Origin: Chara braunii
Taxonomy: Eukaryota > Plantae > Charophyceae
Direction: 5' to 3'
NCBI GenBank assembly: GCA_003427395.1
Contig: BFEA01000040.1
Span: 837,221-901,220, forward strand
Length of the DNA: 64,000 nt
The stretch's first letter is position 1. Each line of letters starts with the position of its first letter. The position numbers and the translations under genes are program-made. Shown here piece after piece: positions 1-64,000 of the stretch. Under the pieces are notes generated by a model. That model ran no database searches. It saw only the letters and a program-made list of their open reading frames with translations, and had not been told where the DNA came from.

Positions 1-95
1 TTGCCTGCACCACTTGCCCACTTGCCTACACCACTTGACCACTTGCCTGCACCACTTGACCACTTGCCTGCACCACTTGACCACTTGCCTGCACC
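1..95. repeat. ~21-bp tandem minisatellite (CCACTTGCCTGCACCACTTGA)
   Basis: 4-5 consecutive units visible at the window start. Confidence 0.85.
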
Positions 96-1384
96 TAACA
101 GGGACTGAATCCGAAAGGCCACTTCTAGAACTCTCTAAGTTGGCCTTTCGGTACTGTAGCAGCTACGACTTTGCCCTTTCAGGTAAGTAGCAGCTACGAC
201 CTTGACTCTTCAGGCAGTCTTCAGCTACAACTCCGGAACTGTCTAGACTTCTACCCTACAGGTCTACAGTTCGATTCCAGTCTATCCTGTGCCCTACGAC
301 AATCTACCTACCACTGGCGGTTCTACAGGTCGCAGGTTCAACTCTTCGAGTTGACGTAGATATTATACACAGGTAAGTTGGGGAACTAGGGATCAAGCCC
401 TGGGATCTGCCTCAGCTACCACGAATTGGTGAATACCGTTTCACAAGTACCCTTGGGGGTCACACACACACTCATCCGACAAGCACTCAGACAGGCACGC
501 AAACCTGCAGGCACGCACACACACACAGACTTGAAAACCACAGCAAAATGCGGGAATCTCAGCAAGGCATTCATTCCAGCGGCAAATCCCAGAAATCAGC
601 AGTGTTCTCAGTCTGTGTTTTGGCGGGTCATTACATACCAGTCTTTTTCATGTCTGCCACTAATATACGGGGCGGTACCTTGGGCCTCGCTGCACTACGC
701 TTGAAACTTGAAAAAGTTCAAGTGTCCTTCAAGAGTTGTCAGACTGTTAAAATGCCCCATAGCGCCATCGTAGTCTTGTTATATACGGGCAATATCAGTA
801 TACTTTGGTTAATCACATGGATATTAAAAAAAGTACAACTTTAGAAAAAGTCTCTATATCTCAGCAATTTTTTGTTTATATGTTGTACCCAACTCACTCT
901 TTATGTGGTTGTTTGAATCAATTTCCTTAGATTCATTGACTTCAGTCAATGAATAACTGTCTTGACGCCAGCTTTGGCTGGATTTACACTTGCCAGAGTT
1001 CGCTGCACTTACTGTAGACAGCGCCACTCTTGAACGCCTGATAGCACTAGCCGACAACCCCAATCTGGTCTGTTGTTCCCAGACAAAAAAAAAGAATCTG
1101 GTTTGTCGGCCAAGACTACAGACCTACCCTCGAAAAAGCAGAGCATGTGAAGGGTCCGAGCAACCACCTTTGAAAAATAAGGCCATGCAGGCAGGCACTC
1201 CAGAAGCTTCAAGCATCCATTTCAAGGAGAGTTCTGACACCTCTTGAAAAAAAAAAGAAAGAACGGCAGGCGCGGCATGTTTTGCAACTCTAAAGACACA
1301 AAAAACACGTGTAGGCAAAGAAAGCATGTGCGAACTCGAAATGAGCGATTTCGGTCCAAAAGTACCGGTTGGCCATTTTCTTTT

Positions 1385-1560
1385 TTATTTGTTTCCCCCG
1401 CTGACACCAGGGCCGACCCCTGTAAATATGACACCCGGTCTGACACCACGGCCGCCGGTACTTCCATTGCCTTTCCGAACTCGGCGCAGTATTCTTTCCT
1501 AACGCGTGTTTTTTTTGCCCATTCGATACTCCAAGGTGACATGAACGCACTTACCTCAAA
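1385..1560. repeat. Dispersed repeat, inverted copy at ~10610-10795
   Basis: GCCGACCCCTGTAAATATGACACCCGGTCTGACACCACGGCC matches the reverse complement of 10722-10764, and the match extends over the flanks. Confidence 0.8.
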
Positions 1561-1636
1561 AAAAAAAATAAAGAGCATGTTCCTATAGTTAGGGCCCCGT
1601 TGCACTCCTCTCCATACGCCAAGTTTGGTGAGTAGG

Positions 1637-1891
1637 GGCCTGGTTGCACTTACTCGCCAAACTTGGCCAATGATAAATATGTCAGACTGCTCGCCACACG
1701 GTCTACACAAGTTGTGGCGAGTATTTTCGGTTTCCCCGCCTGTGCACGGCGGTTTGTGGAGGGTGGTCCTCGGACCTCTCCACAAAAAACTTTCTGGAGA
1801 GTGCACGGCCTTCACGAGTGGAGATCACGTAGACAAAATATCTTAACTTCTCTGTAGAAGAAATATAGTGGCGAGTAAGTGCAACCAGGCC
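1637..1891. mobile_element. MITE nested in the 682-2167 element
   Basis: Perfect TIRs GGCCTGGTTGCACTTACTCGCCA / TGGCGAGTAAGTGCAACCAGGCC. Confidence 0.75.
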
Positions 1892-2175
1892 TCCAGTTCT
1901 ACACTATTCTCATCTTTTTCACTCTCCACCCATCCGCCATGAATTGTGGCGGATGGCAAGTAGTGCAACTAGACCCTTAGTGCGGCCATATCTCACTCTC
2001 CAAGTTGCGGAGAGTGAGAGCGAGTAGTGCAACTAGACCCTTAGTGCGGCCATATCTCACTCTCCAAGTTGCGGAGAGTGAGTCTCACGGCTCTTGAATC
2101 CAGTCTAGGCATCCTGCGATGCCGCACTCTTGGAACTTCAAGTTTCAAGTGTAGTGCAGGGAGGCCCCTTCTTTG

Positions 2176-2297
2176 GGGCCTCGCCACACCACTGTAGAAA
2201 TGTACAAAATGACAACGAACTTCTTGCTAGAAGAAGGCCAGATACACCCACCACATTTTTGTCTTTTTCACATTTCTCGAGTGGTGTGGCGAGGCCC
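2176..2297. mobile_element. ~120-bp MITE, GGGCCTCGC-TIR family
   Basis: TIRs GGGCCTCGCCACACCAC / GTGGTGTGGCGAGGCCC; related copies at ~25648-25778, 59426-59545, ~60538-60800, 61261-61382, 63355-63475, 63886-63959. Confidence 0.85.
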
Positions 2298-2327
2298 TTA
2301 TTTCCAGCAGAACTTAGAGAAACTTAT

Positions 2328-2746
2328 GGGTCTCGCTCCACTACTATACACTCGCCGAATTCGGAGAGTTCGGCATCTCTCCACTTACTGTTCACTATAC
2401 ACGAGCGAAATCGCTCGGATAGCTGTCAGACATCGGTCGGAGATTGCACTCTCCGTCGGTGTATAGTTCCCAGCCTGCAAAAGTCGTTACTCGGATACTC
2501 CTCGAAGGAAACCTCGGAACGGCCGCTTTTTTGTATAGTGAACCTCAAGTCTGGACCGACAAATCGCTGTCTTCTAGTGCTGTTAGGGTGTTGCGTAGTG
2601 AAGTCAGGAACTGGAGACGTTGTATAGCAGATAGTAAGTGGAGCGACGGCGGGTTTTATACATCTTTTCGCGTTCTGATCGCGTTCTGACAGCTATACAG
2701 CAACTATACGAAATTGTGTATAGCGGACAGTGGTGGAGCGAGACCC
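2328..2746. mobile_element. MITE, GGGTCTCGC-TIR family
   Basis: TIRs GGGTCTCGCTCCAC / GTGGAGCGAGACCC with TAT duplication. Confidence 0.8.
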
Positions 2747-3729
2747 TATGTAAAACAAATTACCTGCAGGTTCTAAGGTTTTTGCCCCTTGACTGGGACT
2801 CCTTCTACTTCTCCCATTGTCCACCTTGCCAAGTTGGGTTATTTGCCTCCTCGCCCTGAATTGATCTCCTCGTGCTCTCTCCTCACAGCCAACGCGCGTG
2901 TGTTGTACTCTAGACACTCGCAACAGCAAAAGTGATGTGTTTTTTCTTTCCGAAAAAGGGAAAAAAACGGGAAAGGAAGTGCGATAAGTCTCTCACTTAC
3001 AGTGTTGCGGGTATGCGGAATCCCTCCCTTCATTCTGGCTTGTCTCGCCATAGCCACCGAATCGGGAGCCCGTCTTGACAGCCATCACTGGGGCCGCCAC
3101 ATCGCCTCCAGCGCTAGTAGTCTCTAGCGCGAATGGTTATCAGAGCTCATCGCACGCCTCCAGATCGCCTATTGCGCTGATTGCCACAAATTGGTTGGAC
3201 AGAAAAAGCAAAAACGAATAAGAAAAGAAAGACAAAAGATGCCATGAACCGGCCGTATGAGCCCCCTCCCTTTCTCTCGGGAACGTATGGTGGACGTATG
3301 CCCGGAGGCCGCGCCCGCCCTGTCGGAAAGGGGATGCCTTCCTCCTCCTCTCGTGAGGGGCAGGGGGGGTGTTGGAGGGGCGGAGGAGGGAATGCTCAAA
3401 AGAGATTCAAACAGCACTTTTCTTTTTTTGTTTTCCACACCTCCTTTTTCGCCAATCATGTTTGTCTCTCATTTGATTTTATTTTTCTATGTTTGAAGCA
3501 TCACTTAGCAGCTCCTCATTTGATTCGTAGTTTCCGTGCGTACTAGAGATGCAGACTCAAAGAGACCCAAAACAGAATCGGACAAACTCAACACACAGCT
3601 GGAACGGAGTCGACACGGACGCGGAACAGACTCCAACAGAATTGACACAGGCCCAGTAAAAAATCACAGCCAGCAGCCATGGAGAGGAATAGATCGCCCC
3701 TTGATGAACCAACAAGTCAACTAATAGAT

Positions 3730-3862
3730 GGAGATCCATCCATCCATCGATCAAATCGTCAAGCAATCAATCAAGCAATCAATCAATCCATCGATCCAAT
3801 CAGTCCGTCAATCAATCAATCAATCAATCAATCAATAGATCAATGAATTAGTCAACCAATCA

Positions 3863-3900
<38 letters not shown>

Positions 3901-3995
3901 CCAATCAACCAATCAATCACCCAATCAAGATAGATCAATCAATCCATCCATCGATCAATCAATCAATCAATTGATCAATCAATAAACCATTCAAT
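3730..3995. repeat. Degenerate (TCAA)n microsatellite
   Basis: Direct inspection; similar tracts at 18600-18880, 20140-20350 and 55120-56130. Confidence 0.9.
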
Positions 3996-4321
3996 CTTGG
4001 GGAACAAGGAAATACGGAAAACAAAAGAAAAGAAAGTCTTTGACAGCCAGAAGATCAAATGCTTACCTCGAATAGCTATTATGGCTGCATTCGGGGGAAC
4101 TTTCAGTACGTACCAAATCTAGTCAGAGGATCCCATCAATGGCTGCTGCTATTCGTGAGACACCGTCGTCAAAGAAGTAATTTTCATTTACTTGCGACGA
4201 ACATCCATCTATCACGGGCGGTGCAGTTTTTTTGGACAACTGCGTGGCTGTTATGATGGATCATGGCTGGCCACGCAGCTTTCCGGAGCAGGTCGTGGGT
4301 TGTTCTCCCTGCGCGGATGAC

Positions 4322-4429
4322 TACCGTCTTCCCCCGAACACACCGACCCTCATTTTGACTTTATTGGCCCGGAAACATACCTTCTATACGTTCATTTCCG
4401 GGGTGCGTTATGTTCGGGGGAAGACGGTA
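4322..4429. mobile_element. TA-flanked fold-back MITE (Tc1/mariner/pogo-like ends)
   Basis: TACCGTCTTCCCCCGAACA ... TGTTCGGGGGAAGACGGTA; relatives at 21775-21889, 21964-22072, 24763-25040. Confidence 0.7.
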
Positions 4430-4440
4430 GAACCAAGGTG

Positions 4441-4488
<48 letters not shown>

Positions 4489-4900
4489 CGACAGAGAGAA
4501 AGGGCATGCGCATGCGTGGTTCACCTGAACTGTACCAATGCGGAAGAACGATCCAGGCGTCAACCCCATTGCCGGACCTGCACCTGTCAGCAATCGCAAT
4601 TATTGGGGTTTGTCATAGGGATCGAGTACTGGGCGTCCATTGCTGCTGATGATGATAGCGTGGCGTGCCGGGTTCGATGGCTTGCTCGCCTTCACATCTC
4701 CATCACGAATCTGTCTTCTCCAATCCCTTATTCTTCCGGCATCTCCCCTTCGCATACCAGCTCCTACCATCTCCCCTTCGTCTCAATCGCCATCTCTTCT
4801 GATCAGTCGACTCGCCCTGCACACTTCGAGTTTCACGTAACCCCTGGCAGCTTTCTGTTGGCTTCAGAATCCTTCCGTCAAGGCGCTCCCTGAGGAGGAG

Positions 4901-4962
4901 GAGAGGTTGAGCCTCCTGACCAGTCCGTGAAACTGGGACGAAACGGTCCGTCAGAGCCTCCC
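4901..4962 (+). ncRNA. Hammerhead-ribozyme-like motif (core variant CTGACCA, probably inactive)
   Basis: CTGAcCA-GTCC-gtgaaactg-GGAC-GAAAC-GGTCC-GTC; stem III ACGG.CCGT; possible bulged stem I GAGG..CTC / GAG-CCTC. Confidence 0.6.
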
Positions 4963-5764
4963 GTTATTTGTCCTTCTCTTCCTCATATGAATATGTAAGA
5001 ATCCTTTCTTTCTTCCTCTTTTTTTTTTTTTTTTTTTTTTTTTGAATATGTAAGAATCTTGATTAGAAGATAAAGCAAGTTCCATCCTGCCGCGTGACAA
5101 ATCTGTATTTTTGTTGGCCGTTTTGCTTTTTCTTTTTTCCTTTTTTGTTTGGGGGAACACTTGCTGGGGAAAAAGAAAGAAAACGCTGGAAGAACAAAAA
5201 AACGATGCACAAAAAAACACGTGTTGGAAATCACGTCCAGCACCCTAAAAGCAAGGGCGGCAAGACACGTGGCAGATACGTACTCACTCCTCCGCAGACA
5301 GTATTGATTTACTATTTGCGTCTGGAACAAACAAAAAAAGATCTACTTTGGGGATCGCATTGAATCCCAATCACCCCGAGCTAGCAGATTTTATTTGCTA
5401 GAGCCGGGAAACGGGCCCGGCTTATAGCTCGTTCTTGTTCTTCTTCTCTTTTTTTTTTCCTTTTCTTTTAAACACAAACATCCGTGTGTCCGCACAGATT
5501 GTTCAATTGATCAAGGTGTCAAAGCTTATCTGCCTTTCATCCTGTTAGTTGTTAATAATAAAAAAAGCATCTTTCATTTGCAAAATCAAGTGATGAATAC
5601 AGCTGCGGGGCAGATCTCCCTACATATCGCAGTCTCCTCGTATATTGTTTTCTTCTCCCTCTTTGCGCCCGGCTCACCGGACAGTTCTCTATGACGACAC
5701 ACAAATATATATAGAGGTATATATACATATATACCTATATATATATGTATACATGTATATAAAT

Positions 5765-5885
5765 AGGGTTAAATCTCCTGATGAGCCCGTGAAACTCCTA
5801 TCAAATAGTCCGTCACATTTCCTCGTTCTTTGTCCTCTTCTCCCTCTCTGCCGATGGTTTACCAGGCTGTTCTGTTTTTAACGAT
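5765..5885 (+). repeat. Degenerate copy of the hammerhead-bearing repeat
   Basis: CTGATGA at 5778 followed by gtgaaact and the family 3' tail; GAAA and stem II are mutated. Confidence 0.65.
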
Positions 5886-5930
5886 AACTAAATATATATG
5901 TAAATATATTAAATATATACATATAACGTC

Positions 5931-5967
5931 CTGATGAGTCGGTGAAACTCCGAGGAAACAATTTGTC
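5931..5967 (+). ncRNA. Minimal hammerhead ribozyme core
   Basis: CTGATGA-GTCGG-tgaaact-CCGAG-GAAAC-AATTT-GTC (one stem II mismatch). Confidence 0.6.
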
Positions 5968-6152
5968 GCTGGCCTCGTTTATTGTCCTCTTCTCCCTCTC
6001 TGCCTACGGTTTACCGGGCAGCTCTGTTTGACGATAATATATATGTATCGTCAAACAGAGCTGCAAGGTAAACCGTATATATATATATATATCGTCACAA
6101 ACAGAACTGCCCGGTAAACCGTAGGCAGAGAGAGAGAAGAAAACAACAAACG

Positions 6153-6210
6153 AGGGGCTGTGACAAACTGTTTCGTCGGAGTTTCACCGACTCATCAGGA
6201 GGCTGAACCG
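6153..6210 (-). ncRNA. Minimal type-I hammerhead ribozyme, intact core
   Basis: Reverse complement reads CTGATGA-GTCGG-tgaaact-CCGAC-GAAAC-AGTTT-GTC; stem I is weak. Confidence 0.72.
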
Positions 6211-6321
6211 TCAACAGATATATATATATATATATATATACATAGATATATAGATATATACATGGTCAAACAGATCTGCTCGGTAAACCGTAGGCAGGGA
6301 GGGAGAAGACGACAACAAACG

Positions 6322-6381
6322 AGGCGCTGTAACAAATTGTTTCATCGGCGTTTCACCGACTCATCAGGAGGCTGAACCCTA
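6322..6381 (-). ncRNA. Minimal hammerhead ribozyme core (GUU triplet)
   Basis: Reverse complement reads CTGATGA-GTCGG-tgaaacg-CCGAT-GAAAC-AATTT-GTT. Confidence 0.68.
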
Positions 6382-6422
6382 GCCTCCTGATGAGTCGGTG
6401 AAACTCCGACGAAACAGTTGTC
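6381..6422 (+). ncRNA. Minimal hammerhead ribozyme core, head-to-head with the previous copy
   Basis: CTGATGA-GTCGG-tgaaact-CCGAC-GAAAC-AGTT-GTC. Confidence 0.68.
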
Positions 6423-7350
6423 CTCTTCTCCCTCTCTGCCTACGGTTTGCCGGGCAGCTCTGTTTGACGATATATATAGATATGCATAGACGAAAAATTC
6501 GTAATACATTGTATATCATACTATATATATGCATATGCATAAAATACTATAAATAGTACCCTCTAAAAATAACCTCCTGATGAATCCGCGGGAACAAGAT
6601 TTGATATGTCGCTGACATACCTTCATAACAATTGCCAGCTGCCTGCTTTCTCCCAACTCCGTCTCTTCACAGGAAAACACTCCAACGTCGCAGGATGAAC
6701 AGCTTCCCTCGGGATCCTATGCACGAACTACCTTCGACGCTTTCACGCTCCGCGCTCTAAAAAATTGGATGCTCTGATGTTGTGGCGTCTTCTTCTGCTC
6801 GCTTACTACGCCCCACTAAACAACACTGCACACTGCACGCTGCGTCCGGTTGGTTGCCCTGCCCGGTTCTCTGCGACTTCCGGCGAGCAGTCGTGGACAA
6901 TCTCATCCCCAAGTGAACGAGGATATTCACGCCACCTAACTCAGCGTAAAGCCAAGTTGAGGATATTAAAGCCACCTATCTCAGCGCGCGGGGTGAATGA
7001 GGATGATGAAGCAAGACAATACATGCTGGAAAACGGCCCCGGCCTCCGCAAACCATTCTGAGATGTGGGTCCTTCCTCCTTTCCCTCTGGACCCGGTGCT
7101 GCCCTGGTTTCTGCAACTACCTTCGCCCGCCGAATAGAACGCACGCTCAATCTCGCGCGTTATCTTAGAGTGAAAGTTGCACCAAAGATACAGCTTGTAT
7201 AACCTAGCGTTCTATTCGGGGGAGGAGGATTGACCGCAGAGGTCCTCTTTCTCAAGCCCGCTTTGCTTTCCGGCTGTCTTCTCTCCAGGCGTGCTTCAGT
7301 GGCGGTGGCTCCTTGCTCTTGCGCTGCACCTACCTCAGTATGTACACCCG

Positions 7351-7447
7351 GGGCTAGGTCCCACTTGCACAAATTAAGAGATAGAGACCGTAGATAGCCG
7401 AGATCAACGGCGGAAATCTCCTAATCCGTGCAAATGGGACCTTGCCC
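7351..7447. mobile_element. ~97-bp fold-back MITE (Harbinger/Tourist-like)
   Basis: TIRs GGGCTAGGTCCCACTTGCAC / GTGCAAATGGGACCTTGCCC, CCG duplication; further copies at 24261-24357 and 25884-25982. Confidence 0.85.
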
Positions 7448-7967
7448 CCGGACTCCTCTCTGTGCCAGTGTGCCTCTCTCTTACCGTGCCTGCGAAGCAG
7501 CATGGGAAAAGTTACGAAATCTCCCCGCCGCTTCTCTCTTCATGACTCCGACAGTCTGGACTTGTGCTGCTGGGAAGGCGGATCATATGATCTGCCTTCT
7601 CGTTCGGAGTGAACGAGATATTCTGAGAGAACACTACGCGAGCTGCAGTACTTTCCTCGATGTGTTTGAGCACAATCATGGCCGATCCAGGAGACATGTG
7701 ACAGACGGTGATTGCGGCCCATCCAGAAATCATTCAAAAAAAAAGCCCCAAGCTTGTGTATGTATGCCCTGGAAAGCGCCAACAGGAGGGGACTACGGAG
7801 TCTGCGGTCGATCCCATGCCTCTGTGGTTGGGTAATCAGTGCTTCAGGCCCCGCTCTTCTGACTCTCCCCTAACGGAAAGTGCGATGAAGCGCCGAGGAG
7901 TGTGGTGAAGGCGCGCTGGCGTTCGCCCCCTCTTCGTTCTTTGTTTGTTTCTTTCTTAGGGTAACTA

Positions 7968-8416
7968 GGGCGCAGTCACAAAAGCAGTTTCTAAATGCAT
8001 TTCAAACTGCACTTTCGCAGTCCAGTCCGGTCCGAAGCTTACAATGCAGTCAAAACTGTTTTTTTTTTCCCCCTCCAATCTCCGGTGTGGCAGTGGCATC
8101 GTGTGGCCGTGGCATCTCGTACGTGGCCCAGCCAAGGATGCGTGGGCCACGCCCGGGAAAAAAAAAAAACAAAAAAAAAAANCCATTTTTCTTAATTATG
8201 ATTATTTTATTTTATTTCAATCTCGGGCGTGTACCCACACGGAGAGATGCCTTGCTCATGCCCGAAAAAAAATAAAAAATAAAAAATGGCCACGTGTCTG
8301 ACTTAATTTTTGCAGTTACAAACACCGCGGTGCGACTTTTCTGCAAAGCGGAGTTTCGAGTCTTTCAACTGCATTGTAAACGTCCGATTCACAAACTCAA
8401 ACCATGACCGTGCCCT
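7968..8416. mobile_element. MITE with imperfect long TIRs
   Basis: GGGCGCAGTCA ... TGACCGTGCCC, internal inverted match TACAATGCAGT / ACTGCATTGTA. Confidence 0.6.
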
Positions 8417-8554
8417 AGTTTTCTCTTCTTTTTTTTGTGTGCAGTGGTCGAGTATTCTTGTTCCTGGAGAGGATGAGGGGTGTTCAGCAAGACGTATGTG
8501 TGAGGATTTCTCGGGGTGTTCAGCAAGACGTATGTGTGAGGATTTCTCATCTAT

Positions 8555-9041
8555 GGGTCTCGCTCCACTACACTAGACTCACGGAGAAACTTGTGAGTGC
8601 TTCTAGAGCTGTCAGAGGTCTAGAACTCTTGAAAAAAGAGGCATCGCTCCACTTACTCCAGACTCAAGAACTCCAGAAGCACTCACGGATTTCTCAGCGC
8701 TACAGGACAGCGCCTCTACAGCGCTACATAACAGGCCAGCTCGTTCTGACGGTCGGGGCAGGAGGCACACTTGCCAAAAGAAGAGGCCTGAGCAGGGTAG
8801 GAGCGAGGACGCTAGAAAACCTGTGCCTTGCAGGCTGTGAACTCTATACAAATCAGGTAGGAGCGAGGACGCTAGAACACCTGTGCCTTGCAGGCTGTGA
8901 ACTCTATACAAATCGAGAGTGCTCCTCGAGAGCGCTTTCTGACAGCTCTCTAAGGGTGTTGTCATAAGTTCCAGTCTAGAGTAAGTGGAGCCAGGCGTCA
9001 CTCTCGAAACTTCGCGAGTCTAGCGTAATGGAGTGAGGCCC
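8555..9041. mobile_element. MITE, GGGTCTCGC-TIR family, with an internal ~61-bp tandem duplication
   Basis: TIRs GGGTCTCGCTCCACTACACTAGACTC / GAGTCTAGCGTAATGGAGTGAGGCCC; duplication at ~8794-8912. Confidence 0.75.
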
Positions 9042-9354
9042 TGTGTGTGGACTCTGAAATCGTAGAGGAACCATGGAATCGTGAGGTGCACGGGCGGCTG
9101 ATAAGGCCACTACCCACCTGTTGCACCAGCGGATTCTTCTCAGGGCATACTCGCACTAGAACTTTCTTGGATGTCCGACCCGGCGTGAATGCACCTGACC
9201 GTCCAGAGAGAAGACATGAAAGTCCTAGGAGCAGTTGAGGTCGTGTGAGGTGAAATTGAGAGAAGAATGTAGCAGGGAAAGAAAAAGAGTATGCCCTGAG
9301 AGGTCGATTATAAGGGCAAGTCTCCACAGGAAAGTGGAAAGGAAACTACTCTCT

Positions 9355-9505
9355 GCGCCATTTGCGGAGCTTGTTTCCCATTGGAGAGGCTCTCTGTGGG
9401 CCATTTCCTGAGCTTGCTTCCCAGTGGAGAGGCTCTCGATGGGCCATTTCCTGAGCTTGTTTCCCGTTCGAGAGGCTCTCTCTGGGCCATTTCCTGAGCT
9501 TGTTG
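9355..9505. repeat. ~42-bp tandem minisatellite
   Basis: GGGCCATTTCCTGAGCTTG...GAGAGGCTCTC repeated 3-4 times. Confidence 0.8.
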
Positions 9506-11975
9506 GAAACGCTCGAGCTTACAGCAACTGCATCCAACGGCAGCCAAGCTTCCAGAGGAACCAGAAGGATGCCATTTCCGCTGAGGAAAGGGCACCTGAA
9601 GAGGAAATGTAGCCGCTGGCCCGCTGGACCAAAACGTTCTGTATGAGCTGCACGAGCACTGTCCAGTGGGGAGGGAAGTTGGCTCTTGTTTCTTTCCAGC
9701 TCTCCCCCTAACGCCCACCAATTGCCCAGAACCAATCAGGTTTGAGGCAGACAAAGTGAAAACAGAGGCCTTTCTTTTTTGGAGGCTACTTTCCAGGCAG
9801 ACAGCCCTTTTTTTTTTTTTTTTTCTTTTGAAAAGACAGGCTCCTTCTATTGGTGGGGAGCAGCACCTGCTGGAAACCGGGTCCAGTGTCCCTTGAATAC
9901 ATCATGACATTTATTTGTACGGACTGGGAACCGGGCCCAGTGTCCCTTTGAATGAAAAAAGAAATTCCTGAGAGAAGTCTAAAGCCGATCAGCTCATGAG
10001 ACTAATTAGGCATCTATTGAAGTAAAGATTGCAGAACAATTTATTTTTGGAACCGAAACTTGTTGTAGGTTTTCAACTTGAAGACAATTAGGGATCTCAT
10101 CAGCCTGCAAATACCAAGACTCCCCACCTGTCACCCGAACAGACTGTCCCCTTGCCGACTACCTGCCTCCGCCGAAGGTCGACCCCCAATCAACTCCAGC
10201 CCCAGAGTAGCGCAACCCTCAATTACTGCCCTTACCCCCTCAGATGCAGCACTTCCCTCCAATATGCTGCTGCCGCAGGATAAGGCTCTCTCCTCTCCCA
10301 ATGATACCAGTAGTTCCAAACCAACCATCCACTCAAGAGCCTGTTCTTCATGACCTTTGGAGTCACCCTCTACCCCTCCCACGAAATCCCAATACCTCTG
10401 CCTCCATCTGCCCCCGCCGGGCCGGATCTTTGCCCCAAAAGATCAGTCCCAGCCCCAGGCAGACAGCCCTTCTCCTGGGGTTCTGGTAAATCTTTCAACG
10501 GCCTTTCCTGAAGTCTGGTAAATCTTTCCCCATGCCTTTCCTGAAGTTGCGGCCCTCCTGTGGAGTCTCTCCCTAAGGTTGAAGTTTCCTAGCTGTTTCT
10601 TCAAGTGTTGTTTTTTGCGGGTAAGTACGTTCATGTCACCTTTGAGTATAGAATGTGCAAAAAAAACACGCGTACGCAAAGAAAACCGCGCCGTGTTCGA
10701 AAAGGCAACGAAAGTACTGACGGCCGTGGTGTCAGACCGGGTGCCATATTTACAGGGGTCGGCCGTGGTGACAGAGGGGAAAACAAAAAAAAAGAAATTA
10801 TTCCTTTTTGCTGGAACTTGTTGGTCTCTCCTCCTCACGGATCCCCACCCACTCCCCTTTCCAGTCATATTTGAGAAAACTGTGTCATGGGTACTTGGGA
10901 CTGAAGCGCTTTTTCTAGAAGGACGTGATCCTTGCACCCAGATGGCCTCCAATAAGGGGCTCGTTAGAGACTCCTCAGGCCATCCTTGGGCTCCTACGAT
11001 GAATCCTTGGGGAAATTTGTGATTTACGGATGCTTCGTTGCACCTGTCCTCAGGGAATCTCTTTGAGAATGGATAGCCGGGGCCCTCCCGCGGCCCGTTT
11101 AATACGATTACATGCGGCTGTGCGGGGTTTGTCTGCCTTCCGACTTCGATTGTCCGCCCAGGAGGTGTGCTGGTCCAGAAGGCAAACGGCGCGAAGACGA
11201 AAGATGGTTAATGGAAGACCCAAAATTCGGGGTTTTTCGCCGCATCGCTACAAGCAATGCCGTGGAAAATTTTGCGAACAAACTATGCAGGCCTATAATA
11301 CAAACATAAAAAAAAAACAACCAGGCAAAAAAAAAAGAAAAAAAAAAACTCAAGAGCACTATAAAACCCTATTCGGAGTAGCTTTCGGAGTTCGCCAAAA
11401 CTTTTCCCGAATTCCCTGTTTTTGCCAACTTTTTTGTTATTGGTCAAAATACGTTGAAACTGAATACAGATATACCCTAAAGCACGGACATATCAGACAA
11501 GAAACAAAAAGAAGAAAAAAACAAAAATTCAGGGAAAAATGGCAGTTTCGGTGAAAACTTTGCCGAAAATGACACCACCTACAAGTGGCGAAGACACAGG
11601 AACGACGCCGTCTGGAATTTGAAATTCGAAATGCTGGTGCGTGGACGACGGTGAGGCGGGGGACAGGCGGGTCATCGAAGGCGCAGTGCGCTGAGCGCAG
11701 TCTTGGCGATTGTCAGTTGGGTTCATCATCTCCTCGCGTGGCAAGCGAAGAGGGATATCGTCACCTGGGGTCGCTATGTGAAGGCGCACGGCAGGCTCAA
11801 TCGAACAGCAGCGGTTGTCTGCGGGATGCCAGTCGGTGAAGTTCGTCTTGCAGCATGGCTCTGGAAACGCGCAGTGCATGCGACTTTGATTAGAGTCGTG
11901 GAGGTGAAGGCGGCGAGTTGCTGGTGGACCTCCATTCTCGTGTTGGGGGAGCGCGATGGAGGGTTGTCGTGGACA

Positions 11976-13195
11976 TGGTCGCGCAGTGTTGATGTGTCCA
12001 CAGAGAAGACAGCTGTCGCAGCGACTGCGATGGCCGTGATCATCCGCAGCCAGGTGGAGAGAGCGGCAGGGCGCATAAAGGTCACAGTTTCGAGGCGGCA
12101 GCAGAGGCTATTGGTGCATAGGGTGGTCGACGCCCCGGACTGCGTTAGCACTTCGGAGGCCGTTGTTCAACTATGCGCAGTGATCGGGTGCGGTGCGCTC
12201 CATCGGGCGATGCCACGGTGGTGGATGAAGCAGAGAACGGGTGGGACTCGGGAAGATTTGTAGCCTTTTGTAGGTATGCGATGATGCTACAGACGAGTAC
12301 TTTCGAGAGAAGCTCCGCATGTCCCGTAGAGTTTTCTTGGAAATCATGGAAGAGTGTGCACCTCATCTGCAACGATAGGTGACGTTCTACAGGGAGCCAC
12401 GTCAACCAGAGCAGACCGTCTCGTACGCGTTGTACTCGTCGGCGTCAGGTGAAACTTATGACAACAGCACATCGTCTTTTGGCATCGGGAGAGCGTCCGG
12501 ACTCATCGCCGTTCGCAATGTTACAACCGATCTATTAAGGGTGTACGCAAACAAGATATTGTGGCCGACGGGGGTGCGGAAACACGTGGTGCTACGAGCG
12601 TTCGCTGAGAAAGGCTACCCCAAATGCCATGGAGCGGTGGACTGCACACACATCTAAGTGGATAAACCTGCCAACGCTCCTAGGGAGAACGACTTTAATC
12701 GCAAGCATCGGTTCGATGTCATTGCGCAGGTGGTGGTCGACCTCGATTTGTGTATGCTGGATGTGTTCATCGCTGAATCATCGGATATCCTGGGAGCTGC
12801 CACTACATTAGGGCCATCCAACTGTCAAGTATGTGGAGGCACGGAGAAGAATGATTGCTGTTTGCGAGCCGCCTGTTACGCTGTAGAGCGGGGTAAGGTC
12901 GAAAGGATACATCCTGGCCGACAATGGGCATCCTTCTTCTGAATGGGTAGTGGTGTCGTATGGAGGGATCAATCAGCACCCCGACCAGGAGTTGTTCGAC
13001 AATAAACAAAAGGCTGCCAGAGGGGTTGTGGAGAGGGCGTTCGGGAGGTTGAAGGGGATGTGGACGTTGTCCCTGCAGATGCACAAGACGGACCTGGACA
13101 CTCTACTGCAATAGTTCACGGTCGTATGCATTCTACACAACATTCTTCTTGACGCTGGCATCGAGTTCGATGAGAATCAAGTGTGGGAAATTGAA
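11976..13195 (+). pseudogene. PIF/Harbinger (HARBI1/ALP1-like, DDE_Tnp_4) transposase, disrupted
   Basis: Motifs across frames: RWWMKQRTGG, FREKLRMSRRVF, GYPKCHGAVDCTHI (D1), YILADNG (D2), VVERAFGRLKGMW (E), CILHNILL; multiple stops and frameshifts. Confidence 0.92.
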
Positions 13196-13889
13196 GAGAC
13201 GTTAGCGCCCCCCGCTATCGACGATTGCTGGAAGAACGAAGGCCTGGATGCGCAAGGGGGCTGCGATATGATGCCGGCGACTTCGAGCGATGGCGGACGC
13301 GTCGCAAAGGCAGTGCACGGAAGAAATGACACCAGCGAATGGGTGTGACAGCCAGCCCCATTCGTTTGGTGCCCGACAGGAGAACGGTGAGTGCAGTGAG
13401 TTGGGCTTGAGGGGCCCTTCAGCTGCCCGCCGCAGGGTCAGTAACGGCGGACCGCCGCGTCGGGGGCTATGACATCAAGCAGTCCCTTTTTTGACAGACC
13501 GTCCTCACGAAATCGCCTGATCCGAAACCGTCGCTGGAGGGCGGGCCATGATTTCGAGAGGACTGGCCTTTTTTCACCGTGCTATCGACGGTTCCAACGC
13601 ATCATCTGGCGCAAATTTCCCCGCACACTTTTGATTATCGAGGCCCGCGCGGATTTTACCGTGATATCGACGGTTCCAATGCGTCATCCGACGTGACTTT
13701 TCCCGCCCACTTTCGTTTCTTGGGCCCCGCGCAGATGTATCCGCCATTCGAATGACAGTGGCGCCATTCCACGAATTTGCAGGTGGGCATTGCAATCGTC
13801 CGAAGCAGCAGGCAATCGCAGGTGTCGCCAACCCTCACGGCCGAAAATGCCCGTCGCGCGCCCGGACCACCCGCCCTTGCCAGCGACAG

Positions 13890-14624
13890 AAGAGAAACTA
13901 ACGACGGGGAATAAGATGGTAGTTGAACACGGCGGCACACACGTCCACGTGTCAAGTCCTGATCATGCGTGGCCATGCTGATGGGTGCGGGGCTTATTCG
14001 ACAACATTCTGTTGCCGCATAGAGCCCCGCATCCATCAGCGTGCCCACGCTTGTTCAGGACCTGACACGTGGACGTGTGAGTGTGCCATCTGATCGGGGC
14101 GAGTGGTCGCCAATGGAACTAGATTCGCGAAAGCAGGCCAACGCAAAAGACGAACGACATAGAGGCACTGATAGAAAACTAACCACGGGGACGATGATGG
14201 TAGTGGAACACGACGCTGTTGGTTATGTCTCGTTCGTTTGTCTGCGCTTGTCAGTTACGTTCGCAAACTTAGTGCGGACGACACAGACAAGCGCAGTAAA
14301 ACGAACGAGATAAAAGACAGAAAGAGAGATAAATAGATAGCGAGAGAGAGAGAGAGCGACAGAGAGGCGATCTCCGCCTTCATCACACGGCCCAATCAAA
14401 CGTCACGACCAAATGGCCCCGAACGTCACCCCGATCACACATCGGACTCACGGAGAGAGATCCCTGTTAGATCACACGACACTGCTCGTTCACGGCGACT
14501 GAACCCAATGTAATCGCCACCGCGCGAATCCCGACTACAGATCGCATACATGTGTGGGCATTCTGACGGTCTACGCAAACCCAGCATGGCAGGACTTTTC
14601 AGGTCGGTGGAGATGGCGAGAGAA

Positions 14625-14674
<50 letters not shown>

Positions 14675-14684
14675 ATATAGAGAC

Positions 14685-14718
<34 letters not shown>

Positions 14719-15900
14719 CGCTATATATATAGTGAGAGAGAGAGAAAGAGAGAGACAAAGCCAAATAGAGAGAGAGAGAGGGGGGGAGAGACAGAGAGAG
14801 ATGAGAAAGGGAGATAGAATGAGAGAGAGAACGCACCTTTTCCTTCCTTGATTTACAACTATTGTTGGAAACAATGGCCCCGGCGACTTGGTTGATGATC
14901 TCAAACCGCAATATGACGACGCGTGTCGCGACGCGCGAAAAGGGAGGTGCCGACGCGTGAGAGGGCAACACCGCGAATGGAGACGTGGGAGATTGCAACG
15001 CGAAGGAGATGGCGAGGCGAGGGATATGGCGACGAGGGAGAGAGAGAGAAGCGAGGTAGACGGCGGGGGAAACGTTCGTCTTATGCGTTGGCCTGTTTCT
15101 TTCCCGAACTTACCTCGGGGTGCGTTTGCGGATCTGGTTCCATTGGCGACCACTCGCCCCGATCAGATGGCACACTCACACGTCCACGTGTTAGGTCCTG
15201 AACAAGCGTGGGCACGCTGATGGATGCGGGGCTCTATGCGGCAACAGAATGTTGTCGAATAGAGCCCCGCACCCATCAGCGTGGCCACGCATGATCAGGA
15301 CTTGACACGTGGACGTGTGTGCCGTCATGTTTAACTACCATCTTCGTCCCCGTCGTTAGTTTCTCTTCAGTGCCTCTATTTCGTTCGTCTTATGCGTTGG
15401 CCTGTTTCTTTCCCGAACTTACCTCGGGGTGCGTTTGCGGATCTCGTTCCATTGGCGACCACTCGCCCCGATCAGATGGCACACTCAAACGTCCATGTGT
15501 CAGTTCCTGAACAAGCGTGTGCACGCTGATGGATGCGAGGCTCTATGCGGCAGCAGAATGTTGTCCAATAGAGCCCCGCACCCATCAGCGTGGCCACGCA
15601 TGTTCAGGACTTGACATGTGGATGTGTGAGTGTGTCATCTGATCGGGGCGAGACAAAGGAGTTTCAGGAGCAAGAATGCATGCGTTTCATTGGCGATCAC
15701 TCGCCCCGATCAGATGGCACACTCAGACGTCCATGTGTCACGTCCTGAACAAGCGTGGCCACGCTGATGCATGCGGGGCTCTATGCGACAACAGAATATT
15801 GTCAAATAGAGCCCCGCATCCATCAGCGTGGCCACGCATGTTCAGGAGCTGACACGTGGACGTGTGAGTGTGCCATCTGATCGGGGCGAGTGGTCACCAA
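13890..15900. repeat. Array of four ~140-210-bp near-perfect palindromes, partly in inverted orientation around a (GA)n tract
   Basis: Hairpins at ~13938-14079, 15177-15318, 15456-15650, 15690-15900 share arms ...TCCTGAACAAGCGTGGCCACGCTGATGGATGCGGGGCTCTAT. Confidence 0.85.
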
Positions 15901-17061
15901 CGAAACGGAACCCGCGAATGTAGCCCGAGAATGTTGTGACACGCCCTTCGAGATTGTGTCATCACTTCAGATGTTTTCTTGAAGTGTTACTCGCTTGTCG
16001 TCAATTTGTTGTCTCTCTCATGAACTGCGATATAAGGATTTTAGTCGTATGTTGTCGAACACGAAAACATGGATTCTCACGAATCGTCTCTCTTCTGGAT
16101 TGCACATGGACTTTCTTCTCGCCGAATTATTTTTTATTGCGCTCGGTTTGTTTATTCGTTTTTCCCCGTAAGTCGCGTCCTGCAGTTCACTCGGCGTTCG
16201 GTTTTGTATCCGTAAATTATCCTCTACATTCGTCAAATTTTTCACATTTTTCGTCACTCTTCCTCTCGCCGACACGAACAATTTTTTCTTATATTCTTCT
16301 GTGCGGTTTTTTAAATGGGTCACATTGCGAATTCCGAAAAAGACAACACCATCCGCAGGATCTGCACATGGAGAGAAAGAGAGATAAAGACAGGCTCTCT
16401 CGCTGCGCCTCCTCTCCTTGTCGACGTCTCTATCGATCTTAGTCTCCCTTCCGTGTCTATGCGGGTTTTCTGCCCTTCTCCAATCTTTGTGTATCGCAGA
16501 CAGTCGCTCAACCGATCGGAGCTTGCTCCGCATTTAGGATTGTTTTTCTTTGGCCGTTCCTTTTGGGTTCCCGCTCTTTCAGCGGATAGCGTGTTTTGAT
16601 GTATCTCTGGATCCATTTACAGGTCCGAGGATCGTGGAGCGGTATCCCTCCGGCCCGGCAGTGAGGCCGGACCAGTTTCAGGCCGTCGGCCTGACCCTGG
16701 TCCGGTACTAGGTTATTCCGCTACTGGACCCAGGCCGGTATATCACTTCGGCCTAGGTCCAGGGCGGCAGGTTCATTTCATTCTGTTGGTTCATTCGTTC
16801 ATTGCCGGACTGGACCTTCACTCAGCTGCTGCTTCCTGTGTGTGTCCATCTCTCTCTCTCTCTCTCTCTCTCACCATCTCCGCACGTGCCACTACACGTG
16901 CGTCACAAGGACACACAAGCTCACCGGCCTTGTTAAGTCTGGTGATGCTCGTCCCGGCGAGATCCGATCGAACGTGAAGAGACAAGCAGGGTGAGGACCC
17001 AGATGACGACAGGGTTAAGGAAGAAATCACGTTATTCAACCATTAATAGAGAGAAACACAG

Positions 17062-17124
<63 letters not shown>

Positions 17125-18162
17125 ACGAAGAAGTGGGCTAAGCCGCGAAGGGGGAAGCCAAGGTTATAAGTACATGAGTAGATGACTGTAGATCTGAAGA
17201 AAACCGGTGTTTTGTCGTGAACTTAGCTTCCAAAATAAGAGAAGAACGAAGAACAAGGCGCGCAAGCCATCTTCAGTCATCTCATGGCCCAGGCCATGCA
17301 ACCACTCGCACACCTCTTCCTTACTCAGACACTGGCGATCCTGGAAGCCACGTACCAACCTCTGTACCACAGTGATCGTCACCCCGCCAACTGAGTTTTT
17401 ACGCCAACTTGCCCAGATCCCGCAGTTCGTCGCGGCCATCGACGCACAGCCGCGGAACTGCAGTCATCTCGTCAGGAATTTCTGACAGCCGATCAAACCA
17501 CTACTTCCCTGAAGCTGGCAGATGGGTTGAGATAGATCTTTCCAGATACATTTGCGGATTTTGTAGTTGCAGAGGGGGGAATGGAAGACAGGAGAGAGGG
17601 AACGAGAAGGGGCCAAAGAGAGGGGGAAGGGGAGAGGGCTTAATCACTTTGGGAAAGCCATATCAATCCACGCGAGTCACTTCGCACCCAATCAGATTGG
17701 TTGGCCTTGCAGGCCCATATGGTTGGCCACTCAATCGGAGCTTGCGAGGATTCTGCATGTCGCAATTTCCTTGGGCTCTCCTGCTCTCTCCCCTTCGCAT
17801 CTCGATGATCGTGTCAGCAACAACGAGCTACTTCTTTCCTCCGTGCTAGACGTCAAGCAGTTCAACTACAAGCATGTCCATCTTCAAAAGATATATTTCG
17901 GGAACGATTGCCCCCCCCGGGAGCTGGTAATGCGCATCCTGGGATTTCTCCCACCATCGTGGCGGTTTCTCCGTAGACCCACTGAAGAAATGTGATGGAC
18001 GGGAGGGCAGGCAGGGAAGGGAGGAGCAGGAGGAGGAGGAGGAGGAGGAGGAGGAGGAGGAGGGGGGTGGGCGGGAGCTGGGATTTTGTGCTTTGTGTCC
18101 ACCACAGGTCAAGAGATCCTGAAGGATAACTTCGCAAGAAACAGCAAGAACCAACGCGTAGG

Positions 18163-18337
18163 GGGAGTCACAAAAACGAGTTATAATTGTACTATGGGGG
18201 CCAAGATACAGTTTGCAATTGCAGTTCCGGCCATGTATACAACCCAGCTTTCTGGCCAGGTCGGGTGCCCGAACTGCAATTGCGAACTGTATATTGGCCC
18301 AGAGTGCGATTACAACTCGTTCATTTTTGTGACTCCC
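18163..18337. mobile_element. Fold-back MITE with a 7-8-bp target duplication
   Basis: TIRs GGGAGTCACAAAAA / TTTTTGTGACTCCC, flanked by (C)GCGTAGG on both sides. Confidence 0.75.
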
Positions 18338-18837
18338 GCGTAGGTACCTCAAAAAAGAAAGAAGAAAAAGGGAAAAAAGGATGGACGACGGAGAGAAGAC
18401 GGTTCATTTATTAGAGAGGAAGGACGAGACCGGAAGGAGTAAGCAGAGTCAAAGACTGCGAAGCATGCAAGGTGAAAGACGGACGGTTGGAGATTTTTAT
18501 TTTTTCTTTAAGGAAAAGACCGACGGTTGGAGATTGGGAGGGAGACTCTCGCTCAGAGATGCATCGGTCACCCATGTGTCGACAAAACAACCAGTCGATC
18601 AGTCCCCTCGATTGATTGATTGATTGAAAATGATTGGAACCGATTACTTTGGGGTCGGAATCCGCTGTTTACTTTGTATTTATGACCTTCACATTATGTT
18701 GATTGATTAATTGATTGATTGATTCCCTCGATTGATTGATTTAATATGATTGGAACGGATTACTTCGGTGTTGGAATCGGCTGTTTTGCACTTTCTGTTT
18801 ACTTGGTATGTATGACCTTCACATTACGTTGACTGAA

Positions 18838-18874
<37 letters not shown>

Positions 18875-19059
18875 CAGATGCAACGTGGCTATTGACGACT
18901 TGATCTGAGCAGTCTCGGCTCCTGTGCCAATCATAGATGATCTGTCACAGACTGTCAGTCAATACTAGATGGGATCTCGGCCAGTGGTCGTTCGTTCCGC
19001 GCTACCTTGTACCCTGTGCTTCTTGCTCTCTTAGTGTGCCGTGGGGCACTCCCCTTGTG

Positions 19060-19094
<35 letters not shown>

Positions 19095-19359
19095 TGCGTG
19101 TGTGTACCTTGTGCTTCTGCATTTACCGAGGACTGCGACGTATCCCTGCCCACGGGCCATGCTAATCGTCTCTCGCGGTATCGTTCCTTCTTCTTTTTTC
19201 TTTTTTTTCCTCCTTTTTTTTAAGTCTCGGTATCGTTCCAATCTCAACAGATGTCCCGCAGGGCAGTACCTTGTGCCTTCTCGCTCTTATGATCCGTGAA
19301 CTGACCGGCCCCAGGCAATTCAGAATGATTGATTGTATTCCCTTTATCTGACTGAGGGT

Positions 19360-19427
19360 GCCTGGATTCCAACTCGGGGGGGTCTGTATTTCAACAGTTC
19401 AGAGGTGTACCAACTGAGCTAGACCTC
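19360..19427 (-). mobile_element. Short tRNA-derived SINE head (family B)
   Basis: Reverse complement GGTCTAGCTCAGTTGGTACACCTCTGAACTGTTGAAATACAGAC...GAGTTGGAATCC (A and B boxes); relatives at 32025-32107(-), 47413-47500(+), ~19780-19825(-). Confidence 0.65.
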
Positions 19428-19513
19428 TGGTCTTCTGGCTCCTCCCGTGTTCTGCTTCTGCACCTTCACACTTTTCCAAAGTTCAGGTTTTTTTCCTTTT
19501 AAGAAGAAGAAGG

Positions 19514-19550
<37 letters not shown>

Positions 19551-19551
19551 N

Positions 19552-19607
<56 letters not shown>

Positions 19608-20171
19608 GACGGCCTTGCGGTATAGTCATTGTACTGACCGGCCCCAGGCAATTCAAGGACAGAAAGATAGAAAGAAAGAAAGAGATAAAGAAAGAAAGAA
19701 AGAAAAAAAGACAGACAGAAAGACAGACAGACAGAAAGAAAGAAAGAAAGATAATATTCTGTTAAACTGGTTGCATTTTGGATTCGAACTTGGGTCTGTA
19801 TGTCGAACATGTTCAGGTGTAGGTACACTTCCAGACAACCGCTGAACTTCGGACGATGCAGGGAGCAGTAATTAGCAGGGGGGGGGCACTGCGCAGAGGA
19901 TGACACGCATAAATCGACAAATGGACCAAAAACGAAAATGGGAAAAAAAAAAACAACCAGACACGCATAAATCGACAAATGGACCAAAAACGAAAATGGG
20001 AAAAAAAAAAACAACCAATGTTGCTAATTGCTCCAAGCCTCGCCTGTGTCCGCTTTCGTACGATGCGATACACAACCTGCGAGCTCCGCACTCTGAAATC
20101 CTCGTCTCGTCTCCCCATGGGCCATGTCCATTCTACCCAGATTGATTGATTGATTGATCACACCAGCCAGC

Positions 20172-20202
<31 letters not shown>

Positions 20203-20370
20203 GATTTGATTGATTGTTCCTGCCTGACCGTGGATTGATTGATTGATCGACTGATTGTTCACGCCTGATAGCTGATTGATTGATTGACTTGTTGATTGAT
20301 TGATTGCTTGGTTAATTGGTTGATTGATTGATTGATTGATTGATTGATCGATCCACTTACCCTCGACCTG

Positions 20371-20580
20371 GGGCCTTGAACACCCCTTCGAGAGTCATCA
20401 GAAAGGAGTCCGTCGTCCCTTTAGTTGCTCTCTACTTGTACGCTCAAGAGCTGTCAGATGCCGCCTTCGAACCCAAAGCTCGAAAGGCGGCATCTAACAG
20501 CTCTTGAGAGTACAAGTAGAGAGCAACTAAAGCGACGGCAGACTCCTTTCGGATGACTCTCGAAGGGGTGTTCAAGGCCC
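20371..20580. mobile_element. 210-bp near-perfect fold-back MITE
   Basis: GGGCCTTGAACACCCCTTCGAGAGTCATC ... GATGACTCTCGAAGGGGTGTTCAAGGCCC; ~100-bp arms. Confidence 0.85.
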
Positions 20581-21128
20581 CAGCCTGCAACACCAGTTTT
20601 TTTCTCCCACCTTCTCCTAAACCGGGTTGTCGCTCCCAATCCTTCATTTTTTAACCTCCCACATCTCTTTGTCTGTTGTGTCGTCGGCTATCGTGATGTG
20701 CCCGCTGTCGGATAACACTTGCATTCTGTCTTTTTTTTTCTTTTTCCCCATATAAAACTACGCTATATTCTTCTCTCAAATCGCCTGCGATCGTTTTTTT
20801 TTTTGGGAAAAACCCACACACTCGTGTGCCCCATCTATTCTGGCCGTTTCTGGGGGGCTGCAGTCCCGCTGCTTGTCACCGGCAAGCAATGTTCAACAAA
20901 TGAAATTCGACAACACTCGGCCCTCCCATAACGGGGTCCCTTCCCCTCTCTCTCCCCCCCCCCCCCCNNNNNNNNNNNNNNNNNNNNNNNNNNNNNNNNN
21001 NNNNNNNNNNNNNNNNNNNNNNNNNNNNNNNNNNNNNNNNNNNNNNNNNNNNNNNNNNNNNNNNNNNNNNNNNNNNNNNNNNNNNNNNNNNNNNNNNCTT
21101 CTGATTAGCTTTGTCCAGTTTGTCCTGT

Positions 21129-21318
21129 CATCCTATTTTATCCCCTTCCTGCTTATCTCCTTTTTTATCCATCCTATTTTATCCCCTTCCTGCTTATCTC
21201 CTTTTTGAGTCATCCTATTTTATCCCCTTCCTGCTTATCTCCTTTTTGAGCCATCCTATTTTATCCCCTTCCTGCTTATCTCCTTTTTGAGCCATCCTAT
21301 TTTATCCCCTTCCTGCTT
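21129..21318. repeat. ~40-bp tandem minisatellite
   Basis: CATCCTATTTTATCCCCTTCCTGCTTATCTCCTTTTTGAG x4-5. Confidence 0.9.
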
Positions 21319-23678
21319 GATCTCCTGCTCAGGCTCTTCGTCTATGTTTGACCGTCTGCCATCTGTACTGTCATGTATGTGTACTTCGAACGTCATTCTT
21401 GAGACTGAGCGTCACCTATCTTTACCGTCCCAGTCGCTTTCTGTTTGCTACTCTCCACGTCGTCCGTCTCCTTCGTCCTTCAGTGAGACACAAGAGAGTC
21501 CATCGGATCCTTCTTCCTCCCATTTTATTAAAATTTTGTTCTCTCTCTTCCAATTTCAGTTCCCTTCCCCATCTCACTATTCTGTTTCCCTCTCTCCTGT
21601 TCATCTTAACTCCCTCGTTCACTCTCCCTCTACTGCTCCCAGCCTCTCACTCTCCCTCCTTCTCTCCCCCTCCCTCACTCTCCCTCCCTCTGCTGCTCTC
21701 AGCCTCTTACTCTCCCTCCTCCCCTCTCAGTTCCTTTTTATAGACGGGTCATCTTCCTCCATCTCAGATGCACTTTCCGGCTTGCACCCCCGAGTAGAAC
21801 GTACGGTCACTTTTGCTGTATCTAGACTGAAAGCTCGCCCCAATACAGGCATAAACGACCCTACGTTCTATTCGGCGGAAGACGGGTAGTGGCGACTGTG
21901 GCGGCTTTCAACATGGTTTCCCCCGGCTTGAGGAATCGTGTAATTGAGGACGTACTATAGAGCTACAGTCTTCACCCGAATACAACGCCCGGTCATTATC
22001 GCCGCATCTGGACTGAAAGTCGGGCCAAATGCAGCTATAATGACCGGGCGTTCTATTCGGGTGAAGACGGTAGCAACTTGGATTGCCGCGATGTTGCTGC
22101 TGTACCCTTCTTCCTCCTCCTCCTCAGGTCCTGCCTCTCTCCGGCCCACAGGCACCGACAAACACACAAGCACATACTCTCTCGCTCTCTCGCGCAATTG
22201 CACAGATCAGCAGGCATACCCCTGTCAGACGCACGCACGCAAAGTTGCAAACATAAACACGCCCAATGCGGCCCCATCGTCTCAGAAAATGCAGCGCCTT
22301 GCTCCACTAAACAAGATTCGATGTTCCTAAGGAAAGGACCGAAAAATGCATCAGAGACGCATAACGACTGACAAAACATGTTGAATGTATCGTTGGTAGC
22401 ACAGCTGTCCAGAAACACAACATATCTGCACATCATGCAGCAGTGAAAGTCACTCACACGGACAAGGTCTTCTTACCCAGACGCATATAATTTCCACCTT
22501 TCCACCCAGAAAAAAAAAAAGAAAAAAAAAAGAAAAAGAAGTAGGCTATTCCTCGATTTATGCTTGTCGTCCTTGAGCAGGGCCGTCACTCGTTCTTTTT
22601 TCTTTCATTTTCATTTTTTTTCCCGTTCTCTTTTTTAAATACTCACTGTACCGTTTCATTTCCAATGCTTGTCCCGAAGTGTCCCGAAGTGTCCCGAAGG
22701 GACAACCGTACAATAACACAAATACCACACCATTACTTTCCTTTCATTTTTTTTTTCACGCACGACTCTGTCTATCCTTTTTTTCTTTTTTTTTTCTTTT
22801 TTCTTTAATTATTATTAGAAGGGCCCAGTGCCCAAGGCAAACGACATTAACACAGTAACCAATAACAAGGACAGCCGGGTTGTCCCGCCCCACCGGGAGC
22901 GTGGTCCCACTAGCCAGGAGGATGGGAGTGAATGCCTGAATCTAGACGTTGTTTGTGCACATTTTTGAAGTGCTCAAAATCACTCCATAGATAAGTAATA
23001 AGATAGTGGCATTTATAAGAAAGATTTCTGGAAAGATGGTGCAGGAAATGGAGATTGAACTGCTTTTCTGCATCTCTGCGTACAACACGTCCAGATTCTG
23101 GCATTCAATCCTAGCCACTTTCCTAGTGGGACCTTGGCCCGTGTTGCATATCGTGAAACACAGTCATAAGTATGGCGCAGATTCCCAGAACCGACCAGAT
23201 AATACAGAGTTAATACAAATGCAAGCGGAAGACTTGAGATACCTTGGACTGGAGTCGAACACTCTCAATCATACATCGGGGGTGTGAAAGCCCTGGCTGT
23301 AGACATAGATGAAGGCCAGGGTCTGAGATCATCCACGGACGAATGGAGGGAGGAGAGAGATGAAGGGAGGAGAGAGATGAAGGGAGGAGGAGAGGGAAGA
23401 TGACGTCAACTCAATGTTTCCAAAGATAGTATCTTGAAATGTCAGAAGTGATGAAAATCCGAAATGTCGCGAATACCATGTCTCACAATGTCTCAGATAT
23501 CGATCTCACAATGTCAAGTACATCTCCAGAAGGAAGATGAAATCAGATCCCCAAGTAGTCCTCAGCCTGTAGTCCCAATGCCGCTGTTCCCAATGTTATC
23601 AGAATCCGTAACCTACCTTCATACTCCAGTAGTCCTGTAGGAGAACCCAGAAGTAGACTTAGACTGAGAAGGTAGGAG

Positions 23679-23709
<31 letters not shown>

Positions 23710-24840
23710 CAGGGGGGGCGGAGGAAGAGAGGGAGAGAAGGCGGAGCCTTCCTCCCGGTACCTGATCCGGTGCTATGGCGCTGCAGGGACGCTGCGCTGT
23801 CCTTCTCGCCGCTGTGCTGCCTCCTCGCTGCTCGGACTAACGCTGCTGGCACTGCGCTAATGCTGCTCACGCTGTAATGCTGCGCTAATCCTGAAGACTA
23901 ACCTCTAGCTTCTAACCTTTCCGATGAGGCTGGTACCCAGCCTTTTGTAGTGCTGGGCCGGCCTCCTACCTGCTGGTACCTACCGGCCTGGACCGTTGAT
24001 CTGAATCAATGGTCCAGTTTTGAACTGGACTTGGGGCCTAAAGTTGGCAGCCTCTGAAACTGCGCCGCCCGTAGGTCCTCTGCTGGACCGGTACCGGTCT
24101 TGTGGCCGTTGGCCTGGGCCTCTATCCCAGGCCTGCCTGTTCCGGCGTACCCCTGGCCTACCTGGGCCTTATCTGAACCGTCGTCCCCCTTAGGCTTACC
24201 CTGCCTACCTGGAACCGGGCCCTAACTGGGGCCCGTGTGGCTCAGAATGCCACAGCCCAGGGGCTAGGTCCCACTTGCACGAATTAAGAGATACTGACCG
24301 TAGATAGCAAAGATCAACGGCCCAAATCTCCTAATCAGTGCAAGTGGGACCTTGCCCCGGGATCTCGGAGCCCAGTCCCTGTATACACACCGTCTTCGCA
24401 CCCATCCCTATTCCTCAACGCATCCCTATCCTCGCACGAGCCCCCACTCAAACAGCAGACGCAGACCACGAAACTCCACACCATTACTTTCCTTTCATTT
24501 TGGGGGGGGGGGCTAATACTCCCGAGTCACCGTTTTAGTTTGAAGTAGGCAAAAAGAGACAAAGTGGCACCCATGTCATCGTTCGAGTTTCAGAACGTGC
24601 AAATTTAGCCGGGGGGGGGAGGAAAGGGGGGCGGGGTTGAAACGGTGGCCCCCCCTTTTTTTTTTTTTTTTTTTTTTTGAAGTTGTGGGAATGCAGATTT
24701 AGCAGCTGCCTTTTTTTTAATTTGCCCTGTTTTTTCCGACAGCTGGTGCTTATTCCGAAGGCTAACGTCTGCACCCGAATAGAACGCCCGGTCATAATAG
24801 CTATATTTGGTGCAACTTCCAGTCTAGATACAGCGATAAT

Positions 24841-25007
24841 GGGTCTCGCCCCACGGCACACGAAACGAGAACGAAACGAGGCATCTGCCCACAAAACGTG
24901 GCAAAATACAGTCGTCACTATTGATAGAAAATCGATGAACCTAGACATTTTATGCAGGAAGATGCAGTCGTTTCGATTTTCGTTTCGTGTCCCGTGCGGC
25001 GACGCCC
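24841..25007. mobile_element. GGGTCTCGC-family MITE nested inside a TA-flanked MITE (24763-25040)
   Basis: AAT duplication; removing it restores the 21964-22072-type hairpin; a related copy starts at ~60411. Confidence 0.8.
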
Positions 25008-26151
25008 AATGACCGGCGTTCTATGCTGGTGAAGATGGTAGGCGTCCCGTAGGAGTCGTCGCCGCCTGTGTTTAACTTTTTTCTTTGCTCTTGGAACACG
25101 CTAGGACCTCCTGTCTCAGGCGCTGTGAATTCATCTGTCTCAAAAAACCCAAAGAATTCTTCGATTAATTCCCAAAACAAGCAAAAAAAAAAACAAAAAA
25201 AATCACCGATTACTTCCTTTTGTCTTATTGTGGCGCTCGCCGCAGCGAACGCCTTCCAGAAATTCTCAGCGGCCTTTCGGCCACTGAGGGGGTTTGGAAT
25301 ATAGTTTTCAACCAGCAATAGACGCGTCTCGGGTAGCCCTCATGGACTGCGTCATTGCCCCAAGCGCAAAAATGCTTCACTTTTAGTAAAACCGGCGATT
25401 TATAGGACCGTTGTCGCTGCAAACAAGATGCAGAAAGGGTTATGGGATAAGGGTACGAGCAAAAATCCGGGCCTTGATTCTCAGCACGGGCAGGTCGTGC
25501 TCAGAGCATCCTAACAGGGAGGACTTTCCGCTATGTATCTGAGGCTAGTTTCGGTTGATCCGTGATGTATCGGAACCGAATTAAGATGCAAAGACAGCTC
25601 AAAAAATCAATCAAAAACAAAATCCGAACGGCGAGCATCCAAGATTTAGGCCATCGCTGCACTACTCTCGACATGCGCAAAAGACAAAAAGCATGGGGGC
25701 GTATGTAGCCATGTTTCTAGCGAAGATTCACTCTCGTTTTGCACATTTCGAGAGTAGTGCTGCAGTGCAGCGAGGCCCTCGATGCAGCTTTGGCTGCAAT
25801 ACACGCTGTGGGGACACACTCGCACTGGGACCCCCTCGATGTAGTGTAGTCGTCCACACTCTCCATTCTCGTTACGAAGTCTGGGGCTAGGTCCGACTTA
25901 CACGAATTAAGCGATATTGACCGTAGATATAGCAAAGATCAACGGCCATAATCTCTTAATCTGTGCAAGTGGGACTTTGCCCCAGGGTATTTTCGCACAA
26001 CGAGTTTACCGGCTGGATCCGGCCATATCAACGGTTCATTAGACATCATCAAAATCTCAGGTGTGAGTTGCACTTCGCCTTGCCCCCTTCTTCTTGTTGT
26101 TCTTTTTCTTTTCTTTTCATTTTTAAATAATAAACAGAACCGCCAGCTTTC

Positions 26152-26580
26152 AGCGGTCTACCTCAGCTGGTAAGGTAGGCAAGTGGAATTCAGGAGGTCT
26201 TGGGTTCAATTCCCATTGGCCTTATGTACCTTCCTGGGAAGCTTGGCGCCCGCCACCTAGAGATAGGCCGTTGGTCCCCCTGAGTGGCATTTAGCAGAGA
26301 CTGCTGATGTTCACAGGGGGAGGGGACTGGCGGGGGGCCACAGCGATTGGCCCATCGAAGAAGCTCAGTCCTGATGCTACCAGCTGAACCCTGGCTGGTA
26401 TGGCCCACCTCCTGCAGCAGGTATCCCACCTGCTGGTGGGTGCAGCTCCCGCATGTTCCCTCGTTGGAGGCTTGAGCACGGACGTGGCTGCTACGGTGTT
26501 TCCCGTAACGCTATAATGACAATGAAAAAAGGCCTGAAAGGCCGTCCTGTCCAGATTTGACAGGTAATTGAATTGGTTGG
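26152..26580 (+). mobile_element. tRNA-derived SINE family A (~430 bp)
   Basis: A box TACCTCAGCTGG, B box GGTTCAATTCC; body shared with copies at 30171, 47735 and 60865; 3' double hairpin plus ATTG tail. Confidence 0.88.
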
Positions 26581-28159
26581 GCTAAAAAATATTGAACGGA
26601 GTAATCAAGGGAGCAGAAGGTTGTTCCCCCTGAGGAAGACCGCGTGGCCGCAGTCGAAACCGGTTGGGGTGCCATACCCGCCGGGGACACAGTCAGTGCA
26701 CTTTGGTTGTACGCATGATGACTTTGCGTCGAATGCAATACTGCGTTCTGTACTTGAGTCCGTGATCTTGTGACGCCCAACCTCACGCCCAGCGCAGCTT
26801 CCTGTTATCGGAGTGGTAGTGGGCTTGGAAGTGCGAAAAGGGGTGTGCCAAGGATTTTAGGAAAGTGGGGGTGGAATTTCCTGTGTCAAGTTCCAGGGGT
26901 AGAAGTGCAAGTGTCTCTCTCGGCTCAGAGTTGGGGTGATTGCCGATCTCCCGGCCTAGGCCGTGTAAGGTGCTCGGGTGGGGCGCTACGGGTGTCCCGC
27001 TGGGAACGCTCGTACCGTTGTCGGCCGACGCAAGTCTCCGAGGCTGATGAGGACGAACTGCGCTCTCGTTGTTCTGTTTCAGAGCGGGTTCGTCGAGTGA
27101 TCCCCTTCGGACGGTACTCGTCGTGCTGCTGACACTCTAAGCACGGCGGTCGGGGCCAGAACCGGGCTATGGACTCCCAAGGGATGACGAGTAGTTGGTG
27201 ATACGGGAGGACGATGTAATAGGGAGGGAAGTTAGTGGTGATGGCCACGAAGCCCGGGGTTAGAAGGTAATGCTGGGTTCGACTGTCGGGGTAATCCGGG
27301 ATTCGTGAGGCTCTGTTTATATTGCCAGCTGGAAATCGCCCCTGCAAAGTTGCTCATTTCTAGTTCGGCAGGGGTACTCAGGATTCCGCAAGCTTCGTTG
27401 TCGTGTGGTCTGTTGCCGTCTATCTTGTTCCCTTTCCCAATACGCTCGGTATTCTGGATCTCTCAGGCTCTCGCGATCGGTGATTCAGAAAGGAGTTTCG
27501 ATCGCCATATCCTACTTAGCGGAATTTTGCGCAGGCATCTTTGTCGAGCGGGGTCGGGTTGGCTCTTGCACGCGCGCGCGTAGGCTGCAGGTCACCTCTG
27601 CGGGAGGCTACCTTACGTATGCGTGCGCGCGAGCCGGCCGATCAGATCAAAGACTGCGTGCGGGTACGTTGCCAATGAGCGAGTTACCTGGAGTTAATCT
27701 TTCCGTGCAACTGTTATCCAAATCTCAGGCAGAACTAATCATTGCATGCATGCTCACACCATCATATACATAAGAGGGCAGAATTAGTTTAGCATTCAGA
27801 ACCAACGCACTCTGTGATCCTCACAATCATGCGCGACTCAAAAACATGTGATGAGACGCGCGCGCGAGGGGCGTATTTGGCCCAACCAAATTTTTCGCAG
27901 GTCGTTATACGCGCAACACATACTCGAAAGCGATAAAATTGGAATTGATCAAAACAAAATTGGAGATTAAGGACAATTCAAAGGAGGGGACACGAGTTCA
28001 TTCACCCTCATGCATCCATACACACAAAGCAGAGAGTCCGAGATGATTCACACAAGAAATCCGAAGGCGCCGCAACAAAATTGACCAACGTTGGAATCAA
28101 AACTTTACACAGAAGGTAGGGAGGAGAAGACACTGGTCCACCATATCCCCGTCTCGTTT

Positions 28160-28192
<33 letters not shown>

Positions 28193-30170
28193 ATGTGGGC
28201 AGTCCGTCGCCCCCCATCCCCAAAGCCGCACAGAGTCGTCACCCCCCTTGGTCTGAGTGTGCAAGCCAGGTTCGCCCACGTGCCACAGTCCTTCACGGCC
28301 ACGCGTCAACCCCGCGCACTCAGCACCAGCTCGTCGGATCGCCCAACTCTCATACCCACTCACCTTTCAAACTTGCTCGTTAGTTGACCCTCACTGATCG
28401 CGCTAACCTCGAGATTCTTAGAGAGACAACTAATCGCTCTTGCGAAATTTATAGCATGCATGCTTGCGCGAAGGATATGGGATTAGCCCAAGTGATGAAG
28501 CAAGAGAAGAGAGGAAGTGCCTACCCTCTACATGGCTGGGACACGGCGTGGGGGACGCAGCCTCACTCCACGCTTCGATCCAGTCATGCACCGATTTGGC
28601 CAACGAGGTAGAGAATGGAGAGCACACGCAGCGACGCGGAAAGGAATATCAAGAAAGGGAAGATTACAGTTACACGCAAAGAAAGAGCAAGGAGAGATTA
28701 CAGTTGAGTTCATAATTTAGGCGCGGCGGAATTAAAGCGTAGATCTGGGCGCAGCAAAGCGCACGCAAGCGAGAAGTGATGTGCGGTTACAGGCAAAAAT
28801 TACGGCGCACCCAATTTCCTAGTCTAAATCCTTATTACAAAAGAAAATTATGAAAGAAAACAATTTCGAGAGCCCGTGGGGGCTCGTTATTAGTTCGAAT
28901 TTTAAAAACGAAAATTCCCACGCGCTAATCGTGCCAAACTTCCTAGTGTTCACAGCAGAACAAGATAGAAGCTATGACAACCGTTATTTCTCGCGCTTGC
29001 TAGGGCGCGTCACTTAATCGTCGGCGCGGGACTTTCCCGACACCGGCCCAACGAACTCCAATAAAAACAAAAAAGAAGTGAGGGCATCCATGCAACTTGC
29101 CTAACCGATCCCCGCTTGCGCCCCGTCACCCATCAAAGCCCTCCAGTTTCCCCACAGTGGCTTCGCACAGGAAGTCGCGAGGTTACAAAAGATAGTTTGT
29201 CACAATCTACTTGTGTGTACTTCATGTATACTTGTGTTACACAAGTGTACGTCGCAGTGCTTCGTGCATACTTGACTTTTGCATACTCTCAACTGCATCT
29301 ACAACTACAACTTAAAAGAAGTGGGGAGGTGTACATGTGCAGAACCCGACCAGACGTCCCTCAAAGAAAATCCGAAGGAGGCCTGGGTCATCACAGACTA
29401 CCCGGAAAGTGCAAAACACACACTCGTCAAGAAAGCAACACTGATGGTAAAGTAGACAAGAAGAGCTATGGGGAGCCTGGGAGGTATTATACCGAGACAT
29501 ATGGGGGAGGACCTGGCTCAACCCCTCTCAGCTGACTCAGCTGTGGGATGTATCTCAAATTCAGTAGAACTAGGCAGGTGATCCTATAGGAGCTCAGAGT
29601 AGAAAATCTTATTATTAGACGATAGACCCGTTTGTAGGGGTAGGACCATTTCTTCTGAAACGCTGCCTTGGCTATTGGGCTCGCCACACAGGCTTTCGAA
29701 ACGAGTAAAATTGACAGTCTGCCTATGCCACACAGCCTTTTAAAACACGGTCCCTCAAAAACGTTTTGAAAGGTGTCAAAGACCTGAGCCTCCAAAGGCA
29801 TTTCGAAGGGGCACGATCCTCCCGCCTGTCACATATGGGTTTTCAAAAGCCCACGAATGATCTTGTGGAAAGGGCGCTCTTCAAATGGGGCGATTAGCAA
29901 AACACAAAGAAAAGGAACCTTGATTACAATGTCCATATTGGAAGGTAGTGGTGTTTCGAAAGTCTGTGTGGCAAAGGGGGAGGGGTCTTTCGAAAAGCAG
30001 CCTTTCAAATGAAGTCTGACGTATTTTGGAAAATGCCTTCATTAGCAAGGATGTGTGGCGAGCCAATATCTCCAACGAGGCAGAGTTACTCTTAATCTTT
30101 ACCCAGTCAGTTGTAATTGTTCCTTTTTTTCCAAAGGGTTCCGGCCTTGAGATGTCATCACTTGAGATCT

Positions 30171-30585
30171 GGCGGCCTAGCTCAGTTCGTAAGGAAAGCA
30201 AGTGCCTTTGAGGAGGCCTTGGGTTCAATCCCCATTGGCTTCATGTACCTTCTTGGGCAAGCTTGGCGCGGCAATAGCGCCCGCCACCTAGAGATAGTAG
30301 GTCCTTCTGAGCGGCATTGTGACGGCTGATGTTCCTAGGGGGAAGGGGACCGGAGGGGAGGAACGACAACTCGCCCATAGAAGAAGCTCAGTCCTTATGC
30401 TACCGACTATCCTTTGCCCGGTACCGCACACCTGGACGTCGGGTGCAACCCCCGCATGTTCCCTCGTTGGACGCTTGTACTCGGGCTGGCTGCTATGTGG
30501 GTTTCGCGTTGTACTATGATGATAAATCAAAGGCCTGAAAGGACGTCCTGTCCAGATTTGACAGGTACTTGAGTTGATTGGGATT
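30171..30585 (+). mobile_element. tRNA-derived SINE family A
   Basis: TAGCTCAGTTCG ... GGTTCAATCCC; same body and 3' hairpin tail. Confidence 0.85.
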
Positions 30586-30908
30586 GAACCACCAGTACCT
30601 CGCTCATCTATCAAGTCCGAGGCTCGGACTACTGGTAGCCCCATCATTCCCGAGCCTCGGATTTTATTGTCGAGCCTCGGANNNNNNNNNNNNNNNNNNN
30701 NNNNNNNNNNNNNNNNNNNNNNNNNNNNNNNNNNNNNNNNNNNNNNNNNNNNNNNNNNNNNNNNNNNNNNNNNNNNNNNNNNNNNNNNNNNNNNNNNNNN
30801 NNNNNNNNNNNNNNNNNNNNNNNNNNNNNNNNNNNNNNATTCGTTCTCGATTAAGAGGATGAATCTTCCACGATTAAGAGGAAGATTTATTCTCGTGAGA
30901 GGTTCACA

Positions 30909-30942
<34 letters not shown>

Positions 30943-31004
30943 GGCGTCAGGGAGTTTCTGACGCCGAGTTTGGTGGAAAACTTAGCGTCAGAAACTCCCT
31001 GACG

Positions 31005-31043
<39 letters not shown>

Positions 31044-31118
31044 TGAGTGAACCTCTCACGATAATGAACCTTCCTCTTTATCAAACTTAGTGTCTGAAAC
31101 TCCCTGATGTCGTCTCTA

Positions 31119-31200
<82 letters not shown>

Positions 31201-31249
31201 CGTGTGCGTGTGTGTGTGTGTCAACGTTCAAATGGGAATGAATCTTCCG

Positions 31250-31311
<62 letters not shown>

Positions 31312-31348
31312 CGTCACAAACAGATGTATATATATATATATCGTCACA

Positions 31349-31412
<64 letters not shown>

Positions 31413-31998
31413 CAACGTTCAAATGCGAATGAATCTTCCGCGATAACGTGGAAGATTCATTCGCATTTGAACGTTGACACAGAGAGAGAGAGAGAGAGAG
31501 GGCGTCAGTGAGCTTTTGACGCCGAGCTTAATCCACCAAACTCGGTGTAAGAAACTGCCTGACGCCCCCTCTCTCTCTCTCTTTCTCTCATTTTTCCCCC
31601 CTTTCCCCCTTGCCTCGCCCGTTTTTTTTCGTTTGTTACTTCTCGTTTTCGTCGGGTTTTTTTTTTTTTTTTTTTTTTTTCGGCCTGGTTTTTGGGGAAT
31701 ACCGGTCGTTCGCCAGTGGGTACCCCGCCCGAAGCGGCGAGTTAACGGCCACGTCGGCTTTCTCAAGCTGGGCGAGGTACTAGTGGTTTAAACCACCAGA
31801 ACTTGGCCAGTTATCGATATCGAGCCTGAATATGCTCTGCGCACCGTTTCATGCCAACCCACCAACGAAACCAAAAAAAATTTGTTTTGGGTGGCGGCGT
31901 CAACCTTTCGGGTCCGGTACCCCGCACCTCCGAAACTTGCGGGGCGTTAACGACAAAGCCCCGAGGCAGACATATGGGTAAAGTACAGGTGGTTTAAA
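30584..31998. mobile_element. Two abutting TTTAAA-flanked MITEs (AACCACCAGTAC TIRs); the first is expanded by microsatellites and a gap
   Basis: Ends at 30584, 31787-31792 (shared GGTTTAAACC junction) and 31998; intact relatives at 62405-62611 and 62987-63200. Confidence 0.7.
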
Positions 31999-34769
31999 AG
32001 AATTGAACGACGCTACATAACTCCAGTATTTTACTTATCTGCTTACAAGAGTTTGAACACAGGTCCGTATTTCAACAGTTCAGTGGTGTACCAACAGTGT
32101 AAAGGCCAGTTGGTTCTTTGTCCCTTTTTTTCCCCCCTAGAAGCCCTTGTTTGTCGGGGGACACCAATTCAGAAAAAAAGAAAAAAAAATCTCCTTTGTT
32201 TTTACTTTGTAGCCATCAACCAGTGTTGTAAATGTTGTAAATGTTGTAAATGGAACGTTGGACCCGGTTTCCACTGGGTGTCGCTTCCCACCAATGAACT
32301 GGAGTAACCAGCTTCATGAGGATGTGCTTTACCTGCCCACCTGGTCCTCAGGGCCGGTTTAGAAAAAAAAAAAAACTACCGCGCAATAAGGGTTTGAGTT
32401 TGAAAATGCACTTTAGGCAAAATGGCCAGTAATGGTGAATGTATATACCTAGGTTTGGGGTCAGGTGGGGTCACGTGGGGATGTGTTCTGTTCGCGGGAT
32501 TGCCTTAAGTGCACATTTAAACTGTTTTCGTAACTGCGCCAAAGCTACCCAGAAAACAAAAGAAGAAGAAGAAGCAATTTGCACCCTAGCGCACCCAAAA
32601 AACTTGTGCGGCAACAAACCTGCCGACATGAGTCCTTTTTGCCTTCTGAGACTGCCTTCCCCCCCCCCCCCTCCTCTTTCAAACTTGTGCGCGCATCTGC
32701 CTCAATGAGTTGTTTTTGCCTTCCGAAACTCAGCCACACTTGTTTATTTTTTTTTCTTCACATATCTTTGGGGAAGGGCTCTATCTGCGCTATGGTAGAA
32801 GAACTGTCTCAATTAACGCCTTGGGGGATCGTTTTTGTCTATTGGTGGGAGCTGCACAGGTTGGGAACCCGGCCCGACGTTACATAAATGTGATCATGAA
32901 AAACCAGTCTTGTAAAAACTAGGGGCTCCATCCCTAATGATGACCCATCCACTTTACTTCCTCTCCCCTCCCTAACCGCATTTAGCCCACAAAGTCTCAT
33001 TGTCGCGATCCCTTACTAGCTTCTCACACATAACAACGGACAACAAGTAAACTTCTCGCATATTCCAACAAAGTAGTTTCTATCTACTTATTTACCATTT
33101 TGGCACTTTACTTAAGTCAGTACACATATGCTTAACAATATTTGGAGCACACATTAACATTATATGCCCAATCATCATCACGGTCATAACCTTTTTGTTA
33201 GTTAAGAATAAATTTTAAATATTTCTCTGTCGTTGCAAACTTTTCTTCAAGACAATAATATAAAAACTAAATATGAATGAGTTACTTTTTTTGTTGAAGA
33301 TTGAAAGGATGAATAAAAGTCTTAGGCGAACTTACAAGTTATAATAATTTGATCCAATGTCAATACACCTAAGCTTAACAATATTTGGAACACACATTAA
33401 CATTTTGTGCCTAACCATCACTACAGTCATATCCTCCCTATTAGTTAAAAATAAAGTGTAAATATTTTTTTGTCGTTGCAAACTTTTCTTAAATCCGAAT
33501 GAGTTAGCTCTTTGCTCAAAGATTGAAAGGATGAATAAAAGTTTTGAGTGAAGTTACAAGTTACAACAATTCAATCCATTATACTTGACAATATGTTTTC
33601 TTCATCTGTTCAAGTTAACATTATCGTAGATAAATATGAACTTTATTCGTTTCTATAGATTACAAATTGACCCAGTGCCGCGATGCCGCCACGCAATAGA
33701 AGGGACGAGAGAAAACGATATCACAGTGAAACGACAAAAATCACAACAAATTGATTTGGAATGCCACAACCATATTGCACAATATAATCATCGCATAAAA
33801 AAAAAAGACCGCCCCCCCTCCCGCTTAAAAAAATAGAGGAAAAAGAACTATTATGAAAAACGACTTATCCATATTGTCGTCTATGCACATTCAAAGCAAC
33901 TGCAGCGAAGCTTATTGAAATCGGTGTAAAAGACAGAAAACAAAAATTAAAATTTGAATAACAAAACAGTTCGTAAGGTTTGGCAGGGGGAGAGATGAGC
34001 AGGCGAATGAAGCTCATAGCCTATCGACTTCGTTTTTACTTGTACGTTGTTTGAGAAACCGCTGAAACATTTTGCAGAATTGAGCCGAATGAAAGTTGAG
34101 TTGACAAAAAAATTATTCTCACTTATATGTCGTTGGAGAATCCAATTCAAAAAAAATTAACTACATAGGAAGATGAAACGAACTCGCTGAACTTATGGTC
34201 TGTCATATGTCTTTTGAGATTGAGGGAAATGTGTCATTTTCGTCTCTTGACTCGGTTTGCATTTGGAGAAAGGAGAGCGCTTACCATGTAAGGTTATAGT
34301 AGAACAACTAGAAAGGAGGGAGGGGATGTTGTGTATCGCGGTGGTGGATTCTTACAAGATCATATAGGTATATTTTGAAATTCAAGCTCTCTTTACTTTA
34401 GTGAATTTTTGACAATTCCTAAATATTTCCCTACTACCACCCTTTCTTTACATATTTTTTCTTTTGTTAATTCAAAATACTTTATTGAATTTAATATTTG
34501 GCACGATAACCTTTTTGCTATTTTTCTCTTCAGGAAGAAATCAATTTGATTAAATTCCTCATTACAAATGAAATAACTAATTCATAATAATAAATAAAAC
34601 TATCAAAAAAAAAATATAAATAAGATCTTATTTGTATTCTTAATTTAATTTAGAGATTATATACTCTCTTATATTTTTGGTAGATCTGGAATGTACGTAA
34701 CAACTGTATAGCGCGATTTATGGATGTCATGTATCAATGTTATTGCACCTGTGGATCCCCATGCTTTGA

Positions 34770-36130
34770 AGGGTTTCCACCAGAGAGGTGACACGTGTGG
34801 ATGTAAGTTTGGTGATTGTGGTGAATGCAACTCTTCAACAAATGAGTTTCTGTGCTCATCATGTTTGATAAGATTAATATCTGCACTGAGGGAAGTCATG
34901 ATTTCTTTGGGAAATCGGTAAGGGATGATAGTGTTTAGATTTGTAGTGAAACATTTTTTTTAAGGGCTATGTTTAGCGTTTCACTGAGTTAGGAGGGACT
35001 AACACCATTTGTTTGAAGTGTTAGGAATGTCGATGTAATCAAGTAATAGAGAATCTCCATGTAATCAATTCAAGTGTACCGCCATGAAGACATAGTCATG
35101 GATGGAGCTCAATTGTGTGCAGCAACATGTACAAAAGTTCAAGGAATATACCAGTGCCTAAATCGAGCAAAACACTTACCTTTATAAAACCAACAGTATG
35201 CTAATAATGAGTATATAAAACATTTTGAGCAATAAATTTTTGTGCAATAAATAACAACGTATGTTGGTAATGAATGTATATGTTCATCTACCAAGGATGT
35301 GATCACTCCTAAAAAAAAAAAATGCAAGTCCTAATTCAATAATTATAATTATTGAGGGTGTCATATATATTATAATAACCACAATCAAATCTTCCACAAC
35401 GAGGTGTATGAGTAATTAATATTTTTTTTATATTATAGTCTACGATAAAGTTTGTCCGATATATATGACCTACAACAATAAATAAAATAGCAATACCAAA
35501 ATAGTGATGAGTTACATTTGTAAGCCACAAACTTTAGCATATGGACGACCCTCAAATCTGTTATCTTAAGTCTGAATTAGAACTTGCATTTTTTTATAAA
35601 CATGAATATTTTTAAAAGTCGTAATAATGAGAATATTTTTAGGTGTGTATCAATTGTTTGTGCTCCTCGTCTTCTTGTGACCACAAACATATTTTGTTTC
35701 TAGACTTTTAGTCCCCTCCTAGAAATAAAACTTTTTCGGCAAATGATTCGGTAAAGTTGCAAAAATCTTAGGTAGTTCAGTCTAGTGCATCAATATGGTA
35801 TATACGCATCATTGAAGCCCAAATGAGAAGGGAAATGTGAATACGTTGCAAAAAATGATTTTTTTTTAGAATGACAAAAGTTGAGATATCCGTAGGTGTA
35901 AGGGGTGCTATGAAGTGAGACTAAGAAGCGCGATTACCGTCAAAAAATATTGCTGCAATTCCACTTGATGCAATAAGAAGTGTACTATCATAACCAGCAC
36001 TCATATGTGGAAGGAGTACGTTTAGCGAAGATGTGTCATACCCATTAGTGGGTGCGCCAATAAATTGGCAAAGGAGGTTTGTGGTTCTCAAGAACGATGG
36101 CCATAACACTTTACTAAAAGTTGCGATAGA
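34770..36130 (-). pseudogene. Helitron PIF1-like helicase remnant, interrupted by psaB
   Basis: FIGAPTNGYDT (motif I, decayed), IASSGIAAIFFDGNRAS (cf. VASSGIAA..LDGGRTAHS), KVLFLGGD, LLDLGTG, FPKEIMTSLSAD...PNLHPH in the expected order. Confidence 0.85.
35165..35535 (-). pseudogene. psaB: NUPT: plastid photosystem I P700 apoprotein A2 fragment
   Basis: SLWLTNVTHHYFGIAILFIVVGHIYRTNF...GRF..GY..IYDTLNN...LGVITSLVDEHIHSLP matches PsaB SLWLTDIAHHHLAIA..GHMYRTNF..YDTINN..LGVITSLVAQHMYSLP; RTNF and YDT.NN distinguish it from PsaA. Confidence 0.92.
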
Positions 36131-36612
36131 CATTGCAAATAAACGTTTGTACTTAGGGTTTGTTGGAGTTTGACACGATCATAGAAAAATTCATCATTAA
36201 TTAATTTAAGGTATATAGAGTGTCGTGAGAGCTCTACAAGACAATCATCCATTTCTCGTTCAACATTAAAAATTGAAGGAAGATTGAAATCAAAGAGCTT
36301 TGTGTTGTCTTTTCACAACTTCAATGCTAAGGGGGTGGCATCTATGCTCGTCAGAGCTCTAAGAAAGTCATCCTCATGTCTTGTCAATGTCTCTAAAAAA
36401 GTTGAAGTGGGTCCGCAGTGCACAATGTAGGAGAATAATAACAAATTGATGATGAACCATACAAGATGATGACGTAAAGATTGCATTATTGAAAAAATTA
36501 TCAAATTGATATGTGAAGTGGATCTCCTCGGCAACTATTCGAAGGTCTTCGAAACCAACGGCTCCACATTAATCTGGGGAATTAAATAGCATTCCCAAAC
36601 AAAAGCTGATTC

Positions 36613-37159
36613 CTGGGTAGCACCACGTACGCGTATATGGTGCGTACGCGTACGTATGCGCGCGTGCACGTACGTGCCAAAAAAACCGCATACGAGTACG
36701 CGTTTTTTTTTTTTTTTACACAATATATATAATGTATATATAATATATATAGTTAGTATTCAGGCACATATCTCCTCGTCCTCCTCCCTATCGTGATTTT
36801 CGTCCTCCTCCTCCGCCTACCCCTCCCGTGGTACTGTTTGTTTGTCTGTCCTCCCCCTCATTTCTATTTGTCTGCCTGTCTGTCTATCTGTCCTCCCCCT
36901 CCTGTTTATCTGTCTGTCTGTCTGTCCTCTGCCCGTCGTACTGTCTGTCTGTTTGTCTATCTGTCTGTCTGTCTGTCTCCTCCTCCTACTACTACTACCA
37001 CTCCTCCTATCCCTCCTCCTCCTACTACTTCTCCTCCTATCCCTCCTCCTCCTACTACCGCTCCTCCTATCCCTCCTCCTCCTCCTCCTACCCCTCCTCC
37101 TACCCCTTCCGTGGTACTGTCTGTCTGTCTGTCTATCTGTTTGTCCTCCCCCTCCTTTT

Positions 37160-37195
<36 letters not shown>

Positions 37196-37421
37196 AGTTT
37201 GTATGTCTGTCCTCCCCCTCCTATCTATCTGTATGTCTGTCTGTCTCTCCTCCGCCCGTCGTATTGTTTGTTTGTCTGTCTGTTTGTTTGTCTCTCCTCT
37301 TCCTCCTCCCCCTACCCCTCCTCCTCCGCCTCTGGTACTGGACAGACAGACAGACAGACAGTACCACGGGCCGAGGAGCAGGACGACGAAGAAAATTGAT
37401 AGGAGGAGGAGGAGGAGGCTT

Positions 37422-37459
<38 letters not shown>

Positions 37460-37637
37460 CCCAACCAACCAACCCCTACCGGGTAACCGGGCCAAGACAA
37501 ACCCGAAAAACGCTGTAACCACGTACGCGGGCCCGAAATTTGAGTACGCGCGCATATGTATGCGACACTTATGCGCATACGTGCATACACATATGCACGT
37601 ATGTGGAACCTGCGTACGTATACGCCGTGCTACCCAG
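36613..37637. mobile_element. Non-autonomous TIR element with 8-bp TSD (hAT-like), filled with simple repeats
   Basis: TIR CTGGGTAGCAC / GTGCTACCCAG; exact TSD GCTGATTC. Confidence 0.85.
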
Positions 37638-37929
37638 GCTGATTCTTGCGTTTTGGTAGGATGCTGTATAAAAATTTTAGTTTATGTGTCGCATGTTTCG
37701 CACTGTCCATGGTTTGCGTTTGCGGTCAAATTAAAATATTTGAATCATATCTTTACACTGAGGTTATTCATGCTATGTTATAAGCTTCATTTCTAAAGGT
37801 GGTCTATTTGACATATGTTGTGTTTGTTGTGAGTGAAAATCTTTTTTCTTTCGATTTTCGGTGTCGACACGCAAAACAAAAATAATGAGGTATCGTTCAA
37901 ACATTAGGAACTCGAAGATTTTCCAAACA

Positions 37930-38620
37930 TTTTCGTATGACATTGTACCAATCATTTGCGTATTTAGATTCGTTTGGATCTAAAACTTATTGCTTGTGCT
38001 AATAACTTTAGTAACCATTGCTCTATGAAGGTTTGTGAGTATGTACTCATACATGCATCAACAACGTAAACTAAAAATGTGAGTTTCTATATTTATTTGA
38101 CAACTATATCGAATAGGAAGGAAAAGATTATATGAAATAACCCACGAGTCACTTTAATGGATAAACCACAATTGCATACTGCACAACCAATGTCCTCGTT
38201 CCAAGGTGGGCATTATAGGAATAGTTTCACAAAATACTATGTGCAACAATTTTCATATATGCAGGACATACTAATGTTGTGTGAATCACATAGTCGATCA
38301 TGTGTATAAATACGAGATCACGGGGTGCAGGTTTTAAAGCCACTCAACTGAAATAACTGAATTGATGTGTTCGCATATTGATATTTCGTGATTATCTTTA
38401 AGGATCACAATAAGATGTGCATATGATAAATCGCGTTTTTGAAATTCGATAACATATGTGTACGCAACCGTAGTGTGGAATATATTAGTGACGTGGATAT
38501 AATGCACGAAGTGGTGAAGGTATTCCTTACAAAAACGTACTTGCAAATCATATGTGTCAGATGGGTGTTGGTTTGGAGGGAGCTCTTTCTAATTTATAGC
38601 CTGTGGGATTAGATGTTCAA
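37930..38620 (-). pseudogene. Helitron Rep (HUH endonuclease) remnant
   Basis: LPPNQHPSDTYDLQVRF and YVIEFQKRDLSYAHLIV...INSVISVE (cf. VIEFQKRGLPHAH...IDKIISAE). Confidence 0.88.
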
Positions 38621-39608
38621 CAAATAAATTTCATTGATCATATAATCATTTCATAATTAAATTAAAATTTTCATTTTATTTTAAAACATGTCATTCCACT
38701 TTTATTTTTTAAAAATTTTCCTTCACGGAAAGGGGTATCCCTTCTTGTTTAAACTGGACATTAAAGATAGAATAAAGGTCCGGATGAGTTCATAAAATAT
38801 TTGAATTAGATTGTCATTCTATTTTAAGATTTTCACTCATAAATAACTTAGTCCAATTTTAATTAAAAGATATTTATTTTCGTAGAAAGAAAGTTCAATT
38901 AAAACATTTCATAAACTCATAAAAAAAATTATGTAATCTTTAACAAATAGATACGGTTGGAAGGGAAAACTCATTTTTAGATGAAAATTTATGAAAATTT
39001 TAAAATTCGACAAACATTAAAATGATAATTTTAAAATATAAAAAACATTTTTTAAATAAAATATTTTTTCATATTTTCTTTCTTATCAGGGGAAGAGCAG
39101 TGTTGATTTGGAAGGAAATCATTTTTAATTTTTAATTTTTTACGGCTACATGTTATGATGGTGAAAATGTTGGGTCATCCCAACTGTTGGACTACGATCA
39201 TAGAATTTTGATATCGTTTGTGCATACTGTATGTACCACTAATAAATGCTGTTGGAAGGATCACTTCTTGGACAATATTTTGAGTGTTGTGATATTGAAG
39301 GATCTGATCTTAAAGGTTTATGTATAACTCCATGCGTATTTCAGTTTGATGAAAATAATTTCATAAAAGACACCTATGCTAAATCTTTGCAAATGTTATA
39401 CAAATATATTTTTTGAATAAATATGACGAGTGAAAAATTATTGTTTGTTCAGTGTCACGTTTGCTAATGTGGAATGCGTAAAAGTGGTTAGTTATGCTTT
39501 TCTTTGTATTGCTATTTATACGATTGGGGAATTTGGTCGATCAAAAACCGTCTTCATCAAATGAGGAAACAAATACATAAAGAAGTCGTTCAAAAACTCG
39601 ATTTGTGT

Positions 39609-39976
39609 CTACGTAGCACCGTGTTCGCGTTCGGAGGCGAACGCGAACATGTTTGGCCGAACGCGAACAAGCTCCCAAAACCCTCCGAACGCGAACATAA
39701 AAAATATTAAAAAAAAAAAAAAAAAAAAAGTTCTAAAAAAACTCTGAAAAAATATATGCTATGTAAAACAACAATACAAGCAATTTTTGCCTTGGAGTCC
39801 TGTTCAAATTCGTAGCCTATCATGAGTTAAAAATAAAAAACCAAAGTTTTTTTTTTTTTTTTTTTACGAAAACAAAATTATGTTCGCCCGAACATGTTCG
39901 CAAGTTGTTCGCGCGAACGTGAAAACACGTTCGCCCGAACGTGAAGGGGCGCGAACACGTTCGGCGTGCTACGCAA
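39609..39976. mobile_element. MITE with ~8-bp TSD (hAT-like)
   Basis: TIR CTACGTAGCAC / GTGCTACGCAA; flanks ATTTGTGT / GTTTGTGT; subterminal CGAAC/GTTCG repeats. Confidence 0.7.
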
Positions 39977-42900
39977 GTTTGTGTCATGGATGGGAAAAAC
40001 ATCATTGCCGGAATGGTGAATACCAACAAAGCGATTTCATAGTTCATCACCCATAAGCAGATATAATTTTTAAAAATTTTCGGGTGTAATATAGTTGCGC
40101 AAATATACATTTTGTGATCGTATGATAATATGGTGCTCTTCGATCGTATCCTCAATCACTTCAAAAAAGCATGATGAAATCTTAGACCCTTAGATTGGAA
40201 TGTCATAATAGGGTGTGGAGTTTATGCAACAATCATTTTATGGTGGTGACTGATATATATCGAGGAAAGTGCAAGTTATGAAGTCAAGGAAGTGTCATGT
40301 TGTCCAAATTTCATGAATAGTCAATGTAGATTCAAGCAAATGTCGATCGTAGGTTTTCTTCGAGGAAGAGGGGAGTAGGATTATACCATTACTCACCCTC
40401 AATTTATAGCATGCCTAAAAAACGACCAGGTAGTATGGTCATCTCGCTCACTCTCTTTGATGTAAGAGCAATAATGATCTTCAAAATATTTCATCATGAT
40501 TGACCTTCATCATTGTTTTCTTCCTACAATATTAAAATCGTGTGAGCATGTGCTGATGGAGGACGATATTTCCATAGAGGTCGTGAGACTTTGTCATGCA
40601 GACAACGAAGAGATGCCCAAGACTGTTTGAGTGACTATTTATGTAGGCTACTGTAAGTACACGATGATTTGATTCTAACCAAAGTTGTAACAACATACAT
40701 AAGACGATTGATGAACAAATTAATGTAACGGTGAGCATGATCAATCCACATAACGATATTTTCAAGGTGGGCACAATGAAAACATTGTTGTCTTTGTTGG
40801 TGTGCCAGGGCAGCCGACCGACGATTGTCGAATCATTGTTCTATGTATCAGTCTTCAGCAGGACGTGAACTCTCAACTGAAAAGTGTGAATGCAAGGAGG
40901 TCGAAAAATAAAAACAATGCATTGAAAAGCAAGATGAAAAACACAAAATAGCAAAAAAATCAGATGCTAAATTTGTGTTTCTTTGTTTTTAAAGAAAAAA
41001 AGTTAAAAAACACATATTTCGCAAAACAATTAAGCAAGGAAACTGTCAAGCAGACAATGATATACATTCACGATTTGTTAGTTTTTAATATCAGCAAAAA
41101 AAAAATTATATATATATCGTCATGTTTTTTAAATAACTTGCATTACAAGGCCTAATCTCTAAAAGAATATACAAAACATCAAAAATGGAGGTAGGCCGAA
41201 CATATATATGGATTCTTTGTTTGTTTTCATTGTGAGCAAAAGAAAACGACTATCATTTGAGAAAAACTTTCCTATACTTGCATTTCGTGGTTTTGACAAA
41301 AAAATATAAAAACAAAGAAAAAATCTTAAGAATTTTTTTTTTTTTCAATCTTCGAAATGTGTACAAATAGATCAAAGAAAGAAACGATGACATTCTTAAC
41401 CTTTTTTTTTATATTTATGAGAAAACAAAAAGCAAAGAACAATAGAACATGAGTGCATGTTTAGACAATGTTATGTTTCCTAGTGCTTTTTCTGCTTTAT
41501 TGTAGCATCCCCCTCTTCATCCTCTTCCATCAAAGCATCCTCTCTTCCATCTCTGAAGTACCTCACCATTACAACTTTCCCTTCTTCTTTAATGCTTGCA
41601 CCATCTCTCTGCTCCTCCTTTCCCCTCATCATCATCATCATCATCATCATCATTATCTTATCCTTTATCATCATCGTCATGATCATCAGTCTTCTTCTCC
41701 TACTGCTCCATCCTCCTACCATCATCATGACTATCAACATCATGCCCATGTTACCTTATGGTTATCATCAAGGTGATTTATCCTCCTAACGTCGGTCTTC
41801 TCATCCATGGGAATTTTCTCTTCCTCCCATTCCATCCTCGTATGATCTCTCTCCTCCTCCCTCCTCCACAATAGCTTTTGCCTCACTTCATGCTGTTCGG
41901 CAGCTGCGGCCTCTTGCCGACGCAGCTTCCACTTGACATTGCTGTTCTTCCTCTAGAACTTGCTGAAGGTGTGCACGCATATGAGGAAGTCTTCCATAAG
42001 TCCGCCATCGACTTGTTTGGTTGTTGTCGCGGCATGCGGGGGAGACCCTGGTTCGAGGCACCTTGGGCCCCATATGGGCTCCCAACCTGCATTGTGACCC
42101 AGCAACAGCAGCAGTTGCTGGCCCGTCCATGGCCGCTGCTCGAAGCTGCGGTCCCGGGTCACCGAACTACGACCGTCCGACACTTCTGCTGAGGCGTGAG
42201 AACAAGGTCGGGAGCAGGGTCGGCAGCCTGTTGTCGTACAGTGAGCCTCGCGCTGCACCTGAGCATCGAAAATCCTGTGCACGGCTGACATGGCACCCTG
42301 CTGAAGTGGCACAATGCTGATATGGCACCCTGCTGACTGGGCACCCTGCTGATGTGGCATTGCTTACATGCCGCTACTGACATGGCACCCTTGCTGACAT
42401 ATCACTCTGCTGATGTGGCATGCTTCTGATGTGGTGCACTTGCTCACGTGTCCCTCTGCTGACGTGGCACTTACCCAGCCACGCAGATGAAGAAGAAGAT
42501 CGGAGGGAGGGGAGAAGGACAGGCGGGGAAACTACACACCCTTCCTCCCGATAGGTAAGATCATACTAGTCAATAGGAAAATTTGACCCACGGCATGTTA
42601 AAAAAAGAAGAACAAAAATATATATATATATTTTTTTTTGCAAGAATAAGGGGTCTGATCAATGGCTTTCCTGAAGTGTCAGTTGGCAGGAACAGACCAA
42701 TTGTACGTAGAGGTAGTAAGAAGAGAAACAAGTAAAGAAATGAACACAAATTCAAAATTTCCCTTTCTAAAAAATTTAGGGTTTAGAAAAACAACAAAGA
42801 TTCTAGGACTTCTCAAAACCGCGTTTGCAGAATTCCGACTCCGTTCGCAAATAGGAGAAGTTTTTCTTTTCGAATTCTACAGCAGGAGCAGAAAAATGAA

Positions 42901-43913
42901 CTTTCTTTGAAGTTTGCCGTTGACTGCAGGTCCTCAAGGCAACCTCCGCAGTTCACCTCAATGTAGGTTAATGCGGACCACGTGCGGTCGGTTGTTACGG
43001 CCTACCCTCCGTGATTAGTTAGTGATGGCGCTTAGTACGTTAGTTTTGTTATTAGGGCGTTTGATGAATCAGTATTAACCTAATTGCGAGTTTAACCCAG
43101 GTGGTGCTAACCGAAACTGCACGTGTGAGCAAAACTTAGCAAAACTTAACTAGCACTATATTATTAGTGCATTAACCCTGCCTGGGCGAGCGACTTGTTA
43201 CTGCCCCTCTTATCTTTGTTAGCGCTGAGCTAGTTGATTAGCGCCACGCCTGATTAGCACCTAATCACTAATTAGACTGTCTAACCCCGATTAGCGTTAA
43301 TTACCAATTAGCGCGGCAAATCTCGATTGGCGGTAAACCGCTTGGTTAGTGCGAAATCTTGATTAGCGCTTCATTAGTAATTACCGCGAATCAGGATGGA
43401 TGCTGTTTGCAGAAAACAACATTGATTAGTTGCAGAAACGAGTAACGATCTGACAGAAACTGACGAACACTTCAATGACATTTATCAATCAATCAATCAG
43501 AGATCAAGATGTCGACTTTGCTGAGGAGATGCTTGTCTTTAAGGTCTGCTCCGATAACGAACTGACGCATCCCTAAAGGGACACATCAGAACCCAGAACC
43601 GACCTCTCAAAGATGGAGCAAAAATAGCACAGCGGAAGACTGAAACACCAAGATCTGACTCAATACGACCAATGACAAGACTGGACACCCATCACTATCA
43701 CACGTGTGGGAAGGACTCAACGACACAATCATAAAACGGGCGCTGAGTCCAGATTCCATGCCAAGACGAAGTGGGGAGAAGAGACGAAGGGAAGAGTAGA
43801 TAGAGAGGTCAGGCACCATAGCCCTATGAACCCAGTCTCTAATCTATCCCCAATATCGCTGCTCATATAATGTCCAAGTCGCAATGTCACTCAGCTGGGT
43901 CAAGCCCGAAAGT

Positions 43914-44011
<98 letters not shown>

Positions 44012-45055
44012 GCATGTACCTGGTACTAACCTTAAGAAAGGTGGCGCCTTGATGCAGGTGTGGACGTGCCAAAGACGAAGCTGGAGCTATGGCGTCACAT
44101 GTGAGTAGACCCGGTGAGTCCCCTGGCCTCTGCCAACCTCTACTCCACTGCACCCGCTGCAGTGTGCTGCAGTCCAAGGCTCCAAGCTCAAATCTTTCAG
44201 CTAATGGCGTCCTAACGTCATGCCCAGCGCTGTAGACGAACACACGAACAGCACCCAGAGCCTTAACTAACAATGCCTATTGATACTATACCTGCCTACT
44301 ACTAGGCAGACCAGCTATAAGTAGCCCTGGTCAATTGGGAGGCTGCCTATACCAGTCCGAAACTGCGCCAGTGTCTGAGGGGAAATCTGGTGCCCACAAT
44401 CAGACTTGGCGCCCAAACGAAACACGTGTGCCTAAACGAAGATGGCGCCCAAGGAAACTGGGTCTGAATGGCCTGGCGCCTAAACTGACCGGTCCCGCCA
44501 CTAACGAGGGTCCTGGCGCTAAAGGAGGAAACGACGCGCCAGGGCCTGTCTGCTAAGCCTGGACTAAACTGGGCCTCTAAATGGCACTGCTCCAAAGTGG
44601 GGCCCACACTAAGCCTGCTAATCCCCCTAAAAGGACCCCTAATCCTATCAGCAGGCCCTGTGGGGTCCCTGTGGGCACTGCCAGTGTGAAATTGTGAATG
44701 CCCCATCAAGGCTGCAACCAGTCCAAGGGTGCAATCATATGATCCATGTCTGTATCAGGGGTTATCATCCCTGATTGGTTGATAATGCTGATACACTACT
44801 CTCTAAATGTGGAAACGAGAAAAATGTGGCGGGTGCATCTGGCCATGTTCTAGCAGGAAGTTCGTTCTCCTTCTGCACATTTCGAGGGTAATGTGGCCTC
44901 ACCCAGATCACCCACTCTTTCACCACCACCGTACCACGCTTACCTGGCCTTCAGTCAAACAAACAAAAGGAGAACAAACAAAAAAGGAGAGAGAGAGAGA
45001 GATTTCAATCAAGAGTCACCTGGGCCGAGGTCGGGCTAGCAAAGTGGATTTAGAT

Positions 45056-45093
45056 CTGTCTCTTATACACATCTAGATGTGTATAAGAGACAG
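45056..45093. other. Nextera mate-pair junction adapter (inverted Tn5 mosaic ends), assembly artefact
   Basis: Exact CTGTCTCTTATACACATCT+AGATGTGTATAAGAGACAG between identical copies 44900-45055 and 45094-45249. Confidence 0.98.
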
Positions 45094-46545
45094 CACCCAG
45101 ATCACCCACTCTTTCACCACCACCGTACCACGCTTACCTGGCCTTCAGTCAAACAAACAAAAGGAGAACAAACAAAAAAGGAGAGAGAGAGAGAGATTTC
45201 AATCAAGAGTCACCTGGGCCGAGGTCGGGCTAGCAAAGTGGATTTAGATTTAACGACTGTATCTCGACGTCTTTGTGCAGAGGTGCCGAAAATCGCAATT
45301 TATCTGCTTTCTCTGCATCTCTGCTTAAAAACCATCCAGATTCAGGCGCTTAATCCACCAATCCTTTTTACTATTGCTAGTGGGACCTTCCCCCCGCCTC
45401 ATGCCCTCAACCACAGGCTGACGCCAAACGCGCCTCACAAGATTCTTCTTTCCTTTTCTTCTTTCTTTCTTATTTCTTTTTTCAAACAACACATTCAATC
45501 ATAAATTTTAAATGCATGGGCTTGGTCGGGAGTGCCTCGCCCAGCCCAAACGACTGGCGGGGCATAAATGTAGGGAACGCCGACCGCCGTGTTTTGCATG
45601 ATTGAGTTTTGTGTTACGTCAAGATTTGTTATTTAAACTTCATTATACAACAGCCTGGCGGCTGCGTCGATTATGTAAAATCTTTCCCAAAAAAAAAAAA
45701 AAAAAGATTAAATCTTTTTCCCAAAAAAAAAAAAAAAAAAAAGATTATGAACCTCGCTGCACTATGTGAAATCATAGTAGTTCCTTTCAGTTTCGGGAAA
45801 GGTGGAATGGTAGCAGCTTCGCTCCTTTGTGGTATTTTCAGCATATCATGGATTTTTTTTTTTTCCTTTTTTTTTTTCCTTTTTTTTTTTCAAATGGAGC
45901 ATCACACGATTCGTTTTTTTTTTTTTTTTTTTTTTTGGTCCAGATATTAAACCACTAGTACAGATACTATACTTGATCTCAGCCGAATGCAGAGGAAGGT
46001 ATCATCCCAAGATTGATCACCACCTCTCCCAGGTGAGGGCATACTCACACGAGTGGTTCCAAAATATATCTGACTGCAATTACGGTCAGGCATGGATGAA
46101 TCTGGCGGCAATCACGTCTACATCCCAAGGTTGATCCCAGCTCTCCGACGTGCGGGCATACTCACACTTGTGCTCTCCGAAATATATCTGACTGCAATTA
46201 CGGTCAGGCATGGATGAATCTGACGGCAATCACGTCAAGAGTCCAGACTCTAGTAGGAAAGAGTCCGAGTGCGTGCATTACAAAAAGTAAAAAAGCAAAA
46301 AAAAAAAAAAAAAAAAGTTAGAAAGCTCAGAGAGGGAACAGTGTTTAACTATTGCTGTTAACACTGCTAAGGTCATACTCAACCGGGCTCTATCTTTTTT
46401 TTTTCACCATTAAATGTATCTGGCCACATCTACGGCCAAACGTGGACGTAGCTAACCGCAGCTACATACAGAAATAAGTACGGAAGTCCTAACGTGAGTA
46501 TGCCCTAAGAAACAGAACAGGGAAAACCCAAAAAAAAAGGAAAAG

Positions 46546-46622
<77 letters not shown>

Positions 46623-46917
46623 GTTTCAGTATTGCTGTTAACACTGCTAAGGTCGTCCTCAGACTAGCTCGGCTGAACGTTTACATCTACAGTGGGTATG
46701 CCCTAAGAAACAGAAAAGCCGAAAACAATAAAAGAAAAAAAGAAAAAAAAAGGGCGAGAGAACAACTTTTCAGTATTGCTTTTAACACTGCTAAGGCCGT
46801 AGTCACACTACCTATGTCTTAATTCATTTATCTTTATAGCCTTTCGAAGATGGCGTTCGACAGAAGACCAATGTGTTTGCTGTTCCGTGTCTATCTTCCT
46901 CTCTCCCTTATTATTTC

Positions 46918-46957
<40 letters not shown>

Positions 46958-46958
<1 letters not shown>

Positions 46959-47075
46959 AGCCTCCTGATGAGTCGGTGAAACTCCGACAAAACAGTTTGT
47001 CACAGCCCCTCGTTTGTTGTCCTCTTCTCTTCTCCCTCTCAGCCGACGGTTGACCGGCCAGTTCTGTTGGACGAT
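46958..47075 (+). repeat. Hammerhead-bearing repeat copy (GAAA mutated to AAAA)
   Basis: CTGATGA-GTCGG-tgaaact-CCGAC-aAAAC-AGTTT-GTC plus family tail. Confidence 0.75.
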
Positions 47076-47123
47076 ATATATAAATATGTCCTCTTCTCCC
47101 TTTCTGCCTACGGTTTACCGGGC

Positions 47124-47176
<53 letters not shown>

Positions 47177-47198
47177 CAGAGAGGGAGTATATATTAGA

Positions 47199-47320
47199 CT
47201 TCAGCCTCCGGATGAGTCGGTGAAACTCCGACGAAACAGTTTGTCCCAGCCCTTCGTTTGTTGTTGTCCTTTTCTCCCTCCCTCTCTGCCACCTACGGTT
47301 TACCGGGCAGCTCTGTTATA
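47199..47320 (+). repeat. Hammerhead-bearing repeat copy (CTGA mutated to CGGA)
   Basis: CgGATGA-GTCGG-tgaaact-CCGAC-GAAAC-AGTTT-GTC plus family tail. Confidence 0.75.
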
Positions 47321-47734
47321 TATGCATATAATTGATTCTTCTTCTGACTGAGGAGGAGTCTGCGTCTAATTGCTCTTAAAATATTCATTATTGGGGTGGG
47401 TTACGCATCTCCCTAGCTCAGTTGGTACACCCCTGAGCTGTTGAAATACAGACAGTGTCACCCCCAAGTTCGAACTCTTCTGACAGCAGATGAATAGAAT
47501 ACAATACTACAATAATACAATTCTGAACTACCTAGGGCCAAGTATCAGCTGGATAATGAAATACAGACCCGAGTTGAGATACCGACCCGAGTATCCGCTG
47601 GATAATGATATCTCAAGCCTCGAGGCCGTTGCCCTTTCAAAGAAACTGGAACAGGAGGGGAAAAAAAAGAAGTCATTGCATGTCGTTTTTGTTTTTCTTT
47701 TGTGTTAAATTAAAGGCTTATTCTTTAAGTCCAC

Positions 47735-48141
47735 CCAATTCAATTACCTGTCAAATCTGCACAGGACGGCCTTTCAGGCCCTTTTTTTGTTGTCTTTATA
47801 GGATTACGGGGAACCCCGTAGCAGCCACCACATCCATGCTCAAGCCTCCAACGAGGGAACATGTGGGAGGTGCACCCACCAGCACAGGTGCAATACCTGC
47901 TACAGCAGGTGGGCGATACTGGCCACTGGTCAGCCAGGAGGCTGTAGCATCAGGACCGAGCTTCTTCGATGGGCCAGTCACTGTGCCTCCCCTCAGGTGG
48001 TGGTCCCCTCCCCCTATGAACATCAGCAGTCTCTGCTCAATGCCGCTGGGTGGGACCAACGGCATATCTCAAGCCTCTAGGTGGTGGCCTACCGTCTGCA
48101 TTCCAACAGTTTGTTCAGGGGTGTACCAACCGAGCTAGGCC
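47735..48141 (-). mobile_element. Chimeric SINE: family-B head on a family-A body and tail
   Basis: Reverse complement starts GGCCTAGCTCGGTTGGTACACCCCTGAAC..., then joins CCACCTAGAG..GATATGCCGTTGGTCCC of family A. Confidence 0.78.
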
Positions 48142-49077
48142 AGTTGGTGACGTACTTTTTTTTTTTTTTTTTTTTTTTGATTCCCACGCTCTTGTTCCCN
48201 NNNNNNNNNNNNNNNNNNNNNNNNNNNNNNNNNNNNNNNNNNNNNNNNNNNNNNNNNNNNNNNNNNNNNNNNNNNNNNNNNNNNNNNNNNNNNNNNNNNN
48301 NNNNNNNNNNNNNNNNNNNNNNNNNNNNNNNNNNNNNNNNNNNNNNNNNNNNNNNNNNNNNNNNNNNNNNNNNNNNNNNNNNNNNNNNNNNNNNNNNNNN
48401 NNNNNNNNNNNNNNNNNNNNNNNNNNNNNNNNNNNNNNNNNNNNNNNNNNNNNNNNNNNNNNNNNNNNNNNNNNNNNNNNNNNNNNNNNNNNNNNNNNNN
48501 NNNNNNNNNNNNNNNNNNNNNNNNNNNNNNNNNNNNNNNNNNNNNNNNNNNNNNNNNNNNNNNNNNNNNNNNNNNNNNNNNNNNNNNNNNNNNNNNNNNN
48601 NNNNNNNNNNNNNNNNNNNNNNNNNNNNNNNNNNNNNNNNNNNNNNNNNNNNNNNNNNNNNNNNNNNNNNNNNNNNNNNNGTATTTACAAAAAAAAAAAA
48701 AAAAAAAAAGAAAGGTTCAAATCATGCTCGCAAATTACTCGTTCAAATGTGAAATTACACTTCGGCTTCCTCAGACTTCACCTGTTCTCAGCAGAAGGAC
48801 CATCTCGCACTCGGACCCATCCTTCTCCGACAGGAGTCGAACCCATTTCCTTCTGAATGACCATTGACCGACCGCCGATGTGCCAATGGCTAATGAGAAG
48901 TCTTGCCCTCCCCTTTGCTCCTGCGGTTGAGCCCATCTTCAGCGACGCAGCTCAACACACGGCCCAGCAAACTCGTGTGCAGCAATTCATCTCAGCAGAT
49001 TGCGTACGCTGCCACTTGGAGAAGGTCAACGTGCTTCCTCAATATCCTGCCTTAGACGTCGTGCTAAGGTAATTCTG

Positions 49078-49124
<47 letters not shown>

Positions 49125-49200
49125 CATCACATCCACACACACATATCATCACATCCACACACACACATCATCACATCATCACATCCACACAGAGCGAGCG

Positions 49201-49270
<70 letters not shown>

Positions 49271-50195
49271 CTTGGATGTTGTTTGTTTGAAAGAATGGCG
49301 CAATCGACCCACGGAAAATAGTCTAAGAGGGATATCAGAAATACCGGTACTACGTAATTTGGAAACAGAAACACCGGTCGAAACATGGAACTTGAAACAT
49401 AAAAATACCGGATTGGTGTATTATTGGGAAAAAAAAAAAAAAAAAAGGAACTGATAACAGAACAGAAAATTCGGGTAACCCTAGCTTACCTGCGAAAGGA
49501 TGACAGGGTAAGGTGGCGAAATTGTTGGACTTTTTTTTATTAGAATTTAGAAAAAGCAAAATTCAGCTTAATGCCTGCTGAAGATCCTCAACCCACTAGG
49601 TGAAAGGAAAAAGGAGGGGAATCGAAGAGGACCCGTCTTACCTACTACCTAGTGGAGTTCATGCCGTGATATCTCCCTCTCTCTGTCTCACAAAAAAAAA
49701 AAAAAAAAAAAAAAAAATCACTCTCTCTCTCTCTGCAACACGTAAGAAAGAGAGAGCAATGAGCGCTTCCAGATTNNNNNNNNNNNNNNNNNNNNNNNNN
49801 NNNNNNNNNNNNNNNNNNNNNNNNNNNNNNNNNNNNNNNNNNNNNNNNNNNNNNNNNNNNNNNNNNNNNNNNNNNNNNNNNNNNNNNNNNNNNNNNNNNN
49901 NNNNNNNNNNNNNNNNNNNNNNNNNNNNNNNNNNNNNNNNNNNNNNNNNNNNNNNNNNNNNNNNNNNNNNNNNNNNNNNGGATGTTCGCGGCTAGGTGCA
50001 GCGGTGCTCGGCTTTACAAACTCTTTAACTCTGGGGCGGCGGACCGCCGTCGATCCCATAACTAGAACGACTTCGCAGACATAATTAATGACTATGCTAA
50101 TGTATCTGACCGCAAAACCGTCTTCAATACATTAGTCAAACGTATGCCTCCTCTCTTTCTTTCACCAGAACACACATCATCTATAATACAAGCTC

Positions 50196-50233
<38 letters not shown>

Positions 50234-50699
50234 TCGCCTGACGTGATGTGGTGATAACACCATGTCTGGTGTGCGCATTGATGTCGACACTCCGAGATTG
50301 CAGTCAGATACATCTATAGACTTCTGAACGTGATTACTTCTGCTTCTGGACGTGATTGTGGTCAGATTCGTCTATAGACTTCTGGACGTCATTGCAGTCA
50401 GCAGATTCGTATGTAGAGAAAACTCCATGAATCGACTGCTGCATTTTTTTTCCCCTATTTTTTCGTTTTAGAAAATTCCACCAATCGGCGGCTGCATTTC
50501 GTTATTTCCTTTTTCTGTTCAGATAATTCCACGAATCGGCGGCTGCATTTCGTTACGTCCGCTCCCCAGATGACTGAGATGAGAAAAACACAACCAATTA
50601 ATTAATTAATTAATTAAAAACTATATGAAACAGTAATTAACGTATAATTAAAAAAAATCAGAAAAGAGACTGCATTGAGGTTATGGGCTTCGCTCCTCT

Positions 50700-51538
50700 A
50701 CTCACGCAGTACTCGTTCCGGCCTTCGTCCCGACTTCCGACAAGACTTCGATGGTCGCGATCTGCTGCTGGATGCATCTGACCGCAATAGCGTCCAGGAG
50801 AGCTGAGTTGATGAAGAAGTCCTAGGCGAAGTATTCCCTCACATTATATGATAATTACTGCTCGAGCAGCACTCGTTCCGGCGCTCGTCCCGACTGGTCG
50901 GTATCTCCTGCTCCGTCGATGAGGGCACTCCGGCGAGATCATGGGGAAGACTCTCTCTCTCTCTCGAATTTCGTGCTGGAGTACCAGAAACTCGGTTGCA
51001 TCCTCTTATTCCATCTACATCGATCTCGTTCTCTCTCTGCATGTATCTGACCGTAATTAGGGTCGGAGCTGGATGCATCTGACCGCAATCACGTCCAGGA
51101 GAGCTGAGTTGATGCAGAAGTCCTAGGCGAAGAATTTCCTCATATTATATTATCATTACCACTCACGCAGCACTTGTTCCGGCGCTCGTCCCGACTTCCG
51201 ACAAGACTTGGATGGTCGCGATCGCTCGTCCCGACTCCCGACAAGACTCGGATGGTCGCGATCTGCTGCTCCGTCGATGAGGGCACTCCGGCAAGATCAT
51301 GGGGAAGACTCTCTCTCTCTCTCTCGAATTTCGTGTTGAAGTACCAGAAACTTGGTTGCATCGTCTATTCCACCTCAATTGATCTCGTTCTCTCTCTCTG
51401 CATGTATCTGACCGCAAAAATTAGGGTCGGAGCTGGATGCACCTGACCGCAATCAAGTCCAGGAGAGCTGAGTTAATGAAGAAAGTCCTAGGCGAAGTAT
51501 GCTCTCATATTACTATATGATCATATGATCGTTGCCAC
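50700..51538 (-). repeat. Three tandem diverged copies of the 3' coding end and downstream sequence of the adjacent gene
   Basis: Coding-like segments at 51163-51408, 50862-51048 and 50702-50770 align with 51539-51733. Confidence 0.88.
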
Positions 51539-54370
51539 TCACGCAGCACTCGTTGCAGCGCTCGTCCCGACTTCCGACAAGACTTCGATGGTGGCGATCT
51601 CCTGCTGCTCCGTCGACGAGGGCACTCCGGCGAGATTGGGAAGACTCTCTCGAAGTTCGTGTTGAAGTACCAGAAACTCGGTTGCATCCTCTATTCCATC
51701 TACATTGATCTCGTTCTGTCTCTGCATGTATCTCAAGCCTTCGACGACAGAGGGGCGCAGCTTCTGTCGATCGTATTCGGCCAAGCGAGTGAGTGCCGTG
51801 CAGGCGTAAATTTTGGTCCTTGACGTCTCCCCGCGATGGAGAAGCGCCGCTAACCAGAACGCAACGACTGTCATTCCTGCCACCGGACCCTCGTCTCTTG
51901 CACTGTCGTCGATCTCGACGGCGCGCGTCGTTGATTGATCGTCGAGCAACACCTCCTCTATCTCCACCGTCAGCAGATCGAAACACGTGGCGAGCAGGTA
52001 AGCCATCAATCGCGCGGGGCAGCGGAAGAGGTGCCGTACAGTCGGCGGACGACTGAGCGGGGCGGTGAATTGACGCCAGGAGGAGCTGGCGGCGATGCGC
52101 TCGATCCCCTCGCGCAGCGCGAACTGCGGTCCCATCCATTGCTCAAGCTCCAGCCGCAGCAGATGCAGGAACAACGTGCTGTCATCCTGTTCAATCAGTC
52201 GAGGCAGAAAGTCCTCGGTGCTGGAGGTATTAGGTTGATCTAAATAGGACAAGAGGAGGTCGCAGGTGAGCATGGCGGTGTAGAGGAGCTCGGGCGCAGT
52301 GGTGTAGTAACGGACCTGCAAGATGCGCGCCAACTCTTTCGCCTCGAAGGGGAAGAGATTGGCCGCGCCCAGCTCGTAATAACACTGCAGGATGACGGCG
52401 ATGAGCTCTTTGCCGTCGGTGGAGCTGGCGTGAGAGAGCGCGAGTCCGATCAGCCGCGGGAGGGCGCGGGACTCGCGGAAAGCGGCGCGCGCGGGGGGCA
52501 CCCAGAATCGCTGCGGACCCCGGTAGCCCTCGATCCCGCGGACGGGCTCCCGACGACGCCCCTCCCGCGGGATCGTCCCCACCAACAACCCTCGGTAATC
52601 TCGAATCCCGCGCAAGCGCGTGTAATGCGCGTACGGCGCCGCGCAATCCGCCATCAGCCGACTGAGAAGATACAGCGTATCTAGACACGTTCTTCCAGTC
52701 GGTCCGTTGGTCGCTAGCTCAACCAGCTCCTCTATTCGCGCTTTCCCCTCCACCCCCGAGAAGAGACACTCCGCCACCATGCGGTGATTGCGACAGAGGC
52801 GCCAAAGCGCGCCGACGGCCTTCTCCTGGATCAGCGGAGAGGACTTGCGCACCGCCGCGTCCAGCAGAATCAGCCCCGCCTTGGCCAGCCTGGGAGAGGA
52901 GGTGACGTTCCTTAGTGGGTCGTACATCCTCTGACCGTTCTCCTCTGCCACGTCAGCCAATCTACTCATATTCGCTAATTGCCAGACGATCGAGATAGCG
53001 CGCTCTCTGCATCGCAGAGACGCGTGATCTGTGATCACATTCACTATCCGATCGAATCCCCCTCGATCGGCGTCAACGATTAACTCGCAGGCGAAGGGAT
53101 CGCCAGACTGGACAACGCGACCGAGAGCATCCAAGGCCATCTCCTGATAAACGGCTGCGCTGACGCCGTCATCAATATTGCGGCACAGAGCGATGGCAAT
53201 GAGTTCCCTCAAGCTAAGGAACCAATGGCCAGGCAGACCGCAGTTGCAGTCCTCTCTGCGGAAAGCACACACAGGAAGAAGCTTAGGGTGGCGATGACAG
53301 TGGAAGTACCAGACAAGTGCTGGTAGTTCTCTGAGCGCTCGTTCGTCGTCGTCATCATCTTCCGGGCATCGAGGAGGAGGAGGAGGAGGAGGTAGGTGGA
53401 TCGCATTCTGAGCCTGCTGCGCATTCTCCCCGTCCGCTTGATTGCCTCCTCCTCCTCCTCCTCCTCCTTGTCCTTCTCCTTGTCCTCCTTCCCTGCCGGC
53501 GCCGGCTTCGCCTGACGCTTCTGCCGCCGCCTCCCCTCCTGATGCTGCGGCTTCTCCCGCTCTCTGCATTCCTTCCCCTTCCCCCGGCAGAGTCTCCCCT
53601 CCTGCTCCTCCCCCGCTGTTGGAGACGGCGGGGGGGAAGGGGGGGGACGGAGGGGAGCGGGGCGGGGGTGCGGTGGCAGGGGCGGAGGCAAGGGCGGGGG
53701 TAGGCGGAGAAGCGGGCACGGGGGCAACTCCCACTGCGCCTGCTCTCAAGGGGAGAACGCGCACGCGCTGCCGCCTTGCCGCCGCCATTCTCTTGAACGG
53801 CAGGGTAACAGAGTAGTAAAAGATCGAGAAAGGGATAATGATGAAAATGACACAGGAGAGAAGGATCTGCGCGAAAACCGCGGCGTACGCGAAATGTATC
53901 AGCTGCTCCAGTCTGCGAGTGCCCGCCTTTGCCTCCCCCCACCTCTTGCCTTGCGAATGGACCAGGTACACCAGCAGGATCGACAGCGTCAGCTGCGCGA
54001 GCGTTCCCGCCAGTCGGAGCGCGCCAGCGGCGCGCAGGTACCCGTAGTGCGCCTTGCCCTGCGCCAGCTGTAGCATCATCAACGAGCAGGGAACGTCTCT
54101 CACGAAGTAATTTTCGATGAACCTTCGCGTCACCTTCAGCGCCGTCTCCACAAGAAAAATGGCCATCGCGACCCGGAGGATCCCGATCCGGACCCACATA
54201 CCGTACTGGGATGCAAGGATAATACCGTAGGTGGCTAGAACCAACCAGCCGAGAATACTCTCCCCACCTTCGAGCAGGATTACCGTCCGGATTCGGTGCT
54301 TCTTCTTAACCGAAGGAGGGGTGATGTTCTCTTGGAGTAGATTCACAGCCGCGTGATTGAAAGCGTCCAT
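51539..54370 (-). CDS. 943-aa predicted membrane protein: ~4 N-terminal TM helices, Pro/Gly-rich linker, ARM-like repeats (possibly BLE2/Ptr-like family)
   Basis: Only long uninterrupted non-repetitive ORF, GC-rich; hydrophobic segments in aa ~30-190; ARM-like motifs LRCRERAISIVWQLA and PLIQEKAVGALWRLC. Family assignment is from remembered motif similarity only. Confidence 0.85.
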   Translation of the reverse strand: MDAFNHAAVNLLQENITPPSVKKKHRIRTVILLEGGESILGWLVLATYGIILASQYGMWVRIGILRVAMAIFLVETALKVTRRFIENYFVRDVPCSLMMLQLAQGKAHYGYLRAAGALRLAGTLAQLTLSILLVYLVHSQGKRWGEAKAGTRRLEQLIHFAYAAVFAQILLSCVIFIIIPFSIFYYSVTLPFKRMAAARRQRVRVLPLRAGAVGVAPVPASPPTPALASAPATAPPPRSPPSPPFPPAVSNSGGGAGGETLPGEGEGMQRAGEAAASGGEAAAEASGEAGAGREGGQGEGQGGGGGGGGNQADGENAQQAQNAIHLPPPPPPPRCPEDDDDDERALRELPALVWYFHCHRHPKLLPVCAFRREDCNCGLPGHWFLSLRELIAIALCRNIDDGVSAAVYQEMALDALGRVVQSGDPFACELIVDADRGGFDRIVNVITDHASLRCRERAISIVWQLANMSRLADVAEENGQRMYDPLRNVTSSPRLAKAGLILLDAAVRKSSPLIQEKAVGALWRLCRNHRMVAECLFSGVEGKARIEELVELATNGPTGRTCLDTLYLLSRLMADCAAPYAHYTRLRGIRDYRGLLVGTIPREGRRREPVRGIEGYRGPQRFWVPPARAAFRESRALPRLIGLALSHASSTDGKELIAVILQCYYELGAANLFPFEAKELARILQVRYYTTAPELLYTAMLTCDLLLSYLDQPNTSSTEDFLPRLIEQDDSTLFLHLLRLELEQWMGPQFALREGIERIAASSSWRQFTAPLSRPPTVRHLFRCPARLMAYLLATCFDLLTVEIEEVLLDDQSTTRAVEIDDSARDEGPVAGMTVVAFWLAALLHRGETSRTKIYACTALTRLAEYDRQKLRPSVVEGLRYMQRQNEINVDGIEDATEFLVLQHELRESLPNLAGVPSSTEQQEIATIEVLSEVGTSAATSAA

Positions 54371-54386
54371 GATGAGAGATCGGCAG

Positions 54387-54410
<24 letters not shown>

Positions 54411-54418
<8 letters not shown>

Positions 54419-54672
54419 TTACTAGGGACACCACACCAGACTCCTCCTCTAGGTGAACAAGGGACTGAGTCTCATTGGGAGAGAGAAGAGGAGCGGGAGG
54501 AGGGAGGACAGGAGGGGGAGGGAGGGACGAGGGAGGAGGGGTAAGACGGTAGGAAAACGACAAAAAAGTCCTTAGGGACACCACACCACACTCCTCTAGG
54601 TGAACAAGGGACCGACTCTCATTTGGAGAGAGAAGAGGAGCGGGAGGAGGGAGGACAGGAGGGGGAGGGAGG
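54411..54672. repeat. ~155-bp tandem duplication immediately upstream of the start codon
   Basis: AAAGTCCTTA..GGGACACCACACCA..CTCCTCTAGGTGAACAAGGGAC..GGAGAGAGAAGAGGAGCGGGAGG occurs twice. Confidence 0.8.
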
Positions 54673-55119
54673 GAGGAGAGAGGAGGGGGAAGGTAATGGG
54701 TGTGGGGATCGGCAATTTCCAGTGGCTAGAGGGGGTAGAGAATCCAGTGTAAGTTATGAGCTGCACGGCGGCTACTGCGGATAAGCATGTGTATTTTCCA
54801 TCCAAGAATCGAACGCACAACCTATGGCTTGCAAGGCCGACAGCTAATCAACAGGCCAAGTGGGCTGGGGTATCAACAAACGTGAAGTGAGGAAGCGATT
54901 CAAGGATTCGTTAACGGGGCTCGTGGAACAGGTTTACATGACATGAGAGAAGAGTCTAATAAGAAGATTATAGCATGCACCTGCGCAAGGACGGCACGCA
55001 TATAAAAAAAAAAATAGAAAAAAAAAAAAAGGTCCGAAAACAAAAAGGAAAAAAAGGAAGATGAACACGAAGAAGAGAAATCACACGTTTGCCTGCTAAT
55101 GGATTATTTACGGCGCGCC

Positions 55120-56130
55120 CTCATCGATCGGCTCGATCGATCGCGTTGATGGCAATCAAGCTGCCCATCAATCATCAATCGATCGATAAAAAAAGCCGAC
55201 CGATGCCAATGAATCAATCGATAAGTCAGTCGTCAATCAGTGGACGGATTGGATGACAATCAATCAATGGAGTGGATGAAAATTAACCAGTGCAGTGGAT
55301 GACAACCAATCAAATCGATCATTCAGTCGTCGATATCCATAAAGTCGATGATAATCCACTCGTCAATCAATCGATCGGGTCGATGACAATCAATCAAGCT
55401 GATCAATCAAGCATCGATCGATCGATAAAGGCGATGACAATCAATCAAGCTGATCAATCAAGCATCGATCGATCGATAAAGACGATGACAATCAATCAAT
55501 CAATCAATCAATCAATCGACCCCTTAGTCACCGATCAATCGATGGAGTCGATGCCAATCAACGAAGTCAATCAATCAGTCATCGATATCCAACAAGTCGA
55601 TGACAATCAATCATCAATCAATCGATGAAGTCCGTGACAATCAATCAAGCTCATCAATTGATCGATCAATCCATCAATCAAATCGATCGACCACTCAGTC
55701 ATCGATCAATCGATGGAGTCGACTCCAATCAACGAAATCAGTCATCAATATCCAACCATCAAGCCGATGACAATCAATCATCAATCAATGGATGAAGTCG
55801 ATGACAACCAATAATCAATCGACCGATGAAGCCGATGATAATCAATCAATCGACTAATTTGTCATCGATCGAGCGATCGAGCGATCGACCGATCGATGAA
55901 GTCGATGAAAATCAATCAAGTCTATCAATCAGTTACCGATCGATTAAACACGTCGATCAATCAGTCATCGATCGATCGATCACTCCGTCGGTCAATCAAC
56001 CATTGATTGATCGAACACTCACGTCATTAATGAATCACTCAACTTGTTTCGATCCCCGTTGATTGATGAAATCAATCAAACACTGCGTTAATCAACCAAC
56101 TGATATAAATCAATCATCGATCGATCACCT
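55120..56130. repeat. Degenerate (ATCA/ATCG)n-derived satellite
   Basis: Direct inspection. Confidence 0.85.
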
Positions 56131-57584
56131 GGAGGACCTCTTCTAGCAATCACTCAACATATGGATTCGTCTGCTTATTGACCTAAAAAGAGCAAACACT
56201 ACGTAAATCAATCAGAGTAAGGCGAAGTAATTTATAATCTACGCGACAAAATAAACCTCTTCACGGCGATCTACATGACTAGGACAAAAAACAAGATTTC
56301 TCTGACAGCAATTCTGAACAAAAAAAAAAACAAACAGAAACTGATTTTTTCGATGGTGATCTAAAGAGGGGAAGTACCTGTATCAGCACGCGAACAATCT
56401 TCTTATTCCTTTACTGAACAAAAAAAAAGGGGAAAAAAAAAAAATTCTACCGGAAAAAAAAACAGGTAAAAACATTGCTCTACAGATTCAAAAAAAACTA
56501 GAAATGAAATTTATTATTAGTTGACCATCATTACTAACCACAAAAAAAAAAAAAAAAAAAAAAAAACCGATCACCTCTAGATGAAGGCATGACAAACATT
56601 CCCGAGGAGGGAAATGCGAAGTAAAAACTTATTTGTGAAAAAAATTATTTGTGAAAAAAAATTATTTGTGATCGTAATTTGTATATCAGTGTCTGGGATC
56701 GAATCCCTGTTCGGCGGCTGAGAGTGCTCACAGCCGATCCGCTGCCGAGGGAACTTCAAAAGAGAAGCAGGTAATTAATTGCCCCAGCGAAAAAGGGGAG
56801 GAAATATCTTTAAAGGCGGGGGGGCCAGGGAGAAGTGGGGAGAAATATCGAAAAAGTGGGCGGAAAAGATTCACAAAAGAGGAAAAAAAAGCACTCCAAA
56901 GGCATTAATTAGCACCTGCGGTAGCAATGAAAAGGCAGAGAAATATTTATCTAAAAAGGGGAGAAAAAAATATATAAAAAGGGGAGAAAAAATATATAAA
57001 AAGGGGAGAAAAAAAATCTAACGAGGGCAGGAGGGGGGGGGGGGGGGGGGGAAGCTCGACAAGGCAAAAATTTTAACCTTCCATAGCGAAAAAAAGGGGG
57101 AGAAATATTTAAGGACGGGGGGGGAGAGAGGAGATTTAAAAAGGCGGGGAAAGGAAGAAAGCTCCACAAAGGCATCAATTTTAACCTTCTGAGATCCCGA
57201 TTCGCTATTTTAACCTTCCGTTATATCCCGTTTGTGACGTCGTCCTGCAAAAGCACACTCATTAAACAGATCTACAAGACTACAACTTTTGAGATCCCGA
57301 TTCGCTATTATTAATATAAAATAGTTGAAAAGGGTAATCAACCGAAGTTTACCCTTATTGTCGAAACTTCACGGGAATCGTCATCGACAGTTCATGGAAG
57401 TCTTATCGAACGCTCACTTGCCTCTCACCCACTGCCGATCTAACGCTCATTTGCCTCTCACCCACTGCCGATCTAACGCTCATTTAACGATTACTTATAG
57501 TCTACGGGCATGGGACGGTAATTTACACCTCCTCTCCTCCCCCCTCCCCTCGCTCATCAATACACTAATCATGAACATCAAGAG

Positions 57585-58510
57585 TCTAATTAATCAATAA
57601 TAACCAACAAGAAGGCTAATTAATCAACAATAACCAACAAGAAGGCTAATTAATCAACGAAAAATAACCATGAAGAAGGCTAATTAATCAACAAATAACC
57701 ATGAAGAAGGCTAATTAATCAACAAATAACCATGAAGAAGGCTAATTAATCAACAAATAACCAACAAGAAGGCTANNNNNNNNNNNNNNNNNNNNNNNNN
57801 NNNNNNNNNNNNNNNNNNNNNNNNNNNNNNNNNNNNNNNNNNNNNNNNNNNNNNNNNNNNNNNNNNNNNNNNNNNNNNNNNNNNNNNNNNNNNNNNNNNN
57901 NNNNNNNNNNNNNNNNNNNNNNNNNNNNNNNNNNNNNNNNNNNNNNNNNNNNNNNNNNNNNNNNNNNNNNNNNNNNNNNNNNNNNNNNNNNNNNNNNNNN
58001 NNNNNNNNNNNNNNNNNNNNNNNNNNNNNNNNNNNNNNNNNNNNNNNNNNNNNNNNNNNNNNNNNNNNNNNNNNNNNNNNNNNNNNNNNNNNNNNNNNNN
58101 NNNNNNNNNNNNNNNNNNNNNNNNNNNNNNNNNNNNNNNNNNNNNNNNNNNNNNNNNNNNNNNNNNNNNNNNNNNNNNNNNNNNNNNNNNNNNNNNNNNN
58201 NNNNNNNNNNNNNNNNNNNNNNNNNNNNNNNNNNNNNNNNNNNNNNNNNNNNNNNNNNNNNNNNNNNNNNNNNNNNNNNNNNNNNNNNNNNNNNNNNNNN
58301 NNNNNNNNNNNNNNNNNNNNNNNNNNNNNNNNNNNNNNNNNNNNNNNNNNNNNNNNNNNNNNNNNNNNNNNNNNNNNNNNNNNNNNNNNNNNNNNNNNNN
58401 NNNNNNNNNNNNNNNACAAATAACCAACAAGAAGGCTAATCAATCAACAAATAACCATGAAGAAGGTTAATTAATCAACAAATAACCATGAAGAAGGCTA
58501 ATTAATCAAC
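57585..58510. repeat. ~30-bp tandem minisatellite spanning an N-gap
   Basis: GAAGGCTAATTAATCAACAAATAACCA(TG/AC)A units on both sides of the gap. Confidence 0.9.
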
Positions 58511-59425
58511 TATTTGCATCAGCAGACAAACTTATCAATAGCAACAATCCTCATCAAAAGCTCATCAAATTTCCATCGTACGTCCGATTCTACCGGCCTT
58601 GTCAGAGGGTCAATTACACTAGGATAATTAATCAAGAGTAGTACCCCTCATCGAAGCCCTAACCACTAACATTAACCTATCAAAGACTCTAATTAATTAC
58701 TCCCTTCCTCGCCCCCCCCCCCCCCCCCCCCCCCTCCTTCTCATTCAGCAATACTCTAATCACTAACATAACAAGCTAATTAATCAAGGAAGTACTCTTA
58801 TCAAAGCTCATCAAATTGTCATCTACTTTAAGTCTTACCTGCCTCTCACCCACCACTGATCTCACAATGATCTCAAATTGAGTGGTCTTAAATTTAGTGC
58901 TTAACCCTCATCGAACACACGTCTAACACTGAGTCAAAGCTCATCGACCGGTCATTGACCCCCTTCTTCCCCCCTTTCTCCCCCCCTCTTTCCCTACCCC
59001 CCCTAACCTATCTTCATAGCCACTCTCCGCAATGAACAGAGGTAGGCGACAACCAGATCCTGAGAACAACTATAAAAGCCATCGACATCGATAGACAGCT
59101 CTCGCCCAAACATCAATGGAGGAAGGAGGGGAGGGGGGTGGAGGGGGGGAGGAGAGAAAAAGGAGAAAAAAAAAGCGAGGAACAAGTGAGAAAAAAAGGA
59201 GAAAAAAGACGAAAAAGAGCGCGAAAAAAGGGGAAAAGAAGGGAACAAAAAGCGGGAAAAAAAGCGGAAACAAAGAAGAACGGAAGAAGAGCAAACATTC
59301 AATACCCCCTGGTTATTTGAGAGATCCAAGGGGCGCGGGTCTATCAGGCGGGAGGGGGGGGGACAGTACGGTTCTGCTTTATAGGATGATGAGAAGATTA
59401 CCGAAAGTATCGATGATCAGACAGT

Positions 59426-59545
59426 GGGCCTCGCTGCACTACTCTCGAAATTTGCAAACGAGAGCGAATCTTCCGCTAGAACAAGGAAAGATACATCGCC
59501 ATGATTTTGTCTTTTGTGCGTTTCCGGAGTAGTGGAGCGGCGCCC
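59426..59545. mobile_element. MITE, GGGCCTCGC family
   Basis: TIRs with AGT duplication. Confidence 0.82.
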
Positions 59546-60197
59546 AGTACCGACACAGTACGAGAGTACATGATGTGCGCTGATAGTTTGTCTGCCCCCG
59601 CGGCAGCTACACCGACGGATGGAAAACGAAAATAAATAAATACCAAAACATCAAATAGCGGCAAATTGTTTCCCTAAAGGGAGAGAATAATTCACTACTT
59701 CCCAAAAAAAAAAAAAAAAAAAAAATCACTACCCCCAATCGTTGCCTAACTAGGAAAAAGTCAAGAGCGGAGCAATGCCGGGAAGGATTAACGGCAAGGA
59801 AGAGAATTTGAATCCCCGACGAAGTGTTGAAGTTTTCACCTTTCTTTGTGGGACTGTAGCTTAGTTCATTTTGGCATACTTTTGGCTTCTCAGGTTAGCA
59901 GACTCTTTGCTCAGCTGTTAGTTTTTCTTAGCTTTGGTTTTTGCTTTGTTTACAGCTTTGCTTTTAGTATTGGGTCCAGTTTTAGTGTTAGCTCTGGTCC
60001 TTTTTCTAATTCAGGCTTTGCCAAATTGTGTCCTTGCTGAGCCGTTGCATTACTCGTAACCGGGGATTGACCCGTGGTTTGGATGGGTGAGGCCACATGG
60101 CCACGGAACAAATGTAAGGGACGCCGGACCCGGTTTCCGGCCATAATAAATGGACGCATTTGGAGGGGAAAAAAAAAAAAAAGTCAAGCCCAGTGGG

Positions 60198-60310
60198 AGA
60201 CCTGCGGCTGAACGGTACAGGCAGTCATGTGAACCACAAGTGAACAGAGATTTTTTTTTTCTTTTTCTTTTTGGGAAAGTGAACAGAGATCGTGAGTTCG
60301 AGCCCTCAAA
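60198..60310 (+). mobile_element. tRNA-derived SINE-like head (family C)
   Basis: CCTGCGGCTGAACGG ... GAGTTCGAGCC; second copy at 63304-63500 interrupted by a MITE. Confidence 0.5.
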
Positions 60311-60864
60311 GAACAAGAAGAAAAAAAAAAAAAAACATGAGGAGGGAAGGCAATGCACGCTCGATTACCAAAATTGGACCGACAGGAAGAAGAGTCGAAT
60401 AGGCGTGTCGGTCTCGCCGCACGGCATACGAAACGAAAACGAAACGAGTGCATCTGCCCACGAAAGATGGCAAAATACACTTGTTACTATTTATAGCAAA
60501 CCGATGAACCTGGCCATTTTCTGCAGGAAGATGCACAGGGCCGCGCTATCCACTACTGGCGACATGCACAAAAGACAAAAATCATGGCCGTGTATCTTTC
60601 CATCCATGTTGTAAGGGAAGATTGGCCTCGCTCCTGCTCCACTACTTTCGAAATGTGCAAAACGAGAGTGAATCTTCCGCTGGAACATGGAAAGGTACAC
60701 CGCCACGAATTTTTGTCTTTTGTGCTTGTCCAGAGTAGTGGAGCGACGCCCATTCACTCTCGTTTTGCACACAGCTCGATAGTAGTGGAGCGCACTGGGC
60801 CTTTGGCCTCCTTCGGCCTAAAATGAAAAAAGTCCCCGCAAAGCATCCTTCAAACCGATTTTCC

Positions 60865-61245
60865 AGCGGCCTAGCTCAGTCGGTAAGGCACGCAAGTGGC
60901 ATTCAGGAGGTTCTGGGTTCAATCCCCATTGGCCTCATGTACCTTCCTGGGCGAGCTTGGCGCCCGCCACCTAGAGATATGCCGTTGGTCCCCCCGAGTG
61001 GCATTGAGCAGAAACTGCTGATGTTCATAGGGGGCGGGGAGCGGAGGGGAGGCACAGTGACTGGCCCATCGAAGAAGCTCGGTCCTGATGCTACTGGCTG
61101 ACCCCTGGCCGGTATCGCCCACCTCCTGTAGCAGGTATCGCACCTGCTGGTGGGTGCAGCTCCCGCATGTTCCCTCGTTGGAGGCTTGAGCACGGATGTG
61201 GCTGCTACGGGGTTCCCCGTAATACTATAATGACAATAATAAAAA
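60865..61245 (+). mobile_element. tRNA-derived SINE family A, A-tailed copy with 13-bp TSD
   Basis: TAGCTCAGTCGG / GGTTCAATCCC; TSD AAACCGATTTTCC at 60852-60864 and 61246-61258. Confidence 0.92.
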
Positions 61246-61484
61246 AAACCGATTTTCCTAGGGCCTCGCTGCACTACTCTCCAAATGTGCAAAATTAGAC
61301 GGCATCCACCGCTAGAACATGGAAAGATACATTGCCATCGTTTTTGTCTTTTGTGCATCTGGAAAGTAGTGCAGCAAGGCCCCTGATCTCTCACGCCTCT
61401 CCTACTACCCTCCTGAGCTCGACCTATGCTTCTAGCTAATCCGAGTGGCTGAGCCAGAGGGAAAACAACATCTTTCTGCCAATA

Positions 61485-61964
61485 TTACTGCCGCCAGTCG
61501 ATTCCCCCTGGCCCATGCGATTGTGATTGTTGTGAATTACCCCTGTCTGCTTTTTTGACCCAGTCAGCTGCGACCATCACTCGGATTATAGCTTCGAGCT
61601 TGTTCTTCATGGTGGCGTCTGCTGACCATTCTTTCCTGAATACGATGTTGTTGCGATCCTCCCAGATAACCCAAGTGATAGCTGAGCGGATTGCCTGCCA
61701 GTGGGCCATATATCCCCAACCCTGTTTGCGGAAGAACAGAGGGGGCAGCTGGTCTGTAAGCACCCATTGCGGATCCCAGAGTAATGTCGGCCCCAGGTTT
61801 TGCCAATGGTTGGCCCGCCATAGCCAGAATCTTCTTGAGGCTGGACACTCCCAGATGAGGTGCAGAAGAGTTTCTTCCTCCCTGTTGCCACAGCGGCAGC
61901 ATGTTCTTGGGACCCCACATAAAGGGCGGGTTTCGGAGAGGGTAGATAGAAGGCCTGAGCCCAA
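61485..61964 (-). mobile_element. LINE (L1/Tx1-type) ORF2 C-terminal remnant (zf-RVT)
   Basis: CCRCGNREEETLLHLIWECPASRRFW ... ITWVIWEDRNNIVF. Confidence 0.88.
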
Positions 61965-62404
61965 TTAGGCTGGGGGGGTCGATATAAGACCCTTATGCCC
62001 CCAGTAAGACAAAGTAGGAAGGGAATGCCTCTCCTGACAGGTGGGTATTTCGCTTTGAATTTTCTGCAACAGAGCTTTCCCCACTTGTGTGGTTAGCGGC
62101 TAATTAGGATCGTGGGGGGAAGCTCGTCGTAACTATAGATTAACTACTAGACTAGCTTGCCCTGTTATTAATCCCTTTGCCTTATTTGTATCTTCCCTAC
62201 TCCTCACTGTGTAGAAGATTGTAGTGGATAATTGAGGAGTCGAGTAGGGCAGAGTTTGATTCAGCACACAGCGGGGTTAATCCTTCCTTACTGGGGAAGC
62301 AATCAATGCCCCGAGATTTTACTATATTCGTGTTATGCAGGGAAGCTGTCTCCAGGGCAGCAGCGGCTGAGGCTCTTCCTGCCCTAATGGGAAGAGGTGT
62401 GTCT

Positions 62405-62611
62405 TTAAACCACCAGTACCTCGCTCAGCTATTGAATCCGAGCCTCCCAGCACGCTGCGCGCCAAGTCCTGCGGAACCGCCGTCGCAATTTTCTTTTTCG
62501 TTTTGCCTGCGGCCTCCAGCCAATGCGGTCCGGCAGGCCGAAGCCCAAATGGCACGGCGCGTATACGGGAAGCGCCGCGGCCGATAGCTGGGCCAGGTAC
62601 TGGTGGTTTAA
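62405..62611. mobile_element. TTAA/TTTAAA-flanked MITE
   Basis: TTAAACCACCAGTACCT ... AGGTACTGGTGGTTTAA. Confidence 0.8.
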
Positions 62612-62986
62612 GTGTTGTAATCAAACTAATAATTGGAGCCTTGGGCACTGGGCCCCTTAAAAAAAAAAAAAGGAAATAAAGGGCCATTGGGGTTAGGAAC
62701 TAGGGGGAGTCATTCTTTCTGTTTTTGAGTAAAAATGAGGAATTGTAGGAGTCTAAGAAGAAATAGGGTAGACCAGGCTAGCTGGAGTAGATAGGGAATG
62801 GGAAGCGGTCGAGCAAGGTTGGTTGGTGACTGTCTGATGCACTCTATTCTCTCTCCTCCCTTCGTCTAGGAATTCGGTAGGACAAGCAGACAAAGCGAAC
62901 TGGGGTAATGCTCCCTGAACCCAGCCTTTATGTGGGGTGGCCGGCCCCGATTATACCTTTGATACGAATGAGTACCAATGTGTTCC

Positions 62987-63192
62987 TTTAAAACACCAGT
63001 ACTTGGCCCAGCTATGGTTGCCGAGCCTGGAAACCCCCTGCACGCCAATTTTTGCCGAAGCTCCAGGGTACCGTTTCAATTTTTTTTGGCTGGCGTTTCC
63101 AGCCATTGAGATTCGGTACCCCGAAGCCCGAACTTTGCGTTTGCGTAGCGTTAACGGCAATGGCCCACGGCCGATGTATGGGCCAAGTACTG

Positions 63193-63200
<8 letters not shown>
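62987..63200. mobile_element. TTAA/TTTAAA-flanked MITE
   Basis: TTTAAAACACCAGTACTTGGCCCA ... TGGGCCAAGTACTGGTGGTTAA. Confidence 0.8.
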
Positions 63201-63231
<31 letters not shown>

Positions 63232-63354
63232 TTTTAAAAAAAAAAAAAAAAAAAAGTAGTGGAGAGAAAAAAAAAAAAAAAAAGAGTAGTGGAGCGAGGC
63301 CCACACCTGCGGCTGAATGGGACCCTCACTCATGTAAACTGCAAAACGAACAGA

Positions 63355-63475
63355 GGGTCTCGCCACACCACTCGAGAAATCTGAAAAAGACAAAAATTTG
63401 GGGGCCCATCAGGCCAAGTTCTAGCAGGAAGTTCATTCTCATTTTGCACATTTCGAGAGTGGTGTGGCGAAGCCC
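63355..63475. mobile_element. MITE, GGGTCTCGC family, inserted in a SINE-C head
   Basis: TIRs with AGA duplication; removal restores AACAGAGATTGTGAGTT, matching 60282-60298. Confidence 0.85.
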
Positions 63476-63691
63476 AGAGATTGTGAGTTCCCGCCCCCGG
63501 GATCCACCCTCCGTTGCTAGAATTGGACCGACAGTCAGAAAATCGGAATAGCCCCTCTGCGAAACTATGGATGGCATTGATGACCTGCACAAATCGAAAA
63601 ACGAGTCAAATGACCCCTCTTCTATCTGTCTCTCACCAACCACACCCATAAGTTGGGATCTTTGGTCACGTGGATTACCCGCTCCATAGGA

Positions 63692-63765
<74 letters not shown>

Positions 63766-64000
63766 NNNNNNNNNNNNNNNNNNNNNNNNNNNNNNNNNNN
63801 NNNNNNNNNNNNNNNNNNNNNNNNNNNNNNNNNNNNNNNNNNNNNNNNNNNNNNNNNNNNNNNNNNNNNNNNNNNNNNNNNNNNNGGGTGCATCTGGCCA
63901 TCTTCTAGCAGGAAGTTCTTTCTCATTTTGCACATTTCGAGAGCGGTGTGGCGATGCCCACAGAGAGAGAGAGAGGGAGAGGGAGAGAGAGCGAGAGAGA

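Follow-up and report, generated by a model that had tools for sequence, protein, structure and literature searches.

What are the short repeats with a hammerhead-like motif that crowd the (TA)n tracts of this Chara braunii locus, which kind of ribozyme do they carry, and does self-cleavage shape their copies? We searched the window, by which we mean the whole 64,000-nucleotide stretch of DNA that was analysed, with an nhmmer profile made from six copies. A ~115-nt repeat occurs in it as eight near-unit copies and as three to four fragments, at 4906-6470 and 46958-47320, and seven of the near-unit copies have E values of 1e-24 to 1e-37. This matches the preliminary description, which had counted six copies at the first site and two at the second. 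The copy alignments likewise confirm the module and the conserved tail that it had described: each copy reads CTGATGA (or similar), stem II and GAAA (or similar), followed by A(C/T)(A/G)(G/A)T(T/C)(T/C)GT(C/T) and then by a tail that finishes CTGTTTG(TG)ACGA before (TA)n. The 3' 120 nt of the stubs consist of the tail hairpin plus CUGUUUGUGACGA. (TA)n adjoins nearly all copies. Our best explanation, to which as a whole we give a probability of roughly 0.6, is that the units are the 3' parts of a ~270-nt type III hammerhead retroelement, with copies defined by the ribozyme's cut. The features of the window are the following, with starts given relative to the predicted cut.

4906 to 4984, plus strand: old 3'-truncated copy, starting GAGAGGTTGAGCCTC at or beside the predicted cut (nhmmer E 8e-13); core CUGACCA (G8C, dead), stem II GUCC/GGAC, stem III 3' strand ACGGUCCG
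5628 to 5697, plus strand: divergent tail fragment of a 5'-truncated copy, ending ...CTCTATGACGA (nhmmer E 2e-8, profile positions 48-116)
5698 to 5766, 5886 to 5921, 6037 to 6047, 6078 to 6091, 6215 to 6262 and 6471 to 6490: (TA)n-type microsatellite tracts flanking the copies, presumed to be insertion targets
5767 to 5883, plus strand: unit copy, starting AGGGTTAAATC (+2); GAAA changed to CAAAU, dead core; TA-rich repeats on either side
5922 to 6034, plus strand: unit copy, 5' ACG and then GTTCAGCC lost; closing pair of stem II broken (C11.1G); tail CTGTTTGACGA plus (TA)n
6048 to 6077, minus strand: tail-only fragment, tail-to-tail with 5922-6034 across (TA)4, an inverted repeat that is 94% complementary
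6092 to 6217, minus strand: best copy, equal to the family consensus across the ribozyme; retains 5 nt (CUGUU) upstream of the cut (profile match 6092-6208)
6264 to 6377, minus strand: unit copy, starting AGGGTTCAGCC (+2); stem II closed by G.U; head-to-head with 6380-6470(+), forming an inverted repeat
6380 to 6470, plus strand: unit copy with intact core, 5'-truncated (start ~AGCCTCC), with a 21-nt internal deletion right after GAAACAG
46958 to 47074, plus strand: unit copy behind (CT)n; G12A in GAAA, dead core
47087 to 47129, plus strand: tail fragment of a 5'-truncated copy, continuing into (CT)n (nhmmer E 1e-8)
47200 to 47320, plus strand: unit copy, starting GAC-TTCAGCC (+1); core CGGAUGA (U4G, dead); ends at CTGTT, with ATATAT immediately after

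The family is abundant. In DNA contigs from a public Chara run, the summed word depth on 6102-6200 is ~2.2 million, compared with 9.8 on single-copy flank; the family is therefore not a chance pattern. Many reads are at 95-99% identity. The loci sampled give a rough estimate of one copy per 15-20 kb, which is not a measured copy number. The family probably makes up a noticeable share of Chara (TA)n-associated repeats, which is relevant to genome annotation. Head-motif scans of bacterial and archaeal genomes and viral contigs gave no match, and in metagenomes the scan picked up 72 hammerheads unrelated to the family and a single member of it, L011.

The motif is an ordinary type III hammerhead, not a minimal type I hammerhead. 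In the family consensus the core (C3-U4-G5-A6-N7-G8-A9 ... G12-A13-A14) is unbroken, and the stem I hairpin, GAGG-GUUCAG-CCUC, forms the head of the unit. The 5' strand of stem III and the predicted cut site lie upstream of the ~115-nt unit. The window's only complete type III hammerhead is at 6165-6220(-), where stem III is CUGU/ACAG (4 bp), the site is GUU and the cut is predicted between 6213 and 6212. Its stem I pairs GAcG with CCUC around the loop GUUCAG; the core occupies 6198-6192, stem II is GUCGG/CCGAC and GAAA is at 6174-6171. The copy to which it belongs, 6092-6217(-), scores 81.5 bits on our own covariance model; its status as consensus was judged from read differences. Both Rfam models named in the preliminary description match below threshold. 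Hammerhead_3 gives 37.3 bits for 6165-6220(-) against 48.5 (E 1.9e-4 over the whole window), the best Hammerhead_1 score is 28 bits against 34, and no copy reaches a gathering score. At gathering thresholds, a U4 snRNA alone matched in the window.

Further copies came from other Chara DNA (loci L074, L075, L077, L078 and L083, fetched from GCA_003427395.1) and from L011, and full-length or sister copies among them have 5-9 bp of stem III in register. In L074:2643-2703, stem III has 7 bp (AGAUUGU/ACAAUCU), the site is GUA and stem I is GAGG/CCUC. In L078:21697-21772, stem III has 9 bp, the site is GUC and the fold z-score is -2.6. The minimum-energy fold of each is a three-way junction. Stem III is also in register in L077 (5 bp) and in L011 (7/9 pairs). 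In a register test, 79% of cells paired in register, compared with 35-56% when the partner was slid. At pair 15.4-16.4, two copies have C-G and another two have U-A. The covariation shuffle control was flat, and because there are only four to five complete examples, covariation of stem III is not statistically demonstrable. When four complete ribozymes were used to build a covariance model, it picked out no additional copies in 288 kb.

The 29 nt of core and stem II are identical in type III hammerheads of the unrelated metagenome contigs L043 and L063, and DNA contigs of other subfamilies part ways directly after GAAACA(G), with loose ends at 6167 and 6169 that are matched by L074 and L078. 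Additionally, the core is kept somewhat better than the rest of the repeat (5/99 mismatches vs 112/879 elsewhere; Fisher p = 0.02). Within the window, only 6092-6217(-) and 6380-6470(+) have an intact core. The other six of the eight near-unit copies carry the lesions G8C, GAAA>CAAAU, C11.1G, G.U at 10.1-11.1, G12A and U4G, so the caveat about core mutations in the preliminary description was right.

The same description had read every unit as a minimal type I hammerhead, complete in itself, with ACA-GUU-UGU as stem III, cleavage after GUC at 6162 and a stem I formed from the flanks; the near-palindromic stem III would let units act as dimers, in the manner of Penelope pLTRs and animal retrozymes. 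GUC is indeed present in 6/8 copies, the ACAGUUUGU, ACAAUUUGU and ACGGUCCGU segments are nearly palindromic, and the 28-bit Hammerhead_1 match lies at 4910-4959 (E 2e-5 locally, 0.01 for the whole window). However, this match occurs only in the old dead-core copy 4906-4984, with an inserted A and a C.C mismatch, and it arises because GAGCCUC is nearly self-complementary. The consensus strands available for a type I stem I, AGCCUC on the 5' side and ACAGCCCCUC on the 3' side, are direct repeats that form at most 3/6 pairs, with the closing pair broken. Pairing is found only in 4906-4984, at a one-base offset, which is what the accompanying caveat about a weak or offset stem I had said. The supposed GUC site reads GCC in the full-length copy L011. 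Sister subfamilies retain the catalytic module and swap everything past GAAACA(G), including the ACAG.TTGT segment that had been taken for stem III. In full-length or sister copies it is the upstream sequence that pairs in register with the bases past GAAA, as in type III. The covariation claimed for the stems stands for stem II, where GUCC/GGAC in 4906-4984 is a compensatory change relative to GUCGG/CCGAC; the variable positions assigned to stem III are CpG-type transitions within one strand of a 7-9-bp type III stem. The type I reading is already largely refuted, and we find it barely credible.

Most window copies resemble the part of a full-length element that lies downstream of the cut. 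This element is ~270 nt long and non-coding. L011:505-770 and L075:12394-12886 have a common 5' region ahead of the ribozyme (95.6% identity), and in 288 kb this region was found 3 times, compared with ~20 post-cut units. As longer copies with 140 nt upstream exist, the start of the unit is not the start of the element. Relative to the cut, copies start at -5, +1, +1, +2, +2, +2, ~+7, ~+8, +19, +29 and +33. Thus the starts cluster at the cut: 5/11 lie 1-2 nt past it, for which the chance probability is ~1e-8 (2-nt window, 270-nt element). This pattern suggests that RNA was copied back into (TA)n after it had cleaved itself. Against this explanation stand the length of stem I, which is just 4 bp, the ~30% of near-identical copies in which the tail has CUAU and not CUGU, and the resemblance of most copy ends to the cut-site region, for which the explanation gives no account. 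When single units were folded, their energies were no better than those of shuffled sequence (z -0.1 to +0.6); a lone unit is therefore not a notably structured RNA.

Truncation of the 5' end also falls in other places, such as loop 2 and the core, as in target-primed retroelements, and for this reason the cluster of starts could mark a stop of the reverse transcriptase or the own start of a short element. It is possible to see all units as ordinary 5'-truncated or short SINE-like copies in which the hammerhead is passive and self-cleavage lies outside the life cycle. Their common start would then be a transcription start, or a stall of the reverse transcriptase at stable stems I and II. The mutated cores in six of eight copies are consistent with this, as are the truncations at 6183/6184, 6173, 6181, 6186 and 6192 in DNA contigs and those in L074, L075 and L083, the weak stems I and III of the window copy, and the lack of cleavage ends in RNA reads. 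Hammerheads are moreover dispensable in most Chlamys and Naiad elements (Craig et al., PMC8557442). However, core and stem II are perfect in the family consensus, the core has diverged less than other positions (p = 0.02), and in-register stem III has been kept by at least three subfamilies with different flanks. Copies begin precisely at +1/+2 from the predicted scissile bond and not where a helix has its base. We consider a passive relic unlikely, although it keeps a real share of the probability. A classical SINE was rejected: L011 has no tRNA-, 7SL- or 5S-derived head (ARAGORN, Rfam), and the tail is not A-rich.

Transcripts of the family are present. In two oligo-dT RNA runs the depth is up to 2,490 and 5,444, and the reads are sense-biased: the favoured strand switches according to how a copy is oriented. 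A single truncated locus, whose flank is ATATACTTAATATG..., accounts for about 1/10 of RNA reads. In these oligo-dT-selected libraries, and with no full-length copy in the window, there is no position where many molecules start or stop. As read ends are not enriched, the RNA gives no direct sign of cleavage.

Could the units instead be strict retrozymes? In that case tandem or LTR-bounded copies would be cut at two hammerheads and ligated into a unit-length circular RNA, either replicating or serving as template. The ends of the copies give some reason to think so. Most end in ...CTGTTTG(TG)ACGA, resembling the cut-site region; the tail CUGUU-UGU-GACGA is like the sequence across the cut (CUGUU/GACG, cut at the slash), as if copies slightly exceed one unit. 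CTGT(T) is the exact end of two copies, at 47320 and L075:12923, and the tail CUGU could pair with ACAG and so join the ends. However, the joints at which RNA reads go back, from 6183 to 6076 and from 6174 to 6079, link truncated copies to (TA)n plus tail. Very similar joints at nearby positions, with 1-4 filler letters, are present in DNA contigs (from 6173, 6181, 6186 and 6192 to 6076), and the RNA joints are therefore genomic arrangements and not circles. No unit-length tail-to-head joint is among the supported joints, so the RNA joints observed do not support the unit-length or circular RNA anticipated in the preliminary description. The copies are scattered, singly or as inverted pairs, and form no tandem arrays, they have no LTRs, and the 5' region of full-length copies is unlike the sequence preceding the tail. 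A strict retrozyme is very improbable. We had also considered a ribozyme that spans the tail-head junction of tandem or circular units, and dropped it on account of the full-length copies with their unrelated 140-nt 5' region. The tail of L011 has GUGU, which would compensate for ACAC; this is probably a coincidence, as the upstream strand of L011 already pairs 7/9.

Returning to cut-defined copies of a type III element, we can consider how they are inserted. (TA)n lies on both sides, 5' truncation is common to the pattern, partial copies adjoin in inverted or tandem arrangement, and there is no poly(A). The window has head-to-head and tail-to-tail pairs, and in L075 an inverted 5'-truncated copy, 12276-12371(-), lies against the 5' end of the full-length copy at 12394(+). 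These inverted and truncated neighbours resemble the insertions of Penelope-like elements, for which Craig et al. 2021 (PMC8557442) described the same pattern. Pfam searches with 30 long ORFs identified domains of LINE and Ty3 type; neither the window nor 224 kb of other Chara DNA gave a Penelope-like reverse transcriptase or a GIY-YIG ORF. The check that the preliminary description had suggested, for copies adjacent to Penelope-like ORFs, found no example in the DNA searched. As no reverse transcriptase was found near any copy, we can only infer the partner. LINEs with RVT_1 and zf-RVT near the sampled loci were rejected as partners; they have poly(A) ends and nothing in common with the tail. 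The window ORF has matches among Chara braunii proteins; an exact look-up of the window's 943-aa ORF gave no match. Taken together with the ribozyme data, the picture of a non-autonomous family that lacks a reverse transcriptase and carries a genuine hammerhead module holds, the habits of a Penelope-like retroelement are probable, and the minimal type I architecture has been given up.

Based on these results, we propose a model for the life cycle of the element. The ribozyme would lie ~120 nt from the 3' end. In the full-length RNA, stem III would form between ...CAGAC(U/C)GU and the ACAG... that follows GAAA, stem I would be the hairpin GAGG-GUUCAG-CCUC, and stem II would be GUCGG-UGAAACU-CCGAC. 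Self-cleavage would be expected after GUU or GUA, immediately ahead of GAGG/GACG. The fragment downstream of the cut would comprise the ribozyme body, a pyrimidine-rich spacer, a conserved 3' hairpin (CUGCC-UA-CGG-UUUA-CCG-GGCAG) and CUGUUUG(UG)ACGA. This fragment may be reverse-transcribed at nicked (TA)n microsatellites by an enzyme supplied in trans, and the resulting copies would be cut-defined, further 5'-truncated, tandem or inverted. Because the upstream strand is missing from such stubs, they could not cleave and would decay. We infer that cleavage occurs, that it precedes reverse transcription and that the enzyme belongs to a Chlamys-type Penelope-like element. That type III self-cleavage is an obligatory template-making step, with the 3' product, which retains the catalytic body without the substrate strand, copied into (TA)n by a Penelope-like reverse transcriptase, is a tentative proposal to which we give somewhat less than an even chance.

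If this proposal is true, roughly 10^5 'dead-on-arrival' stubs record the activity of a ribozyme in vivo, and the long-unexplained hammerheads of Penelope-like elements would have a concrete role. The many young copies are a natural readout, as the predicted scissile bond can be checked against their 5' ends. If cut-defined starts hold genome-wide, the ribozyme acts on the template of retrotransposition. The host is a streptophyte alga, which stands between the plant case (type III, LTR retrozyme) and the animal case (type I, Penelope-like retrozyme), and the proposal, if true, would link the plant type III and the animal Penelope-associated hammerhead retroelements.

Among known hammerhead retroelements, close counterparts of the family are the hammerhead-bearing Chlamys elements (Chlamys-2_cBra, PLE-X) described by Craig et al. 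2021 (PMC8557442), who reported that Chlamys-2 of C. braunii has a canonical hammerhead at its 3' end; the species is the same, and the hammerhead likewise lies near the 3' end. Both groups insert at microsatellites, are 5'-truncated, have adjoining inverted or tandem partial copies and lack poly(A). By description, Chlamys elements are 3-8 kb long, whereas the Chara element is ~270 nt (115-nt stubs) and has no ORF. Chlamys targets are (CA)n and (C)n, and those of Naiads are (TA)n, as in the Chara family. Craig et al. 2021 (PMC8557442) noted that hammerheads can be dispensed with in most Chlamys and Naiad elements, and stated explicitly that the role of the hammerhead in Penelope-like elements is an open question.

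Among animal elements, non-LTR retrozymes and the hammerheads of Penelope pLTRs are comparable. They were reportedly treated by Cervera and de la Pena in 2014 and 2020 and by Lunse and colleagues in 2017, and are treated in a preprint by Li et al. 2026 (10.64898/2026.07.22.740005). They too are non-autonomous, hammerhead-carrying, abundant and transcribed elements without a reverse transcriptase, and both they and the Chara family are thought to be derived from and moved by Penelope-like elements. Animal retrozymes are of type I, often minimal, and form tandem 170-400-nt units and circular RNAs, whereas the Chara family is of type III, its dispersed, inverted or truncated copies are split by (TA)n, and no circle was seen.

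Plant LTR retrozymes are also non-coding, non-autonomous retroelements of the green lineage with a type III hammerhead. According to Cervera et al. 2016 (PMC4918200), they have two ~350-bp LTRs with a hammerhead in each, PBS and PPT, and 4-bp duplications, form circles of 600-1000 nt and are mobilised by Ty3/gypsy elements. In contrast, the Chara family has no LTRs, a single hammerhead and (TA)n insertion, and no long direct repeats bound the copies in the window.

Finally, HDV-like ribozymes stand at the 5' end of R2, RTE and L1Tc. These elements are autonomous, and every new copy keeps a working ribozyme. The likeness is that in these elements, as we propose for Chara, the RNA template for the new DNA copy owes its 5' end to a self-cleaving ribozyme. 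The Chara ribozyme is of another class, and its cut would remove one strand of the ribozyme; for this reason Chara daughter copies, unlike those of R2, RTE and L1Tc, would be unable to cleave.

A single repeat family occupies 4901-6480 of the window, with a second spot at 46958-47320. A profile made from six copies recovered seven near-unit copies (E 1e-24 to 1e-37), an older copy and shorter fragments.

Copies of the family matched by the profile in the window
5767-5883, plus strand, near-unit copy
5922-6034, plus strand, near-unit copy
6092-6208, minus strand, near-unit copy
6264-6377, minus strand, near-unit copy
6380-6470, plus strand, near-unit copy
46958-47074, plus strand, near-unit copy
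47200-47320, plus strand, near-unit copy
4906-4984, plus strand, older copy, 3'-truncated
5628-5697, plus strand, fragment
6048-6077, minus strand, fragment
47087-47129, plus strand, fragment

The repeats are real, and the preliminary description rendered their sequence accurately. The unit, ~115 nt long, runs GGTTCAGCCTC, CTGATGA, GTCGG-TGAAACT-CCGAC, GAAAC and AGTTTGTCACAGCCCCTCG, followed by a pyrimidine-rich spacer, the hairpin CTGCC-TA-CGG-TTTA-CCG-GGCAG, the end (T/C)TCTGTTTG(TG)ACGA, and (TA)n. The core has diverged less than the rest of the unit (5/99 versus 112/879, p = 0.02) and is intact in the family consensus; it is mutated in six of eight window copies.

Judged from its sequence, the motif of the family is a type III hammerhead. 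At L074:2643-2703, one of the related loci drawn from GCA_003427395.1 outside the window, it reads gcAGAUUGUA|GAGG-GUUCAG-CCUC-CUGAUGA-UUUGG..CCGAU-GAA-ACAAUCU, where stem III spans 7 bp in canonical register, the site is GUA, and stems I and II are closed; its minimum-energy fold is exactly the type III three-way junction. In L078, CCAGACUGUC, ending at the cut, pairs with ACAGUCUGG to give a 9-bp stem III and a GUC site (fold z-score -2.6). Stem III has 5 bp in L077 and 7 of 9 pairs in the metagenome contig L011 (CAGACCGU-U before the cut, with ACACUUUGC). Across the four complete examples, 79% of stem III cells pair in register, versus 35-56% with the partner shifted by 1-3 columns; these four are too few for covariation to be demonstrable against a shuffle control. 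At pair 15.4-16.4, two lineages have C-G and two others U-A; at pair 15.3-16.3, the old strands show G-C where the young show A-U. The 29-nt core plus stem II is identical to type III hammerheads in two unrelated metagenome contigs (L043, L063).

In the type III register, the unit head GGTTCAGCCTC forms the stem I hairpin's 3' two-thirds, and the predicted cut site lies just upstream of the unit, between 6213 and 6212 in 6092-6217(-). This copy does not differ from the family consensus within the ribozyme and gives the best Rfam match in the window (Hammerhead_3, 37.3 bits versus a threshold of 48.5, whole-window E 1.9e-4); only CUGUU remains upstream, giving stem III as CUGU/ACAG. Copies in the window are mainly dead stubs, with a single complete but weak ribozyme among them.

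A minimal type I hammerhead had been proposed instead. In that type, the bases just 5' of CUGAUGA must pair with those just 3' of the cleaved GUC. Here, the two consensus strands, AGCCUC and ACAGCCCCUC, are direct repeats rather than complements. Rfam Hammerhead_1 matches the window only at 4910-4959 (28 bits versus a threshold of 34), with an inserted A and a C.C mismatch; this alignment depends entirely on GAGCCUC being nearly self-complementary, and the copy has the core CUGACCA and is dead. At the proposed GUC position L011 has GCC. Other subfamilies seen in the DNA contigs match the module as far as GAAACA(G) and differ beyond it; copies of this kind also occur in L074, L077 and L078. The reported stem III covariation, ACGG..CCGU against ACAG..UUGU, dissolves into CpG-type transitions within one strand.

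A type I hammerhead, GGGCC-CUGAUGAGUCCGUGAAACUCGGACGAAAC-ACUC..GAGU-GUC-GGCCC, is common to dozens of metagenome contigs (L001-L073 except L011), many apparently from hot-spring sets. It is preceded by a conserved GGATCCCNGATTCA... segment and seems to represent a distinct repeat family, mobile or viral in nature.

Two longer copies were found: L011:505-770 and, broken by an assembly gap, L075:12394-12886. Both start after (TA)n with a common 5' region, TGTTTTGCTGGCTTG... (95.6% identical), which extends ~140 nt to the ribozyme in L011 and is visible for its first ~90 nt in L075. In 288 kb, this region occurs 3 times versus ~20 times for the unit after the cut. L011 itself (BFBZ01014625.1, 1-1110) is transcript-like, with a run of A at each end, and harbours repeats of Chara type, among them this full-length copy; probably a transcript from Chara or a close relative was submitted with environmental data.

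Starts of copies relative to the predicted bond
-5: copy 6217
+1: copies 4906 and 47200
+2: copies 5767, 5922 and 6377
about +7 and +8: copies 46958 and 6380
+19, +29 and +33: L083, L075 and L074, respectively

Five of 11 starts fall within a 2-nt window of the 270-nt element (chance ~1e-8), each position being ambiguous by about one base in AT-rich flanks. The simplest reading is that the element RNA would cleave itself and the downstream fragment would then be copied. Daughter copies, lacking the substrate strand, would be unable to cleave and would decay.

The family's conserved 3' terminus, CUGUUUG(UG)ACGA, is similar to the bases that span the cut, CUGUU|GACG. In two cases (47320 and L075:12923) the copy stops precisely at CTGT(T), and ~30% of near-identical copies have CUAU for CUGU at the tail. 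As a guess, the conserved tail hairpin may serve RT recognition. A sister element (L074:2056-2860 and L077:16158-16805) is at least 700 nt long, GT-rich and non-coding; its type III hammerhead lies 100-200 nt short of the 3' end and precedes a T-rich stretch. Its L074 copy has an internal ~104-nt duplication and apparently ends ...GCTGCTGTTTGACGT, a terminal motif common to the (TA)n family.

We compared 5640-6600 with four C. braunii data sets: raw reads of two oligo-dT RNA runs, a set of RNA-like contigs and a set of DNA contigs. Summed word depth in the DNA contigs, which is not a copy number, was ~2.2 million over 6102-6200 versus 9.8 for single-copy flanking sequence; 11 further copies or fragments were present in 224 kb of Chara DNA from elsewhere (~1 per 20 kb). 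RNA depth peaked at 2,490 and 5,444, and in 6092-6217(-) only 6102, 6133 and 6141-6142 differed in at least 10% of reads in at least one run. First mates lay mostly on the plus strand for minus-strand copies (~4.5:1) and on the minus strand for plus-strand copies (~2:1). As this bias flips with orientation, the libraries are stranded, and, assuming the common dUTP protocol, family RNA is largely element-sense. Of the RNA reads, half continue into unrelated sequence; thus, copies are transcribed within many different transcripts. A 5'-truncated copy elsewhere in the genome (loose end at 6184, flank ATATACTTAATATGTTAATCAAACCCAATT) gives ~1/10 of family RNA reads, so a few loci dominate expression. 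RNA reads from these oligo-dT libraries showed no excess of molecule starts or ends at any position of 5640-6600.

Circular RNA had also been suggested. The RNA does contain supported joints that go back (6183>6076 and 6174>6079), both being 5'-truncated copies fused to (TA)n and the next tail. The DNA contigs also contain very similar joints at nearby positions, where 1-4 filler letters intervene. These joints are therefore genomic arrangements, and circles from this family are unsupported.

Other features of the window include a full-length U4 spliceosomal snRNA gene at 25233-25373(-) (Rfam 104.8 bits, E 1e-22) and weak sub-threshold matches that are U2-like (45909-46002(-)) or U6-like (22535-22642(-), 54954-55025(+)). 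A separate family at 13886-15929 comprises units of ~150-250 nt in direct and inverted orientation, with arms 84-94% complementary, in some cases separated by only 3-7 nt, adjoining an extended (GA)n tract. Its CTGATCGGGGCGAGTGGTCGCCAATGGAAC is similar to a hammerhead core without being one, and the family looks like nested hairpin-forming (MITE-like) repeats. Long perfect-looking hairpins at 30937-31015, 31471-31594 and 53365-53472 give hits well under threshold to numerous plant miRNA precursor models, on either strand; rather than miRNA genes, they are most likely remnants of inverted-repeat transposons. A 943-aa ORF at 51539-54370(-), inside a 62% G+C island, has no Pfam domain and belongs to a Chara-specific family of at least four paralogues with 33-88% identity (CBR_g12180, 88% identical to it, g38580, g51795 and g32562).

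Copies of the hammerhead family have (TA)n on both sides, apart from two that adjoin (CT)n or (GAG)n, and none carries poly(A). They often form inverted pairs: head-to-head (6264-6377(-) with 6380-6470(+)), tail-to-tail (5922-6034(+) with 6048-6077(-)) and, in L075, a 5'-truncated inverted copy directly abutting the 5' end of the full-length copy. Neither GIY-YIG nor the RT of a Penelope-like element (PLE) was found in the window or the other Chara loci examined; the RTs near these loci are poly(A)-tailed LINEs and one Ty3-type fragment, so a PLE partner is only inferred. Of the earlier interpretation, a non-autonomous, hammerhead-bearing retroelement, probably Penelope-related, stands, with type III replacing the minimal type I architecture. 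C. braunii Chlamys-2 and PLE-X elements have canonical hammerheads, one at the 3' end (Craig et al. 2021, PMC8557442). Penelope-like elements show the same pattern of inverted or truncated neighbours and a microsatellite bias (Craig et al. 2021, PMC8557442).
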